Shown here piece by piece: positions 1-64,000 of a stretch of 64,000 bases of DNA. The notes beneath the pieces are model-generated. The model worked only from the letters and a program-made list of their open reading frames with translations, was not told the origin of the DNA and ran no database searches. This DNA is from a candidate division WOR-3 bacterium. Its GTDB lineage: Bacteria > Hydrothermota > Tepidihabitantia > Tepidihabitantales > Tepidihabitantaceae. The stretch is taken from NCBI GenBank assembly GCA_965648905.1, contig CBFGIT010000004.1, forward strand, positions 81,433-145,432, written 5' to 3'. A program made the position numbers and the translations under genes. The first letter of the stretch is position 1; each line of letters begins with the position of its first letter.

Positions 1-957
1 GAGAAGATGTTCCCGCGCGACATCTGCCCGCTCATCAAGTCCACGCTCGGGCTGGCCTTTTCTAAGACCTGTCCGTACGGGCCGCTCAAGAGTTTGGCCG
101 TGGGCGAGACGACCTGCGATGCCAAGAAGAAGACCTGGGAAATCCTTGCCGGCAAGGTGAACTTCCACGTCATGGAGCTGCCACAGAAGAAGGACGCAAT
201 CGACTTCGAGCTCTGGCGCAACGCAGTGCGGGAGTTCCAGTCGAAGCTGGAAGACCTGTCCGGCACCAAGGTCACCAAAGAAGCGCTGGGCGAGTCGATT
301 CGGGTCATGAACAACAAGCGCCGGGCTTTGCAGGAGCTGGCCGAGCTGCGCAAGACCAGCCCGCCGCCGATTTCCGGGCTCGATGCTTTAGTCGTGATGC
401 AGGCAGCACTGTCGGATGAACCGGTGCGCTTCACTGCGGCCGTGAATCGGCTCAACGCCGAGCTGGTGCAGCGACGGGAAGACGGATTCTCGCCGGTCGC
501 CAGGAATGCAAGGCGGATAATGATTGCCGGCTGCCCTTCGGTGATGGGCAACTGGAAAGTCCACTCGCTCATTGAGCAGTCCGGTGCGGTCATCGTCCAT
601 GACGAAACCTGCACCGGCTCGCGTTACTTCGAGCACCTGATCGACGAGACCGCCCGAGACCTTGAAGGTCAGGTGAATGCCGTTGCCGACCGGTACATGA
701 AGATCGACTGCGCCTGTTTCACGCCCAACAAGGAGCGCATCGATTCGGTGGTGCAGAAGGCAAAGGAGTACAACGTCCAGGGCGTCGTGCAGTACGTGCT
801 TCAGACCTGCCACGGTTACAATATCGAAGCGATGCGCGTCGAAGCAGCGCTAAAGGCGGCAAACGTGCCAAGTCTGAAAATCGTCACCGACTACTCGGAA
901 GAAGACGCGGGGCAGTTGCGCACGCGGATCGAGGCGTTTGTCGAGCAACTCGGCTAG
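1..957 (+). CDS. 2-hydroxyacyl-CoA dehydratase family / double-cubane-cluster-type reductase (5'-truncated by window edge)
   Basis: Motifs RDICPLIKS, GETTCDAKKK, DETCTG, IDCACFTPN, LQTCHGYNIE, TDYS...TRIEAF; frame is open to position 1; followed by an activase gene. Confidence 0.85.
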   Translation, partial: EKMFPRDICPLIKSTLGLAFSKTCPYGPLKSLAVGETTCDAKKKTWEILAGKVNFHVMELPQKKDAIDFELWRNAVREFQSKLEDLSGTKVTKEALGESIRVMNNKRRALQELAELRKTSPPPISGLDALVVMQAALSDEPVRFTAAVNRLNAELVQRREDGFSPVARNARRIMIAGCPSVMGNWKVHSLIEQSGAVIVHDETCTGSRYFEHLIDETARDLEGQVNAVADRYMKIDCACFTPNKERIDSVVQKAKEYNVQGVVQYVLQTCHGYNIEAMRVEAALKAANVPSLKIVTDYSEEDAGQLRTRIEAFVEQLG

Positions 958-962
958 GAGGT

Positions 963-1727
963 CTTGTCAGGTCAGTTGGCATCGACATCGGCTCGCGCAC
1001 GACCAAGGTCGTGGTGCTTGAAGACGGCAGGCCGGTCCACTCGTGCGTCGCCGATACCGGCACCGACCCGCTCGGCGTTGCTCAGCGCCTGCTCGCTGAG
1101 GCCGGTACTGACCGGTTGGCACGTGTCATCGCCACCGGCTATGGCCGACACCTGGTCCGTGAGCACCTGGGCTGCACCGTCGTGACCGAGATAAGGGCCC
1201 ACGCGCTCGGCGCGAGCCGGCTATTCCCTGCCTGCCACACGGTAATTGACGTCGGCGGACAGGACAGCAAGGTGATAAGAGTCTCCGCGGGGAAGCAAGC
1301 AAACTTCGAGATGAACGACCGGTGCGCTGCCGGCACCGGTCGTTTCCTCGAAGTGATGGCCACGGCCCTGGGCTACACCCTGGCCGAGTTCGGTCGGGCT
1401 GCGCTCGAAGCCCCAAGCTCAGTGACCGTGAACTCGATGTGCACGGTCTTCTCCGAGTCCGAAGTAGTTTCGCTCATTGCCCGGGGTGCGGACAAGCACG
1501 CGATCGCTTGCGGTCTGCACGAGTCGATTGTTGACCGGCTGCTCGCCCTGGTCGGCCGGGTTGGAGCAGAGCCGGAAGTGGTCCTCTCCGGCGGTGTGGC
1601 ACTTAACCCATGCATCCGAACGTTGCTCGAAAGCCGGCTCGGGGTCCGGCTTCTGGTGCCGGACCGGCCGCAACTTGTCGGCGCGATTGGTGCGGCGCTG
1701 AGTGTGAATGGAGCAACGGCCGTATGA
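963..1727 (+). CDS. Acyl-CoA dehydratase activase (BadF/BadG/BcrA/BcrD ATPase, [4Fe-4S])
   Basis: In-frame GIDIGSRTTK upstream of the track start at 1011; ATGYGR, IDVGGQDSK, MNDRCAAGTGRF, SMCTVF, SGGVA; exact start codon unclear. Confidence 0.9.
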   Translation, partial: LVRSVGIDIGSRTTKVVVLEDGRPVHSCVADTGTDPLGVAQRLLAEAGTDRLARVIATGYGRHLVREHLGCTVVTEIRAHALGASRLFPACHTVIDVGGQDSKVIRVSAGKQANFEMNDRCAAGTGRFLEVMATALGYTLAEFGRAALEAPSSVTVNSMCTVFSESEVVSLIARGADKHAIACGLHESIVDRLLALVGRVGAEPEVVLSGGVALNPCIRTLLESRLGVRLLVPDRPQLVGAIGAALSVNGATAV

Positions 1728-1770
1728 ACGGCGTGCGCTATCTCTTTACACTCGGCCGGAGGTGGAACTC

Positions 1771-1950
1771 GTGACTCACGCTGCAAAGGGAGGCAGTCTG
1801 CCTTCCGCGACCGAAGTCCGCCGTGCAGTACCAATCGCGCTGCTGGTTGCCGGGCTAGTCTGCCTGGGAATCGCCACTCTCCTGCAACAATGGGCTCTTG
1901 TCCACCAAGTGAGTACCAGTATATGACTGCCGTGCATGGGCCTGGTTTAG
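1771..1950 (+). CDS. Small membrane selenoprotein with C-terminal UxxC (resembles the CD1871A-type CxxC small protein family), 59 aa
   Basis: GGAGGT RBS at 1758-1763, GTG 1771, one TM segment, in-frame TGA 1924-1926 read as Sec gives ...STSI-U-LPCMGLV, TAG 1948-1950; SECIS-like hairpin follows. Confidence 0.8.
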
Positions 1951-1954
1951 GCCC
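1938..1954 (+). promoter_or_regulatory. Candidate bacterial SECIS element
   Basis: GGGCCT-GGTTT-AGGCCC perfect hairpin starting 11 nt after the in-frame TGA. Confidence 0.75.
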
Positions 1955-2005
1955 CAAACCCGCTGTCGGAAGTCCGGCAGCACATGTTCCTGAAAGGAGG
2001 AACAC

Positions 2006-3802
2006 ATGACACCAAAGGCCGTGATTCAGGTTTTGCTGGCATTGGCTGCCACGGCCAGCGCATCGCACCGGGTGATGGTCATCGAAGACGTCACCGCCAC
2101 CTGGTGCACCTACTGCCCTGGAGCCGCGCGCGGGGCAGACGAGCTCAAGTTCCGGGCGTTCGATTCGGTGGTGGTTATCGGATACCACTCGTCCTCAAGC
2201 GACCCGTTCTATACCGCAACCGCGGCCGCCCGTATGAGCTACTACGGAGTAACGGGATATCCGACCGTGGTGCTCGACGGCTCCAACTCGATTGTCGGTG
2301 GTCTGCACACCGGTACGATGTACCCGACCTATCGTCAGTACTTTGACTACCGGAAAACCGTTCCGACGCCGCTCGAAATCGACCTGTCGGTTGCCTACGA
2401 TTCAGTGAGCCGTAACGGTACTCTTACCATCGTGGTGCGCAACATCGGTTCGTCCTCAGTCAGCGGCCAGTTGCAGGTCGCGCTCATCGAGAGCCACATC
2501 TACTATCCCTGGCAGGGGATGGACAGCCTGCAGGACGTCGAGCGAACCATGCTGCCAAATGCTTCAGGCGAGGCTATCACAGTCCCGGCCGGAGATTCAG
2601 TCGTTCGTACGCGCAGTTTCAGCATCAACCCGAGCTGGGTTGCGCGCAACTGCGACTTCGTAGTCTTTGTGCAGAACAACACGAATCGCGAGATGTTCCA
2701 GGGCGCGACAATCGCGGTCATCCCCGAGCCAGTGCTTCGGTTCGTCGGTTACCAGTCGGTGCTGCCCGCACCGGGCGGCGAGTTCGACCTGACCGTTGGT
2801 CTGCGCAACATCGGCTCAGCCAATGCTCAGGGCGCAAGCGCCGCGCTCTCAACCACCGACCCGAACGTGACCGTGCTCACCGCGAATGCGAACTTCGGGC
2901 CGATCAGGGTGGCCGAGGACGGTTACGCACAGACGCCGTTTCGCATCAGCGTGTCAAGTGGCTGTCCGGACCCGCATGTCGCCTCAATGCGCCTGGTCGT
3001 CACGGGCTCGGACTTCAGTATCGACACTGTCCTCTTCCCACTCAACATCACCGCGAGCCCGGGCTACTGCGACAACATGGAGTACGGCCAGCATGGCTGG
3101 ACGCACAACGGCATATTGGACAACTGGCACCTGACTACCTATCGCAGCGTGTCGCCGACTCACAGTTGGTACTGCGGCCAGGAAGGCAGCTATCAGTATA
3201 CCAACGAGAATGACGCCCGGCTGATGACGCCTTTCTACACCATCGGGGACTCAACCGCGATGCACTTCCAGCACTACTACGGCACTGAGCTGAACTATGA
3301 CTTCTGCCTGGTGGAAATCGGCAACGGTTCACCCTTCTGGTGGCCGCTCGCGCAGTACAGCGGCTCCTCATCAGGCTGGCAGCAGGCCGACTTCAACCTG
3401 GCCCGGTTCCAGGGGCAGACCGTGCAGGTCCGGTTCCGCTTCATCAGCGACTACAACGTGACCGGCGAAGGATGGTACATCGACGACTTCTGGAGCGGAG
3501 CGCTGACCGGGGTGGCGGAACGGTCGCATGGTCTGGTTCTTTCCACCGGGACAGGCAGCAACCCGTGCCATAAGAATGCGCGGTTGCACTATCAACTGCC
3601 CGCGGGCAGGGACGGCAGCATTGCGGTCTTCGACATCGACGGCCGCGTGGTGCGCTGCCTCAAAAGGTCAGTCACTGGTTCGGGTCGGGCCGACTGGAAC
3701 CTTGCCGATGACCTCGGACAGCCGGTAGGAAACGGGACCTACTTTGTCCGACTGAAGTCAGGCGACGCTGCTCAGACCGTGAAGCTCGCCGTAGTCAGGT
3801 AG
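2006..3802 (+). CDS. Secreted Omp28-like thioredoxin-fold protein with Ig/beta-sandwich domains and T9SS/FlgD-like C-terminal domain
   Basis: Signal peptide; EDVTATWCTYCP, GYPTVVLDG, VVFVQN; GWYIDD; C-terminal NGTYFVRL...KLAVVR; RBS AAAGGAGG. Confidence 0.8.
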   Translation: MTPKAVIQVLLALAATASASHRVMVIEDVTATWCTYCPGAARGADELKFRAFDSVVVIGYHSSSSDPFYTATAAARMSYYGVTGYPTVVLDGSNSIVGGLHTGTMYPTYRQYFDYRKTVPTPLEIDLSVAYDSVSRNGTLTIVVRNIGSSSVSGQLQVALIESHIYYPWQGMDSLQDVERTMLPNASGEAITVPAGDSVVRTRSFSINPSWVARNCDFVVFVQNNTNREMFQGATIAVIPEPVLRFVGYQSVLPAPGGEFDLTVGLRNIGSANAQGASAALSTTDPNVTVLTANANFGPIRVAEDGYAQTPFRISVSSGCPDPHVASMRLVVTGSDFSIDTVLFPLNITASPGYCDNMEYGQHGWTHNGILDNWHLTTYRSVSPTHSWYCGQEGSYQYTNENDARLMTPFYTIGDSTAMHFQHYYGTELNYDFCLVEIGNGSPFWWPLAQYSGSSSGWQQADFNLARFQGQTVQVRFRFISDYNVTGEGWYIDDFWSGALTGVAERSHGLVLSTGTGSNPCHKNARLHYQLPAGRDGSIAVFDIDGRVVRCLKRSVTGSGRADWNLADDLGQPVGNGTYFVRLKSGDAAQTVKLAVVR

Positions 3803-3809
3803 GAGAACG

Positions 3810-4604
3810 ATGTCTTTGTCAGTGGCGACCAGAGCCCTTGGTCTGGCCTCCTTTCTGGGCCTGGTCGCCCTGACCGGATGTTCTTCTGCGCCCGAGGTGT
3901 CGATTATCCCGACCAACCGCGTGGTGCTGGCTGAGCTCTTTACCTGGCAGCGCTGTTCCTACTGCCCCTATGCTGCGCGCACGCTCGACAGTCTGGCCCG
4001 TGAGTTCGCAGACAGCGTGGTCGTGGTAGCGTATCACCGCCGGGTTGCGGGTGATACGCTCTCGCCCGAGTACGTCGAGGAACGACGGGCCTACTACTAC
4101 GACCAGGGCGGCGAACCGGCCACGGTCTTTGACGGCGGACCGCCGGTGCGCACACCCGGGCCTGAGCACAACTACGCGACTTTCCGCAACTACATCTTGG
4201 CCGCAAAGAGCGTGACGCCCAAGGTCCAGCTCGACCTTGCCGCGGAGCTTGACTCGCTCGAAGGCACGGTCACGGTTGCGGCGCGCGGCGTCGACTCGAC
4301 ACCATCAGATACTCTGCAACTGTTTGTTGTGCTGGTTGAGGACAGCGTGCGCAAAGACCTGCCCGGCGCGACTGATTCGGTGTTCAACAGCGTCATGCGG
4401 GCGATGCTGCCTGGCCCGACCGGGCGACCGATTCGGCTCACACGACTGGATACGCTGACGGTCAAAGAGTCGTTCCCTCTTAACCAGAAGTGGAACCGCG
4501 CGCGGCTCGGGGTAGTGGCGTTTGTCCAGCACCCGACCACGCAACAGGTCCTGCAGGCGGCCGCCATCCACAGACTCGCAGATACGAAAGGAGTCCAACA
4601 ATGA
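3810..4604 (+). CDS. Omp28-like CxxC lipoprotein
   Basis: Lipobox LTGC; VLAELFTWQRCSYCP; VVAFVQ. Confidence 0.75.
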   Translation: MSLSVATRALGLASFLGLVALTGCSSAPEVSIIPTNRVVLAELFTWQRCSYCPYAARTLDSLAREFADSVVVVAYHRRVAGDTLSPEYVEERRAYYYDQGGEPATVFDGGPPVRTPGPEHNYATFRNYILAAKSVTPKVQLDLAAELDSLEGTVTVAARGVDSTPSDTLQLFVVLVEDSVRKDLPGATDSVFNSVMRAMLPGPTGRPIRLTRLDTLTVKESFPLNQKWNRARLGVVAFVQHPTTQQVLQAAAIHRLADTKGVQQ

Positions 4605-5272
4605 ACCACTCGACACTGAGGCTCTATTTCCTGGTTCTGGCAACAGGTGTCTTCCTTACCGACGCAACGGCGTTCTCTTCGCCGTTCAGTCTGGTCTGCC
4701 GCTCTGACACCGTGCAGCAGGTAGAACCAGGCGGCCAGTCCGAGTTTCATTTCACCTTGACCAACACCGGCACGCAGCCAGACGTCTACCGGCTTGACTA
4801 CCGTGTGCTCGACAGCGTACCCGGCTGGATTGTAGTCTGCTGCGTGCGCGGCCGATGCGCTGAGCCGGGCGTGCCGTTCTTCGACACGCTGGCACCGGGC
4901 GAGGCGGACTCCTCGCCCGACCTGACCGTGTACACCAACTCGACCCACGGCGAAGAGGTCGTCAATCTCAAAGTAACGTCACTGGGCGAGCCGCAGATGG
5001 TGGACTCAATCAGTACGCGTACACGCGTGGGCGCGGGCGTTGCTGAGCCGGGCCGCTCCTCCCGGGCTTGCCGGATTCAGCCCGCAGCGCGCGTCGTGCG
5101 TGACATGCTCTTGCTGGATGCTGAATGCTCGCCAGCCGTGTTGCTCGATGCCTGCGGCCGCAGTGTTCTCAGCCTGACCAGCGGCCCAAACCGAATTGCG
5201 CGGCTCGCCCCCGGCGTGTACTTCGTGCGCCCGACCGACCACAGACCGGGCGCAAAGGTCGTAGTGAACTAA
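4601..5272 (+). CDS. Secreted hypothetical protein, Ig-like domain plus short CTD
   Basis: ATG 4601 after AAAGGAG, overlapping the upstream stop; signal peptide; FTLTNTG; C-terminal LAPGVYFV...KVVVN. Confidence 0.7.
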   Translation: MNHSTLRLYFLVLATGVFLTDATAFSSPFSLVCRSDTVQQVEPGGQSEFHFTLTNTGTQPDVYRLDYRVLDSVPGWIVVCCVRGRCAEPGVPFFDTLAPGEADSSPDLTVYTNSTHGEEVVNLKVTSLGEPQMVDSISTRTRVGAGVAEPGRSSRACRIQPAARVVRDMLLLDAECSPAVLLDACGRSVLSLTSGPNRIARLAPGVYFVRPTDHRPGAKVVVN

Positions 5273-5311
5273 GCGCCACTCGACAATGGGCCAGGGTCGG
5301 CACAAACGGCG

Positions 5312-5578
5312 GTGACTACAGGAACGCGGCCCGGCAGGGTTCCTGCCGGCTCCTGCGAACCGGACGGCGTCGAGTTGGCCTTTGCGTCGGTGCGCGAGTT
5401 GCTGCGTGCCGGCGAGCTGCTCAGGTCGGCAGGCTTTGACGTACTGGTAGTCCCGCGCCGCGTTCCGGATTGCGGGGCGCTGCTGCTTCTCCCGCGTCGG
5501 TCGGTTGAGGCCGCACTCGCCTTGCTTGCAGCGCACTCAATTTCGCCCGTTGAGGAGGTGAATCATGAGCGACAGTAG
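5312..5578 (+). CDS. DUF3343-like protein (selenium-metabolism associated)
   Basis: LAFASVRELLRAGELL...VVPRRVPDCG pattern; lies directly before yedF. Confidence 0.6.
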   Translation: MTTGTRPGRVPAGSCEPDGVELAFASVRELLRAGELLRSAGFDVLVVPRRVPDCGALLLLPRRSVEAALALLAAHSISPVEEVNHERQ

Positions 5579-6176
5579 TTCTGGACCGCAGAAACCAGCA
5601 GTGGAGCTTGATGTCCGCGGACTTGTCTGCCCGGAGCCGGTGGTAAGAACAAGAAAGGCTTTGGAAAGCGCCACGGTGGGAACGGTCGTGACCGTTACGA
5701 CCGACAGCCCGGAGTCCCGGGACAACATCATTCGGTTTGCCCGGCGCTCAGGATGTCCGGCCGTGACCGAAGAAACAAAGTCGGGCGTCTTCATTGTTCG
5801 CATCACCAAGGCCAGTGTCCCCGGGCCGGTCTGCACGCGAACCGGCACAACCGTACTCGTTACATCAGAACGACTCGGTTCCGGTGACGACAAGCTGGGC
5901 AACCTGCTCATGACCCTGTTCCTGCGTACCCTGACCGAGCTGCCTTCACGACCATCGATTCTGGCGCTGATGAACGGCGGTATCAAACTGGCCTTGTCCG
6001 ACTCGGAGCATCTTCCGTCGCTGCGTAGCCTGGCTGACCAGGGTGTCAAGGTGATGGTCTGCGGCACCTGCCTTGATTTCTTCGGGGTCAAGGACCGCGT
6101 GTCGGTCGGCACTGTCTCCAACATGTACGAACTGGCCGAATCACTCGCGGCCGCCGAGAAGGTCATCGTACTCTAA
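5565..6176 (+). CDS. yedF: Sulfurtransferase-like selenium metabolism protein YedF (TusA + DsrE domains)
   Basis: LDVRGLVCPEPVV, LGSGDDKLG..LM, CGTCLDFF, VGTVSNMY. Confidence 0.9.
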   Translation: MSDSSSGPQKPAVELDVRGLVCPEPVVRTRKALESATVGTVVTVTTDSPESRDNIIRFARRSGCPAVTEETKSGVFIVRITKASVPGPVCTRTGTTVLVTSERLGSGDDKLGNLLMTLFLRTLTELPSRPSILALMNGGIKLALSDSEHLPSLRSLADQGVKVMVCGTCLDFFGVKDRVSVGTVSNMYELAESLAAAEKVIVL

Positions 6177-6189
6177 TCCAGGAGGAATC

Positions 6190-7239
6190 TTGAAGCGTCG
6201 TCTGCTCGACTACGCCAAGGCCGCGGGCTGAGCGGCCAAGGTCTGCCAGGAAGACCTGGCGCAGGTACTGCGTCAGCTTCCTGCCTTCTCGCATCCTGAC
6301 CTCCTGGTCGGCGGCGAGACCTCGGACGACGCCGGCGTGTACCGGCTCGACCCGGAACGCGCGCTCGTCTTGACCGTGGACGTGCTCACGCCGATTGCCG
6401 ACGACCCCTATGTCTTCGGCCAGATTGCCGCGGCCAACTCGCTATCCGACGTGTATGCCATGGGCGGCACGCCGGTCGCGGCCCTGAGCATCATCACCTT
6501 TCCGGTCGGCGAGATTGCGCATGACGACGTGCGGGCGATGCTCGCGGGCGCTTGGGACAAGGTGCGTGAGGCCGAAGCGGTCATCGCCGGCGGCCACACG
6601 CTCAAGGATGTCGAGGTCAAGTGCGGGCTTTCGGTCACCGGCCTGGTCCACCCGGACCGGGTGGTGAAGAACGTTGGCGCCAGACCCGGCGACACGCTGG
6701 TCCTTACCAAGCCACTCGGCACCGGTATCATCACCACTGCCTTGCGGGTCGACCTCGCGCCGGCGTCCGCAGTCGCTGAGGCAAACCGAGTGATGACAAC
6801 GCTGAACCGGGCTGCGGCTCGGGCCATGTGCGAGACCGGAGTTCATGCCGCGACCGATATCACCGGGTTCGGCCTGCTTGGCCATGCCTGGGAAATGGCG
6901 CAGACCGGCGACATAGACATCGTCATCGAAGCAGAACAGGTTCCGCTCATACCCGGGGCGCTGGACCTGGCTGGAGAGTCGCTCTTTCCTGCCGGCTCGC
7001 TTAAGAACTGCGACTTCATGAAATCGCGGGCCGACTTTGCTCCGTCCGTACCTGAAGACCGGCGCCTGCTCCTGTGCGATGCCCAGACATCAGGCGGGCT
7101 GCTCATGTCTGTTCCGGAAGCCCGGGCTGATTCGCTGCTGAACCGGCTTCACGATGCGGGTGTCCAAGAAGCCGCTGTTATCGGCCGGGTCCGGGAAGGT
7201 TCTGGCCGGATTCAGGTCACCTGGACTCCCCAACTGTGA
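6190..7239 (+). CDS. selD: Selenide, water dikinase (selenophosphate synthetase), itself a selenoprotein
   Basis: RBS AGGAGG, TTG 6190, MKRRLLDYAKAAG-U(TGA 6229-6231)-AAK in frame with DDAGVY, ANSLSDVYAMGG, GGHT, LTKPLG, TDITGFGL, DAQTSGGLL. Confidence 0.95.
6235..6260 (+). promoter_or_regulatory. Candidate SECIS hairpin of selD
   Basis: GCC(A)AGGTCT...AGACCTGGC stem, or alternatively GCCAGG-AAGA-CCTGGC, directly after the TGA. Confidence 0.55.
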
Positions 7240-7404
7240 TCCCACCGGCCACTCATGGGTAAGGTACGACCTGCCTGCCAAGGTCGAGGGTGCCGCCGCA
7301 GGCTGCATGCTCCGTGCCTGGCTGCTGCCGCATTGTGCTAGAACGAGACCACCATTGCTGACAAGACGATCAAAGCCGCGATGCCATGCTTCTTCCTGGC
7401 CTCG

Positions 7405-7785
7405 TCATCTCAATGCCAGTCCGTATCCGACAACATGCGGCTGACCGGATTCCAGCACAACCCTGCCCATCGCCTGCACGTTGCTGCCGACCCGCTGCGG
7501 GATAAAGACGTTGGTCGGGTGCATGTCTACATAGATGTCGCCGGTCCCGTCCTCCACCCATATCCAGCCGCCCGATGGGCACTCGCTCGTTATCTTCCCG
7601 GCCACAAGCACATCCCTACCCTCCCACGCCGTCGGGTTGTTCAGAATCTCCCGGGCGGACGTGATGACCATACCAGTGGAAATCGCCTTGCCGTAGGTGG
7701 CCGCCTTTGCCGCCGCACGCCGGCTGCCGCAGCCCACGACGGCTGCGGCAGCCATCAGGACCAGCCCCAATGCGAAGTACTTCAT
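7405..7785 (-). CDS. Lipoprotein with OB-fold-like domain
   Basis: Lipobox VVGC; VLVAGKITSECPSGGWIWVEDGTGDIYVD. Confidence 0.7.
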   Translation of the reverse strand: MKYFALGLVLMAAAAVVGCGSRRAAAKAATYGKAISTGMVITSAREILNNPTAWEGRDVLVAGKITSECPSGGWIWVEDGTGDIYVDMHPTNVFIPQRVGSNVQAMGRVVLESGQPHVVGYGLALR

Positions 7786-8495
7786 GTCATCTCCTTTGTT
7801 GTTTCTTCTCGGATAGCTCTGCCGTCCGAGAACTCGATAATCCTGTGTCCGACCCGGGCCAGCTCCGGGTCATGGGTCGCCACGATGATGCCCAATCCTT
7901 CGTCCGCGAGCCCGCGGAAGATACCGGTCACCGACTCGCGCGACTTCCTCTCCAGCCTGCCGGTCGGCTCGTCGGCGAGGAGAATCCTCGGTCGGTTGAC
8001 CAGGGCGCGCGCGATGGCAACACGCTGCATGTCACCACCGTTGAGATGACGCGGCAGCGCCTTACGCACCTTCTCGAGTCCGACGCGCTCGATCAGCTCG
8101 GCAACGCGGCCGCCATCGCGCCGGCGGGCGAAGACGAGCGGCAGCCTGATGTTCTCCTCGACCGTCAGGGTCGGAATCAGGTAGAACAACTGAAAAATGA
8201 ACCCGATGTGCTCGCGCCGGAACCGCACGAGCTCCTGCTCCTTCAGCCCGGCGACCTCGGTATCCGCAATCTTCAGGCTACCCCTTGTCGGCCGGTCTAG
8301 GCATCCGAGCTGGTTGAGCAGCGTGGTCTTGCCCGACCCGCTCCGCCCCATGACCGAGACAATTTCGCCCGTCCTCAGGTCAAGGTCAACACCGGCCAGG
8401 GCGTGGATGGTCTCGCCGCCACGGCGAAAGCTCCGCCACAGATTCCGTGCCTCAATCAACTTCCGATCGGCCGTCGGCAACCGGTCATTGGCCAT
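7782..8495 (-). CDS. ABC transporter ATP-binding protein (LolD/MacB type, degenerate signature)
   Basis: GRSGSGKT, LNGGDMQRVA, LLADEPTG. Confidence 0.92.
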   Translation of the reverse strand: MANDRLPTADRKLIEARNLWRSFRRGGETIHALAGVDLDLRTGEIVSVMGRSGSGKTTLLNQLGCLDRPTRGSLKIADTEVAGLKEQELVRFRREHIGFIFQLFYLIPTLTVEENIRLPLVFARRRDGGRVAELIERVGLEKVRKALPRHLNGGDMQRVAIARALVNRPRILLADEPTGRLERKSRESVTGIFRGLADEGLGIIVATHDPELARVGHRIIEFSDGRAIREETTKEMT

Positions 8496-8496
8496 T

Positions 8497-9255
8497 CTAG
8501 ATGACTCCGTCCTGAAGCCTTATGACCCGCGAGAACCGAGGTTCAAGACCTCGGTCATGGGTGGCGATGACCACGGTGAGGTTCGAGCCCAGGTTCAGGT
8601 CCGAAAGGAGGTTCAGGATCTCGTCGCGGGTTCTCGTATCAAGATTCCCGGTCGGCTCGTCGGCCAGAAGGAGTTTCGGGTCGTTGATGAGCGAGCGGGC
8701 AACCGCTACTCGCTGCATCTCACCGCCGGACAGCTCAACCGGCCGGTGCGTCATACGGTGTCCCAGCCCGACGCGCTCCAGCAGTTCCCGGGCGCGCGCG
8801 CCGGACTTGCCTGGAGGACACGATTCGAATTCGGCGGACCGATTGCGGTCACTTCCCCGTGCCGGGTCGTTGCTGCCCCATATCGTCGGCAGCAACACAT
8901 TCTCAAGTGCGCTCAGGTTCGGCATCAGGTAGAACTCCTGAAACACGAAGCCGATGTTGCGGCGCCGGAGTGCATCGAGCTTCACCCGGTGCCGAGTCAC
9001 ATCGTGTCCCAGTATGGTCAGTCGGCCCCCGGTGGGCCGGTCCATCAGGCCCAGCAGGTTTAGCAGTGTGGTCTTGCCCGCGCCCGAGTGGCCGACAACA
9101 CCAAGGAACTCACCCGACTCGATGCTCAGGTCAATGCCCTTGAGCGCGTGTATCTTCTCCGCCCCGCGCCGATACACCCTGGTCAGCCCGCGCGCCTCGA
9201 CTGCCTGGCCCGGCCCGCCATGCTGACTTCTGACTTCGACCGGGTCCACGCTCAC
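8497..9255 (-). CDS. ABC transporter ATP-binding protein (LolD/MacB type)
   Basis: GHSGAGKT, LSGGEMQRVA, LLADEPTGNLD; GTG 9255 overlaps the upstream TGA. Confidence 0.92.
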   Translation of the reverse strand: MSVDPVEVRSQHGGPGQAVEARGLTRVYRRGAEKIHALKGIDLSIESGEFLGVVGHSGAGKTTLLNLLGLMDRPTGGRLTILGHDVTRHRVKLDALRRRNIGFVFQEFYLMPNLSALENVLLPTIWGSNDPARGSDRNRSAEFESCPPGKSGARARELLERVGLGHRMTHRPVELSGGEMQRVAVARSLINDPKLLLADEPTGNLDTRTRDEILNLLSDLNLGSNLTVVIATHDRGLEPRFSRVIRLQDGVI

Positions 9256-10412
9256 TCCGTCTTTATCGCCTCGATCGGCCTGATGCTGGCGGCACGCAGC
9301 GCCGGATAGAGCCCGGCGAGGAGGCCGAGCACAATCGAGAGCCCGATGCAAGCAAGCATCGTCAGGACCGAGAGCCCGATGAGCGAGCCCTCAGGCGCGA
9401 AGGGTATCATCCCGCGAATCAGCTCCTCGACCAGGCGTGAGGACCCGAGCGCGATGAGCACGCCGACCGCGCCGCCGCTCGCTGTGGTGAGGATAGTCTC
9501 GGCCCACGTCAGCTTGAACACGTCGCCGCGCGAGCCGCCCATCGCCTTCATCATTCCGATCTCCCGGGTCCGCTCGAACACCGCCATCAGCACCGTATTC
9601 AGTACCCCCACGCCGCCGAGGATGATGGCGATGAAGATGACTGCCGACACGAATACCCGGGTACTCGCCATCAACTGCCCGATCGTGCCGAGCAGCTCGG
9701 TCAGCGGGAATACGTTCATGTCCACTTCGCTCGCCTTGAGCGAGGCGACGAGATTATCAGTCTGGTCCACCTTCCGGGCCTTGATGAGGATCAACACCAG
9801 CTTGCCTTCGAGCCCGGAAATCCGCTGCAGGGTCTTGCGTGGCATGAAGACGAACCCGTCGTCCTGGGTATTGGTGCGATTGACCACGGCGCTCACCCGC
9901 AGGGTCACGTTCTTCTCCGGCAGGGTCCACCGGTCGCCGGGCTCCAGTCCTGTCTCCTCGGCCACCGACGAACCCAGGATGATGCTTGAATCCGATGCGA
10001 ACCACGCACCGCGCAGCTCCCATGCCGGCCGCAGATGCATGTAGTCCTCGTCGATGCCGAGCATGATGACGTTTCTGCCGCCGGGCTGGAACACCGCGTC
10101 CATTATCACGCCCGCGGCTTCGGCCACGCCCGGGTCGGCCTTCACTTTGTCCAGCAACCCCTCGTCCATGTAGCGCGGCCATTTACCGCCGTGCAGCGCG
10201 ATCGTCGCCGCCTCATACGGGCAGCCTTTGGGCACGACCATGACGTGCGCGCCCAGGGCCCCGAGCTCGCCTTTGAGCCGCGACTGGTAGCCCTGCTGGA
10301 ACTCAAACAGCGAGTACAGCACCGCGATCGCAATCGCCACACCCAAGACGGTCAATATGGTCCGAATCGGGCGCCGGGCTAGGTTCTTGAACGCCAGCAC
10401 GAACCAGGTCAT
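9252..10412 (-). CDS. ABC transporter permease (MacB/FtsX family)
   Basis: FKNLARRPIRTILT, NTVLMAVFERTREIGMMKAMG, YPALRAA; periplasmic GCPYEAA. Confidence 0.92.
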   Translation of the reverse strand: MTWFVLAFKNLARRPIRTILTVLGVAIAIAVLYSLFEFQQGYQSRLKGELGALGAHVMVVPKGCPYEAATIALHGGKWPRYMDEGLLDKVKADPGVAEAAGVIMDAVFQPGGRNVIMLGIDEDYMHLRPAWELRGAWFASDSSIILGSSVAEETGLEPGDRWTLPEKNVTLRVSAVVNRTNTQDDGFVFMPRKTLQRISGLEGKLVLILIKARKVDQTDNLVASLKASEVDMNVFPLTELLGTIGQLMASTRVFVSAVIFIAIILGGVGVLNTVLMAVFERTREIGMMKAMGGSRGDVFKLTWAETILTTASGGAVGVLIALGSSRLVEELIRGMIPFAPEGSLIGLSVLTMLACIGLSIVLGLLAGLYPALRAASIRPIEAIKTE

Positions 10413-10415
10413 CGG

Positions 10416-11576
10416 CTACTCGCTCCTCAGCGCTTTGATCGGCTTGGCACGCGCGGCGCGCAGCGCCGGGTAGAAGCCAGCGACGACCGCGATGCCAAGG
10501 ACAAATGCCAGCACCAGCAGGAAACTGCCGGGCTCGAGCGCCACCACGCTGCCCCTGGGCGCGAGCGGCAGGAATCTCTTCACCACATTCTCGATGAGCC
10601 GCCCGCCGACCACTGCGAGCCCGAGCCCGCCGGCCCCGCCGAGCAGCGCCAAGATCAGCGTCTCAAGCCAGACCAGTCCGAAGATGTGCATCTCACTCGC
10701 TCCGGTCGCACGCATCACGCCGATATCGCGCGTCCGCTCGAATACCGACATCAGGACGGTATTGAGCACGCCGAGAGCCGAGATGACGATGATAATCAGC
10801 ACGATCGAGAGCAGGAGCGAGCGGGCCGCACCCATCAGGGTCATCATCGTGCCGAGCAACTCGCCCATCGTGATTACCTCGGCACCCTTGATGCCTGCGA
10901 GCCTGGCCGTGACTGTGGGCGCGTCCTCCGGGTCTTTGAGCCGGATCGAGATCGCGGTCAGCTTGCCCTCCTGCTTGAACAGCCGCTGCGCGGTCGCGAG
11001 CGGGATATGGAAGAACCCGTCGTCCTCGGTACCGGTTGGCGCCAGCCTGCCGACGACGTTGAACGTCGCATCTTCCTCGGGCAGGTAGAGCTGGTCCCCG
11101 ACCGACGAAAGCTCGATGAGCGAGACGTCGTGGCCGATGACCACGTCGTCGGGGTGTTCGAGGAACCTGCCTTCGATTTTCCACCAGTTCTTCAGTCGAA
11201 GCGTAGCCGAATCGATGCCGACGTAGATGTCGGTCCGTCCCTCTTCCGGCCGGATAACTCCGCTCATGAAGCTGGGCGCGGCAAGGTCGATTTCCGGTAT
11301 CTTGCGTACGTCGTCGAGCACCTCGGCCGGCAGGTAGCTCGGGATCTTGCCGCCCTTGAGGATAAGCGAAGCAGCCTCGTAGGGACAGCCGACCGGCACG
11401 ACCATCATGTGGATACCCATGCCCTGAAGTTGAGTCGTGAGCGCCTTCTCATACCCGCGATTGAACGAGACCAGAGTGAAGAGCACGGCCACCGCCATGA
11501 TCATGCTTGCCAGAGTCAGGACCGTCCGTGTCCGGTGCGCGAACAGGTTCTTGAAGGCGAACCGGGTGAAGTTCAC
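10416..11576 (-). CDS. ABC transporter permease (MacB/FtsX family)
   Basis: Paralog of the adjacent permease; GCPYEAA; FERTRDIGVMRATG. Confidence 0.92.
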   Translation of the reverse strand: MNFTRFAFKNLFAHRTRTVLTLASMIMAVAVLFTLVSFNRGYEKALTTQLQGMGIHMMVVPVGCPYEAASLILKGGKIPSYLPAEVLDDVRKIPEIDLAAPSFMSGVIRPEEGRTDIYVGIDSATLRLKNWWKIEGRFLEHPDDVVIGHDVSLIELSSVGDQLYLPEEDATFNVVGRLAPTGTEDDGFFHIPLATAQRLFKQEGKLTAISIRLKDPEDAPTVTARLAGIKGAEVITMGELLGTMMTLMGAARSLLLSIVLIIIVISALGVLNTVLMSVFERTRDIGVMRATGASEMHIFGLVWLETLILALLGGAGGLGLAVVGGRLIENVVKRFLPLAPRGSVVALEPGSFLLVLAFVLGIAVVAGFYPALRAARAKPIKALRSE

Positions 11577-12187
11577 TGGTCCTTCCCTATCCGGTTCAAC
11601 CCGAGCTCGTCGTGCACAACCAAGAGCTTACGCACGGCATTGGCCACGGCCTGCGAGGCCTTCTCCGCTCCCGGAGCCGCAGCCTTCAATCCGGTCCGGT
11701 CGTTCGTTCCTCGCCCCTCGTCATTCATCAACCGGAATTCGTCATTCACCCTCATGCCCCTGAATTGTCCAAGAAATTCCTGGCTGCGCAGCGCCGCCTT
11801 GGCCTTCTCCCGGTCGCGTTGGATGCGGACTTCTCTCACTGCGGTTCCGGACTCGGTCGGCACCACTGCCACGACGACCTCGATTGCCCCGAACTGGCCC
11901 TTGCCCGCATGGGTCATCACCGTGCCGACCTGCTTCCCACCTCGATACACCGGAAAGAACTTGAACTGGGTCTCGTCCGGGTCGAGCGCAAACCCCAGCC
12001 GCTTCTCGATGCGCGCGCGCTGTGCCGCGGAGATATCCGCGAACACCGTCCTGTAGCTGCCACCGGAGCCGAACATGCCCGCGATGTCCGAGTCCGGCTG
12101 CCGCCAGACACACAGCGCAGCGGTCACTTGGCCCGCGACGAGCCCAAGCGCCAGGCTAGAAGCGAACCACCAGTTGCGTCGCAACAT
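11573..12187 (-). CDS. Exported FMN-binding-domain-like protein
   Basis: Signal peptide; KGQFGAIEVVVAV...VREVRI...RE...FLGQFRG pattern of RnfG/FMN_bind-like domains. Confidence 0.6.
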   Translation of the reverse strand: MLRRNWWFASSLALGLVAGQVTAALCVWRQPDSDIAGMFGSGGSYRTVFADISAAQRARIEKRLGFALDPDETQFKFFPVYRGGKQVGTVMTHAGKGQFGAIEVVVAVVPTESGTAVREVRIQRDREKAKAALRSQEFLGQFRGMRVNDEFRLMNDEGRGTNDRTGLKAAAPGAEKASQAVANAVRKLLVVHDELGLNRIGKDQ

Positions 12188-13139
12188 GCCAGTGCCCTTC
12201 GCTGAAGCTCATCACGTCCGACCAGCCGCGCTGGTACAGCGTCTGGAGTTCGAACGCCGATACGTTGGGCGGGTACAGGTTCAGGCCGAGCGACAGGGTG
12301 TTGAGCCGGCCGCCGTCGGCGTGAAACCCGTCGACCTCGACCAGCGGTTCCAGCCAGTTGGCGATGGCATAGCGCGCTTCGGCGTAGTAGCCGTACACCG
12401 CCGCGACGCCCGTCGACCCGTCGCGGCCGGCCACCGCCTCCAGTCGCAGAGTCAAGGGGCCCCAGTCGGTTGTGTTGTCTAGACCGAACCGGTATTTTCT
12501 CTTGTATGACCGGGGACCCTCAACCTGCGCGACAATGCTGTCGATGTGCCAGTAGGGCAGCGAACCCGCGAGTCCGCTTGCGCCCAACGTCAGCTCGGCG
12601 TCGCCCAACAGAAACCTGGGCGCAACTCGAGCGGTGACGAGTTTGTTGCGGTCGTTGTCCATCCGGTCCGGTCCGTTGCCGTTGGACAACCATAGTGCAT
12701 ACTGCCATCGCTCGAGCGCGCCCAGCACGCCGACTCCGGGGTCGAGGCGCAGACCCAGAGTCCTGGCGAATGTCGTCTGAATGACCTGGGTGTGGACGTC
12801 ATAGTCTGCCAGCAGGCCGAACGGAACTACTGCCTGCCCGACGCGTGCTGTCGGCAGGGACAGGCCGAGTGGCACCAGCGCGTAGGCCTCACCGAAGTGG
12901 AATCCCCTCTGCCAGCCCGACATCACTCCGCTCGCGTAGACCTGCACCACTGCCCTGACGAGGTCCCTGGTCTCGCTCGTCACCTGCGCTTCGAGGAGTG
13001 CCTCGGCCGCCATCAGCTCAAAGCTTGAACCGGTCTGGTCGATCATGAATCGGGGATAGAGCGCTCCGCCCAGCCGGACGTACGTACCGGCCCAAGTCAG
13101 AGCCGCGAGCATGCCGACCACCAGACTAGCTCTGGTCAT
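12156..13139 (-). CDS. Putative outer-membrane beta-barrel/porin
   Basis: Signal peptide, alternating beta-strands, SNGNG...DNDRNK, C-terminal Phe (QLVVRF). Confidence 0.7.
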   Translation of the reverse strand: MTRASLVVGMLAALTWAGTYVRLGGALYPRFMIDQTGSSFELMAAEALLEAQVTSETRDLVRAVVQVYASGVMSGWQRGFHFGEAYALVPLGLSLPTARVGQAVVPFGLLADYDVHTQVIQTTFARTLGLRLDPGVGVLGALERWQYALWLSNGNGPDRMDNDRNKLVTARVAPRFLLGDAELTLGASGLAGSLPYWHIDSIVAQVEGPRSYKRKYRFGLDNTTDWGPLTLRLEAVAGRDGSTGVAAVYGYYAEARYAIANWLEPLVEVDGFHADGGRLNTLSLGLNLYPPNVSAFELQTLYQRGWSDVMSFSEGHWHVATQLVVRF

Positions 13140-13269
13140 GCTTCTCTTTCCGCTCCGGTCCGGGGCCGAGCGACCGCACCAGGAGCACGACCGACACCAC
13201 TATCAGTACCCCGAACAGCGCCACGACCGTGATGCCGCTAACCCTATGCAGACCATAGAAACCACACAT
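13126..13269 (-). CDS. Small single-pass membrane protein, 47 aa (not in ORF track)
   Basis: MCGFYGLHRVSGITVVALFGVLIVVSVVLLVRSLGPGPERKEKHDQS*; overlaps the porin start; directly after a sigma54-type promoter. Confidence 0.65.
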   Translation of the reverse strand: MCGFYGLHRVSGITVVALFGVLIVVSVVLLVRSLGPGPERKEKHDQS

Positions 13270-13282
13270 CTCAGATTAGCCT

Positions 13283-13299
13283 ATGCAAGCACCATGCCA
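13283..13299 (-). promoter_or_regulatory. Sigma54 (-24/-12) promoter
   Basis: TGGCATGGTGCTTGCAT matches TGGCAC-N5-TTGCW with exact GG-N10-GC spacing; palindromes TGTCTG-N8-CAGACA (13392-13411) and TGTCG-CTA-CGACA (13423-13435) lie upstream. Confidence 0.75.
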
Positions 13300-13498
13300 C
13301 GCGTCCCCCGACCCGCAAGGCACGCAATTTGCAGCCCCTCCGCGCCAAGGCCGCGCTGGAAGTCAACCTGGCCTGTGCGCTATGCTACAGTTGTCTGTGG
13401 GAAATCAGACAGGAACGCCCGGTGTCGCTACGACAGCCCGTGCTTCTTCATGCGGTGAAGCAGCGTCGCACGGGAAATGCCCAGCATCTCGGCCAGCA

Positions 13499-14437
13499 TC
13501 AGTCCGGCTCATGGCCGGGGTTGATGGTGAGTGAATCGAGGTCGCGGACCGTGGCGTAAGGCACATAGCCCTTAGCCCGGGCCCGGGCGTAGAAATCGTC
13601 GATGTGCTCGGGACGACGCACATAGTCGGTCACGAGCACGAGTCTGCCCGCCTGCCTGAATACGTCAAGTCCGGCAATCGCGACTGCAGTCTCCCCGGCT
13701 GACTTGGGGGCGTCGCCGTCGTACCACACATCTTCCCGGCCGATGCCGGTGACGGTCTGAACATAGTCCTGATGCCTGGACAGGGCTTCTGCGTTCTGCG
13801 GGAACACGCCGAACCCGGCCATTCCCGGCCGACTGCGGGCATGCGCTGCAATCGCCTTGACGAAGTCGACCATCTCCGTTTCCGCGGTTGTCCGGTTGAG
13901 CCCGCTTTCACCGCCCGGGCCCCAGTACTCATAGGTGTCCACAATATCAAGATACACACCGTCGAACCCTGCGCCGGTAATCTTGTCCAAGTAGGCGAAG
14001 ACGACTGACTGCCAGTCCGGGTCCCAATAGCGCACCTTATAGTTACCGAGCCATTCCGGGTTCGAGGGCCCAAGCCAGGCCGGAGCGCCCGGGTCCGGCT
14101 CGCCGTCGTGGTCTTCATCCCAGCTTTCCTGCCAGTACCAGCGGTAGTCTTCTGCCTCGCCGATGCTCAGATAGGCGAGCACCAGTTTGGGCCCGCCCGG
14201 GCCGGACTTCAGAACGGCGACCTGCTCGGCTGAGAGCCTTTGCTCATCGCTGCCGTCGAGCGAGTAGTCAATCACGCACAGGTCGAAGCACGTGTTGCTC
14301 ATTGCCTCAATGTCGACGTTCTGCAATTGGTAGGTGAAGTCGTTGACACTCTGCCAGTCAGGCGTACCCGTCCCTTCGCGGTTACACGCTAGAAACGCGG
14401 CCCAAACTGCCATTACACCCGCGCAGCGTATCAGCAT
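13499..14437 (-). CDS. MJ1477/TM1410-like glycoside hydrolase (GH114-related), probable lipoprotein
   Basis: FTYQLQN, LAYLSIGEAEDYRWYW, NPEWLGNYKVRYW, GFDGVYLDIVD, PQNAE; ATG 14437. Confidence 0.85.
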   Translation of the reverse strand: MLIRCAGVMAVWAAFLACNREGTGTPDWQSVNDFTYQLQNVDIEAMSNTCFDLCVIDYSLDGSDEQRLSAEQVAVLKSGPGGPKLVLAYLSIGEAEDYRWYWQESWDEDHDGEPDPGAPAWLGPSNPEWLGNYKVRYWDPDWQSVVFAYLDKITGAGFDGVYLDIVDTYEYWGPGGESGLNRTTAETEMVDFVKAIAAHARSRPGMAGFGVFPQNAEALSRHQDYVQTVTGIGREDVWYDGDAPKSAGETAVAIAGLDVFRQAGRLVLVTDYVRRPEHIDDFYARARAKGYVPYATVRDLDSLTINPGHEPD

Positions 14438-15378
14438 ACGTCCTGCTCCTTCGGTCCACTGGTCTGCGCAGCCACGAGCAGCAGGTTCAGCACGGCCAGC
14501 ACGATGAACCCGGCAAGTCCGGACACGCCGGCAAGCAGGTCGCTTCCCCCGGTCGTCATCAACAGCGCGAAACCGCGGAACGCGTTGAATGAGCCGTGGA
14601 ACACAGCAGCCGCGATAACCGAGCCGGTTCTGATTCTGATGAAGCTGAAAAGTGGAGCAAGCAGCATGCACCACAGGGTCATCATCCCGACGCCGGCAAC
14701 CGGATGCGACGGGTAGTTCAACCCCTGCAGTACCAAGGGCATATGCCACACGCCCCAGATGAACCCGATGAGCCAGGACGCACGCCAGAAACCGAACCCT
14801 GAGAGTTCGTGCCAGAGAAACCCACGCCACCCGAGTTCCTCGCCAAACCCGGCAACGGCATTGATGGTCACGCCTGCAACAAGCCCTTGGCCCAGAAGCA
14901 GCCAGAACGGATGCACAGGCAGACGGCTGAGCGCAGCACGCATCTCGTTCACCCGCTCGGGCGGGAGGATAGCGCTGAAGCGCTCGAACAGACCAGCCAT
15001 CTCGGTCGAGAAGCGAATTCCTGGCAGCAAAATGCTCACGCCGAGTGCGGCAAGGGTAATGCCGAGCGGGCCAAGCCACGCAGCCAGCCACCACCAGTTG
15101 AGCCTGAAACTGAGTCCGAGCGGTTCGACAACCGGCTCACGCCGCACGTGCCGCTGCACGACCAACGCGGCAACCATCGGCACCATCATGTAAGGCACGC
15201 CGACCGCGGCAGACAGCACATCACCTGTCAGCCTGCCACCGAGCAATCGGAACGCGCCGGCAAGAAACCAGCTCCCGCCAAAGGCAATCAAGAGGTAGAA
15301 CCCGACCGCACGCCAGTCAGGACCCCGCGCCGCACCTTCAGCTATCCCGCACTGCCCTGAACAAGACCGCGTGCTCAT
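14431..15378 (-). CDS. CPBP/CAAX-family intramembrane glutamic endopeptidase
   Basis: GEELGWRG, WGVWH, AAVFH; ATG 15378 follows TTGACA-16-TATCAT. Confidence 0.9.
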   Translation of the reverse strand: MSTRSCSGQCGIAEGAARGPDWRAVGFYLLIAFGGSWFLAGAFRLLGGRLTGDVLSAAVGVPYMMVPMVAALVVQRHVRREPVVEPLGLSFRLNWWWLAAWLGPLGITLAALGVSILLPGIRFSTEMAGLFERFSAILPPERVNEMRAALSRLPVHPFWLLLGQGLVAGVTINAVAGFGEELGWRGFLWHELSGFGFWRASWLIGFIWGVWHMPLVLQGLNYPSHPVAGVGMMTLWCMLLAPLFSFIRIRTGSVIAAAVFHGSFNAFRGFALLMTTGGSDLLAGVSGLAGFIVLAVLNLLLVAAQTSGPKEQDVC

Positions 15379-15599
15379 TATGCCGGATGATACAAAGGGG
15401 CGCGACGATGTCAAACCGCGGCTCGACGTGGCGGGCGCTGCCCGAGCGCAGGCGGCGGCAGAAACCACACTTCCGGCCGCTTCACTCGCGCCCCTGGCTG
15501 CGCAGCGGCCCTCGCATCCCCTTGCCGACCTTGTGGCCGAGCAGCGCATGACTGACCCGGCGTCATCCGTGGTGCTCGGCTAGGCGCAGGGTCAGGCCC

Positions 15600-15769
15600 T
15601 GGTGCGAACCCAAGACATGGCCATGCGTGGAATGCTCGCCCCAGCAGCAGACACAGATGTGCTCCAAGCGCCGGGAACTGGAACAACCCTAGCCGCAACC
15701 CAAGCCACTGGGGGAGTGGGGGTCCAGTCTGCAGCCATTTCCGACAACAGATTGCCAATTAGCGACTTA
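15600..15769. repeat. Degenerate 12-mer-periodic intergenic element ending in a YAAC-N17-STYA motif (copy A)
   Basis: A/C-rich tract, CTGGGGGA at 15708, CAAC-N17-CTTA at 15745-15769. Confidence 0.4.
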
Positions 15770-16137
15770 GGTTCGGTCTGGGGGGTGTGGGCGTCTTGCT
15801 TGATCAAGCAACTTCCACGCTGGTCCTGGAAGCACTGAGGGGCCTTTCGCCGTTCGCCTCTCGCTCCCCGCCATTCTGCAACCTAACCCTTGTGCTTTGA
15901 GCTTTGACTTGCGTGCCCTGAAAGCACTGCGTCTTCTCCTCTGCTTGACACGCCGGGCCCGGGCATCTATCATGACCGCGTGACCGAAACAGAAAGACGG
16001 CGATGGACGGCAGCCGGGCCGACGATGCCGGCTGGCGTCAATAGCACCGTAATGCGTCCCGGAATTCGCGAAATCCCATCGCCGAACGCGGGATGACCTT
16101 CGTGAAGTGTCCAGCTAGTACCTGAAGGAGCAGTTCA

Positions 16138-16932
16138 ATGCCTATAGCCAAGGTGAAGAGAGCTGATGGCTTCCATTGCTTCTTCTGCAACGCCAGCGTC
16201 GAAGGTGATGCAACTCTCTGCCCCGGATGCGGCAAGGAACTCCTCCCGGCGGACGAGGCACGTGAGGATATCCCTCCTGCGACCAGTGTCAGTCGGGCCG
16301 CTGTCGTCCGGAAACAGAAGCTAGCTTGGTGCGTTCACTGCCACAAGAGTGTCAGCCCCGCGGCCGAGGTCTGCCCTCACTGCGGACAGCCCAGCCCGGC
16401 ATCGACCGAGATGCACTGGTCGACGGCAGCCAGGCTCATCAGCGGTTGCCTCCTTGCCTTGGGACTGATTGTCTTGGGAGTATCAGCCCTTCTGTGGGGC
16501 AAGTCATGCAGTGCGCTAGCCAACCAGAAGCAGGCGGTCTACGTCAAGGACGTCACGGCCTACAAGGAAGGCTCCGGCGGACTCATGGTCTACTTCGTCC
16601 TAGCTGACGCGGACGGTGCGATGACCACTTCCGACGGGACAGTCACTCTTGTCATAACGCAGACCCGCATAAGCCTAGACCCAAACAACTACCGAACAAG
16701 GGAGACCGACGAGGTCTTGTACTCGACCAGCTTCAGAGTCCGGAAGAACGACTTCAGGAGAACCAAGATCGGTCTTGGCGCGTTCGCTCGTGACGGGACG
16801 CTTTATCCAGTCGGACGCATCACGTATTCTGCCTTCAGCAAGTACCCGTCTGAACTCACAGGGAAAGTCAGGATGTGGTTTCAGACGGCGGACGGCCGTA
16901 CCTTGGAAGGGGAAGGGAGTGTTATCTTCTAG
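16138..16932 (+). CDS. Double zinc-ribbon membrane protein
   Basis: CxxC pairs CFFC/CPGC and CVHC/CPHC, one TM helix, C-terminal soluble domain; RBS AAGGAG; upstream promoter TTGACA-17-TATCAT. Confidence 0.75.
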   Translation: MPIAKVKRADGFHCFFCNASVEGDATLCPGCGKELLPADEAREDIPPATSVSRAAVVRKQKLAWCVHCHKSVSPAAEVCPHCGQPSPASTEMHWSTAARLISGCLLALGLIVLGVSALLWGKSCSALANQKQAVYVKDVTAYKEGSGGLMVYFVLADADGAMTTSDGTVTLVITQTRISLDPNNYRTRETDEVLYSTSFRVRKNDFRRTKIGLGAFARDGTLYPVGRITYSAFSKYPSELTGKVRMWFQTADGRTLEGEGSVIF

Positions 16933-16981
16933 CGGGGGACACGTTTGATGTCAATCCGTGCGCTAGCCACTCTTCTCTGCG

Positions 16982-17014
16982 ACCGGGCTGACGATGGCAT
17001 CGGCCCGGTTCTTT
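16982..17014 (+). terminator. Probable intrinsic terminator
   Basis: ACCGGGC...GCCCGGT stem followed by TCTTT. Confidence 0.5.
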
Positions 17015-17210
17015 GCTGTCCCGTCTCTCTCGGTAGGTTGACGGCGCTGCGGGCACGTGGCGCCGGCAGTTAACAGACAAACGGGCGAAGCCAGAGGCTA
17101 AAGGCGAGAGCGCAGAGCAAGAACAGGCAGAAATGAGTCAAGCGCCAGAGGCCAAAGGCCAAAGCAGTGACATGACGGCGGGCGAGGGCAGCAGGACCGG
17201 AGCGCGGTCG

Positions 17211-19466
17211 CTAGGTCTCGAGCAGCATCTTCATCAGGTTCGGCACGCCGTGGCCTTGATGGTACCGGTCACGGCCGATGTCGGTGCAGGTGCGCAGGAG
17301 TATCTCCTTGACTTCGTCGGGCCGGCCAATGAACTCCTTTCGGACCGAGAGGAATGCGGCGAGCAGGCCGGAGACGTGCGGCGCGGCCATGCTCGTGCCG
17401 CTCTCGGTGCGGTAGTAGCTGGCCGGATTCCCGGCCCGCAAGTGCGAGTCGCAGGAAAGAATTCTCTCGCCCGGCGCGACGACGTCGGGCTTGACGCGGC
17501 CGTCCGAAGTGGGGCCGCGCGAGGAGAACGCCGACACGCCGTAGAGGTGCGGACTGTCGGCACTGACCGAGCCGACCGCGATGCATTCTTCAAGGTTGGC
17601 CGGGTCGCCGATTGACATCGGGCTGTTGAGTTCGACCGAGCCGTCCGGGGTGTTCACCTCGACCTGACCTTCGTTGCCGCTGGCGACGACCACGAGCACG
17701 CCCGAGCGCCAGAGCCGTCTTAGCTCGGCGCAGATCGGGGTGAAGCCGCAGCCGTACACCGTGCTGTCGTACGGCCCGCCCAGACTCAGATTCAGGCCGT
17801 GGACATGGACCGAGGACATGTTCTCGTTCTGTTCGGCAATGTGGTCCAGTGCCTTGATAATCCAGGCGTCTTCGCCCGCGCCGTTGTCGTCCAGTACCTT
17901 GTAGACCACGAGTTTCGCCTCGGGCGCGATGCCGCTGGGCGTGCCCTTGTCGGACGCACCCGCGATGATGCCGGCGACGTGAGTTCCGTGGCCTTCGTGG
18001 TCGCGTTCGTCCGGCAATGGTCTGGGCCGGCCCGGCCTGGTGCAGTCCCAGACTTCGATGATGTTGGCATGCGGTCGGAAGTGGGGATGGTCGCGTCGAA
18101 CCCCGGTGTCGAGAACGGCCCAGGTGATGCCGCGGCCGAAGGCACGGTAGCTGGCCCAGGCCGCGTCGGCCTGAATGACCCGGCACGAGCGGGTCAGCAG
18201 CTTGCGCTTGACGTTGCTCTTCCACATCCGGTAGATGCGCAGGCCGCGGTAGTTGTGGGCTACTTCGCTCAACTCCTGCGGGGTGAGCGACGCGGAGACG
18301 AACCGGCGCAGTCGGTCAATCCGTGCGGCCTCGACCCCTTTCCGGCCGGACTGCTGTTCGACGATCTTCTCGATTTCGGACGCTGCGTGCTCGACGCGCA
18401 CGGCAAGGCTCGGGGAACCAGCGGCTTCCTGCTGTTCACGCGCCTGAACCTGAGCCTCGTCTTCGTCCAGGGCCTGAGCTCCGGGCTCGAGGATTTCAAC
18501 CAACACCGAGTGACGCGCCTCAACCGCCAGGTCTGCGGCCAAGTCTCGGGCGACGAGGAACCGAGCGCGTGTGTCGTAGCGGACGGCACGGTGGACGACC
18601 TCGCGTACCTCGGGCAGGGCCAGATAGCCTGAAGCCGCGTGGGGATTGAATCCCTCAAGGCGCCGGGCCCTGAGGTTGCTGACAATCCGGTCGGTGATGA
18701 AACCGCCGGGCCGGAAGTCGTTACTCAGTCCTTTGTCCATCGCCACCGGGTCGAACCGGTCGGCGAAATTGTGCCATTGCGCCACACCGGCCGGGACTTT
18801 GAGCGGGCAGGAGAGGAAGTCCTGGACTTCGGTGATGCCCAGGGGCGAGCCAATGGTGACGAGCTGGTTGACCGTCACCGGTGAGCGCTCGGCCAGCACT
18901 TCGAGCGTGATAATTGTCCCCTGGCTGTGGGCGACAATTGTCACCGGCTCATGCAGGTTCTTCAGCACGTCAATCAGGACCTTGCGCGCCCGGTCTCTCA
19001 CACCCGGCTTGAAGAAGTAGGCAGCCGTGTCCTTGACAAAGCGTTCGAGAAACGCCCGGGCCAGAGGCCGGCGCCAGGCGGCGGGCAGGGGCAGGATTCT
19101 CTTCTGCACGCCCGCGGCCCGGACGCCGCCCGACTCAGGAATCTGAACCCCGAGCCGGGATGCCAGGGCGCGGGAGAACCGCTGGATGTCGTCGTTCTCT
19201 TCGGCGAGTCCGGCTTCGCGCAGCAGCGCGTCAATGTCGAACCTTGAATCGGAGCGGACCGTCTTGGTGCTGACTGCGGGTCCGCCCGGATGGAGGATAT
19301 CGGCCCAGTAGGCCAGCTTCGTCTGCGAGCCCATCTCCCGGCCGAACAGGGCCAGGTCCCACTCGCGCTTCAGCACATCGGGTGCCGCTTGCGCCCCGAT
19401 GCCGTGGACGTACACGACGAGCTGGTGCCCGCCGTCACTACTTGCCTTGGCGCTCTTCTTGCTCAT
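17211..19466 (-). CDS. Alpha/beta-hydrolase + S8 subtilase fusion, no signal peptide
   Basis: N-terminal VHGIG, AHSQG, TIGSP, DPVA, NPH; C-terminal AVLDTG, HGTHVAG, SGNEG, GTSMAAP; ATG 19466 after AAGGAG. Confidence 0.88.
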   Translation of the reverse strand: MSKKSAKASSDGGHQLVVYVHGIGAQAAPDVLKREWDLALFGREMGSQTKLAYWADILHPGGPAVSTKTVRSDSRFDIDALLREAGLAEENDDIQRFSRALASRLGVQIPESGGVRAAGVQKRILPLPAAWRRPLARAFLERFVKDTAAYFFKPGVRDRARKVLIDVLKNLHEPVTIVAHSQGTIITLEVLAERSPVTVNQLVTIGSPLGITEVQDFLSCPLKVPAGVAQWHNFADRFDPVAMDKGLSNDFRPGGFITDRIVSNLRARRLEGFNPHAASGYLALPEVREVVHRAVRYDTRARFLVARDLAADLAVEARHSVLVEILEPGAQALDEDEAQVQAREQQEAAGSPSLAVRVEHAASEIEKIVEQQSGRKGVEAARIDRLRRFVSASLTPQELSEVAHNYRGLRIYRMWKSNVKRKLLTRSCRVIQADAAWASYRAFGRGITWAVLDTGVRRDHPHFRPHANIIEVWDCTRPGRPRPLPDERDHEGHGTHVAGIIAGASDKGTPSGIAPEAKLVVYKVLDDNGAGEDAWIIKALDHIAEQNENMSSVHVHGLNLSLGGPYDSTVYGCGFTPICAELRRLWRSGVLVVVASGNEGQVEVNTPDGSVELNSPMSIGDPANLEECIAVGSVSADSPHLYGVSAFSSRGPTSDGRVKPDVVAPGERILSCDSHLRAGNPASYYRTESGTSMAAPHVSGLLAAFLSVRKEFIGRPDEVKEILLRTCTDIGRDRYHQGHGVPNLMKMLLET

Positions 19467-19709
19467 CTCATCGTCTCCTTCTTCAGAACAGGCACTTGCC
19501 GCCCGGCGTTGCGGTGCGACTGCCTGGACTGGCTGGTCGAACCATTGCTCGCCCGCACGCAGATGCTGACCACAGGAACAATCTAGCGCTGTCGTTCCCG
19601 AAGTCAAGCGTAGCCAGATGACGACTGCGCACGCTTGCAGTACAATGTGTTGTGGTCTCAGAGAACGTCAACGGGCTGCGGGCTGCCCAGCGACTTGAAA
19701 GGAGCAAGT

Positions 19710-20456
19710 GTGAGGAATCTACGAGCGTGGTGCTTCCTGGCAGTTGGTCTCAGCTCGGTCGGAGCGACCGTGAATCCGCGTGACTCAGGACAGCTCAACC
19801 TGCTGCCCGAGCGCCACACGGTGCTCAAGACAGTGAAACTGCCTGAGCCCGTTGCCGACGGCAAAGTGTCGGTCGAGGCGGCGCTCAAGGCGCGGCGCTC
19901 GGTTCGCCAGTACGGCAAGGCCGGGCTCAGCCTGGCCCAAGTGTCGCAACTGCTTTGGGCCGCGTACGGCGTGAGCAAGCCGGTGCCCGAGGTCGCAGCG
20001 CTGGGCGGCGGACTCCGGACCGCGCCTTCGGCCGGCGCCTGCTACCCGCTTGAGGTCTATCTGGTCGCAGGCAAAGTTACCGGTCTCGAGGCAGGCATAT
20101 ATCGCTATGAGCCGGCAACGCACGAGCTGCAACAGCTCGCCCGCGGCGACAAGCGTGCGGCCTTGTGTGAGGCGTCGTGGAACCAGGCATTTGTCAAGGC
20201 TGCGCCCGCGTCGATTGTCTACTCGGCAGTGTACGAGCGTACCACCCGGCGCTACGGCGCGCGCGGCCGGGACCGCTATGTCTGCATGGACCTTGGCCAC
20301 TCAGCCGAGAACGTCTATCTCCAGTGCGTGGCGCTGGGACTGGGGACCTGTGCGGTCGGCGCGTTCTCGGACGACGACGTGCGGCAGGTCATGGGGCTGA
20401 CCCGGTCTGAGGAACCGCTCTACATCATGCCCGTGGGTCGGCTGGTTGAGGAATGA
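19710..20456 (+). CDS. SagB/ThcOx-family nitroreductase
   Basis: ARRSVRQY, SQLLWAAYG, RTAPSAGACYPLE, GHSAENVYL; GTG 19710 after AAAGGAG; signal-peptide-like N-terminus. Confidence 0.9.
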   Translation: MRNLRAWCFLAVGLSSVGATVNPRDSGQLNLLPERHTVLKTVKLPEPVADGKVSVEAALKARRSVRQYGKAGLSLAQVSQLLWAAYGVSKPVPEVAALGGGLRTAPSAGACYPLEVYLVAGKVTGLEAGIYRYEPATHELQQLARGDKRAALCEASWNQAFVKAAPASIVYSAVYERTTRRYGARGRDRYVCMDLGHSAENVYLQCVALGLGTCAVGAFSDDDVRQVMGLTRSEEPLYIMPVGRLVEE

Positions 20457-20494
20457 CCAAGCCAGCCGCCCTTCGCCGTGCGCTGCGCTGCCGG

Positions 20495-21697
20495 CTACTT
20501 CTTGCCGTACAACTCGCCGTTGAAGTAGTACTCGCTCCAGTAGGTCTGGCCGTTTTCGACGTGCACCCGGTACTCTATCTCGCGCTGGTTGCCGTTCTCG
20601 TAGGTAATGACCAGCACGCCCTGCTCTTTGGTGCCGCGCGCGGTCCAGCGACCCGAAGTCTGGTCTGACCGAGCCGTGCCCCAGGTCAGGTCTTCGTTGC
20701 CGTACTGGTCGCTGGAGCTGCCCGAGTAGCTTGCCTCGTAGTTCTCGGCATACGTGCCGTCAGCCAGGAGATGAACGTAGGTCGCAGTGCTCTTGGTGTA
20801 GTTGTACCAGGTGCCGGCAAAGTGCTCTGTCAGGCCGGTTCCGGCCACGCGCTTGTACCTGATGCTGCGGGCAAGGTCAAGCCCGGCCTGAGACAGACGG
20901 CTGCTGAACTTCTCCGGCGCCGCCGCCGCGATAACGTAGGCGCCGCCGCCATAAGGCGAGAGCGTGCCGATGCCTCGAGCCTTGGTCTTTTCGCCCTGCC
21001 AGGACCCGGTGTAGTCGCCGCTCAGCGTGTTCTCGCCCGACTGTTTCAGCTCGCCGGACAGGACCAGTTGGCCGTCTTCTTCTTCGAGACCGGCCTGCAT
21101 TTCGGCTCTCATTGCTCCAAGGTTCTGGGCCGAATGGGGCAGGACGAGAATCATGCCGGCAATCGAGTCGTGCCCGAGCAGTGCGCCTTGCGGCTGCACC
21201 CGGGCGCGCCAGCCTTTCGGAGCCGTGAACGAGAAGCCCCAGCCGGCGCTAGTCAGGTCGGCGTCCGACTCCTTCGGTGCGCGGTCGTTGCGTGCCGCCT
21301 GGGCCGAGCCCGGCTTGCCCGGCGCAGGCTCTGCCGCACCGGCGCTTTTCGTTCTGGTGAAAGTCAACTGCACTGCGTTCTGGAAGTCGGGCATGCCTTC
21401 TTCGTCGGACGGCACAAGCATGAACTCAAGGTCGTTGCCATCGAGTTCGGCCTCGAAGTAGTAGCTTGAGCCGGCACCAGTGCAGGTTCCGCTTGCCTCA
21501 CCTGACTCTGCGGTCCCGGACAGGCTGAGCTTCTTGCCGCCGCCGAGCACGAGCGAACCGGTAAGAGTTCCGTCGCCCGACTGAGTCAGACTCAGCGACT
21601 GGCCCTCACCGGTGGCATACGTCCCGGAAAAATCCTGACCGGCCGCGCTGCCGAGCAGCGCTGAGCACACCATTACCGTTGTTAGGAACATACGCAC
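20495..21697 (-). CDS. Secreted hypothetical protein
   Basis: 400-aa ORF with signal peptide; last gene of the lipoprotein operon. Confidence 0.7.
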   Translation of the reverse strand: MRMFLTTVMVCSALLGSAAGQDFSGTYATGEGQSLSLTQSGDGTLTGSLVLGGGKKLSLSGTAESGEASGTCTGAGSSYYFEAELDGNDLEFMLVPSDEEGMPDFQNAVQLTFTRTKSAGAAEPAPGKPGSAQAARNDRAPKESDADLTSAGWGFSFTAPKGWRARVQPQGALLGHDSIAGMILVLPHSAQNLGAMRAEMQAGLEEEDGQLVLSGELKQSGENTLSGDYTGSWQGEKTKARGIGTLSPYGGGAYVIAAAAPEKFSSRLSQAGLDLARSIRYKRVAGTGLTEHFAGTWYNYTKSTATYVHLLADGTYAENYEASYSGSSSDQYGNEDLTWGTARSDQTSGRWTARGTKEQGVLVITYENGNQREIEYRVHVENGQTYWSEYYFNGELYGKK

Positions 21698-21721
21698 GTT
21701 GCCTCCTCTGCTTGCCGTGCC

Positions 21722-22495
21722 TCACCGGGCGACGAACCCGACCGATGGGGCGTACACCGCACAGCCGAACAGCCCGACTGCACCGCTGACATTGCCACCG
21801 GCAAGGAGCAGGTCCAGTCCGCCCTTTTTCCAGCCGCCATTGACCGCGATGATGCTGAAGACGTAGTTGCCCGGCACCGTGACACCGGTTGAGTCCTTGA
21901 ACGCGCTTGCCGGCACGACGCAGAAGGTGTCGGTCACAGCCGCGCTCCAGCCTTCGGCCGCGCTGCCTGAGTCAGCCGGGCTGACCCCGACGATGTAGCG
22001 ACGGCAACTGTCCGATTTGGTCCAGACCGCACGCAGCGTATCAGTTCCGATGCGGAACGAATCACCGGGCATAGGCTTGACAATGGAGAAGCTGTCGGGC
22101 AGAAACGCATAGGCGGTCACGCGCCGGCCGTCGTCGAGCTTCACTTCGAGGTCATAGCGGGCCTTGTACTGAAGGCTCAGGGCCGGCTCAAAGTAGATGC
22201 CGGGCAGCCGCTGGGCCACACTTGTCGTGTTGAGCTTGGTTTCGGCCCCGCCAACCGGCGTGATTGTTGCCGGAAAGATGCTTGTTCCGAACGAGGTGTC
22301 GGTCGGGTCGGGCGTACTCAGCCAGTCGTCCTGAAGGATGTTCTGCACTGTAGCCTCGCCCAAGAGTATCGAGGCGGTGTTGCTCTCCGGTGAGAGGGTC
22401 TTTGCCACCTGGCCGGTGATAACGAGCGTCGAGTACTTCTCCACTTCGCACCCGGCGACCGCGAGCACCAGCACGAGCGCCAGCACGTGCGCCAT
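21722..22495 (-). CDS. DUF4249-like lipoprotein
   Basis: MAHVLALVLVLAVAGC lipobox; PGIY...YDLEVKL...VTA...LPDSFSI; start uncertain because of the upstream heptamer tract. Confidence 0.65.
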   Translation of the reverse strand: MAHVLALVLVLAVAGCEVEKYSTLVITGQVAKTLSPESNTASILLGEATVQNILQDDWLSTPDPTDTSFGTSIFPATITPVGGAETKLNTTSVAQRLPGIYFEPALSLQYKARYDLEVKLDDGRRVTAYAFLPDSFSIVKPMPGDSFRIGTDTLRAVWTKSDSCRRYIVGVSPADSGSAAEGWSAAVTDTFCVVPASAFKDSTGVTVPGNYVFSIIAVNGGWKKGGLDLLLAGGNVSGAVGLFGCAVYAPSVGFVAR

Positions 22496-22583
22496 TCGCC
22501 GTTCGCTATTCGCCTTTCGCCTCTCGCCGTTCCGCATTTTGCAATCTGCACTTTGCATTCTGCATTCTGCCTTCGTCTGCCAT
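22494..22583. repeat. Tandem degenerate heptamer repeats (TTCGCCN and TTCTGCA types)
   Basis: attcgcc gttcgct attcgcc tttcgcc tctcgcc ... ttttgca atctgca ctttgca ttctgca ttctgcc. Confidence 0.85.
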
Positions 22584-22585
22584 AG

Positions 22586-23833
22586 CTATTGTCTGTCTCC
22601 TGTCCGGTCAGTGAACACGATTTCAATCCGGTTGCCCTCGAGGCCGCGAACCGTAAATGGGATGTCGAGGCCCCGGGTCACGAGGTCGTCGAGCACTTCC
22701 TGAGAAGACGATTCCGAGACGACTTCAAGCAGTGCGGTCGAGCCGGTCAGGTCGCGCTGGACCACGCTCGTGACGCCGCGCACTTTGGCGAGAATCTCGG
22801 TCTTGAGCTTCTGCGCCCGTGCAAAGTCGGCGTTGCTTGCGGAAATCTGGGTAATGTTGACCCGCTTCTTCCAGCCCCGGAGAATCTTCGCGATGAGCTC
22901 GGCCGAAACCGAGTCGGCAGCTTCCTTGCGGGCGTTGTCGGCGCTGAAAGGCAGTTCGCGGGTGAGGGCCGAAGCTGCCACCACTTCCGCAGTCGCAACG
23001 TTCACCGCCCGCACGCTCAGGCTCACCTTGAAGAACTCGGTTGTGCCGCCTGAGTAGGGGATGCTCTTCTGGGTGCTGGAACGCTGGGCTGTGCCGGCAA
23101 CGACAATCTCGGCCCCGGTCTTCAGGCCGATGAGCTGGGCCGCAGCCAGGTCGCCTTCGAGGACTTTCTTGAGCTGCTCTTTCTCCAGGTTCTTCCGGAC
23201 CGTGGCCGCGTCGACAACCGGGAAGCCCTTGGACTGAAACGCGTCGACGAGCATCGTCTCAATCATCTCCTGGGACATCATCCGGTCGTCCACCAGAATG
23301 TCTGAGAGGTTGTCGAGCTCCTTGACCACAACCATGATTCTGGGACGGCCCTGCTCAGCCACCAGGATGCCGATGGCCGAGAGGTCGTCCTCGATTCGCT
23401 CGAGCTTCACCCGCGCCCGGACAACCACGCGGTACAGTTCGCCTTCCTGGCCTTCGGTGATGACCCGGTACGACGATACGTAGCCGCTGGCCTGGGAGTA
23501 AATCCGGTCCGACAGCAACTGGAAGTTCTGCACTCTCGATTCGGACGAGACAAACGTGCCCACGCCTTGCTCGACCGCCTTGCGCAGGGCGTCTTTCAGC
23601 GCATGGTCTCGGGCAATGTCAGCCCCGCCCGCGGTCAGTGCGGCTTTGCCTTCAGCCAACACCTCGGTTCCTTCACCGCTGGCCAGCACGACTTCCTGGC
23701 CGGGTGTGGTTGCGGTGCGAGCCGGAGCCGGTGGCGCGTACGCCGGGACAACGCACCCGGCCGCAAACAGCAGCCAGCAGGCCAGAGCGCAGAACGGGCT
23801 GAGTCCACTCAGTTTGAATTCTAGGGTTCGCAT
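22586..23833 (-). CDS. Lipoprotein with FlgT N-terminal-like domain
   Basis: Lipobox AAGC; AEGKA...ARDHALKDALRKAVEQGVGTFVSSES...GYVSSY. Confidence 0.75.
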   Translation of the reverse strand: MRTLEFKLSGLSPFCALACWLLFAAGCVVPAYAPPAPARTATTPGQEVVLASGEGTEVLAEGKAALTAGGADIARDHALKDALRKAVEQGVGTFVSSESRVQNFQLLSDRIYSQASGYVSSYRVITEGQEGELYRVVVRARVKLERIEDDLSAIGILVAEQGRPRIMVVVKELDNLSDILVDDRMMSQEMIETMLVDAFQSKGFPVVDAATVRKNLEKEQLKKVLEGDLAAAQLIGLKTGAEIVVAGTAQRSSTQKSIPYSGGTTEFFKVSLSVRAVNVATAEVVAASALTRELPFSADNARKEAADSVSAELIAKILRGWKKRVNITQISASNADFARAQKLKTEILAKVRGVTSVVQRDLTGSTALLEVVSESSSQEVLDDLVTRGLDIPFTVRGLEGNRIEIVFTDRTGDRQ

Positions 23834-23855
23834 CTTGACGTCCGCCCGGGCGAAG

Positions 23856-24836
23856 CTACAGCATCAGCTTGACGAGGAACCGGCCCGCGTCAAACAGGTA
23901 CCTGGCTCCGTCTTTGAGCCACTTCAGCTTGTCGGCATCGAGCTTGCCGATGACGATGTCTGACCCGAGCTTGCCGCGTATCTGCTTGACCTTCAGCACC
24001 AGCGGCTGGTTGCCGAGCTTCTTGTTGGCCAGCACTTCATCGAGCGCGCGAATGAACTGCACCGCGGCCTGACCCGACTTGCCGGCATACTTCAGATAGT
24101 CCTTGGTGTCGAGCAGCAGGTTTCCGTCCTCGTCGTAGATTTTGGGGAAAAGGGCCGGCTTCAGGCCGGTGTTGCCCGCGTCCATGACCAGCCCGCCGTA
24201 CTGCTCGAAGAACTCACGCACGCGCGGCGAAAGACCGGCCGCGGCGACCTCGCCCTTTGGCCCAAGCACCGGAGCCAGCGCCTGTTCCAGGCTGCTGTCG
24301 CCGTACATCGGCATCTCCAGTTCGACTTCGACCGTGCCTGCGACCGAGTCGTACCTGGCCGGGCCAAGCTGACGTGCTCCTTTGACGATACCCTCGACAT
24401 GGGTGTAGACCACGTCGTAGTCGGTCATGAAGTTCTGCACCCTGGTGTCGGAATCCACCCGCACGCCCTTGACGATTTCGAGAAGGTTGCGCTGGGCCAC
24501 GACCACCGCGGCCCGTTCGGCCATGAGCCGGGCCTGGGCTTTGTTCATGTTGCCCGGGTCCATCACCCCGGTGCCGCGGGCCCGGACGGTCTTGCCCGAC
24601 CAGTCAACCATGCCGCCCGGCACCGGCTCGGCGACGTCGCCCGGTGCGGAGACTGGCCCGAGCGGAACCGGCGCAGTGAACTGCGTCTCCTCGCTCGGTA
24701 GCGGCGCGACCGGCTGTGTCCCGGTGACCGAGCTTGAACCGACGGTCCCGCTCGTCGCGCAGCCGGCCAGCAGCAGCGCTAAACCCGTCGCCAGCCACGG
24801 TCGGCATTTCTGCGTTCTGCATTCGTCTGCCATCAC
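23856..24836 (-). CDS. LPP20-like lipoprotein
   Basis: Lipobox LAGC; VDWS..TVRARGTG...ARLMAERAAVVVAQRNLLEIVKGVRVDS. Confidence 0.75.
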   Translation of the reverse strand: MMADECRTQKCRPWLATGLALLLAGCATSGTVGSSSVTGTQPVAPLPSEETQFTAPVPLGPVSAPGDVAEPVPGGMVDWSGKTVRARGTGVMDPGNMNKAQARLMAERAAVVVAQRNLLEIVKGVRVDSDTRVQNFMTDYDVVYTHVEGIVKGARQLGPARYDSVAGTVEVELEMPMYGDSSLEQALAPVLGPKGEVAAAGLSPRVREFFEQYGGLVMDAGNTGLKPALFPKIYDEDGNLLLDTKDYLKYAGKSGQAAVQFIRALDEVLANKKLGNQPLVLKVKQIRGKLGSDIVIGKLDADKLKWLKDGARYLFDAGRFLVKLML

Positions 24837-25420
24837 TGCTGCCTTCCTTTCACGACCATCGGATTCATCGCCACATCGAGCGCGGCCTGGAGCGCCTCGT
24901 CCGCGCCGGAAAAGCTCGAGCCTTCGCCCTGTGAGTAGTACAGGACCTCGCCGGTCTCAACCCGGATGATCTTGACGTAGAGTTTCGCGTCGCGCTGGTC
25001 TGGCGAGTCGGAGAAGAAGTCGTCGTGTTTGACCGAGTTGACGTTCACCAGCATCACCGCCTCGGCGCCCATCAGCTTGCCCAGTCGGGCTGCGGTGCCG
25101 GCGTCAACTGCGCCTGAGGCCGAGAATTGCTGCTCGGCCAGAATCCGCTCGACTTCGCTGCGGTCCACGAGCATCACTTTGGACGTGCGCATCAGGGCCA
25201 AGCCGGCATGGTCGTAGAGCAGGCTGGTCGGTACGCTGGTCAGGCTCGCGGTCGGTGGCAGGACCGCAATCCGCCACATCCGGCTCAGGTCGAAGTTCGG
25301 GGACATCGAATAGGTGCCGGCCTGCTCCTGCATGCGCTGCATCTGCGCCGGTGTGAAACAACCGGCAAGCAGCGCACACATCAGCGGTGCAACGGCCACG
25401 GACAACGGACGTAATCTCAA
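24833..25420 (-). CDS. CsgG/HfaB-like lipoprotein
   Basis: Lipobox LAGC; RIAVLP, LVDRSEVERILAEQ, AARLGKLMGAEAV, VETGEV; TTG 25420 after GAGGAG (the track's TTG at 25543 is the -35 box). Confidence 0.8.
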   Translation of the reverse strand: MRLRPLSVAVAPLMCALLAGCFTPAQMQRMQEQAGTYSMSPNFDLSRMWRIAVLPPTASLTSVPTSLLYDHAGLALMRTSKVMLVDRSEVERILAEQQFSASGAVDAGTAARLGKLMGAEAVMLVNVNSVKHDDFFSDSPDQRDAKLYVKIIRVETGEVLYYSQGEGSSFSGADEALQAALDVAMNPMVVKGRQQ

Positions 25421-25687
25421 TGCACTACTCCTCTCGCTTGCGGCGGGTACTGCCACCAGTTTCGCCGTCGAAACTGGATGGCAGTCCCTCGCCTCTTGGG
25501 GGTTGGCTGGGCAGATTATCCGACCATATCGCTGGCCTGTCAACTTTGACGCCCCGGTTGTTGCTTGACCGTGACCGCCGCCGGGTTATGATATGATGGC
25601 GTGCGAGGCCTGTTCCGCGGGTTCGGGCCTCGTTGTGGTCACCCCCCGCGGCGTAGATTAGTCGGTGTTCTCTAAGGAGGCTAGACA

Positions 25688-28600
25688 GTGACTAATGTGC
25701 TTTCTTTGGTCTTTCTCGTCGGTGCGGCCTGGTCAACACCGAGGTGGATTCCCTTGAGCGGAACCAACGAGCCGGTTCCGTCCCGCGTGACGATTGTCTC
25801 CAGCACCGGCACGCGCACGGAGTTTGAGGTGTTTGTGCCGGGCATCCTGGCGACACCGGTAGCGGTGTCCGGGGTCGAGTTCTTCCGGCTGTCTCTGCCC
25901 GGTGAGAATTTCGCCGTGCTCGAGCCGGGTCGGCCGGAGGTGCCCAAGGTTTCGGTACTGCTTGGGATTCCGAAAGGCGCGAACGTGTCGGTGCAGGTTC
26001 TTGAGCACGAGGTCAGCACCTTGCCGCTTGAGAGCGTCTACCCGCTTCAGCCGCCGCAACTCGACAACCAGCCGGCTCCGCCTTTCACAATTGACCGCTC
26101 GTTCTATTCCCGCGACGAGCAGTATCCGGGCAAGGACGCGGCCCTGATTGAGACCGGGGTCTGGCGCGACCTGGGCGTGGCGAATATCCAGGTGTACCCG
26201 GTCCAGGTCAACCCGGCACGCGGGGTGGTGCAGGTGGCGTCGCGTATCCGGGTGCGCGTGGAGCATGCGGGCATGATGCCGCGGACCGTCGCAGACTGGA
26301 TGATGCCGGTCTACTCTCACTACCTCGACAACTTCGCGCAACTGCGGGTCAAGCCCGAGACCGACTACACCGCGGGTGTGCGCTACCTGGTCGTCGCCCA
26401 TTCGAACTGGTCGTCGAACAGCCTGCTGGTGGACTCGCTTCTGGGCTGGGTGAAGAAGCGCGGCTATGACGTGCGGATGATATCGAAGTCAAGCTACACG
26501 GCCCAGGAAATCAAGGACTCGATTCGCGCCGAGTACAACCGGTACACGCCCAAGACGCTGCGCTGGGTCCTGCTGGTCGGCGAGTACTCTGAGGTGCCGA
26601 TGGGTTCGTATTCAGGGGTGGGAAGCTCGGATTTCTGGTACAAGGACCTGGAGCCGTGGCCGGCGGGTGACAACTACCCGGAAATCGGGCTGGCGCGTAT
26701 CTCGCCATCGTCGGCCAACGACCTGCAGAACCAGGTGCGCAAGATGCTCCTGTATCAGAAGAACCCTCCCGCGACCGGGAACTGGCTGGCCAACCTGACC
26801 ATGGTTGCCAACAGCGAGGACTATCCGGGCAAGTACTCGGGCTGCGTGCGCGGCATCTACTTCATGCCCAAGCCCTACTGGCAGCCGGTCCTCGACACCA
26901 TCATGGGCCGGTTCAAGAACAACAGCGACGTGACCAGCGCGATAAGTGCCGGAGTCGGCATCCTGCCCTATCGCGGTCATGGCAGTTCGACCTCATGGGC
27001 GGCGTGGTCAGGCTGGCCGCCGTCAGTGTCGTGGGTCAACGCCAATGTGGACGCGCTCTCAAACGGAGACCTGACCCCGGTGGTCTACAACATCGCCTGC
27101 GACTGTGGCAATCTGTCAGTAAGTGAGTGCTTGTCTGAGAAGTGGCTGCGCAAGTACCCGGGCGGCGGGGTGGCGAGTCTGGCCGCCTCGCAAGCGAGCT
27201 ACACCTACCCGAACCACGGTATCTGTTCGACCCTTGTGCGGGCGACCTGTGATACATGGACAATCACTGTGCCGGGCGTGCGCAACTACCCGAATCCGGT
27301 CTTCAATCTGGCCGACATTCACATGCGGCTGGATGCTTATGTTGCCAAGTACTGGCCGAGCGCGCCCTATCCCGACAACATCTACATGTACAACATGCTC
27401 GGCGACCCGGCAATGCCGGTCTGGGCCGGGGGCCAGCCCCAGACTCCGACCGTGACCCATCCGGCGACGATTCCGACCGGGCCGTATCCGCTGACCGTTA
27501 CCGTGCAGGTCGGTGGCCGGCCGGTTGAGGGCGCGCTGGTCTGTGCCTGGAAAGGAACGGAGTTCTACGTGGCCGAGCGGACCAATTCATCGGGCAGTGC
27601 CACGCTCGACGTGAATGCAGGGTCGAGCGGTACTGTGCTCATTACCGTATCTGAAGGTCATGCCCAGCATTCGACACCCGGTGTTACCCATACGCCGATA
27701 CTCCCATATGAGGGCACGGCAACAGTAGCGGTTACCCACGATGTTGGTTGCAGCCACATCGCCGCGCCGACCGGCACGGTCGACTCGGGTACCCTGGTGA
27801 CGCCGGCCTGTTCGGTCGCCAACTATGGCAGTTCGTCCGAGACCTATACGGTGCGCATGCGCATCGGTTCAAGCTACAACCAGACCGCAACCGTAACGAA
27901 TCATCCGGCCGGTACCAGACGTTATGTTACGTTCCCGTCGTGGACCGCACTCGTGCGCGGTACGAATGCGGTTTCGTGTTCGACCGAGCTTGCGGGCGAT
28001 GCGGGCCCGGCTAATGACCGAAAGCTCGATTCGGTGATTGTCCGGGTGCGGGACGTGGGCTGTCAGACCCTGGTCGCGCCGACCGGGACAATTGACTCAG
28101 GGAGCGTTGTCATTCCAGCCTGCACGGTCTACAACTATGGGTCGGGTACGGTGAGTTACAACGTTCGGATGCGGATTGGCACCGGGTACAACAACACCGC
28201 TGCGGTCACGGGCCATGCGGGCGGCACAGCTTTATACGTCACGTTCCCGGCCTGGACCGCGAGTCTGGGACGTGGGTCTTATGGGGTGTCGTGTTCGACC
28301 GAGCTTTCAGGCGATGTCGCACCGGGGAATGACCGACGCACCGGCACTGTGACGATTCGGGTACTCGATGCCGCAAGCGTGGCCCTGCTTGCGCCATCAG
28401 GCACGGTTGACTCGGGTGCGGTCGTAATCCCGGCCTGCTCGGTTGCCAACTACGGTACTCAGTCCGCAACCTACACCGTGCGGATGAGGATTGGAGCGAC
28501 TTATAACCAGGCTGTGACGGTGAACAATCAGGCGCCGGGCGCGAAGGGGTATTTGACGTTCCCGGCCTGGACCGCGGAGCAGTGCATTGTTTACGCGGTC

Positions 28601-31600
28601 TCGTGCTCGACCGAGCTCTCGGGCGACCTGGCCCAGGCAAACGACAAATTGACCGGTTCGGTTACGGTGCGGCCGCGGGACGTGGCCTGCACGCGCATCC
28701 TCGTACCGACCGGCACAATCGACTCGGGCACGACACTGGTTCCATCCTGCTCGGTTGAGAACTACAGCGGCGTGGCAGTGAGTTACACGGTCAGAATGAA
28801 GGTCGGTGCGTACAATCAGGCGGTGGCGGTGAATAACCACCTGGCCGGCACAAGGCGCTATGTCACGTTCCCGGCCTGGACCGCGAACCTCAGCCGGGGC
28901 AGCCATGTTGTCTCGTGCTCGACCGAGCTTGCCGGTGATGCCAATCCGGCCAATGACCGTGCCACTGCTCAGGTTGACATTCGCGTGCGCGACGTTGCCT
29001 GTCAGAACCTGCTTGCGCCTTCGGGCACGGTCGATTCCGGCAGTGTCCTGGTTCCGTCTTGTTCGACCTACAACCACGGCTCGGTGACCTCGAGTTATAC
29101 GGTGCGGATGCGGATTGGCTCCGGGTACTCAAGCCCGGTTACCGTGCTGAACCACCCGGCCGGTACGAGCCGGTTCATCACCTTCCCGAGCTGGACCGCG
29201 AACGAGCGGGGAACCCTGGCTGTGTCGTGTTCGACCGAGCTGGCCGGCGACCTGATTGAGGCGAACAACCGCCAGTCCGGCCAGGTCGTGGTGGTTGTGC
29301 GGGACGTGGGTTGTGTGGCGCTGGTTGCGCCATCTGGAGTCGTTGACTCGGGCACGACCGTGACTCCGGTCTGCACGGTGGCGAACTTCAGCACCACAGC
29401 CCAGACCTACTCGGTCCGGATGAGGATCGGTTCAGGATACAATCAGGCCGTGACCGTGACGAATCAGGCGCCGCTGACCCGTCAGCAGGTCACGTTCCCA
29501 AACTGGGCTGCGCATGACCGCGGCATGCTTGCCGTGTCATGCTCGACTGAGCTTTCCGGGGACGCCAATCCGGCGAACGACCGCAGAATCGGTTCGGTGG
29601 ACGTGCGCGTGCGGGATGTGGGCTGCGTCGTGTTGCTGGCACCAGTTGGAGTAATCGACTCGGGCACGAGCGTGACCCCGGCCTGCTCGGTTGCCAGCTT
29701 CGGTAACGGGCCGGAGACTTACACGGTCCGGATGAGGATCGGCACAGGGTACAACCAGACCACAACCGTGACCAATCATCCGGCCGGTACAAGGCGGCTG
29801 GTGACGTTTCCGGCCTGGACCGCGGTCGAGCGGGGCAGTCATGCGGTTTCGTGCTCGACCGAGCTTTCCGGCGATGTCAGGAATGAGAACGACCGCGCGG
29901 TCGGTTCGGTGGATGTGCGGGTGCGGGACGTGGGCTGCGTGGCCATTGTTGCGCCGAGCGGTCTGGTCGATTCCGGCGTCGCGGTCGCGCCGGTCTGCAC
30001 AGTTGCGAACCCGGGCACGACCACTGAGAGCTACTCAGTCCGGATGCGCATCGGCAGTCTGTATGACCGGACCGTTGCGGTCACTAACCACGCGCCTGAT
30101 ACCAGACTCGAGGTCGTGTTCCCAACCTGGACCGCCGGGCCGCGCGGCGGTCATACGGTGCGCTGCTCGACAATGCTGGATGGGGACCGGCAGCCGGGCA
30201 ACAACCGTTTGACCGGCGGGGTTGAAGTCGCGGTGCGCGATGTCGCAGCAACGGTCATCATCGCGCCGGTTGGAGCGGTCGACTCGGGCGAGCTGGTCGT
30301 ACCGGCCTGCACCGTGGCGAACTTCGGAACCACGGTTGAGTCGTATCTGGTCCGGATGAGAATCGGTACGGATTACGACCGGTCAGTTGCGGTCACAAAC
30401 CACGCGGCCGGGACACGGCTCGAAGTCTTGTTCCCAGACTGGTTCGCGCATCCTCGCGGCATGGTCGCGGTTTCCTGCTCGACCGAACTCGGCACTGACA
30501 TGGTGCAGACTAACGACCGCATCAGCGGGCAGGTCGGGGTTGCGACCGATGACGCGGCGGTTGTGGCCCTGCTGGCGCCGCCGGAAGCGGTGTTGCTCGG
30601 CTCGGTTACCAGGCCCAGGGCGTTGGTGGCGAACATGGGCAGCAGAACCGCGACATTCGGCGTTCGATTCACCATCGGGACCAGCTACGTTTCAGTACGA
30701 ACCGTAACCGACCTGGCCCGAGGCGACACAGTGACCGTGGAGTTTGACGAATGGCTGGCTGCCATGCCCGGACGGTTTGCGCTGAGCTGCTCGACCATGC
30801 TCTCGGGTGAGGACAATCCGGCCAACGACCGGCTCACCGGTCAGGTCCGGGTCAACTACCCCTGGCCGGCAGGCTGGCGTGAGGCAAGTTCGATGCCCGG
30901 ATTCCCGTCGAGCCGGCCGAGCGCTGACGGAGCCTGGTTGACGTATGATGCTGGCCAAGGCGCCATCTACGCGGCCAAAGGGAACAAGACCAGCGACTTC
31001 TTCTCTTACAACCCGGCGCGGGATTCCTGGGCCGTGCTCGCACCGGTGCCGGCTGGCACCGAAGCAAAGCCGCCTTCCAAAGGTTCGGCCGGATGTGCTG
31101 ACGGCAGCGGCACGGTCTATGCGACCAAGGGCAACAACACCCTGGGGTTCTACAGGTACATAGCAGCACGAGACTCGTGGCAGCAACTGGCTGACGTACC
31201 GCTCGGCTCCAGCCGCAAGAAAGTCAAGGGTGGAACCGACCTGGTCTGCCATGACGGCAGTGTCTACCTGCTCAAAGGCATCGGCAACGAGTTCTACCGC
31301 TATGACCCGGCGTACGACTCCTGGCAGACGCTCTCGGCGGCACCCGCAGCCCAGTACGACAAAGGCTCATGGCTGTGTCTGGATGACACTGCGGGCAGAA
31401 TCTACTGCCACCAGGCCAAGTACCACGGGTTCAATGCCTATGACATTGCGGCCAGGACCTGGGGTTCGACTTTGCCGGGCATGCCGCTCATCGGCCAGTC
31501 CGGCCGGTCCAAGAAGTCGAAAGATGGCGGTTCCGCAGCCTGGCTCGGCGGGTCTGTCTACGCGCTCAAGGGCGGTGGGACCCAGGAGTTCTGGCAGTTC

Positions 31601-32101
31601 AACCCGACAACCTCGGTCTGGGCTGAGCTGGAGACAATGCCACAGCTCGGCAGCTCGGGCCGTAAGAAGAAGGTCAAGGCTGGCGGCGACATCACGGCAA
31701 CCGGTGCGGGTCTGCTCTTTGCCCTGAAAGGCAACAAGACGAACGAGCTCTGGCGCTACGTCCCGAGCATCGCGCTCTGCAGTCCAGGCAATGCGCCTGA
31801 CGCTGCTCGAGGCGTGATGTGGGACAGGGGCCCAACCGGCAGTGCATCGGGCAGTGTGCACATCTCCCCCAATCCGCTGCGCCCCGGTTTCGCGACACTG
31901 AGGTTAGACGAACAGGTGGCCCAGGGTCCGGTCACGGTCAGCATCCTTGACGTCTCCGGTCGCTGCGTCCTCTATTCATCATTCGGCATTCGGGGTTCGT
32001 CGTTGCCGCTTGACCTGCGCGGTCTGAGCGCCGGAGTCTACACGGTCCATCTGACCGCGGGCAGATACTCGGCTACACAGAAACTCGTGCTTCAGCGCTG
32101 A
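25688..32101 (+). CDS. Gingipain-like C25 cysteine peptidase with propeptide, 10 Ig-like repeats, beta-propeller and T9SS-type CTD
   Basis: VYPLQP propeptide, VLLVGE, YRGHGS and IACDCG catalytic motifs, LGDPAM; KGNKT kelch-like repeats; C-terminal AGVYTVHL...TQKLVLQR. Confidence 0.9.
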   Translation: MTNVLSLVFLVGAAWSTPRWIPLSGTNEPVPSRVTIVSSTGTRTEFEVFVPGILATPVAVSGVEFFRLSLPGENFAVLEPGRPEVPKVSVLLGIPKGANVSVQVLEHEVSTLPLESVYPLQPPQLDNQPAPPFTIDRSFYSRDEQYPGKDAALIETGVWRDLGVANIQVYPVQVNPARGVVQVASRIRVRVEHAGMMPRTVADWMMPVYSHYLDNFAQLRVKPETDYTAGVRYLVVAHSNWSSNSLLVDSLLGWVKKRGYDVRMISKSSYTAQEIKDSIRAEYNRYTPKTLRWVLLVGEYSEVPMGSYSGVGSSDFWYKDLEPWPAGDNYPEIGLARISPSSANDLQNQVRKMLLYQKNPPATGNWLANLTMVANSEDYPGKYSGCVRGIYFMPKPYWQPVLDTIMGRFKNNSDVTSAISAGVGILPYRGHGSSTSWAAWSGWPPSVSWVNANVDALSNGDLTPVVYNIACDCGNLSVSECLSEKWLRKYPGGGVASLAASQASYTYPNHGICSTLVRATCDTWTITVPGVRNYPNPVFNLADIHMRLDAYVAKYWPSAPYPDNIYMYNMLGDPAMPVWAGGQPQTPTVTHPATIPTGPYPLTVTVQVGGRPVEGALVCAWKGTEFYVAERTNSSGSATLDVNAGSSGTVLITVSEGHAQHSTPGVTHTPILPYEGTATVAVTHDVGCSHIAAPTGTVDSGTLVTPACSVANYGSSSETYTVRMRIGSSYNQTATVTNHPAGTRRYVTFPSWTALVRGTNAVSCSTELAGDAGPANDRKLDSVIVRVRDVGCQTLVAPTGTIDSGSVVIPACTVYNYGSGTVSYNVRMRIGTGYNNTAAVTGHAGGTALYVTFPAWTASLGRGSYGVSCSTELSGDVAPGNDRRTGTVTIRVLDAASVALLAPSGTVDSGAVVIPACSVANYGTQSATYTVRMRIGATYNQAVTVNNQAPGAKGYLTFPAWTAEQCIVYAVSCSTELSGDLAQANDKLTGSVTVRPRDVACTRILVPTGTIDSGTTLVPSCSVENYSGVAVSYTVRMKVGAYNQAVAVNNHLAGTRRYVTFPAWTANLSRGSHVVSCSTELAGDANPANDRATAQVDIRVRDVACQNLLAPSGTVDSGSVLVPSCSTYNHGSVTSSYTVRMRIGSGYSSPVTVLNHPAGTSRFITFPSWTANERGTLAVSCSTELAGDLIEANNRQSGQVVVVVRDVGCVALVAPSGVVDSGTTVTPVCTVANFSTTAQTYSVRMRIGSGYNQAVTVTNQAPLTRQQVTFPNWAAHDRGMLAVSCSTELSGDANPANDRRIGSVDVRVRDVGCVVLLAPVGVIDSGTSVTPACSVASFGNGPETYTVRMRIGTGYNQTTTVTNHPAGTRRLVTFPAWTAVERGSHAVSCSTELSGDVRNENDRAVGSVDVRVRDVGCVAIVAPSGLVDSGVAVAPVCTVANPGTTTESYSVRMRIGSLYDRTVAVTNHAPDTRLEVVFPTWTAGPRGGHTVRCSTMLDGDRQPGNNRLTGGVEVAVRDVAATVIIAPVGAVDSGELVVPACTVANFGTTVESYLVRMRIGTDYDRSVAVTNHAAGTRLEVLFPDWFAHPRGMVAVSCSTELGTDMVQTNDRISGQVGVATDDAAVVALLAPPEAVLLGSVTRPRALVANMGSRTATFGVRFTIGTSYVSVRTVTDLARGDTVTVEFDEWLAAMPGRFALSCSTMLSGEDNPANDRLTGQVRVNYPWPAGWREASSMPGFPSSRPSADGAWLTYDAGQGAIYAAKGNKTSDFFSYNPARDSWAVLAPVPAGTEAKPPSKGSAGCADGSGTVYATKGNNTLGFYRYIAARDSWQQLADVPLGSSRKKVKGGTDLVCHDGSVYLLKGIGNEFYRYDPAYDSWQTLSAAPAAQYDKGSWLCLDDTAGRIYCHQAKYHGFNAYDIAARTWGSTLPGMPLIGQSGRSKKSKDGGSAAWLGGSVYALKGGGTQEFWQFNPTTSVWAELETMPQLGSSGRKKKVKAGGDITATGAGLLFALKGNKTNELWRYVPSIALCSPGNAPDAARGVMWDRGPTGSASGSVHISPNPLRPGFATLRLDEQVAQGPVTVSILDVSGRCVLYSSFGIRGSSLPLDLRGLSAGVYTVHLTAGRYSATQKLVLQR
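27737..30857 (+). repeat. Ten tandem ~312-bp coding repeats (~104-aa Ig/CARDB-like domains)
   Basis: Recurring (R)DVGC...APxGxVDSG...VRMRIG...FPxW...CSTEL.GD...ND. Confidence 0.9.
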
Positions 32102-32115
32102 CCTGGTCTTACTCG

Positions 32116-32152
32116 ACAGCCGGGGCGGCATCAGTGCCGCCCCGGCTGTTTT
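32116..32152 (+). terminator. Intrinsic terminator
   Basis: ACAGCCGGGGCGGCA-TCAG-TGCCGCCCCGGCTGT followed by TTT. Confidence 0.85.
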
Positions 32153-32379
32153 CGAGCGAGGTCTGGAACTGACGAAGTTTCAAGATGATAAGACAGGCAA
32201 CGGTCGGCAGCACAGCAGCTCCGAACGTGACCCGAAGACACGCACCATGTCCTTGAGTGCACACTGCCGGGCTTGCATTGCCGGAACAGGCTGCTACAAT
32301 ACAGTCTTTAGGTCTGACAATCAACATTTCCTCCGACAATCGAGATTAGCTCCGACCTAAAGGCAAGAGCCAACTAGAA

Positions 32380-32550
32380 GCTAGAAGGCAGAAGCTAGAA
32401 GGCAGAAATGCCGAGGAGCGCGAGGACGCGCGGGACAGTCCCAGAAACCCGCGGGAGATGACCGCGAAAGCGGGGACAGTCCCAAGGAGCGCGAGGACGC
32501 GCGGGACAGTCCCCGGTTTCGCTAGAAGGCAGAAGCTAGAAGGCAGAAAT
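32380..32550. repeat. Composite repeat: identical 30-bp heptamer direct repeats flanking three GGGACAGTCCC palindromes
   Basis: 32380-32409 equals 32521-32550; 29-bp direct repeat 32414-32442 equals 32485-32513. Confidence 0.85.
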
Positions 32551-32561
32551 AAGGAGCATTT

Positions 32562-32942
32562 GTGCCCAAAGTACTGATAGTTGACGACGACCCGGACATC
32601 GTTGATTCGGTCGGCCTTGTGCTCAAGGCCGAGGGTTACGGCGTGGCCGCCGCGACCAGCCGGGAAGAAGCGATGCGGGCCGTCGAGACCGAGAAGCCCG
32701 ACCTCATCATCCTCGACGTGATGATGGAGCAGCCGGACGATGGGTTTGTGGTTGCCCAGGACCTGCGCCACAAGGGCGTGAAAACGCCGATTATCATCCT
32801 GTCGTCAATCGGCCACGTGACCGGTTACAAGTACGGCAAGGATTCTGAGGTCGCACCGGTGGATGAGTTTGTGTCCAAGCCGATTGCACCAAAAGCCCTG
32901 CTGGCCAAGGTCCGGGCCCTCTTGGGCGGAAAGAAGTCTTGA
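32562..32942 (+). CDS. Single-domain response regulator (REC)
   Basis: KVLIVDDD, DLIILDVMM, IILSS, FVSKP. Confidence 0.92.
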   Translation: MPKVLIVDDDPDIVDSVGLVLKAEGYGVAAATSREEAMRAVETEKPDLIILDVMMEQPDDGFVVAQDLRHKGVKTPIIILSSIGHVTGYKYGKDSEVAPVDEFVSKPIAPKALLAKVRALLGGKKS

Positions 32943-33466
32943 GTATGCTCGCTACGGAAAGAGAATCGCTCCGCCGCGAGATTGCGGAGCTGGCCGAGAA
33001 GTACGAGCACAAGCGTGACGGCATGATGCCGATTCTGGAGGCGATTCAGGAGAAGTACCGCTACATCTCCGACTTCGCCATGCAGGAAGTCGCGCGTCAG
33101 CTTGGCGTGTTTCCGACCGAGGTCTACGGCATCGTGTCGTTCTACTCGTTCCTTTCAACCGAGCCCAAGGGTCGGTTTGTTATTCGGCTGTGCCGGACCC
33201 TGTCGTGTGAGTTTGCCGGCAAGAAAGAGGTCGCCCGCCAGTTGCAGAACGAGTTGGGCATCAGGTTCGGCGAGACCACCAAGGACCGGATGTTCACTCT
33301 GGAGTACTGCAATTGCCTTGGAATGTGCGACCACGGGCCGGCCATGCTTGTGAACAACGACGTCTATACCCAGGTTCATCCGGAGATGGTCTCGGAAATC
33401 ATCGACAAGTACCGCCGGACCTTCGGCCCGGCCCAGCAGCTTGCTGCCGGAGGGCATCATGAATAG
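32939..33466 (+). CDS. NuoE-like [2Fe-2S] subunit of hydrogenase (HydC)
   Basis: SFYSF, CRTLSC, CLGMC. Confidence 0.9.
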   Translation: MSMLATERESLRREIAELAEKYEHKRDGMMPILEAIQEKYRYISDFAMQEVARQLGVFPTEVYGIVSFYSFLSTEPKGRFVIRLCRTLSCEFAGKKEVARQLQNELGIRFGETTKDRMFTLEYCNCLGMCDHGPAMLVNNDVYTQVHPEMVSEIIDKYRRTFGPAQQLAAGGHHE

Positions 33467-34640
33467 TGTCGTGCACGTCATGGAACGGTACGAGGCCGGC
33501 TCAGGCCTGAAGCGGGCTCTGGCGATGTCGCGCCAGGACGTTATCCGCCAGGTGCGCGAGTCCGGGATTCGCGGTCGGGGCGGTGCCGGTTTTCCGACCG
33601 CGGTGAAGTGGAACCTCTGCGCCGCAGCTCAGTTCCACAAGAAGTTCCTGGTCTGCAATGCCGACGAGGGTGAGCCGGGCACGTTCAAGGACCGGTTGCT
33701 CCTGGCTGAGCGGACCGATGCCCTGCTTGACGGCATCACCATCGGCGGCTATGCCATCGGCGCAAAGCTCGGGGTCATCTACCTGCGGGCCGAGTACACC
33801 TATATGCGCGAAGGCCTGGAGGCGCGACTGGCTGAGCGGCGCGCAGCCGGGCTTCTGGGCAAGAAGGTGCTGGGCACGGACTTTGAGTTCGACATCGAAA
33901 TCAGGATGGGAGCCGGCGCCTATGTCTGCGGCGAGGAGACCGCTCTGATTGAGTCACTGGAAGGCAGCCGGGGCGAACCGCGCAACCGGCCGCCCTACCC
34001 GGTGAACACCGGACTGGTCGGAGCGCCGACCGCGGTGAACAACGTCGAGACTCTGATTGCCTGCGCCCATATCCTGGCCAAGGGGCCGGACTGGTTCCGT
34101 CGCCACGGGACCGATACCTCGACCGGGACCAAGCTCCTCTCGATTTCCGGTGACTGCCGTAAGCCGGGCGTCTACGAAGTCGCCTGGGGCATCACCGTGC
34201 GCGAGGTACTGAAACTGGTCGAAGGCCAGGGTGCCAAGGCGGTCCAGGTCGGCGGCGCGTCGGGCCGCACAGTTCCGGCCGCGCAGTTCGACCGCAAGCT
34301 CGGATTCGAAGACCTGGCAACCGGCGGCTCGGTGATTGTCATCGGGCCGCAGCGCGACATGCTCGACGTGGCCGAGAACTTCCTCGAGTTCTTTGTCGAG
34401 GAGTCGTGCGGCCAGTGCACGCCCTGCCGCGAAGGCAACCCCAAGCTGCTTGACGGCGTGCGTCTGCTCAAAGAAGGCCGGTGCTCAATCGGCTATCTGC
34501 GCGAGCTGCAGAACCTGGGCCGGACCATGCAGGTTGCCTCGAAATGCGGCCTGGGCCAGTCGAGTGCCAACGCCTTTCTCGACATCACTGAACATTTCCG
34601 GTCGGAAATCCTGGGCCGGGTGCCCGGCGGAAAGGAGTAG
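33459..34640 (+). CDS. NuoF-like FMN/NADH subunit (short HydB)
   Basis: GRGGAGFPT, NADEGEPGTFKDR, GAGAYVCGEETAL, ESCGQCTPCREG, SKCGLG. Confidence 0.92.
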   Translation: MNSVVHVMERYEAGSGLKRALAMSRQDVIRQVRESGIRGRGGAGFPTAVKWNLCAAAQFHKKFLVCNADEGEPGTFKDRLLLAERTDALLDGITIGGYAIGAKLGVIYLRAEYTYMREGLEARLAERRAAGLLGKKVLGTDFEFDIEIRMGAGAYVCGEETALIESLEGSRGEPRNRPPYPVNTGLVGAPTAVNNVETLIACAHILAKGPDWFRRHGTDTSTGTKLLSISGDCRKPGVYEVAWGITVREVLKLVEGQGAKAVQVGGASGRTVPAAQFDRKLGFEDLATGGSVIVIGPQRDMLDVAENFLEFFVEESCGQCTPCREGNPKLLDGVRLLKEGRCSIGYLRELQNLGRTMQVASKCGLGQSSANAFLDITEHFRSEILGRVPGGKE

Positions 34641-34643
34641 GAC

Positions 34644-36623
34644 ATGGCAAAGAAGAAGACCAGCCCCACCTCTCAGGGCGCGAGTGACACCTCGGCCCGG
34701 GCCGTGACCAGCACGGTGCCGACAAGCGAGAAGCCGCACGTGGTTGAGACGGGCCGGCCCGAGGACATCGGCGGCCAGGTATCGGTGAAGATTGATGACC
34801 TCGAACTGAAAGTGCCGTTCGGCACCACGATTCTTGAGGCGGCGAAGAGCGTCGGCATCAGGATACCGACTCTCTGCTACCACGAGGACCTGTGTCTGGC
34901 TGGAGTCTGCCGGATGTGTGTGGTCGAGGTGTCAAAGCAGCGCACGCTCCAGACCGCCTGCACCTTCCCGATTACCGAGCCGATTCAGGTGACGACCTAC
35001 AGCCCGCGGGTGCGCGCAGCCCGACGCCACGTCCTCGACCTCTTGCTTTCCAAGCACTACGGCGAATGCTACACCTGCTTCCGGAACAACAACTGCGAGC
35101 TACAGTCCCTGGCCAAAGAGTACGGCGTTGACTTCTACCGGTTCGGGCATCTGGACAAGCCCAGGTTCGAAGTCGACCGGTCGAGCTATTCGGTGGTGCG
35201 CGATATGAACAAGTGCGTGCTCTGCCGCCGGTGCGTGCGGACCTGCATCGACCTGCAGTCGGTCGGGGTGCTGACCGCAGCCCACCGCAGCGACTCGACC
35301 AAGATTGAGGCATTCATGGACCGGCCCCTGGCCGAGGTCATCTGCATCAACTGCGGCCAGTGCATCAACCGCTGCCCGACCGGCGCACTTCGGGCCAAAG
35401 ACCCGTCCGACGAAATCTGGGCGGCAATCGACGACCCGAAGAAACACGTCGTGATTCAGACCGCGCCGTCACCGCGCGCAGCAATCGGCGAGGCGTTCGA
35501 CCTGGCGCCGGGCACATCGGTCACTCAGCAGATGAACACCGCGCTTAGGCGGGCCGGATTCGACCGCGTGTTCGATACCGACACGACCGCGGACCTGACC
35601 ATCATCGAAGAAGGAACCGAACTTCTGACCCGGCTCTATCGCGTGCTGGTCAAGAAAGAGAATGCCGGCCTGCTGCCCCAGTTCACCTCCTGCTCGCCCG
35701 GCTGGGTCAAGTTCATCGAGCACTTCTACCCGGAGTGGCTCTCCTACGTCTCGACCTGCAAGAGCCCGCAGCAGATGTTCGGCGCGCTGATTAAGAGCTA
35801 CTATGCCCGCAAGCAGGGGATTGACCCGGCGTCAATCGTCTCGGTCTCCTTGATGCCGTGCTCGGCCAAGAAGTTCGAGGCGAACCGGCCGGAGATGCAG
35901 TCCTCAGGCTACAAAGACGTCGACTACGGCCTGACCACGCGCGAGATGGCTCAGATGATTAAGGAAGCAGGCATCGACCTGCCGAACATGCCCAAGTCGC
36001 ACTTCGACCTGCCGTTCGGCGACGCTTCAGGCGCCGGCCTGATTTTCGGCGCGACCGGTGGCGTAATGGAAGCGGCGATTCGCACCGTGGTCGAAGTTGT
36101 TACGGGCCTGAAGGCCGAAGATGTGTTCAAGGACGCAAACGTCGAGCCGATTCGGGGATTTGAGGGCGTCCGGTACATGGAGATTGCGATTCCCCAGACC
36201 GGCCCGATGCTGCCCCTGTTTGCGAACCTTATCAAGAAAGGCAAGCTCGGCGAAGACTGGTCCTGGCTTGCGGGCGCAACCCTCAAGGTCGCGGTTGCGC
36301 ACGGCACGGCCAATGCCCGCAAGGTCATGGACGATATCAAGGCTGGCGGCAAGTTCAGCCAGTGCCACTTCATCGAGTTCATGGCCTGTCCGGGTGGATG
36401 CCTGGGCGGCGGCGGCCAGCCGATTCCCACCAGCCCGGCCATCCGCGCGGCCCGGGCAAGGGCAATCTACTCCGAGGATATGGGCCTGCCGATTCGCAAG
36501 TCGCACGAGAACCCGCATGTGCTGAAGCTCTACGAAGAGTTCCTGACTGACGGGCCGTGCGGCGAAGTGAGTCACAAGTACCTGCACACCCACTACACCC
36601 CAAGAGGCGACTACCTCGTCTAG
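34644..36623 (+). CDS. hydA: [FeFe]-hydrogenase group A catalytic subunit
   Basis: H-cluster motifs FTSCSPGW, MPCSAKKFE, EFMACPGGCLGGGGQP; N-terminal FeS clusters; small-subunit tail RKSHENP. Confidence 0.95.
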   Translation: MAKKKTSPTSQGASDTSARAVTSTVPTSEKPHVVETGRPEDIGGQVSVKIDDLELKVPFGTTILEAAKSVGIRIPTLCYHEDLCLAGVCRMCVVEVSKQRTLQTACTFPITEPIQVTTYSPRVRAARRHVLDLLLSKHYGECYTCFRNNNCELQSLAKEYGVDFYRFGHLDKPRFEVDRSSYSVVRDMNKCVLCRRCVRTCIDLQSVGVLTAAHRSDSTKIEAFMDRPLAEVICINCGQCINRCPTGALRAKDPSDEIWAAIDDPKKHVVIQTAPSPRAAIGEAFDLAPGTSVTQQMNTALRRAGFDRVFDTDTTADLTIIEEGTELLTRLYRVLVKKENAGLLPQFTSCSPGWVKFIEHFYPEWLSYVSTCKSPQQMFGALIKSYYARKQGIDPASIVSVSLMPCSAKKFEANRPEMQSSGYKDVDYGLTTREMAQMIKEAGIDLPNMPKSHFDLPFGDASGAGLIFGATGGVMEAAIRTVVEVVTGLKAEDVFKDANVEPIRGFEGVRYMEIAIPQTGPMLPLFANLIKKGKLGEDWSWLAGATLKVAVAHGTANARKVMDDIKAGGKFSQCHFIEFMACPGGCLGGGGQPIPTSPAIRAARARAIYSEDMGLPIRKSHENPHVLKLYEEFLTDGPCGEVSHKYLHTHYTPRGDYLV

Positions 36624-36644
36624 ACTACGCCTCATCTGGACGAC

Positions 36645-36679
36645 CCGCGCCCGGCTTCGGCCGGGCGCGGCCCTGTTTT
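36645..36679 (+). terminator. Intrinsic terminator
   Basis: CCGCGCCCGGC-TTCG-GCCGGGCGCGG then CCCTGTTTT. Confidence 0.8.
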
Positions 36680-36689
36680 GCTGTGGCAA

Positions 36690-37033
36690 AGCCAGTCGGT
36701 CAGCGCTACCTGCAACACCAAACTCGATACCGCAACAGGCAACAAGACAACTGCTGAGCAAGAAGCTGAGCGAGCCGAAAAGACAACTGCTGATGTGAAT
36801 GCACACTGGATCGCTCTGGCAGCCAGACCCGCGCCTGCCCGGCTGAGCGCTCGGGCAAACGCACCGGCAAACAGAACAGAAAGCACACGAGCCAAGACCT
36901 GCGAACAGACCCGGCAGAATACTTGAGCAAAGACCGTAAGAACTGCGATTTCAACCGCTCAACCGACTACTGCCTGGGGGACGGCCCCTCCCTGACCCAG
37001 GTCGCGGCTAACTGATAGCTGTTTCAGGTGTTA
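36690..37033. repeat. Degenerate 12-mer-periodic intergenic element ending in TAAC-N17-GTTA (copy B)
   Basis: ctcgggcaaacg/caccggcaaaca/gaacagaaagca/cacgagccaaga/cctgcgaacaga/cccggcagaata/cttgagcaaaga (36850-36933); CTGGGGGA at 36974. Confidence 0.55.
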
Positions 37034-37072
37034 CGCACTTTGCCCGAGCGTACGCCGGGCTAGCTCCGAGTT

Positions 37073-40000
37073 CTACCCCTGCTGCTGCGCGTCTTTGTGC
37101 CGAAACAGCAGCCCGGCCCACTTGTACACTCCTTTGGAAACAAGGTGAAACCGCTCGCGGGGGACGTTGAGCTTGCCGCGAATCCGGCGGGCCTTGTTCA
37201 GGTCGGACTTGACGAAAGAGCGCTCAAGCTCGTCCCACGGCTTGGCGAACGGGATGCCCGCAGGCACGGTCTCGGCGTCCACGACGGTTCTGAGCAGACC
37301 GGTGAAAGCCACGATGCCGGCAGAAGACGGCGCGACCACCTCAACCGCAGCTTGGACCCGCTTGTCGTTCCAGAGCGAGTGCGCCCAGTCGGAGAGCTCG
37401 ACCGGGCCGCCGTCCTTCCTGTGCTCAAGATACCACTCAGCCTTTTCCAGAAGCCACCACTCGAACGCGTCGGCCAGTTCCTGCTGGTATGCGACCGGGC
37501 CGCATTCCCAGCGGTTCTTTACCTTCCACTGCTCGTCCCAGCGGCGCTTGTACACCGGTTGCTCGATGCGGCGGATGTGCTCGTTGTCCCTGATGGCGGC
37601 CAGGCGCTCGCGCCAGAGCCGCTTGGTCTGATTTGACAGATGGGACGGAATCAGACGAATCGCTCGGGCGAAGTCGCCCTCGGCTGCCTGCCACAGGCGG
37701 TAGGGTCGCTGGTCCTTGTCGAGCGGCTCGGGCTCGTGGTCAAGGGGCGCGGCCGCGTGCCCTTCGGGCAGGAGACCATAGGCGGTGTAGACCAGCCAGT
37801 CCATCTCCTCCTGCAGGGCAATCATCTCGCTTCTCAGCTTCTCGCGCTCGGCGACCACGCGGTCGTAGGCCTGCTTCAGCTCCTCAGCCGAACCGAACGG
37901 CTTGCCGATGGCCGGGTGCGGCTTCTCGTACCCGGGCAGGGACGAGTTCCATTCGTGGTACGCCTCGCCCGGCTTCTCGAACAGCTTCTTCATCGCGAGC
38001 GTGGGCAGAACCTGCCCGCGTTTCCAGCACGCCTCGGCCAACTCCGAGAGCCGCTTAGCCAAGGGATTCCACTCGCCCTTCAGCGCCTGCGCCACCCTCT
38101 CCGGCACCGGCAACTGCTCCACCTTCCCACCGGCGAAGACGTAGTAGGTGTCCTTTTCGGGCTGCTCCGACTCGCGCTTGCTGAAGCACACCTGCTTGAG
38201 CCAGAACAGCGCGGTGGAGGAGTTGGCCATGGCAGACAAGGCGTGATAATCAGTGTCTGTGCTGGCCTTGGGGAGGCGCACAACAGGTGCTGTCCGCGGG
38301 TAAATCACAGGCATGGCATTGACGAGGAAGTGCGCGTGCGTGGCGATTTCCGAGAAGCCCAGAAAGCGCGGCGGAGTGTTCTTCTCCGGATAGGGGTCGG
38401 TGTATTCCCACCAGGCGACGCCGGTGGCCTTCTTTGGTTTGTCGAAGATGATGACGTTTTCCAAGTAGTTGCGATAGTGCTGCATGAACCGCCTGAAAGC
38501 AGAGTGAACGGGAAGAGTGAGACGGCCATAGTCTGAACGGTAAGGGAAGATGACCGTCTCGGTGTCGACAAGCGACCAGTTGCGGACTGAGTCGCCAGCA
38601 GCAAGCGGCCGGATGAGCTCGGGCTCGATGCCGGCCTTCCGCAGCAGGTGAGGCGGTTGTATGAACACCTCATCGCTGCGGGTGATGGTCGATGGGCCAA
38701 CTTGACCCTCAGTCAGTGACACCAGTCTCTTGCCAGAGTCCTCCAGCAGCTTTCGTGTCGGCTCGGCGCCAGAGTCGAGATTCCACGGCCACTTCCCCAT
38801 GGCTCGATGACTGCGGTCGGCTACCACGACCTGCTCGCTACTAAAGCCCGGCGCATCGTGGCGCTGCTCCAGCGTGTGCCAGACCTTGGATTCCTCAGGC
38901 GGTGTTCGCAGGTCGCCGCCGCCGGGAAGGAGCGCTGCGACGCGAATTGGGGTGTCGGGGTCAGGCTTTGTGTTCGCGCCGAAGACCAGGCAGGTTGGTG
39001 TGCCGTGGCCGGGAAACATCAGGCCGGAGCAGTCCACGACCTTCTGCAGGTTGACCTTCGGGAAGAACTGCTCGACCAGCGGTTTGCCGAACTCGCGCTT
39101 GGCAAAGGCATTGGAGACGATAAAGCCCAGCTCGCCGCCAGGCTTGAGCAGGCCGAAGGAAAGCGGGAAGAAAGGTACCAGCAGCAGGAACTTCTGATAG
39201 CAGTACGGCTGCCAGCGTGCGCGGTAGAGCTCGCGTTTCGCCGGGTTGCGGGCAGTGACAAAGGGCGGGTTGCCGACGATGATATCGAAGCCGGAGCCCT
39301 CACCCTTGCCCGGAAAGAACACCTGGGGGAAGTCGATTCTCCAGGCAAAGTTGAAGGGCGCGTCGAAGCTTGCGCCTTCGAGCTTGCGCAACTTCTGGAT
39401 GAAGGCGTGGTCGAGCGGCTGCTGCTCCAGTTGGTCGCGAGCAGCCATATCAGACCGTATCTTCTTGAGCGCAGCTTCGAGTTGCTCGGTCTCGTGGGCA
39501 ATACGCTTGCGCCGGTCGGCCTCGGACTTGCCCTCACCGAACATGTTGGCCAGGGTCGAGTCCTCGTGCCTGAGGGCCTTGAGTTGGGTGTTGATGACCG
39601 CTTCGCTGACCTCAAGCCGCTTCTTCAGTATCTCAAGCCTGAGCTTGCGTTTGGACCCCCAACTCCTGGCCTTGTGCAGGCGTGCACCAAGACTGTGAAT
39701 CGCGTCGAAGAGCTTCTGCTGTTCGTGCACGCGGCCGGGCAGGATGACCACCGGTACGCCGCAGATGTGGTCGTGCAGGCTGTCACCGCGTTTGAAGTTC
39801 ATCTCCAGGTTCGGCAGTTGCGATATGTCTTTGAGTGCGGCCAGAAAGGCAGCCCGGTCGGCCTCGAACGGGTTGAGCCCGATGTCGTAGTCCACCACGA
39901 GCGAGAGCCAGAGCCTGAGCATGCAGATTTCGATTGCCTGTTGCTGGATGTCCACGCCAAACAGGCAGTTCTCGATGATTTCGGCCTTGGTCTGGTGCAG

Positions 40001-41539
40001 CCAGCCCGAGCCTTTCTGGCGGGCCGGGTCAACGTAGCCGTTGGCCGCGGTCTGGGCCAGTCGGCGCAGGTTGGTGAGTTCATGCAGGAGCCCGACCATG
40101 AACGCACCGGAACCGACCGCCGGGTCACAGCAGCGCAGACCCTTGAGCAGGTCCACGAGGCGCGAGCCTTCTTCCGGCGAGAGAAGCCGCCTCAGCATCT
40201 CCATTTCTTCTCGGTCCAATCCGTCGGATGAGTCCAAGCCGACCAGTTGACGGAGGCGGGTCGGCCAGTCCGGGCTGTCAAGCCGTGGCCGCAGGTACTG
40301 GTACAGCACCTCGCGGCAGATGAAGTGAACTACGATGCGCGGCGTGTAGTAGGACCCGGTCGCCTTGCGCTTGTCCGGCGCAACCGCGTCCGGGTCAGCC
40401 GATTCGGCATGAAGCACAATCGACTCGAAGACCTTGCCGAGCATTTCCGGGTCAACCGCGACTTCCTGGTTCAGGGGCGTGTCCTCGCGCACCGTGAAGT
40501 TGAATGCTTCCAGGAACTCGTCGAAAACCCGGGCAAAGGTCGAGTTGCGCACCGGCAGGGGCGGGTTGTCTTTCTTCCGCCGGGGCGAGGGCTCGAACTC
40601 GTCGTCGTTGAACAGACCGCCGTTCAGGAACGGAACGTCTTCCCAGCGCTCAAGACCGCTGTGGCCGGCACTGCTCAGGGACCAGAAGAGCTTTTCCAGG
40701 AACTCGCTGTAGTAGCTGCATTCCTTGGGCCTGGCGCGGTGTGGCTCAAAGTTCCTGAGCAGGAAGTCTGAGTCCTGCCTGAGCCACCCCCGGTTCTGGA
40801 CAAAGTAGAGGAAAATGAGCCGCTCCAGGAGCAACTGCGCTGCCGAGTAGGCGTCAGCAGACTTGAATCGGCCCAGCTTCTCAAGGTCGCCCTTTATGAG
40901 CTCCAGGGCTTGGTCGAACTGCCGGAAGAAGCTGCGGGTGAGTGGTTCTTTGTCGAACGCCTTGGCCCATGCCTTGACCCAGGCTGCCTTGTCGGCCTCA
41001 TCTTCAGGCCAGGCCAGACAGGGCAGGTTTTCGGTGACCGCGGTGCGGGCCGGCGCGCCCAGGGTCCAGCCAAAGGTCGCGAGCTTTGCCTCGCTGACCT
41101 TGCCTGTGCCGAACGTGTCGCGAAACATCGCGAAGACGTACTGCTGGTAGTTGTGCGTGCAGATGAAGAGGATATTGCCCAGGTTCCATGAGGGCAGGTT
41201 CGCTTCCTTGCGTCGGGAGGCGACGAGTCGGCGCAGGACTGCGCGCAGGGGCGTGCCGAATCCGCGCGTCTCAAACACCTTGGGCTCGTCGAATTCGAGC
41301 AGGAAAATCCCCCACGGCTGGTCACCACGTGGCCGCAGGAGTATCTCGTAGGCTCGGGCCTTGTGCTGGGTCGCGCACGAGCCGACTTCGTCGCTGGTCC
41401 ATTCGTAGGCGATGTCTGTTGGCTGTGCTGCAGCCGGGTCAATCGGCCAGCAAAGCCCGTCGCGCAGCAGCCCGACCGCAAAGGAGCGGAAGTCGGTCGC
41501 AGTTTTGAGCGCAGCTTCGAGGCGGGTGGCGGTGGTCAT
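37073..41539 (-). CDS. Large N6-adenine DNA methyltransferase: Type IIG/Eco57I-like core with BREX-2 PglX-like C-terminus
   Basis: VPFLNGGLF, DPEMLGKVFE, GSYYTPR, DPAVGSGAF (motif I), IVGNPPF (motif IV); FWLKQVCFSK, EEMDWLVY..YGL, IEQPVYKRRW, GKLNVPRERF. Confidence 0.85.
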   Translation of the reverse strand: MTTATRLEAALKTATDFRSFAVGLLRDGLCWPIDPAAAQPTDIAYEWTSDEVGSCATQHKARAYEILLRPRGDQPWGIFLLEFDEPKVFETRGFGTPLRAVLRRLVASRRKEANLPSWNLGNILFICTHNYQQYVFAMFRDTFGTGKVSEAKLATFGWTLGAPARTAVTENLPCLAWPEDEADKAAWVKAWAKAFDKEPLTRSFFRQFDQALELIKGDLEKLGRFKSADAYSAAQLLLERLIFLYFVQNRGWLRQDSDFLLRNFEPHRARPKECSYYSEFLEKLFWSLSSAGHSGLERWEDVPFLNGGLFNDDEFEPSPRRKKDNPPLPVRNSTFARVFDEFLEAFNFTVREDTPLNQEVAVDPEMLGKVFESIVLHAESADPDAVAPDKRKATGSYYTPRIVVHFICREVLYQYLRPRLDSPDWPTRLRQLVGLDSSDGLDREEMEMLRRLLSPEEGSRLVDLLKGLRCCDPAVGSGAFMVGLLHELTNLRRLAQTAANGYVDPARQKGSGWLHQTKAEIIENCLFGVDIQQQAIEICMLRLWLSLVVDYDIGLNPFEADRAAFLAALKDISQLPNLEMNFKRGDSLHDHICGVPVVILPGRVHEQQKLFDAIHSLGARLHKARSWGSKRKLRLEILKKRLEVSEAVINTQLKALRHEDSTLANMFGEGKSEADRRKRIAHETEQLEAALKKIRSDMAARDQLEQQPLDHAFIQKLRKLEGASFDAPFNFAWRIDFPQVFFPGKGEGSGFDIIVGNPPFVTARNPAKRELYRARWQPYCYQKFLLLVPFFPLSFGLLKPGGELGFIVSNAFAKREFGKPLVEQFFPKVNLQKVVDCSGLMFPGHGTPTCLVFGANTKPDPDTPIRVAALLPGGGDLRTPPEESKVWHTLEQRHDAPGFSSEQVVVADRSHRAMGKWPWNLDSGAEPTRKLLEDSGKRLVSLTEGQVGPSTITRSDEVFIQPPHLLRKAGIEPELIRPLAAGDSVRNWSLVDTETVIFPYRSDYGRLTLPVHSAFRRFMQHYRNYLENVIIFDKPKKATGVAWWEYTDPYPEKNTPPRFLGFSEIATHAHFLVNAMPVIYPRTAPVVRLPKASTDTDYHALSAMANSSTALFWLKQVCFSKRESEQPEKDTYYVFAGGKVEQLPVPERVAQALKGEWNPLAKRLSELAEACWKRGQVLPTLAMKKLFEKPGEAYHEWNSSLPGYEKPHPAIGKPFGSAEELKQAYDRVVAEREKLRSEMIALQEEMDWLVYTAYGLLPEGHAAAPLDHEPEPLDKDQRPYRLWQAAEGDFARAIRLIPSHLSNQTKRLWRERLAAIRDNEHIRRIEQPVYKRRWDEQWKVKNRWECGPVAYQQELADAFEWWLLEKAEWYLEHRKDGGPVELSDWAHSLWNDKRVQAAVEVVAPSSAGIVAFTGLLRTVVDAETVPAGIPFAKPWDELERSFVKSDLNKARRIRGKLNVPRERFHLVSKGVYKWAGLLFRHKDAQQQG

Positions 41540-41542
41540 AGC

Positions 41543-42298
41543 CTATCGGTCGGATCGGACCGATCCGACGGATCCGTCCAATGGCCGCGTGCCCTTGCAC
41601 GCGGGAAAGCCCGAGCAACCCCAGAACTGCCGGCCGACACGCGCGCCTGTGCGCGCCGTGCGCAGGGCCATCGGCCTGCCGCAGAGCGGGCAGTTGGGCA
41701 AAGACCGATCAGACTGATCCGACCGATCGGACCGATCAGTCAGGGCTTTGGCGCGCTCGGCAATCCGGGCGGCGGCAAGCTGCTCGGTGTAGCCGCCTTG
41801 TTTCACAAGGTCGCGCTCTAAGGCGGCGACTTGACGGTCGAGCAGATAGTTGGCCTGGTGAATCAGGCAGATGATGGCATTGGCGACAACTGCAGGGTCG
41901 GGCGAGGAGAGCCAGGCGGAATAATCGGACGGATCGGACCGATCCGTCGGATGATGCCGACCCACCGCGCGCACCGCGAGCGCCTCCGGATCGTCTCTGC
42001 CCCACTGTTTGAAGCCGCGCTGGCGCAGAACGTCTTCGTAGTCGAGCAGGAGTTCGTCGAGGCTGGCCCGGGCGACATTTACCAGGCGGAGCTCGGTCTG
42101 GCTTGAAGTCGCGGCGGCACGGCTGCCTTCGGCAATGTTCTGGCGGCCAGAACGCGCTGCCTGCACCATCTGATCGCGCGTGCGCGAGTGCTTGTCCACA
42201 AACCGGTTGCAGAAGTCCACCGTAGCATCGTAGATGACGGTCGCCACCTGAAAGGAACGCAGGTCGCGGTACCCGCCACTGGGTCGCAGTCGTTTCAC
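41543..42298 (-). CDS. Four-helix-bundle (suffix-domain type) protein with topoisomerase-type C4 zinc finger
   Basis: GGYRDLRSFQ, DQMVQAARSGRQNIAEGS, NVARASLDELLLDYED; CPLC...FWGCSGFPAC. Confidence 0.88.
   Translation of the reverse strand: MKRLRPSGGYRDLRSFQVATVIYDATVDFCNRFVDKHSRTRDQMVQAARSGRQNIAEGSRAAATSSQTELRLVNVARASLDELLLDYEDVLRQRGFKQWGRDDPEALAVRAVGRHHPTDRSDPSDYSAWLSSPDPAVVANAIICLIHQANYLLDRQVAALERDLVKQGGYTEQLAAARIAERAKALTDRSDRSDQSDRSLPNCPLCGRPMALRTARTGARVGRQFWGCSGFPACKGTRPLDGSVGSVRSDR
41545..41950. repeat. Dispersed 9-mer repeats (TCSGACCGA type) within the four-helix-bundle gene
   Basis: Clusters at ~41545-41580, ~41703-41740 and ~41925-41950 encoding DRSDRSD, DGSVGSV and DRSDPSD. Confidence 0.75.
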
Positions 42299-45200
42299 CC
42301 CACCTCCAGCCAGCAGACCAGCTCAGGTTTGAGCGACGGCGGCAGGCCCCGGTCGCGCATCAGCTTGCGCGGCTTCGCCTCGACTGCCTGGAGCTCGGGC
42401 TTGAGCGCAGACACGCCCAGCCTGACTGCACGCGGCTCAGACATCTCACAGCGCACTGCAGGCCAGGTCTGGTCTAGTGCCTCGTGGATTGCACCAGTCT
42501 TGCGCTCGCGGAAGTACCAGCGGACCTCAGACGACTTCTTTTCCGCATCAGTCCAGACCCGCCAGGCGCAGAACAGGCCTGGTTTCACCCGGGCCGGATG
42601 AGCCCGACCTGAGAAGAGCCGTCGCGGCAGATCGGGCAGGCTGGCGTAGAGGTCTGGATGCTCGCGCTCGATCGCCTCAAGTTCGAGGCGGAGCTTCTCT
42701 TCGGTGCTCTCCTGACCCTCGTAGGCTTCATTGAACTCCTTCAGGGTCATGTCCGGGTCGTCGGGGGTGAGCAGCGCGCCTTCGATACCCAGGGCTGCGT
42801 TGATGCGCAGCACCTTGCCGGTGACCCGGCGGAACAGACCGAGGATATCCTCAAGGTCCTGGGGCGGCAGGAAATTCCAGAAGAATATCTTGCGGTCGAG
42901 AAACGCGGGGCGGTTGAGGCGGCGTTCGATTGCCAGGTCAAGCCGACGGTCAACACGACCGATGCGCTGGATAAGTCGAACCGGGTTCCAGTGCAGGTCG
43001 TAGTTGACGAGCAGCGCCGCATCCTGCAGGTTCAGACCTTCGGACAGCACGTCGGTCGAGATGAGAATGTTGATGGGCTGTTTCAGATACTCCTCAACCT
43101 GGCCCGGCTCGCAGTTGTAGAAGGGAGCGAAGCGGCGGATGACTTCTTCGCGGTCAAGCTTGCGCGTCGAGTCAATCTCCTCGACCGCAGGCAGACCCGC
43201 CACGTCGGCCAACTGGCGGCGCAGGTAACGGGCCGTGGCACGAAACTCGGTGAAGATGGCGACCTTCTGGCCACGGATGTCGGGCGCATCTGCTTCGGGT
43301 TCGCCGGTCAGCAAGGCGAGCAACTGCTGCAGTTTGTCGTCTTTGGTCGGGTCTTCTCGGCCCTCGGCCGTGTAGAACCGCTTGGCAATCTTGGCCAGAA
43401 ACTCCAGGAGCACGTTCATGTCCTCGACAAGGTCGGCGAGCAACCGGCCCATGTTATGCTCAGTCGGGTTGACCCGCTGCGCCTCGGGCAGGTCGTTCTC
43501 CTCCTCGTCCTCGTCGCCTTCGAGCTCGAGCCGCTCGCGCTGGTGGTCCTTGATGCGGTTCCAGTGGCGGTCATTGGCTGTTACCCAGCCATCGAACTTG
43601 TCTGGTGCATAGGCTCGGAGGAACTGGGCCATTTTGACCAGGAGGTCCTCAACCGATGCCTCGAACGCTTTGTAGGAGCTTTCCAGGCGCTTGAGCAGCA
43701 GGGTGCGGATAAGGCCGACGACCTTGCGCTGGTCCAGCAGCCTGCGCTCTTCAGGCTCGCCAAGCTTGTAAGCCTCGGTGCAGTACAGGGCAAGGTTCAG
43801 AAAGGGCGTGTCCCGGCTGAAAGCCTGCTTGATTTCCTCGTAGATGGAGGCGTAGACCTTGCGCAGCGAGTAGCGGACAACGCGCGGCCGCTGGCGCACC
43901 GGGAAGACCGGCTCGTTGGCCCGGCCCTGCTCTGACGCCTTGACGTACCGGCGGCTGCGCTGAATGAGAACGGCCTTGAATAGTTGCTGCTCAGCAAGGA
44001 ACTGCTCCACGGCCCGCAGGTCTTTCCAGTCGCCGAGCTCGATGGCGTTCTCGAACTGCCGGTCCGGGCCGGAAAAGATACGCCGGTAGTCGTGCACGCC
44101 CAGGCGGCTGAAATGGTCTTTGGTCGGCGCAAAGTAGTTGATGAGATGGTAGAGGTCGAGCAGGCTGTTATTGACCGGCGTGGCAGTGAGCAGGAACACC
44201 TGCTTTCCCGGGTTGCCCGCGCGCAGCAGGCGGGCGAGCAGCCTGCTGCGGTTTGAAGACGGGGTGCGGAAGTGATGGGCTTCGTCGATGATGACCACGT
44301 CGGTATCGCGGCTCAACTCGGCGAGCTTGTCCGGAGAAATCGTGTCCTCGCGGCCGAAGTCGGTGTGACGACGTACCGAGAACAACTGGCCGTACTCGGT
44401 GCGGTAGATGTACTTGAGCAGCGGGTCGGGGTTCTTGGCCGACGGCTTCCAGTGGCGCTCCCAGACGCTTTCCTGGGCCGACTTCGGCACAATCAAGAGC
44501 ACCCGTTTGCGGTCATGAACAAACCGCTCTAGGAGCATCAGCCCGATATAGGTCTTGCCCAGACCGACGCCATCGCAGACCAGGGCGCCGCCCCAAGCCT
44601 GCCCCATTTCGACCGCAATACGATAGCCGTCCTGCTGATACCTGGAGAGCCGCGGCCAGACCCGGCTCTCACGCTGCTCCCAGTCGGTAACCGGTGCTTC
44701 GCGGCCGGTGAGATACTCATAAAGCGCCTTGGCGTAGACCTCGAACGGCGAGAACGCACGCGTGTGCCGCCGGATGATTTCGACCGCCTCGGTGTTCAGG
44801 AGCTTCTCATCAGCGTCCTGCCACATCGCGGCAAACCACTGGGACAGCTCCTTGATGTGTACCTGGTCGGTCGTGAGCAGGTTGAGCTCCACGTTGCTAC
44901 AAAGCCCGGCCCGGGTGAAGTTGCTTGAGCCGATGACCGCGAAGTCAACCGGGTTCGGCGGCAGCGTGCTGAACAGGCAGCACTTGGCGTGGAACCGCTC
45001 ACGCGTATAGGCACGAACCTCGATCTGCCGAGCGTCGAGCGCGGCCCGGACCGCCTCAATTCCGGTGAGTGCATCGTCGGTCGTCTTGTGCGCTTCCAGC
45101 GACTCGTCGTTGAGTCGCACGAACGCAGCCGCGAGTTCTTGGCGGGTTGTGCGGCCGGCAACATCGCCGAGCAGGATTCTAATCTTGGCTATCTTCTGCC

Positions 45201-45360
45201 AAGCACCGTCCAGAGAGAGCAGTGCGCCCAGCTCAAGAAAGCCGGTGGCCACGTCAAGGTTCCTGGTTATCTGGGCAATCTGGACGATGGCGTCGCGCAG
45301 GGTGACCTCGCCCTGGTTGTCGATAATGGTGGACAGTTTGCCCGACGAGCTGCGGTGCAT
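42295..45360 (-). CDS. PLD-family nuclease domain fused to an SNF2-like helicase
   Basis: FHAK...GSSNFT..GL..NVELN; DGVGLGKT, IIDEAHH, LTATPVNN, SEGLNLQ, QRIGRVDR; ATG 45360 after TTGACC-17-TATAGT. Confidence 0.9.
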   Translation of the reverse strand: MHRSSSGKLSTIIDNQGEVTLRDAIVQIAQITRNLDVATGFLELGALLSLDGAWQKIAKIRILLGDVAGRTTRQELAAAFVRLNDESLEAHKTTDDALTGIEAVRAALDARQIEVRAYTRERFHAKCCLFSTLPPNPVDFAVIGSSNFTRAGLCSNVELNLLTTDQVHIKELSQWFAAMWQDADEKLLNTEAVEIIRRHTRAFSPFEVYAKALYEYLTGREAPVTDWEQRESRVWPRLSRYQQDGYRIAVEMGQAWGGALVCDGVGLGKTYIGLMLLERFVHDRKRVLLIVPKSAQESVWERHWKPSAKNPDPLLKYIYRTEYGQLFSVRRHTDFGREDTISPDKLAELSRDTDVVIIDEAHHFRTPSSNRSRLLARLLRAGNPGKQVFLLTATPVNNSLLDLYHLINYFAPTKDHFSRLGVHDYRRIFSGPDRQFENAIELGDWKDLRAVEQFLAEQQLFKAVLIQRSRRYVKASEQGRANEPVFPVRQRPRVVRYSLRKVYASIYEEIKQAFSRDTPFLNLALYCTEAYKLGEPEERRLLDQRKVVGLIRTLLLKRLESSYKAFEASVEDLLVKMAQFLRAYAPDKFDGWVTANDRHWNRIKDHQRERLELEGDEDEEENDLPEAQRVNPTEHNMGRLLADLVEDMNVLLEFLAKIAKRFYTAEGREDPTKDDKLQQLLALLTGEPEADAPDIRGQKVAIFTEFRATARYLRRQLADVAGLPAVEEIDSTRKLDREEVIRRFAPFYNCEPGQVEEYLKQPINILISTDVLSEGLNLQDAALLVNYDLHWNPVRLIQRIGRVDRRLDLAIERRLNRPAFLDRKIFFWNFLPPQDLEDILGLFRRVTGKVLRINAALGIEGALLTPDDPDMTLKEFNEAYEGQESTEEKLRLELEAIEREHPDLYASLPDLPRRLFSGRAHPARVKPGLFCAWRVWTDAEKKSSEVRWYFRERKTGAIHEALDQTWPAVRCEMSEPRAVRLGVSALKPELQAVEAKPRKLMRDRGLPPSLKPELVCWLEVG

Positions 45361-45452
45361 AGTGGCGCAACTATAGACCGGGTCAAGGCCAAGGTCAAGA
45401 ACCGGGCTGCTGTACGCTTGACCCGGCACAGTTGCCGGGTATCTTGTGGCTG

Positions 45453-47111
45453 ATGCACCGGCGCGTGGTCTTGTTGTTGCTCGGCCTGATTCTGGCCGGA
45501 GCCCTGGCCCTGCGGCTGACCGGCATCAACTGGGGCGTGCCCAGAGCGCCGCATTTCAGGAACTACTTTCAGGACGAGCGGTTTGTGCTGGGCCTTTTGT
45601 TCCAGATGAATCCGGCCCGGCTGGACCTCGACCCGCACTACTACGTCAACCCCAGCCTGCACTACTACACCCTGCTGGCCGCTTTCGTCAAGGCCAATGT
45701 CGTCGGCCTGGGACTGACTTTGCCCGTGGCTGAAGACAATCCGTTCAAGCCCACAGCGCTCGCGGCCCGCACCTACACCGGCCTGTTCCTGGTCGGCCGG
45801 GCCCTGGTCGTGATTCAATCTGTGCTTACAGTCCTGTTGCTGTTTCTCATCGGCCGCAGGCTGTACGGCAGCAGGGCCGGACTCGTCTCTGCGCTGCTCA
45901 TGGCGACAAGCTATCCGTGCGTGTACCAGTCGCACTTTCTTGTCACCGACGCGCCGGCTGTGTTCTGGATGGTTCTGGCATTGTACTTCCTGGTTCGACT
46001 CAGGGCCGAGCCCGGACGCCGGGTGTGGAAAGTGCTTGCGCCGGTCAGCATCGGGCTGGCCATCGGCGCGAAGTACACGAACGTGCTGCTCGTCCTGCCG
46101 TACCTGTACGTGCTGTTTACAGCCCGGTCTGGAGCACGGAGAACGCCGGCTGGTCCGGTGGTCACACGCGCACTCAAGGGTGCGCTGCTTGCTGCCGGTG
46201 CGTTCCTCATCACCACGCCTTATACCTTGCTGTCTTTGCCACGGTTTCTTTCCGGCGATGAGAGTGGCTTTGGCGGCATCTTCGGCGCGCGCGGGCTCGT
46301 CTACTACAATAACTTCCCGCCCGGCCTGGTCGAGCCGTTCCTGGTCGCGACCCCGGCCGCGCTTGGCACCCTCGGCGCGGTTCTGTTCGGCATCGCGGTT
46401 GTGCTCGCTATGCTGCGCCGAAACGAGTCAGACCTGGTCCTGCTGTCCTTCATCGTGCCGTTCTATCTGCTGCTCGTGCTCAAGTCTTCGACCATGCTCA
46501 GGCACATCCTGCCGGTGCTGCCGTTTGCGTTCCTCGTCATGGCCGGGGTGTTGAGCGAGGACATGACCTGGTTCGTGGGGACACGATTCCGCATCGTGTC
46601 CCCAGTGCGCATGTCCCGCGTCGGCATTGCCCTGCTCTGCCTGCTGGCCGCATACTGGGCGGGGTTTTCCCTGGCCGCGGTGTTGCGCATGACCCGGACC
46701 GATACTCGTGTTCAGGTCGAGCAGTGGGTAAGGGCAAACGTGACGACCGAGCGGATCGTGTTGCCGACTTACTTCCCGTTTCGCTACACACCAGCCATTG
46801 ACTCGTTCAACGTGGTCGGGGTGAACTACGACCCGCGCGCCATCGACGACCTGAAGCCGGACTACATCATCCTGACCGAGCCTGAGTTCACTGTGTCGGG
46901 CCGAACCGATGGTCAGGCCGCGCAGAAGCTCGGTTTCCTGGCTGCGGTTCGGTCGCGCCCGGACTACGTGTTGTTCCGGAGCTTCAGCGAGCTGTTCCGC
47001 CTTGGGCCGTTCCGGTTCAGGCCGAAGTTCCCGACCGAGGACTGGAACTTCCCCAGCCCGGAAATCCTTGTGTACCGGCGTGCCTTGACTCCAGGCCGCT
47101 CAGGCGGATAA
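45453..47111 (+). CDS. Glycosyltransferase family 39 (ArnT/PMT-like) membrane protein
   Basis: ALRLTGINWG, FQDE, SHFLVTD, GLAIGAKY, RHILPVLP; many TM helices. Confidence 0.85.
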   Translation: MHRRVVLLLLGLILAGALALRLTGINWGVPRAPHFRNYFQDERFVLGLLFQMNPARLDLDPHYYVNPSLHYYTLLAAFVKANVVGLGLTLPVAEDNPFKPTALAARTYTGLFLVGRALVVIQSVLTVLLLFLIGRRLYGSRAGLVSALLMATSYPCVYQSHFLVTDAPAVFWMVLALYFLVRLRAEPGRRVWKVLAPVSIGLAIGAKYTNVLLVLPYLYVLFTARSGARRTPAGPVVTRALKGALLAAGAFLITTPYTLLSLPRFLSGDESGFGGIFGARGLVYYNNFPPGLVEPFLVATPAALGTLGAVLFGIAVVLAMLRRNESDLVLLSFIVPFYLLLVLKSSTMLRHILPVLPFAFLVMAGVLSEDMTWFVGTRFRIVSPVRMSRVGIALLCLLAAYWAGFSLAAVLRMTRTDTRVQVEQWVRANVTTERIVLPTYFPFRYTPAIDSFNVVGVNYDPRAIDDLKPDYIILTEPEFTVSGRTDGQAAQKLGFLAAVRSRPDYVLFRSFSELFRLGPFRFRPKFPTEDWNFPSPEILVYRRALTPGRSGG

Positions 47112-47171
47112 TCTTCTAGCCCTTTGGGGCAGGCAATAAGCATCTTCACCACAGGCCAACAGGAGGTATCT

Positions 47172-50100
47172 GTGAAATCGTTCGCCGTGCTGCTCGTGGC
47201 GGCGTGTCTGGCGTTTGCCGGCACAGTCCCGGTCACGATTCAGACCAATCCCCAGGATGTCACCCTGACCCTGAAAGACGGGTTCACGGTCGTGACCCTG
47301 TTATCAAGACAGGACGGTGTCGCTCAGGTGACAACCACCGAACCAGGCAGTCCGCTCCTGCCCGTATTCATCGGCAATGTCAGCATCCCGGCCGGCGCGG
47401 AAGTCGAGGGCGTGGAGCTGGTGAACGCCGAGCGCATCGAGCTCGGCACCGGCCACCGGCTTTATCCGGTTCAGCCGATGCGGCCTTTGTCGAAGTTTGA
47501 CGAAGTGACGTTTGTCGCGCCGAATCAGACAATCTACGCCAGCGATGCGGCGTATCCGGCCTTGCTGCCGGCTGCGATTCCGGCCGGGTCCAAGGCCGGG
47601 TTCAGAATTGCCGGGTTTGAGTTCTGCCCGTTTGAGTACTATCCGGCCTCGGGCCGGCTCGTACTCATCACCCGGGCCGAGCTGCTGGTCCGTTTCCGGG
47701 AGAACGCGGTCGCCGTGCCCGTGCTCACCCTAAGCCAGCGCGACATGGCCGCGGCTGACGTCGCACACATTGTGATGAACTCTTCTGACGTCACGCGCAT
47801 GGCCCCGCCTGCGCTCGAAAAGGACGCAGACGAGATTGACGTGATGATTGTCACATCCGCGGCCCTGGTGCCGGCAATCGATAACTTCCGGAAGTACGTG
47901 GCACGCAAGGGCTACTTTGTCAAGGTCATACCGGCTGAGACAATCTACGCCCGCTATACCGGCTACGACAATCCCGAGAAGATTCGGAACATGCTGAAGG
48001 AGAAGTTCGCCCAGAACGGCCTCAAGTGCGTTATCCTTGCCGGCGACGTGCAGCACGTTCCCTGTCGTACCGGCTATCTGCCCTACTCACCCTACAACGT
48101 GCCCGCGGACTGGTACTTTGCCGACCTTGACGGCACGTGGGATGCGAATAACAACCATCAGTACGGCGAGATGGACGGCGACGCGGTCGACCTGTACTCA
48201 GACATCATCGTTGCCCGGCTGCCGTTTGACTCTGCGGGCAACGTCGCCAACTTCTTGCGAAAGGATTCGACCTACGAACTCCTGCCCGATACCGCGTACC
48301 TGAACAACGTCATTCTGCCGTTCGAGTGGCTCTGGCAGAACATCGACTTTGCCGGCCGGATTGTGAACAAGAACATCGCTCTGGCGCTCGGCCGGATGAG
48401 CACGTGGGAAGTTGACTCCGGTCTTTCCATGCCGCCGGCCACAGTCGTGGCCGCGCTGAATGCGGGCCGTCACCTGTTCCACTTTGCCGGCCACGGCTCG
48501 GTCACTGCGTTCGGCTCGACATTCTCGACCTCGAACCTGCCGTCGTTGACCAACATCGGCAAGCTGCCGATTGTCAACTCGATGGCCTGCGACTGCGGCA
48601 ATTTTGACCAGCAGGAGTGTCTGGCCGAGCAGTTCATCAACGTCACCAACGGCGGCGCCGTGTCGGCGACGCTCAATGCCCGTTACGGCTGGGGCGCACC
48701 GCCGACCATGGGGCCTTCTGAGAACCTGTGCATGGAGTTCTACAACAACTACATCAAGGGCATGCCCCAGGGCCAGGCGTACAATCTGGCCAAGGATTTC
48801 TACCGGAACGCGGCGTTCACCCAGCTTACCTATCGCTGGTCGGTGTACGACTGGACTTTCCAGGGCGACCCGACCATGCGCATGTGGCGAACCGTGCCGC
48901 GGACCCTGGCTGTGATTGCGCCGGATACGGTCATGGCCGGCCCGCAGATGCTGGAGGTGACGATTGACTGCGGTGATGAGCCGGTCAAGGACGCACGGGT
49001 GGCATTGACCCACCTGGGCGAACTTCTGGGCCGGGGCGTGACTAATTCCCAGGGTTGGACCGCGTTCCCAATTACTGCGCCGGACGACACCTGGACCATG
49101 GTGCTGACGGTGCATGCTCAGGATGCGCGGCTCTATGAGAAGACGGTCTATGCCGGCGGCTCGTGCCCGGACGCGGTTGTGACCTTGAGCCACGTTGAGG
49201 TGGCAGACGGCAACGGTCGGCTCGACCCGAACGAGGAGCCGGATATCTACTTCGTGGCCAAGAACTTCGGTGCCGCGCCCGCGACCAGCGTCACCGGTAC
49301 GCTTCAGTCGCTTTCGCCCTATGTGACCGTGCTGCAGGCAAGCGCGACCTACGGCGACATCGCATCACAGGATACGGCACAGGGCAGCGCGTACAAGGTG
49401 CGCGTCAGTCGTGACTGCCCGCACGGCCATGGGGCTGAGTTCGTGCTTGAGTTCGCGTCGAACGAGGGCACCTGGCGCACACCGACAACCTGCATTGTCG
49501 GTCTGCCCAAGGCACGCGGCGGTCTGACTGCGGTCCACGATACCGCGGACTTCTGCCTGACGGTCTGCGCCAACGGCGGCATCGGCACCACGACCTGGCG
49601 CGGCGAAGGGTTCGGCTTCATCTATCCGAAAGTGCGGCAGTGGTCCTCGTCGGCCTTGATGCACGGCTCATTCATGCTCGCAACCGACACGACCTGGGTC
49701 GCGGACAACTACTATGGCACGCCCTGGCAGGAAACGCCATTCGACTTCGCGATGGTCGAGTCGTTGCGGCCGGTCTACCCGGTTGAGCTCGGTAATCAGG
49801 AGTACATGTGCGAGTTTGACGACTCGAACCACCCGAACCCGAAGAACCTGTCGGTGACCCAGCGGAGTTATGTCAGCGCGGCCCTTGCCCACAAGGACTT
49901 TGTCGTGCTTGAGTATCGCATCCACAACCACGGCACAGAACCGGTGATGGGCCTTTACACCGGTGTGGCCTGCGACTTCCGCACCCCGGGTTGGAACGTT
50001 CTTGACCAGTACGACTATGCTGGTGTCGACTCGGCCCGGGTTCTTGCCTACACCAAGTCGCACTCATCAGGCGAGACCCTGGCCCTGGGCGTGCGGCCGA

Positions 50101-50657
50101 TCTACCCGACCGGCATGAACGGCTGGGCCAACTGCATCAACCATAACACCCACATCAACGACGGGTTCACCAAGAGCGAGAAAGCGCGGTTCATGAACGG
50201 CACTCTGCGCGCAACCTCGGGCACGACTGTAGGCAACTACCATGCTCTGGTTTCAAACGGCCCGTTCACGATCCCTGCGGGCGACAGCCAGATTGTCGCC
50301 TACGTCATCTGCGGTGCTCGGACCGTCAACCAGATGACCGCGGTGTCGGACACGGCCTACGAGTGGTACGACCCGCCGGTCGCAGTGGCGGAAGCGCCGC
50401 TGGTCAGGGCGCTGGTACGCGGGTTCGACGTGGCGCCGCGCATCTCCAGCCGCGGCTTCGTCATCAGCTACAGCCTGTCCCGGCTCGAACCGGTGACCGT
50501 GGTGGCTCTTGACGTTGTCGGCCGGGAAGTCGACCGCCTGACTTTTGTGCCTCAGGCGACATCGGGCAGCGTGGCATGGAGGCCGAGGACTGTGGACCGC
50601 GGGGTCTACTTCCTTAAGGTCGGCGACCAGTCCCGCAAGGTCGTCACGACCGACTAG
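47172..50657 (+). CDS. Gingipain-like C25 cysteine peptidase with T9SS-type CTD
   Basis: GTG 47172 after AGGAGG; LYPVQP, ILAGD, FAGHGS, MACDCG, GDPTM; C-terminal RGVYFLKV...KVV. Confidence 0.9.
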   Translation: MKSFAVLLVAACLAFAGTVPVTIQTNPQDVTLTLKDGFTVVTLLSRQDGVAQVTTTEPGSPLLPVFIGNVSIPAGAEVEGVELVNAERIELGTGHRLYPVQPMRPLSKFDEVTFVAPNQTIYASDAAYPALLPAAIPAGSKAGFRIAGFEFCPFEYYPASGRLVLITRAELLVRFRENAVAVPVLTLSQRDMAAADVAHIVMNSSDVTRMAPPALEKDADEIDVMIVTSAALVPAIDNFRKYVARKGYFVKVIPAETIYARYTGYDNPEKIRNMLKEKFAQNGLKCVILAGDVQHVPCRTGYLPYSPYNVPADWYFADLDGTWDANNNHQYGEMDGDAVDLYSDIIVARLPFDSAGNVANFLRKDSTYELLPDTAYLNNVILPFEWLWQNIDFAGRIVNKNIALALGRMSTWEVDSGLSMPPATVVAALNAGRHLFHFAGHGSVTAFGSTFSTSNLPSLTNIGKLPIVNSMACDCGNFDQQECLAEQFINVTNGGAVSATLNARYGWGAPPTMGPSENLCMEFYNNYIKGMPQGQAYNLAKDFYRNAAFTQLTYRWSVYDWTFQGDPTMRMWRTVPRTLAVIAPDTVMAGPQMLEVTIDCGDEPVKDARVALTHLGELLGRGVTNSQGWTAFPITAPDDTWTMVLTVHAQDARLYEKTVYAGGSCPDAVVTLSHVEVADGNGRLDPNEEPDIYFVAKNFGAAPATSVTGTLQSLSPYVTVLQASATYGDIASQDTAQGSAYKVRVSRDCPHGHGAEFVLEFASNEGTWRTPTTCIVGLPKARGGLTAVHDTADFCLTVCANGGIGTTTWRGEGFGFIYPKVRQWSSSALMHGSFMLATDTTWVADNYYGTPWQETPFDFAMVESLRPVYPVELGNQEYMCEFDDSNHPNPKNLSVTQRSYVSAALAHKDFVVLEYRIHNHGTEPVMGLYTGVACDFRTPGWNVLDQYDYAGVDSARVLAYTKSHSSGETLALGVRPIYPTGMNGWANCINHNTHINDGFTKSEKARFMNGTLRATSGTTVGNYHALVSNGPFTIPAGDSQIVAYVICGARTVNQMTAVSDTAYEWYDPPVAVAEAPLVRALVRGFDVAPRISSRGFVISYSLSRLEPVTVVALDVVGREVDRLTFVPQATSGSVAWRPRTVDRGVYFLKVGDQSRKVVTTD

Positions 50658-50671
50658 CACGCTGCCTTCGA

Positions 50672-50707
50672 GCACGGCGGCCCCCTGACCGGGGCCGCCG
50701 TGCCTTT
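50672..50707. terminator. Terminator hairpin between convergent genes
   Basis: GCACGGCGGCCCC-N6-GGGGCCGCCGTGC then CTTT. Confidence 0.75.
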
Positions 50708-50752
50708 CGAGCCGGTCGAGGAAGTTACGTTGAGGGGTGGATAAGAAAGTGG

Positions 50753-52690
50753 CTAGAGCCGTGAGGTGATGGCCGGTCCCGTGCGCTCGCCGGTACGCGC
50801 GTCGGTCAGCAGGCTGTCGAGCGTTGCCGGGCTGGCAATGACGACCCGGTAGTCACGGTGCAGTGACCGGCAGAGCGTGGACCGGAGCAGCACCTCGGCA
50901 TAGAGCCCTTCGACCGGCAGGAACATGATCGCCACGTCAGCGACCCCGGGCAGCGCGCCGTACTTCCGGCGCATCGCAGCAGCAGCGCTCAGGATAGCTG
51001 TCTCCAGCTCGTTGCCGGCCCGGGCCACAGCCTCGGCGTCGCCTGCGGAACGAGCCTGAACCAGCTTTTCATAGACGTCAGCCGGCGACACAATGTCAAT
51101 CGGCATCCAGGTGACTCGGTCTCCGTTTCCGCCCGGCACCGGCACCAGCCGGCCCAGCTCATGTTGTCCGGCCGGCTCAGTTCCGGGCTGGTGCAGTTCA
51201 GCCACCTGGGCGGCAAGGTGGCTGACCTCGGTTGCCAATCGCTCGACCAGGACCGACTGGTCGCCAATCAACCGGGCCAGCTCGGCGTGCTGCTGGTCGT
51301 GACCGGAGCCGGCCTCAGGTCGCATTCGACTCAGTCCTTCTTCGAGCAATCGCCCGGTCTCAGCACCGTCCTGGCGCAGGTTGGCGAGGCCGGTAATCAG
51401 CGTCTCGAGTTTGGTGCGCTGGTCAGCGTTGAACTCGGCCAGCCGCTGCTCGATTGCCGGGCCAAGCCGTCCCAGCGCATCAGTCACCTCGACCAGACGG
51501 CTACGCAACTGCTCCAGCTCGGACTCGAACCGGGCAGGCAGTGACGGCTCGGGTTCAGATTCTGATTGAGCAGCAAGCCGGGCTGAGACCTGTTCAACAG
51601 CCCCGGCCAGCTCCTGCAGCCGAGCGCCGAACTGCTCGGTCAATTCGTGCCGGAGCCCGGTCAGGGCTGCGCCCAGCACGTTCAATCTCTCCTGAAGTCG
51701 TCCAGCCTGCTCCTCAGCCGCACCAACAAGGCGTTCGTCGATTGCGGCACGGCATGATGATGTGACCTGCCCGATGGTCTCGACCGCAGTTGAGACGCTG
51801 GTCTGCACCGCCTTCAGGCCGGCCTGCTGTTCCTCCAGGTCCCGAGCCAGGACAACCACTGACTCAGACATCTGTTTAATCAGCCAGTCGAGCTCGGTGA
51901 ACCGATTGACAACACCCTCAAGCGCGGTCGCCAACTGCCGCTGGAACGACGTGAGCACGTTGGCCAGCTTGCGGTCATTCTCCTCGGCCAGCAGCTCAAG
52001 CTGCTGTTTCATCTCGGCCCGGTTGGCTTCCTGCTGACAGGTGCTTTCCCGGGTCAGCGCTTCGAGCCGCTCGAGCACGGCGTCGACCTGCCCGTGCTGC
52101 ACGGCCAGAGCCTGGGACAACCGGTCGTGCACCAGCCCCTGCAACTGACTGACCGCCAGATTGGCCTCGTCCAGTGCCCGGGCCGCGTTCTCAGACGAGT
52201 GCTGCAGCCGTTCGTCCGACTCGGCCCGCAGTTCGGTCATGCGGTGCTGCCACTCTTCTTCCTGGGTCTTGAGCTTTGTCTCAAGCGTGGCGCGCAGCTC
52301 TTCCAGCCGGGCCTCGGTGCTGACCGTCAGCGCGGTGACCTCGCGTTCAAGTGCCTGAGTCCGCTCGGTCTCGGTCGAAGCCAGCTCGGCCAACTGACCC
52401 GACACCATCTGGAGCGAGGTGCGAATCCGCTCGAACTCCGCGGTCGGAAAGGCGCCTCCGGACTGTGCAATCGGCCGCTGACGGTCCGACTCGGCCATGG
52501 TTCGCTCGACCGCGGACAGGCCCGCGGTCAGGCTCTGAAGATAATCATGGGTCTTGTTCTGAAACGAGGCGAGCGTGGCCGACAGGCCTTTCAGATTGCG
52601 CCGCGTTGCCGAGACTCGCACGAGAAGCAGCAGGCAGAGGAAGGCAACCAGCCCGGCCAGAACGACCACGACCACGACGGCTGCGTTCAC
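50753..52690 (-). CDS. Membrane-anchored long coiled-coil protein with divergent RmuC-like C-terminal domain
   Basis: N-terminal TM helix, heptad-rich middle, DVAIMFLPVEGLYAEVL...VVIASPATL. Confidence 0.75.
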   Translation of the reverse strand: MNAAVVVVVVLAGLVAFLCLLLLVRVSATRRNLKGLSATLASFQNKTHDYLQSLTAGLSAVERTMAESDRQRPIAQSGGAFPTAEFERIRTSLQMVSGQLAELASTETERTQALEREVTALTVSTEARLEELRATLETKLKTQEEEWQHRMTELRAESDERLQHSSENAARALDEANLAVSQLQGLVHDRLSQALAVQHGQVDAVLERLEALTRESTCQQEANRAEMKQQLELLAEENDRKLANVLTSFQRQLATALEGVVNRFTELDWLIKQMSESVVVLARDLEEQQAGLKAVQTSVSTAVETIGQVTSSCRAAIDERLVGAAEEQAGRLQERLNVLGAALTGLRHELTEQFGARLQELAGAVEQVSARLAAQSESEPEPSLPARFESELEQLRSRLVEVTDALGRLGPAIEQRLAEFNADQRTKLETLITGLANLRQDGAETGRLLEEGLSRMRPEAGSGHDQQHAELARLIGDQSVLVERLATEVSHLAAQVAELHQPGTEPAGQHELGRLVPVPGGNGDRVTWMPIDIVSPADVYEKLVQARSAGDAEAVARAGNELETAILSAAAAMRRKYGALPGVADVAIMFLPVEGLYAEVLLRSTLCRSLHRDYRVVIASPATLDSLLTDARTGERTGPAITSRL

Positions 52691-52875
52691 CGGGAGACGA
52701 ACCTCCGGAGCGGCAGCGCAGCAGGCGGACGGCGGTAGTTAAGTCGCATAGCTCGCAAAGGCCAAGCCTGGTCAGTTACTGGCAGATTGAGCATAGACCA
52801 AAGACCAGCCGGTGTCAAACGCCTCGCAGTCGAGCATCATCTTGACATCGTGCCTGCTTTGGGGTATAAAGACTG

Positions 52876-54060
52876 ATGCACGATGCGGCCGCGACCCGGC
52901 TCGCCCGCGTCCCACCGTACCTGTTCAAGGAACTGGACGAGCTGAAGGCGCGCGCGGGCCCGGGTCTTATCGACTTGGGCGAAGGCAGCCCGGACCAGCC
53001 CGCACCCAAGCCGGTCATTACCGCACTGGTCAAAGCCCTGGCCCGACCTGAAAACCATCGCTACCCGTCGTACTCGGGCAAACCCGAGGCGCGCGCCGCG
53101 GTTGCCGCCTGGTATGGCCGCCGGTTCGGTGTCGAGCTCGACCCTGAGACCGAGGTTACGATGCTCATCGGCTCCAAAGAAGGCGCGGCGCATCTAATCT
53201 GGGCCTGCTGCGGGCCGGGCGATGTCGTCGCGGTTTCCGACCCCGGATATCCGGTGTACCAGAATCAGGCCCGGCTGTGCGGTGCAACCCCGGTCGCAAT
53301 TCCGCTGCTGGAGAAGAACGACTTCCTGCCCGAACTGGAATGGCTCAGGTCGATTGCCAACCGCGTGAAGCTGGTCTGTCTTAACTACCCGTCCAACCCG
53401 ACCGGTGCCTGTGCGCCGACAAGCTTCTACGAGGAGATCGTTGCCCTGGCCCGCCGGTACGGGTTCTTCATCGCCAACGATAACGTCTACTCCGAAATCC
53501 ACTTCGGCACAAGCCGGCCGCCGAGCATCCTTCAGGTCCACGGTGCCAGAGACTGCTGCATTGAGTTCCACTCTCTGTCCAAGAGCTTCAACATGGCCGG
53601 CTGGCGCATCGGCATGGCCGTGGGCAACCGGGCGCTGATTGCGGCCCTGCTGAAAATCAAACAGAACACCGATTCCGGGCCGTTCGGCGCGATTCAGGAC
53701 GCGGCTGCTTTTGCCCTGCGTCGGGGCGAGAGCCTTATCCGGCAGACCCGCCAGTTGTACAAAGAGCGGCGCGACGCATTCTGCGACGAGCTCGCCCGGG
53801 CCGGCTGGGCTGTGCCTCGGCCGGCAGCGACGTTCTATGTCTGGGCGCCAGTGCCGCCTCAGGCCGGAACTGCGCGGCCGGGCGAGTCGGCGTCGGCGTC
53901 GTTCGTGCGCCGGCTGCTGGTCAACTGTCAGGTGATGGCCGCGCCCGGGGTCGGATTCGGCCAGCACGGCGAGGGCTATGTCCGGTTCGCCTTGGTCGCG
54001 GACAGAAGAAAGCTCGTGCTGGCGGCAAAGCGCATCGGAAGCTGGCTCGGCCCGAAGTGA
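52876..54060 (+). CDS. dapL: Class I/II PLP aminotransferase, probable LL-diaminopimelate aminotransferase
   Basis: LIGSKEG, LNYPSNPTG, DNVYSEI, EFHSLSKSFNMAGWRIG, GEGYVRF; adjacent to aspartate kinase. Confidence 0.8.
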   Translation: MHDAAATRLARVPPYLFKELDELKARAGPGLIDLGEGSPDQPAPKPVITALVKALARPENHRYPSYSGKPEARAAVAAWYGRRFGVELDPETEVTMLIGSKEGAAHLIWACCGPGDVVAVSDPGYPVYQNQARLCGATPVAIPLLEKNDFLPELEWLRSIANRVKLVCLNYPSNPTGACAPTSFYEEIVALARRYGFFIANDNVYSEIHFGTSRPPSILQVHGARDCCIEFHSLSKSFNMAGWRIGMAVGNRALIAALLKIKQNTDSGPFGAIQDAAAFALRRGESLIRQTRQLYKERRDAFCDELARAGWAVPRPAATFYVWAPVPPQAGTARPGESASASFVRRLLVNCQVMAAPGVGFGQHGEGYVRFALVADRRKLVLAAKRIGSWLGPK

Positions 54061-54082
54061 CCGAGAAACTGGTCCCTGGAGC

Positions 54083-55300
54083 ATGGCGCTGGTAGTCCAG
54101 AAATACGGCGGCAGTTCGCTTGCCACGCTCGACCGGTTGCGTGCTGTTGCCGGGCACATTGTCCGCACCCGTCGGGCGGGAGAACGTGTGGTTGTGGTCG
54201 TGTCGGCGATGGGCGGAACCACCGACCGACTCTCTCGACTCGCCCATGCGGTCAACGCGAACCCGGCCCGCCGCGAACTCGACATGCTCCTGACCGCGGG
54301 CGAACGTCAGGCCATGGCACTGCTGTCGCTTGCGGTCATGAGCCGCGGTCTGGAGGCGGTTTCATTCACCGGCTCCCAGGTCGGCATCATCACCGACCGG
54401 TTCCACACCGAGGCGCGGATTGAACACATCAAGGCCGACCGGCTGCGTCAGGCTTTGGCCCGTGGTCGGGTCCCGATTGTTGCCGGTTTCCAGGGCATGA
54501 GCACCGACCGCGAGATAACTACGCTCGGCCGGGGCGGCTCAGACGTGACCGCGGTGGCCTTGGCGGCAGTGCTTCACGCCGGCCGGTGCGAGCTGTACAA
54601 AGATGTGGACGGCATCCACACCGCGAACCCGGCCGAGTTCAGGAACGCCCGGCGGGTTCCGCGCATCGGTTTTGAGGAGCTGGCCGAGCTGGCCGGTTCA
54701 GGCGCAGAGGTGATTCACCCGCGAGCCTGCGCTCTGGCCGAGAAGTATCGGGTTCCGCTCATCATCCGCTCATCATTTTCAGGCAGCAAAGGAGGAACGA
54801 TAGTCACGAGGACCGACCGAATCGAGAAACCGCTGGTTCGGGCTCTGACCCAGACCCGCGGGCTGGTAAGGCTGACGCTCTTCGACGTGCCGGCAAAGAA
54901 GCGCTGCCTGCACCAGGTTGTTACCCAACTGGCCGCGGCCCGGGTTCCGGTCATCCTGTTCAATCACGGCATTCTGCACGACGGGCACTTCGACCTGGGG
55001 TTCATCGTTCTTGAAAGCCACCGTACCGCGGCCGAGGCAATTCTGGCGCGGCTCGTGACCAGGGTTCGGGCACGCGGGCTCGACGTGAAAGATGGGCTCT
55101 GCTCGGTCTCGGTCGTCGGCCCGGGCGTGGGCAGCGATGCAGCCATTGTCTCAGCCGTTTTCGAGACGCTGCGTCGCTGCGGCGTGCACCTCGATGCCTT
55201 TGCCGCATCCGAGACCAGACTCTCCTGCTTCATGGTTCGCAAGCACCTGCGCATCGCCGCGGCCGCATTGATGGCGCGCTTCAGATTGAGCCGGGACTGA
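54083..55300 (+). CDS. lysC: Aspartate kinase
   Basis: VQKYGGSS, VVSAMG, AGFQG, TTLGRGGSD, KDVDG; C-terminal ACT domains. Confidence 0.93.
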   Translation: MALVVQKYGGSSLATLDRLRAVAGHIVRTRRAGERVVVVVSAMGGTTDRLSRLAHAVNANPARRELDMLLTAGERQAMALLSLAVMSRGLEAVSFTGSQVGIITDRFHTEARIEHIKADRLRQALARGRVPIVAGFQGMSTDREITTLGRGGSDVTAVALAAVLHAGRCELYKDVDGIHTANPAEFRNARRVPRIGFEELAELAGSGAEVIHPRACALAEKYRVPLIIRSSFSGSKGGTIVTRTDRIEKPLVRALTQTRGLVRLTLFDVPAKKRCLHQVVTQLAAARVPVILFNHGILHDGHFDLGFIVLESHRTAAEAILARLVTRVRARGLDVKDGLCSVSVVGPGVGSDAAIVSAVFETLRRCGVHLDAFAASETRLSCFMVRKHLRIAAAALMARFRLSRD

Positions 55301-55947
55301 TGGACCAGACCACGCTTCAGCCCGCGGAAGCACCCCTTGATATCCTCGAAGTCCAGCGGGTGCTTGAGAGCCTGCTCTTTGCCGCAGACTCGCCCCTGGC
55401 ACTTGACCGACTTACGTCTCTGCTCAGCGTACCGCCCGAGACGGTCCTGCGCGCGGTCCACAACCTCAACGAGCAGTACGCGGCAACCGACCGGGTGTTT
55501 CGCATCAGCCGCGTCGCACAGGGATTCCAGCTCTACTCTATGCCTGAGTACGCCGAATGGGTGCGCCGACTCTATCAGCACCAGTTCACCCACCGGCTCT
55601 CGCGTGCTGCGCTTGAGGTCTTGGCGATTGTCGCGTACCGCCAGCCGGTAACCAGGCCGGACATCGAGGCTCTGCGCAAGGTCGACTGCTCCGGTCCCCT
55701 GCTTACTCTGCTCGAGCGCAGGCTGGTTGCCACCGCGGGCCGGGCGCACCGACCGGGCAACCCGTTTCTCTACCGCACCACGCGCGAATTCCTCCGCTAC
55801 TTCGGCCTCGAGAGCCTCGACGACCTGCCGCGGCTCGAGGAGCTCAGCCAGTTCCTGCCTGCTTCAGCATCGGACGAGGAATCCGAGCAGGAGTACGACA
55901 CGCTGGCGATTGGCCCGAACGAGACTCAAGGTACGGAGGCGGACTGA
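55300..55947 (+). CDS. scpB: SMC-Scp complex subunit ScpB
   Basis: LESLLFA, LSRAALEVLAIVAYRQPVTR, YRTTREFLRYFGL. Confidence 0.93.
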   Translation: MDQTTLQPAEAPLDILEVQRVLESLLFAADSPLALDRLTSLLSVPPETVLRAVHNLNEQYAATDRVFRISRVAQGFQLYSMPEYAEWVRRLYQHQFTHRLSRAALEVLAIVAYRQPVTRPDIEALRKVDCSGPLLTLLERRLVATAGRAHRPGNPFLYRTTREFLRYFGLESLDDLPRLEELSQFLPASASDEESEQEYDTLAIGPNETQGTEAD

Positions 55948-55951
55948 CTAG

Positions 55952-56449
55952 TTGACTGATTGTCGTCTGGTCCTTGGTATGATTGGCCGCAATGCTGAGG
56001 TCCTGGGCCGGGCCGCGGCACTGGTCGAAAGAGAATTCGGGCCGAACGTCCAGCACAGCGCGGTTCTGCCTTTCGACTTCACGCGCTACTACGAACCAGA
56101 GATGGGTGAGGGCCTTATCCGGCAGTGGGTCGCTTCAAGCCTGTGCCCGGAGCCGGACGGTCTCGCCGCCATCAAGCACACCACCATCAGACTTGAGCAC
56201 GAGCTCTGTGATGCTCAAGGCCGGCGCCAGGTCAACCTCGACCCGGGCCTGCTTTCCGCTCACAACCTGGTGCTCGCCACGACCAAGGCTCACGCCCACC
56301 GGATTTACCTCGGCACCGGAATCTGGGCCGAGCTGACCCTCATCTACCGTCACGGCGCGTATCAACCGCTTGATTGGACCTATCCTGACTATCGGACCGA
56401 GGTCGGTCTTGACTTCTTCACCGCCTGCCGGGCGACGCTCGAACGATGA
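55952..56449 (+). CDS. DUF4416 family protein
   Basis: YYEPEMG, RQVNLDPG, LVLATTK, HRIYL..GIWAE, WTYPDY. Confidence 0.85.
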   Translation: MTDCRLVLGMIGRNAEVLGRAAALVEREFGPNVQHSAVLPFDFTRYYEPEMGEGLIRQWVASSLCPEPDGLAAIKHTTIRLEHELCDAQGRRQVNLDPGLLSAHNLVLATTKAHAHRIYLGTGIWAELTLIYRHGAYQPLDWTYPDYRTEVGLDFFTACRATLER

Positions 56450-57045
56450 AAGAACTCCGCAACTACTTCATCACCGGCGTGGCAGCCCTGCTTCCAGTCA
56501 GCCTGACCGTGGTCATTTTCTGGTTCATCGTGACCCATCTCGGCAATATCCTGGTTCCCTTGTTGCGCAACCACGTCTGGCTCAGGCAACTGCCCGCCTG
56601 GGTTGCCTCGGTCCTCGGATTTGTCCTTCTGCTTGTCGCGGTTGTCGTGCTCGGCGCCGTTGCCTCAGGTCTGCTCGGCCGCTGGGTTCTTGCCCAGTTG
56701 GACCGACTCCTCAGACTTGTTCCGGTCGTGAAAGAGGTCTACACCTCGGCTCGTCAACTCACCGACGCGGTCTTTGTTCAGCGCAGCTCGCTCCGCAAGA
56801 CGGTCATTGCCGAATACCCCCGGTCCGGCCTCTTCGCCATTGGGTTCATCACCAGCGACCTGCCGGTCACCCTGCCCGACGGCCGCCCGGCTCTCTATGT
56901 CTTCTTCCCCACCACGCCCAACCCTACCTCGGGCTGGCTGGCTCTCATTCCGACCGAGGATATCAACGACACCGACATGACAATCGAACAGGGCCTCAAG
57001 CTCGTCATGTCCGGCGGCGTCATCCGACCACCCCGTCCCCTGTGA
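56446..57045 (+). CDS. DUF502 family membrane protein
   Basis: YFITG, EYPR, GFIT, PTTPNPTSGW, KLVMSGG. Confidence 0.88.
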   Translation: MKELRNYFITGVAALLPVSLTVVIFWFIVTHLGNILVPLLRNHVWLRQLPAWVASVLGFVLLLVAVVVLGAVASGLLGRWVLAQLDRLLRLVPVVKEVYTSARQLTDAVFVQRSSLRKTVIAEYPRSGLFAIGFITSDLPVTLPDGRPALYVFFPTTPNPTSGWLALIPTEDINDTDMTIEQGLKLVMSGGVIRPPRPL

Positions 57046-57063
57046 CCGGTGACTCTCTGCCCG

Positions 57064-59568
57064 CTAGTTCACATCCCGGTTGTTCCTGAACTTGGCATAC
57101 AGCCGTGCCAGCTCTGCCAGGCGCCTGCTCACCCGGCCGTTCACCGAGTCCAGAGGATAGTTACCCCCTTCATCCGGCTCGCCCGCCGCCACTCCGGTCA
57201 ACAGAGAAATCCCCTCATCGACCGTGCTCACCGAGTAGACATGAAACTTTCCCTGAGCACACGCCTCGACCACATCCGGCCGCAGCATCAACTCCGGCAG
57301 ATTCGCCTTCGGGATCACAACGCCCTGGGTTCCGGTCAGTCCGCGCGCCTTGCAGGTGTCAAAGAATCCTTCTATCTTCCAGTTCACCCCGCCGATGGGC
57401 TGAATCTGCCCTTGCTGATTGACCGAGCCGGTCACTGCCAGGTCTTGACGGATTGGCAGCCCGGACAGATCGGAAAGCAGCGCGTATACTTCGGTCGACG
57501 AAGCCGAATCGCCGTCAATCCCGCCGTAAGACTGCTCAAAACAGATCGACGCCGACAAGACCAGGGGCTGACGCCGGGCGTACTTATGACGCAGGTACCC
57601 GGACAGAATGTACACGCCTTTGTCATGCGTCGGCCCGGACAACTGAGCCTCGCGCTCAATGTTGATAATCCCGGCTGAGCCGACTCCGGTTCGGGCGGTA
57701 ATCCGCGCCGGCTTCCCGAACGCGTACTCGCCGGTCTGATACACCGTCAAGCCGTTCACCTGTCCGACCGCAGTTCCGGTCACATCAATGAAAACAGTCC
57801 CCTCATTGATCAACTCCTGCAGCTTCTCTTCGTACAACCGCACCCGGTCGCGTCGACGCCTTATCGCCTCCTGGACATGCACCCCGCCGACGGTTTCTGC
57901 GCCGGCAACCTCGGCCCAGTGATTCGCCTCGGTCAAGAGCTCGGTGATGATATTGAACCGGGTCGAGACCTTGGTGTGCCGCCCGGCCAGCCGCACACCG
58001 TACTCAACCACCTCCTTCACTCCGCTGCGGTCAAACGGGCGCAGTTTCTCCTTGCTGCACAACGCCTTGATGACCTGGACGTACTCAGTAATCGCGTTCT
58101 GGTCCAGATTCATCACCCAGTCGAAATCAGCCCGGACCTTGAACACCTTCTTGAAGTCCTCGTCAAAGCCGGCCAGAATCGAGTACACCTCAGGCGCACC
58201 GATCATGATGACCTTGACGTTGATCTCAATCGGCTCCGGCTTCAGCCCGGTCGTCCCGAAAAGGACCGAGGACGGGTCGCCGGATGAAATCTCGAGCTGC
58301 CGGTTGCGCAGAGTCCGTTTCAAAGCCGGCCACACGCCGGGCTCAGTCAAAGCATCAAGCGCATTCACCACCAGAAACCCATGGTCGGCCCGCAACATCG
58401 AGCCGGCCTTGACCCGCGTAAAATCAGCCCGCCATTGTCCGCCCCGCTCCCATACCCGGTCAATCGAACCAAACAGGTTCTTGTAGCTCGGATTCGTCTC
58501 AAACACCACCGGTACGGTCGTCTGAGCTCCCTCGGGCGGCGTGTTGTCGACAAGTACATTAACCCTGAACTCCAGATACGGGTCTGCCGCACCCTCGCCC
58601 TGCCCCTTCTCCTGCGGCCTCTGCCGGAACAGGTCCAGTGACTCAAGCACCGCCTCCTGGACCTCATCGAGATACTCCCGAACCCCGTCCTCCTGCTGCT
58701 CCGCTGTCTGCTTCTCGGCGATGTCGGCAAGCCGCTCCTCAAGCACAGGCCGGACAATGTTCTGGTCCAGCTCCTGCAGCGACTCGCGGGCGAGCCTCTC
58801 GAACTCCCGGATCTCCTTGAAAATCACCGAAAGCTCATCCCCCAGTTCCCGGTACTTCGCCCTGATTTCCTCAGCCCGTTCGCCACTCAGCTTTCCCTCT
58901 TCGACCAGACGGGCAAGTTCCTCAACCTTCACCGGCTGCTTCTCGACAATCGGCGCCAGCTCCGGCCGCAGGAAAGGCGCGGTCTGGACCAGAGCAAAAC
59001 CCTCGGCCGCTATCTTCCGCTCGAATTCCCGCACCCGCACGCTCCCCTGTTCCTTGAAGCCGTCAACGATATCCTGGCGGCGTCGTTGGTAGATATCGCT
59101 CTCAAACAGGGTTGGCACGTTCTTGACAAGGAAATCGACCAGCGCGTCCATGTCCTGCTGGAGCTCCCGTCCCTTGCCCGCGGGAAGTCGCAGGAGGCGC
59201 GGGCAATCCGGGTCCTTGAAGTTGTTGACATAGCACTTGTCATCAAGCCGTGCCGGGCGTTCGGCAACAGTTTCAAGTAACCTCTTGACGGTCGTGGTTC
59301 GACCCGTTCCCACCGGCCCGGTTACGAATATGTTGTACCCGGCCGACGCGACCTCCAGACCGAGCCGCAAAGCCTCAACCGCCCGCCGCTGACCGACAAT
59401 CTCGCCGGACAGCTCGATGTCATCGGTCGTCTTGAAAGCCAGGTGCTCCAGCGAGCAGCTCCAGCTCAGCCTCTCTGTCGGTACGCGGAAGTCGACGCTG
59501 CCAGCAGCCGGCGACTCTGGCCGCACGGCCCGCCCGCGTCCTCGAGTGTGACTCTTGTGATGCTTCAT
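57064..59568 (-). CDS. Lon-family (S16, LonB/LonC-like) protease with AAA domain
   Basis: IVGQRRA, GPVGTGRTT, GQVNGL, FEQSYGGIDGDSAS, GGVNWKIEGF; ATG 59568 after TTGACA-16-TAGTCT. Confidence 0.9.
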   Translation of the reverse strand: MKHHKSHTRGRGRAVRPESPAAGSVDFRVPTERLSWSCSLEHLAFKTTDDIELSGEIVGQRRAVEALRLGLEVASAGYNIFVTGPVGTGRTTTVKRLLETVAERPARLDDKCYVNNFKDPDCPRLLRLPAGKGRELQQDMDALVDFLVKNVPTLFESDIYQRRRQDIVDGFKEQGSVRVREFERKIAAEGFALVQTAPFLRPELAPIVEKQPVKVEELARLVEEGKLSGERAEEIRAKYRELGDELSVIFKEIREFERLARESLQELDQNIVRPVLEERLADIAEKQTAEQQEDGVREYLDEVQEAVLESLDLFRQRPQEKGQGEGAADPYLEFRVNVLVDNTPPEGAQTTVPVVFETNPSYKNLFGSIDRVWERGGQWRADFTRVKAGSMLRADHGFLVVNALDALTEPGVWPALKRTLRNRQLEISSGDPSSVLFGTTGLKPEPIEINVKVIMIGAPEVYSILAGFDEDFKKVFKVRADFDWVMNLDQNAITEYVQVIKALCSKEKLRPFDRSGVKEVVEYGVRLAGRHTKVSTRFNIITELLTEANHWAEVAGAETVGGVHVQEAIRRRRDRVRLYEEKLQELINEGTVFIDVTGTAVGQVNGLTVYQTGEYAFGKPARITARTGVGSAGIINIEREAQLSGPTHDKGVYILSGYLRHKYARRQPLVLSASICFEQSYGGIDGDSASSTEVYALLSDLSGLPIRQDLAVTGSVNQQGQIQPIGGVNWKIEGFFDTCKARGLTGTQGVVIPKANLPELMLRPDVVEACAQGKFHVYSVSTVDEGISLLTGVAAGEPDEGGNYPLDSVNGRVSRRLAELARLYAKFRNNRDVN

Positions 59569-59676
59569 CAGGTTACAGACTAAACGAGAACCCGCGCTTG
59601 TCAACACTCCCTGCCCGCGCCGAGCCAGCAGGTGTTGTTCAGGTTGCCCAGCGCAATGCCTGTTCAGAGAACCAGA

Positions 59677-59707
59677 CGCGGTGCGCCGTGGGTACTGGCG
59701 CACCGCG
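59677..59707 (-). terminator. Strong hairpin, possible terminator
   Basis: CGCGGTGCGCC-N9-GGCGCACCGCG, 11-bp stem. Confidence 0.55.
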
Positions 59708-59831
59708 CATGTTCGCCCCGTCGAGAGCGCGATCAGCAAGCATAATGAGCTCTCGCAAGCTGGAGCATCCACTGGCTCGGTCTCAATCTCCTTAACCCCA
59801 TGCTTCCGTACGGGTATCCAGCCTGCTGCAG

Positions 59832-59848
59832 TTGCACGTTTCATGCCA
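59832..59848 (-). promoter_or_regulatory. Sigma54 (-24/-12) promoter
   Basis: TGGCATGAAACGTGCAA with exact GG-N10-GC spacing. Confidence 0.65.
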
Positions 59849-59932
59849 ACATCTCTCAAGACAGCAACGTCACCTAAGCTCACTTGTTGCGTGAGTTATG
59901 GACGCCGGCGGTCTAGATAGGGTCTGGTTATA

Positions 59933-59967
59933 GCCGCATAGTGCGGCAGTGTGCCGCGAAGTGCGGC
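59933..59967. promoter_or_regulatory. Tandem palindromes, candidate enhancer (UAS) for the sigma54 activator
   Basis: GCCGCATAGTGCGGC and GCCGCGAAGTGCGGC spaced 20 bp apart, ~90-120 bp upstream of the -24 box. Confidence 0.55.
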
Positions 59968-59969
59968 CG

Positions 59970-61571
59970 CTAGTTGATATTGAAGTCGGACATCTTGCGA
60001 CGAAGAGTGTCCCGGTGGATGCCCAGAAGCTCGGCGGCTTGGGTCTGGTTCTGTCCGGTCTTGGCCAGTGCTTCGGTAATGGCGCGACGTTCGACCGCGC
60101 GGAGGTCGAGGCTGCCGACAACCCGTTCGAGGGTTGCGTCTGAGTCCGGCTGAGCCTCGGCCCGCAGATTCATGATGCGGATGATGCCCAGCGTCGGCAT
60201 GACGTGGCCGAGGCTGATCTGCGAGCTGCCGTCGTACTGGGCGCGTTCGTAAGCCCGCTCGATGACGTTGCGCAGACTGCGCACGTTGCCATCGAAGATG
60301 GTATTGTCGCCGTCAACGTACTGTTGAACGAGCTGGCGGATGAATCGGGCGGTCGCGCGTTCGAGCGTAAGCCGGCGCTTGTGACGCGGGTCGCAGTTCA
60401 TCTGCTCGATGACGAAGTCAAAGAGCTCGTTGACGTCATGCTCAATCACCGCGGGAGGTTCATCCTCCCAGCGCTCACGGAGCGATGGAACCGGTATGCA
60501 GTGCTGGACAAGACGGGTGTAGAAGTCCGGGCGAAACCGCGTCTGAAGCTCGGGCATGGTCCGGTTCGTGCTTGCAATTATCCGGATGTCAACCTCGGTC
60601 TCGCGCGAGCTGCCGATACGCTTGACGCGGCGATACTCAATGGCCCGGAGAAGCTTGGTCTGGGTCTCCCGGTCGAGCTCGCCAACCTCATCGAGCAATA
60701 CGCTGGAGCCGTGCGCGGACTCAAGGATGCCGGCGCGTTCGTCGCGAGCGCCGGTGAATGCCCCCTGGTCGTGGCCGAACAGCTCGTCTTCGATAAGGTT
60801 CTTGTCGAGTGCCGCTACGTTGACGGTGAGCGGGTAACGGTTCAGCTCATCGTCGAAACGCGAACTGAGCCGGTGGAGCGCGTTGGCAACGAGTTCCTTG
60901 CCGACGCCGGTCCGGCCGAGCAGGAGGACCGTGGCGTTGGTCGGGCCGATGCGCTGGATTTCGTAGACCAAGTGAGCCATCCGGCGGCTTCGGCCGACAA
61001 CCATATGGTGGTGCTCCCGCCAGTGGACCTGGCCAGCTTCGTCGAGCGGACGCAGGGCCTGAGTATCGATGCTCATGCAAACCTGGTGATAGTAGTCGCC
61101 GCCGGAAGCATCCTCGGATACGAAAGCGCAGTTGCCGTAGCCGGGATTGATGAGCAGCGACGAGAACTCGGCCATCTGGTCGGTACTGAGCCGGCACGAC
61201 ACAAAGAGAACTGGGCTGGTGCGGTCGATGTCTTCCTGACGGAGGTAGGCGTGAATCAGAAAACCCTGGACCGCGAGCGGGTCGCCCGACCGGCCTGGTC
61301 GGCGGAGAACGTCGGGATAGTCGACCATGGTGCGGTGGGTGCGCGTGTGGCTGAAGTCGACGTCCTGAATAATCAGGGAGATGAAGCGGCCCGGATTGGT
61401 CTGGTACCAGCGTTTGAGTTCCGGGTAAGAGTCGACGTAGGCGAAATCGAACTCCCGGGCGAGGCGGCCGTGGTCGAACTGCTCGATTGCGTGGATGAGG
61501 CTGTCGTAGTTCTCCTTCACGTCGTCAACGACGAGAATAACCGGACGCGGGCGGGCGTCGTCGCGGCTCAT
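59970..61571 (-). CDS. Sigma54-dependent transcriptional activator (atypical REC-like N-terminus, AAA+, Fis HTH)
   Basis: ILVVDD; GRTGVGKE, ELFGH..GAFTGA, LDEVGE, FRPDFYTRL, GNVRSLRN, NQTQAAELLGIHRDTLRRK. Confidence 0.92.
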   Translation of the reverse strand: MSRDDARPRPVILVVDDVKENYDSLIHAIEQFDHGRLAREFDFAYVDSYPELKRWYQTNPGRFISLIIQDVDFSHTRTHRTMVDYPDVLRRPGRSGDPLAVQGFLIHAYLRQEDIDRTSPVLFVSCRLSTDQMAEFSSLLINPGYGNCAFVSEDASGGDYYHQVCMSIDTQALRPLDEAGQVHWREHHHMVVGRSRRMAHLVYEIQRIGPTNATVLLLGRTGVGKELVANALHRLSSRFDDELNRYPLTVNVAALDKNLIEDELFGHDQGAFTGARDERAGILESAHGSSVLLDEVGELDRETQTKLLRAIEYRRVKRIGSSRETEVDIRIIASTNRTMPELQTRFRPDFYTRLVQHCIPVPSLRERWEDEPPAVIEHDVNELFDFVIEQMNCDPRHKRRLTLERATARFIRQLVQQYVDGDNTIFDGNVRSLRNVIERAYERAQYDGSSQISLGHVMPTLGIIRIMNLRAEAQPDSDATLERVVGSLDLRAVERRAITEALAKTGQNQTQAAELLGIHRDTLRRKMSDFNIN

Positions 61572-61926
61572 CGGCTGGACACCGCGGGGCAAGGCCCGGT
61601 CGGTCGATGATTGGGGCTGACGGCGCGGTTCAGGAAAGCCGCCCGAGAACAGCGGGTGTTCAGGGTCGGCAGGTCGTGCAGTGCCGAATTGGAGAAGGTG
61701 TTGCCGCGACGCATCTGGAAGCCAGCAACAGTATACCCCAAGGCAGTTGGGGTGCAAGTCCGTGCCGGCCCGCCTGCGGACGCGCGGGCAGGCCCGCTGG
61801 TTCAGCATTGACAGCACCAAACCGGCTCGGACTGGCCGAGTCCGTACGCCCAAGGTTGACAAATGCAGACATTCGGTCACAATCTGGCTGCCATGGGTAC
61901 TCATCAGACTGGAGACGGCGCGTCGC

Positions 61927-62673
61927 ATGAAGTTCTTCGCGGTTAACAGCAGTCCACGCCGCGACCGGGGCGGCACCGGCCTGGTGCTGGCGAGCCTGCT
62001 TGCCGGCGCGAGGAAGGCCGGTGCCGAGGTGGACCTCGTCAATCTGCACGGGCTCGACATCAAACCGTGTTTGGCCTGTTTCAGGTGCTGGCTTGCGACT
62101 CCAGGCCGCTGTGCGCAGCAGGACGACATGGCCGGACTACTGCCGAGGCTGGCTGCGGCCGAGGTTGCCGTATTCGCTACACCGCTCTTTGTTGACGGGA
62201 TGAACGGCCCGATGAAGACATTCCTTGACCGCACGATTCCGTTGCTTGAGCCGTGGTTTGAGGAACGCGAAGACCACTGCCGTCACCCAAGGAGGGGGTG
62301 GTTCAGGACCAGGAGAATTGCTCTGGTCGCGGTCTCCGGTTTCACCGAGCTGGATAATTTCGAGCCGCTGGTCGTGCATCTGCGGGCGGTCGCGAAGAAT
62401 CTGGGCTGCAGGTTCGCGGGCGCCCTGTTGCGGCCTTACGCGGCCTCGCTGAAGGACCTTGCCCGGCATGGCGTTCCGGTCGGCGAAGTGTTCGACGCAG
62501 CTCAGGAAGCTGGTCGGCTTCTGGTCGAGCGCGGTTCGATTCCTCAGTCTCTCGTGGAGCAGGTCGGGAGAGAACTCATCCCCCGTGCTTTGTACATGAA
62601 GCTGGTCAACGGTTCGTTTGAGCGTGCTCTGGACCGATACAGCCAAGACCGGTCCGAGCCTCAGCGAAGATAG
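61927..62673 (+). CDS. Flavodoxin-fold / iron-sulfur flavoprotein family protein
   Basis: NSSPRR, IKPCLACFRCW...C...DDM, FATPLF..GMNGPMKTFLDR. Confidence 0.88.
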   Translation: MKFFAVNSSPRRDRGGTGLVLASLLAGARKAGAEVDLVNLHGLDIKPCLACFRCWLATPGRCAQQDDMAGLLPRLAAAEVAVFATPLFVDGMNGPMKTFLDRTIPLLEPWFEEREDHCRHPRRGWFRTRRIALVAVSGFTELDNFEPLVVHLRAVAKNLGCRFAGALLRPYAASLKDLARHGVPVGEVFDAAQEAGRLLVERGSIPQSLVEQVGRELIPRALYMKLVNGSFERALDRYSQDRSEPQRR

Positions 62674-62749
62674 ACAGGCAGAAACAGACAGAAGTCGGCC
62701 CGACCCAGCCGCCCAGGCGGCACCCCTTCTGAGTCGGGCCGATTGTCAA

Positions 62750-63015
62750 CCAGCAGGCTGAGTGCGACTCGCCAGCGATTTGGTTCCGTACCAAGGACGA
62801 CCCTCTGCTGGAGGCATGGGCAGAGGGACTGGTACAGTGCAATGTGCACAGAGCGAGATAGCCCGCCGCAACCTGGGTCGAGACCGGACGGCGGTATCAG
62901 CCAGCCGCACCAAGGAAACGCCGCAAAGCCGATACTGAGCGTACATACTGTTGCGCCCTATGTTGCAATAGCCGTTCCAGCGCGGCGAGCCAACCTGTTG
63001 AGTGTGAGAGAGTCA
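62750..63015. repeat. Possible third, more degenerate copy of the intergenic element, ending in CAAC-N17-GTCA
   Basis: Motif at 62991-63015 shares fixed internal positions with copies A and B. Confidence 0.3.
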
Positions 63016-63196
63016 GTCCACTACTGCTGGTAGGAGTTGGTGAGCAGTAGTTGCCTGGCGCCACTTTCTCTGCCGCAATTTGCGGCCTGCTGTCGTGTCC
63101 TGCTGACATGCGACTGGGGTGCGTTAGCACCGGACATATCCTGCACTGTGGCGCCTACTGCTTCTCGGGACGACGAGTCGTGCTGCCAGACCGTCT

Positions 63197-64000
63197 TGCC
63201 TCAGAATTAAACCTGCCCGGGCGGTTAGTGCTAGTATCAAGGTGCATCGGGCTTCTCCTTTGGTGGACAGCCAGGTTTATACTTGCTCCGATAGGCGCGG
63301 TCAAGTTCTCCCTCAGCACGCTCGATTGCTGCACAGAGACCAAGCAGGTCGATGCTGGCAACGGCGCGTCGCAGCGTCGCCTTGATCGCTTCCGCGGCCG
63401 CCGGGTCTCGTTGGCCTTGGCGTGGAACCAGCTTGGGCTGGGCAAGCACACGGTTGAGCGGAGTGTCGATCTCGTACTTGCGCCGGACCCTGCCACCAAC
63501 CCGTTCCTTCCCCATCAGCCGCATCGTCGGCATGAACAGGTTGTGCTTGAGCTCGACCAGCGCCACCAGCCGGGTCAGGGCCCTGTACTCCTGCCGGGTG
63601 TCGTAGCGACGGTAGCCGACATGACGCCGCACCAGCGACCAGTTCTTGCTCTCGACATAGGGCGAGTCGTTCTTCTGGTACTCCCGGGACCGGGTGAACG
63701 GTACCCGGCAGCGTCGGGCAAACTCGGCCAGATGGTAGTTGAGGAACTCCGAGCCGTTGTCGGAATGCAGGCCGGTGGGTTTGAACGGCAGTGCGCGGAA
63801 GATGCTGCGCATCGCGGTCAGGGTCCAATGGCAGGCCTTGTTGCGCAGCACCCGGAGTGCGGTCCAGCCGGTCGCGGTCTCGGTGACGACCAGGGTATGG
63901 CAGAACTCGCCGGCGTAGCGTGTGCCCGAGTGACTGACGGTGTCGGCCTCGAGATAGCCGAACTGGTCCTTGGGCTTGTCATGGTAGGATTGGACCGGGA
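63197..64000 (-). mobile_element. IS element with rve/DDE integrase-type transposase (CDS 63237..>64000, truncated by window edge)
   Basis: GYLEADTVSHSG, LHSDNGSEFLN, FTRSREYQKNDSPYVESKN, VGYRRYD; TGAGGCA after the stop may mark the element end. Confidence 0.85.

Follow-up and report, generated by a model that had tools for sequence, protein, structure and literature searches.

The 64,000-nucleotide stretch of DNA analysed here (the window) contains a short reading frame that, under genetic code table 11, stops at the TGA at 1924-1926, i.e. at position 1926. Does this TGA end the gene, or is it read as selenocysteine (Sec) near the end of a small membrane protein? The original prediction favoured the second answer. 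It held that readthrough gives the ending I-U-L-P-C-M-G-L-V-stop, that the GTG start is well spaced from its ribosome-binding site, that a GGGCCT/AGGCCC hairpin of SECIS-like nature begins 11 nt after the UGA, and that selD lies 4 kb downstream. All of these elements were found. Translation with TGA 1924-1926 as U gave the expected ending, closed by TAG 1948-1950; the ribosome-binding core AGGTGG at 1760-1765 is followed after 5 nt by GTG 1771-1773; the hairpin is present at 1938-1954 with an energy of -10.5 kcal/mol; and selD is located 4.3 kb downstream of the small gene, on the same strand and in the same gene run (Table 1). Judged from sequence, the UGA almost certainly encodes Sec. The best explanation overall, which we consider highly probable, is that this is a real gene whose UGA is decoded as Sec by means of the hairpin, giving a 59-residue single-pass protein that is a CD1871A-like paralogue.

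The recoded protein reads VTHAAKGGSLPSATEVRRAVPIALLVAGLVCLGIATLLQQWALVHQVSTSI-U-LPCMGLV, 59 residues followed by TAG. The product starts VTHAAKGG and ends VSTSI-U-LPCMGLV. It consists of a variable N-terminal stretch, cytoplasmic by prediction, one predicted membrane helix, and a 22-residue tail ending in U-L-P-C-M-G-L-V. An alternative ATG start at 1708 is less likely than GTG 1771, having a 20-nt overlap with the upstream gene and no clear ribosome-binding site. A ..PEVELV.. stretch is also found upstream of the same-genus orthologue (L017). In an Rfam scan of 1600-2100 the sole match, to SAM-SAH, was at chance level (16.3 bits, E 0.38). Scans of 900-2300 found no promoter and one terminator-like site (1721-1737), within chance.

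Table 1. Coordinates of the small gene, its RNA elements and the downstream genes in the window
Feature	Position	Strand	Basis
Ribosome-binding site GGAGGTGG	1757..1765	+	Read off sequence; 5 nt upstream of GTG start
Predicted selenoprotein CDS, 59 residues	1771..1950	+	Translated with TGA = U; 54 homologues among relatives
Predicted transmembrane helix V20-L37, RR just before	1828..1881	+	Best 18-residue hydrophobic window, mean Kyte-Doolittle 2.52
Predicted Sec codon UGA, first position of UxxC	1924..1926	+	Same column: 38 homologues TGA, 16 TGC/TGT
SECIS-type hairpin GGGCCUG-GUU-UAGGCCC	1938..1954	+	-10.5 kcal/mol alone; begins 11 nt 3' of UGA
True stop TAG, within hairpin stem	1948..1950	+	TAG in 34/36, TAA in 2/36 Sec forms with 8-codon tail
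Second intergenic hairpin GCUGUCGG-AAGU-CCGGCAGC	1962..1981	+	-13.2 kcal/mol; no T-run downstream
Exported 598-aa protein: signal peptide, thioredoxin-like TWCTYCP, Omp28, MAM-like, T9SS sorting tail	2006..3802	+	Pfam Omp28 9e-18
Second Omp28-like lipoprotein-type thioredoxin-fold protein, 264 aa, WQRCSYCP	3810..4604	+	NF045500 48.7 bits
Weak Se/S-carrier-like protein	5312-5578
YedF-type selenium metabolism protein, TusA + DsrE	5565..6176	+	TIGR03527 188.7 bits, cut-off 110
selD, Sec-containing (AAG-U-AAK, TGA 6229-6231)	about 6190-7239	+	Recoded protein 358 bits on TIGR00476; start codon not fixed

A six-frame search with the recoded protein gave matches at E<=10 in 39 of 61 related genomes, including 33 of the 36 genomes of the same taxonomic family. 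Many of these matches extend to residue 58-59 with one TGA inside; others do so without a stop. From 60 fetched loci, 54 family members were extracted. The six dropped loci comprised three with a different small ORF (L043, L048, and L058; E 0.009-0.06), one without the tail motif (L075), and a pair, L020 and L074, that represent one place; this place holds a further Cys form (genome G004) with a TGA stop, which is outside the 54 and all tallies.

The homologues do not end at the TGA position. A conserved xxCxG(L)(V) tail continues beyond it, and every one of the 54 members ends in [U/C]xxCxG. The first position of this motif forms a single alignment column, occupied by TGA in 38 members and by TGC or TGT in 16. 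Three columns, C38(U), C41, and G43, are invariant across the 54. In the 36 Sec forms with an 8-codon tail, Met follows the second Cys in 35, and the codons after the UGA differ from member to member: Leu is encoded by CTG (17), CTA (8), CTT (6), CTC (3), and TTA (1), Ser by TCC (24), TCG (5), and TCT (3), Cys by TGC (28) and TGT (8), and Gly by GGC (14), GGG (14), and GGT (8). The seven post-UGA codons thus vary synonymously while their amino acids are kept, showing that this is translated sequence and not 3' UTR. The same UGA, tail, and hairpin in 38 homologues, Cys at the same column in 16, and covariation in the hairpin helix (below) place the pattern beyond chance.

The minimal E. coli SECIS element lies 11 nt after the UGA. 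The window hairpin resembles that of E. coli fdhF and the bacterial SECIS (bSECIS) in beginning at this distance and in having a small apical loop with G first. It differs from fdhF in that the stem is only 6-7 bp and the element reaches beyond the reading frame, running from the last three sense codons through the stop codon into the 3' UTR. Specifically, the 5' arm consists of the Gly-Leu-Val codons and the 3' arm of the stop codon plus four bases of 3' UTR. The loop can be drawn as GUU or GGUUU (3-5 nt), with a UGA-to-loop distance of 17-18 nt. The published bSECIS constraints are a loop of 3-9 nt, a stem of 4-16 bp, G in the first two loop positions, a UGA-to-loop distance of 16-37 nt, and a minimum free energy of -7.5 or lower (PMC13188914, Fig. 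2 legend), and the window hairpin falls within them in loop, stem, G position, spacing, and energy. Two reservations are that the hairpin is short and that coding also constrains its 5' arm.

The SECIS-like nature of the hairpin is borne out both by this consensus and by covariation of the helix among the Sec forms. Across the 38 Sec forms, 95.0% of the 222 cells of a six-pair helix were paired, compared with 84.0 +/- 1.4% in shuffles; none of 500 shuffles was as high as the observed value, and slid partners gave 28.5-64.9%. Pair 24-34, which joins the third base of the Gly codon to a base in the 3' UTR, is CG in 14 members, GC in 14, and UA in 7. The two Sec forms with a TAA stop carry a compensating U in the 5' arm. 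The outermost pair of the helix is unpaired in 7 of 37 distinct rows. A crude rule (a stem of 5 bp or more, with three or more G-C pairs) finds a hairpin in 35 of the 38 Sec forms and in one of the 16 Cys forms, and a 5-bp stem is discernible by eye in the three Sec forms that fail it. Cys form L024 retains a weak look-alike, GGUUUG/UAAACC, with different spacing. Most Cys forms have, directly after the small gene, the ribosome-binding site of the following gene.

The stop codon itself appears to be held in place by base pairing in the stem. It is TAG in 34 of 36 Sec forms, whereas 13 Cys forms divide between TAG (7) and TAA (6). The family therefore offers a clean example of a bacterial SECIS built around a stop codon and fixing the identity of that stop. 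In the mechanism we propose, SelB carrying Sec-tRNA(Sec) would be recruited by this short hairpin starting 11 nt past the UGA. The Sec decoding of the family is of the ordinary bacterial mechanism. The hairpin was also considered as an intrinsic terminator; this was ruled out, there being no T-run downstream.

The genome carries the machinery that Sec decoding requires. The assembly (3.01 Mb, 60 contigs, 99.6% complete) was found to contain selA (560.5 bits, TIGR00474), selB (348.4 bits, TIGR00475), and one tRNA-Sec, at C35:7817-7911 (aragorn; Rfam RF01852, 72.2 bits), so that the genome lacks none of selA, selB, and tRNA-Sec. A profile of the family detected a member in 140 of 201 genomes sampled across the phylum. 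Among the 150 matches listed (7 more exist), 28 contain one TGA; these 28 span 22 genomes, which among the matches listed belong mostly to the window's own taxonomic family. Of the 201 sampled genomes, 67 were found to have selA, among them all 22 with a TGA form in the matches listed. Lineages without selA have Cys forms only, as in family f18, where 13 of 14 genomes carry a member and none of the 14 has selA.

A search of a protein database at E<=0.001 revealed 176 relatives. The 120 listed comprise nine full-length Cys forms and 111 entries of only 36-41 residues; five of these short relatives were inspected and end in ..RFAAQI, which is the UGA position. Because they are cut at the UGA, these short entries lack the only conserved motif of the family. 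That standard annotation would miss the Sec form had been anticipated, and these 111 truncated entries show that it does. With Sec eight residues before the end, selenoproteins of this size systematically escape annotation. The only names among the listed relatives are hypothetical protein, with three from records of candidate division WOR-3 bacterium. In a protein atlas queried with the natural Cys form, only unnamed clusters of ~45 aa were returned, with scores of 0.85-0.86, below the meaningful level. Pfam holds no family for the small protein or the 54 members beyond chance-level matches to membrane helices.

The closest described family is NCBIfam NF040920, the CD1871A family CXXC motif-containing protein. 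The window protein shares the traits of the CD1871A type: it is small, with one N-terminal helix and a C-terminal CxxC(xG) in which U takes the place of the first Cys. It had been proposed to be a Sec variant of this family, and that proposal stands in part. Its relatives do match NF040920 (39 of 54 members at E<=1, best 6.1e-7), but those scored individually all fall below the cut-off of 32 bits for this 38-position model, the best reaching 27.8 bits (the second copy in the genome, described below), 23.8 bits (L070), and 20.7 bits (L018), and the window copy itself gave no match to the model at E<=10. A profile of 26 relatives that are linked to NapH-like genes gave 34.7 bits with the window copy, where 2000 shuffles reached at most 11.2 bits. 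Since the NF040920 threshold is missed and the link runs only via relatives, we file the window protein as a distant related branch. As judged by sequence comparison, it has diverged as a paralogue from the small CD1871A-like CXXC tail proteins. It differs from CD1871A in having Sec for the first Cys and in preceding Omp28-like genes in a selD cluster rather than a polyferredoxin gene; the second copy of the genome is CD1871A-like in this respect too, preceding a NapH-like Fer4_5 polyferredoxin gene. In the as yet uncharacterised CxxC tail of the CD1871A type, the Sec form singles out the first Cys as the residue that reacts.

Eukaryotes too have small selenoproteins that cross the membrane once and carry Sec close to the C-terminus, namely SELENOK and SELENOS. 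They face the cytosol, use a eukaryotic SECIS in the 3' UTR, and are unrelated in sequence to the small protein, so that the resemblance is one of analogy only. Among bacterial selenoproteins, Sec lies at the tail end in the UXX-star (NF041114 and NF041211), KCU-star (NF033934), Cys-Cys-COOH SaoC (NF040734), and LULAXC-motif TsoA (NF045695) families (PMC13188914). As in the present family, Sec in these proteins is a few residues from the C-terminus, and several have a Sec/Cys redox pair (PMC13188914, Table 1). This location near the C-terminus means that the SECIS must extend into the 3' UTR. The motif of the present family, U-x-x-C-x-G-L-V on a membrane anchor, is different, and none of the five tail-end models matches any of the 54 members at E<=1.

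Neither NF040920 nor a small membrane U-x-x-C-x-G protein appears among the 119 families and subfamilies in Table 1 of a 2026 review (PMC13188914). Such a membrane protein is likewise not mentioned in the available parts of PMC2398784, PMC12013277, and PMC13326102, their supplements (including the BSepDB list) aside, and no mention of CD1871A was found in the literature searched. The family is a new selenoprotein family in the catalogue sense; more exactly, it is the Sec form of an uncharacterised small-protein family. The Sec form adds to the bacterial selenoproteome a family that, in one lineage, is present two or three times per genome; the nearest database relatives of this lineage bear the name candidate division WOR-3.

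The genes downstream of the window copy encode, in order, the 598-aa and 264-aa Omp28-like proteins, an exported Cys-rich protein without a family, the Se/S-carrier-like protein, YedF, and SelD; the first four are exported or of lipoprotein type, and the last two belong to selenium metabolism. The 598-aa protein scores 75.1 bits on the Omp28_seleno model NF045500 (cut-off 200) and also matches Por_Secre_tail; orthologues of the 264-aa protein occupy the same place in L112 and L116. NF045500 is the Omp28-related selenoprotein GOS_C (PMC13188914, Table 1), for which a thioredoxin-like fold with a U/CxxC motif is described in Zhang & Gladyshev 2008 (PMC2398784). GOS_C is thus the family of the two downstream neighbours and not of the small selenoprotein. 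Unlike GOS_C, these neighbours are Cys forms, and they score under the 200-bit cut-off. The pairing of an Omp28-like protein with a small membrane U/CxxC protein was not found in the portions of the literature covered by our search. The same cluster also holds corrinoid methyl-transfer proteins and a double-cubane reductase.

Across the family, the downstream neighbour (n = 53; L025, whose locus ends 11 codons past the gene, is outside this count) is a Fer4_5/NapH-like gene in 29 members, Omp28-like in 18, TusA in one, AhpC/TSA in one, and without a family in four. The window copy belongs to the Omp28-linked group, with Omp28-like genes in place of an adjoining NapH-like Fer4_5 polyferredoxin gene. 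A second Sec copy in the same genome is canonical. It is located at C1:120731-120865, ends in ..RFAAQI-U-LSCMGLV, and stands in the gene order Omp28-like, TlpA-like redoxin, DUF6029, small Sec protein, 536-aa NapH-like protein. This 536-aa NapH-like gene is the sole one of its kind in the genome and is on a different contig from the window.

The two types of neighbourhood tend to follow branches of the family. A tree built from the 45-residue tails gathers 25 of the 29 NapH-linked copies into one clade. The window copy lies outside this clade and groups with its Omp28-linked same-genus orthologue and with L018, whose downstream gene is TusA/YedF-like. Neighbour labels cluster on the tree, with 10 changes compared with 21.3 in shuffles; the alignment has 45 columns, and many forks of the tree are open. 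The gene order around the window copy recurs: a DVU_1556/ArsM-like methyltransferase, the small gene, Omp28-like genes, an unknown gene, and selD are arranged in this way in four other genera also. The gene orders tie the U/CxxC tail both to NapH-like membrane polyferredoxins and to the thioredoxin-fold selenoprotein family of the Omp28-related/GOS_C type, both of them little understood as yet. The tie suggests, in a form that can be tested, a route by which reducing power or selenium could cross the membrane of these bacteria.

What the protein does can be proposed with less assurance than how it is decoded. The product would be a single-pass membrane protein with its N-terminus in the cytoplasm and its 22-residue U-x-x-C-x-G tail outside. 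The side of the helix towards the N-terminus is more positive than the other in 50 of 52 members, and by the positive-inside rule this charge excess indicates that the tail probably faces outward. Sec occurs only at the first Cys of the motif, which fits a nucleophilic redox residue. On this basis we tentatively suggest, at a little short of an even chance, that the tail is a selenol/thiol redox center on the outer face of the cytoplasmic membrane, exchanging selenylsulfide or disulfide bonds with the downstream Omp28-like proteins. The 598-aa Omp28-like protein is likely to be the partner of the small selenoprotein. Reducing power may come via the single NapH-like polyferredoxin of the genome, encoded beside the second copy. 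We infer the partner, the electron source, and the topology of the small protein from gene neighbourhood and charge. Complex prediction with the Cys-form orthologue pair (residues 24-280 of the Omp28-like protein plus the small protein) returned a score of 0.00, which, in a run made without controls, is no verdict.

A second, unlikely reading is that the selenoprotein serves chalcogen trafficking and not electron relay. At the membrane, selenium or a related metalloid would be captured by the U-x-x-C tail as a selenylsulfide or perselenide, and the cargo would then be passed towards YedF, a DUF3343-like carrier, and SelD of the same cluster. The clustering of the Omp28-linked paralogue with selenium genes is consistent with this: selD is within about 4.5 kb in five of the six Omp28-linked loci examined at length, and YedF is present in three Omp28-linked loci (the window, L114, and L116). 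The weak Se/S-carrier-like protein encoded at 5312-5578 in the window points the same way, as does the DVU_1556/arsenite-methyltransferase-like methyltransferase. This gene is found upstream of the small gene in L112, L113, and L115, overlaps the start of the small gene by a few bases in five Cys-form loci, and has an orthologue here at C4:80251-81039, just upstream of the small gene. Nevertheless, replacement of just the first CxxC Cys by Sec is what thiol-disulfide oxidoreductases usually show, and 29 of 53 members are beside a NapH-like iron-sulfur protein and not beside selenium genes. Moreover, YedF and SelD are cytoplasmic, and a tail facing outward, as predicted, would be across the membrane from them and unable to feed them directly.

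The small Sec protein could also be the membrane link of an unrecognised extracytoplasmic selenium-handling pathway. We regard this as improbable. In such a pathway, selenium compounds from the environment would be captured or reduced by T9SS-exported Omp28-like (GOS_C-type) thioredoxin-fold proteins, with which the Sec/Cys tail would trade electrons or a selenium atom at the outer face, and the product would be fed to YedF and the dedicated Sec-containing SelD. Processing of methylated or oxidised forms would fall to the methyltransferase, the corrinoid methyl-transfer proteins, and the double-cubane reductase.

It is very doubtful that the Sec and Cys of the tail are instead ligands to a metal or iron-sulfur cluster, in a complex with the NapH-like polyferredoxin or the Cys-rich exported neighbours, rather than a redox-active dichalcogenide. 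The invariance of CxxCxG, with Met so regularly after the second Cys (35/36 Sec forms), and the frequency of iron-sulfur membrane proteins next to the gene (29/53) would suit ligands, and published lists include metal-binding UxxC and UxxU proteins (PMC13188914, Table 1). Yet the paralogue group of the window adjoins thioredoxin-fold CxxC proteins and not an iron-sulfur protein, and no metal-binding family in Pfam or NCBIfam matches the small protein. Finally, the notion that translation simply ends at the UGA, leaving a 51-residue peptide and a hairpin that acts in mRNA stability or termination, is hardly credible: the table 11 frame does end at 1926, gene callers do give 36-41-aa forms for 111 of the 120 listed relatives, and the hairpin is G+C-rich and at the gene end, but the truncated product would lack both invariant residues of the family-defining motif, the seven codons after the UGA vary synonymously with their amino acids conserved, 16 of 54 homologues have Cys in place of the UGA, every genome with a TGA form has selA (22/22 among the matches listed), and no T-run follows the hairpin.

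A second hairpin follows the gene in the intergenic region and, like the first, is without a T-run downstream. It may be separate from the SECIS element. A hairpin similar to that at 1962-1981 is found 3' of the gene in L017 and L022 as well.

The gene cluster flanking the small gene is kept across several genera, being present at loci L112 (G003:C2:429000-447000), L114 and L115 and in the window's own genome, G000. The gene order is a DVU_1556/arsenite-methyltransferase-like methyltransferase, the small U/CxxC protein, two Omp28-like proteins, an unknown protein of ∼200 amino acids, (YedF), SelD, a corrinoid protein, an MtaA/CmuA-type methyltransferase, a RACo-type corrinoid activase and a double-cubane-cluster reductase. 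In G000 the methyltransferase is separated from the small gene by the reductase (NF040772 match, 395.8 bits) and its activase. The adjacency of a methyl-transfer system to selD hints that the cluster handles methylated selenium compounds.

With one selD in the cluster and a paralogue beside selB, G000 encodes two selenophosphate synthetases in differing contexts. The paralogue has 45% identity to the SelD of L112.

Features of the small-gene cluster, its RNA element and related genes
Feature	Coordinates	Details
Upstream cluster part, G000	C4:80251-82383 and window 1-1727	
Second strong hairpin	window 1962-1981	GCUGUCGG-AAGU-CCGGCAGC, -13.2 kcal/mol
Exported protein	window 4490-5272	signal-peptide-like start MNHSTLRLYFLVLATG.., VVCCVRGRC motif, T9SS-like C-terminus
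selD of the cluster	window 6190-7239	Sec-containing, TGA 6229-6231
Second selD paralogue	G000:C8:88010-88963	immediately adjoins selB on contig C8
Second Sec copy, canonical	G000:C1:120731-120865	within locus L076, C1:116000-126000, outside the window
Omp28-like gene after small Sec gene	L019:1656-2054 (G019)	133 codons only under table 11

The exported protein matched no family in Pfam or NCBIfam. Orthologues occupy the same cluster position, with 45% identity to that encoded at L112:10982-11566. The Omp28-like gene at L019, a locus of the related genome G019, has a start resembling that of 264-residue orthologues despite its short frame, and may hold an in-frame TGA of its own.

The second family member of G000 has the sequence MKRR..ETIHRFAAQI-U-LSCMGLV and appears in the public prediction as a 37-residue fragment (P0037). 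Its cassette is ordered Omp28-like protein, TlpA-like redoxin, DUF6029 protein, small Sec protein and a NapH-like polyferredoxin of 536 residues.

The second hairpin, which no T-run follows, lies downstream of the small gene and ahead of the next gene's ribosome-binding site. Similar hairpins were observed 3' of the gene at L017, which has a Sec form, and at L022, which has a Cys form. A SAM/SAH riboswitch match at window 1664-1715, inside the 3' end of the activase gene, was at chance level (E 0.38, with 16.3 bits where the gathering score is 40) and is probably nothing.

TGA is a genuine stop codon in some Cys forms of the family. The genes at L044 and L047 (genus g18) and at G004:C1:18566-18733 end in ..CLSCMGLG or ..CLSCMGLV followed by TGA, 8 or 9 codons past a cysteine that occupies the column of the TGA-encoded Sec of other members.
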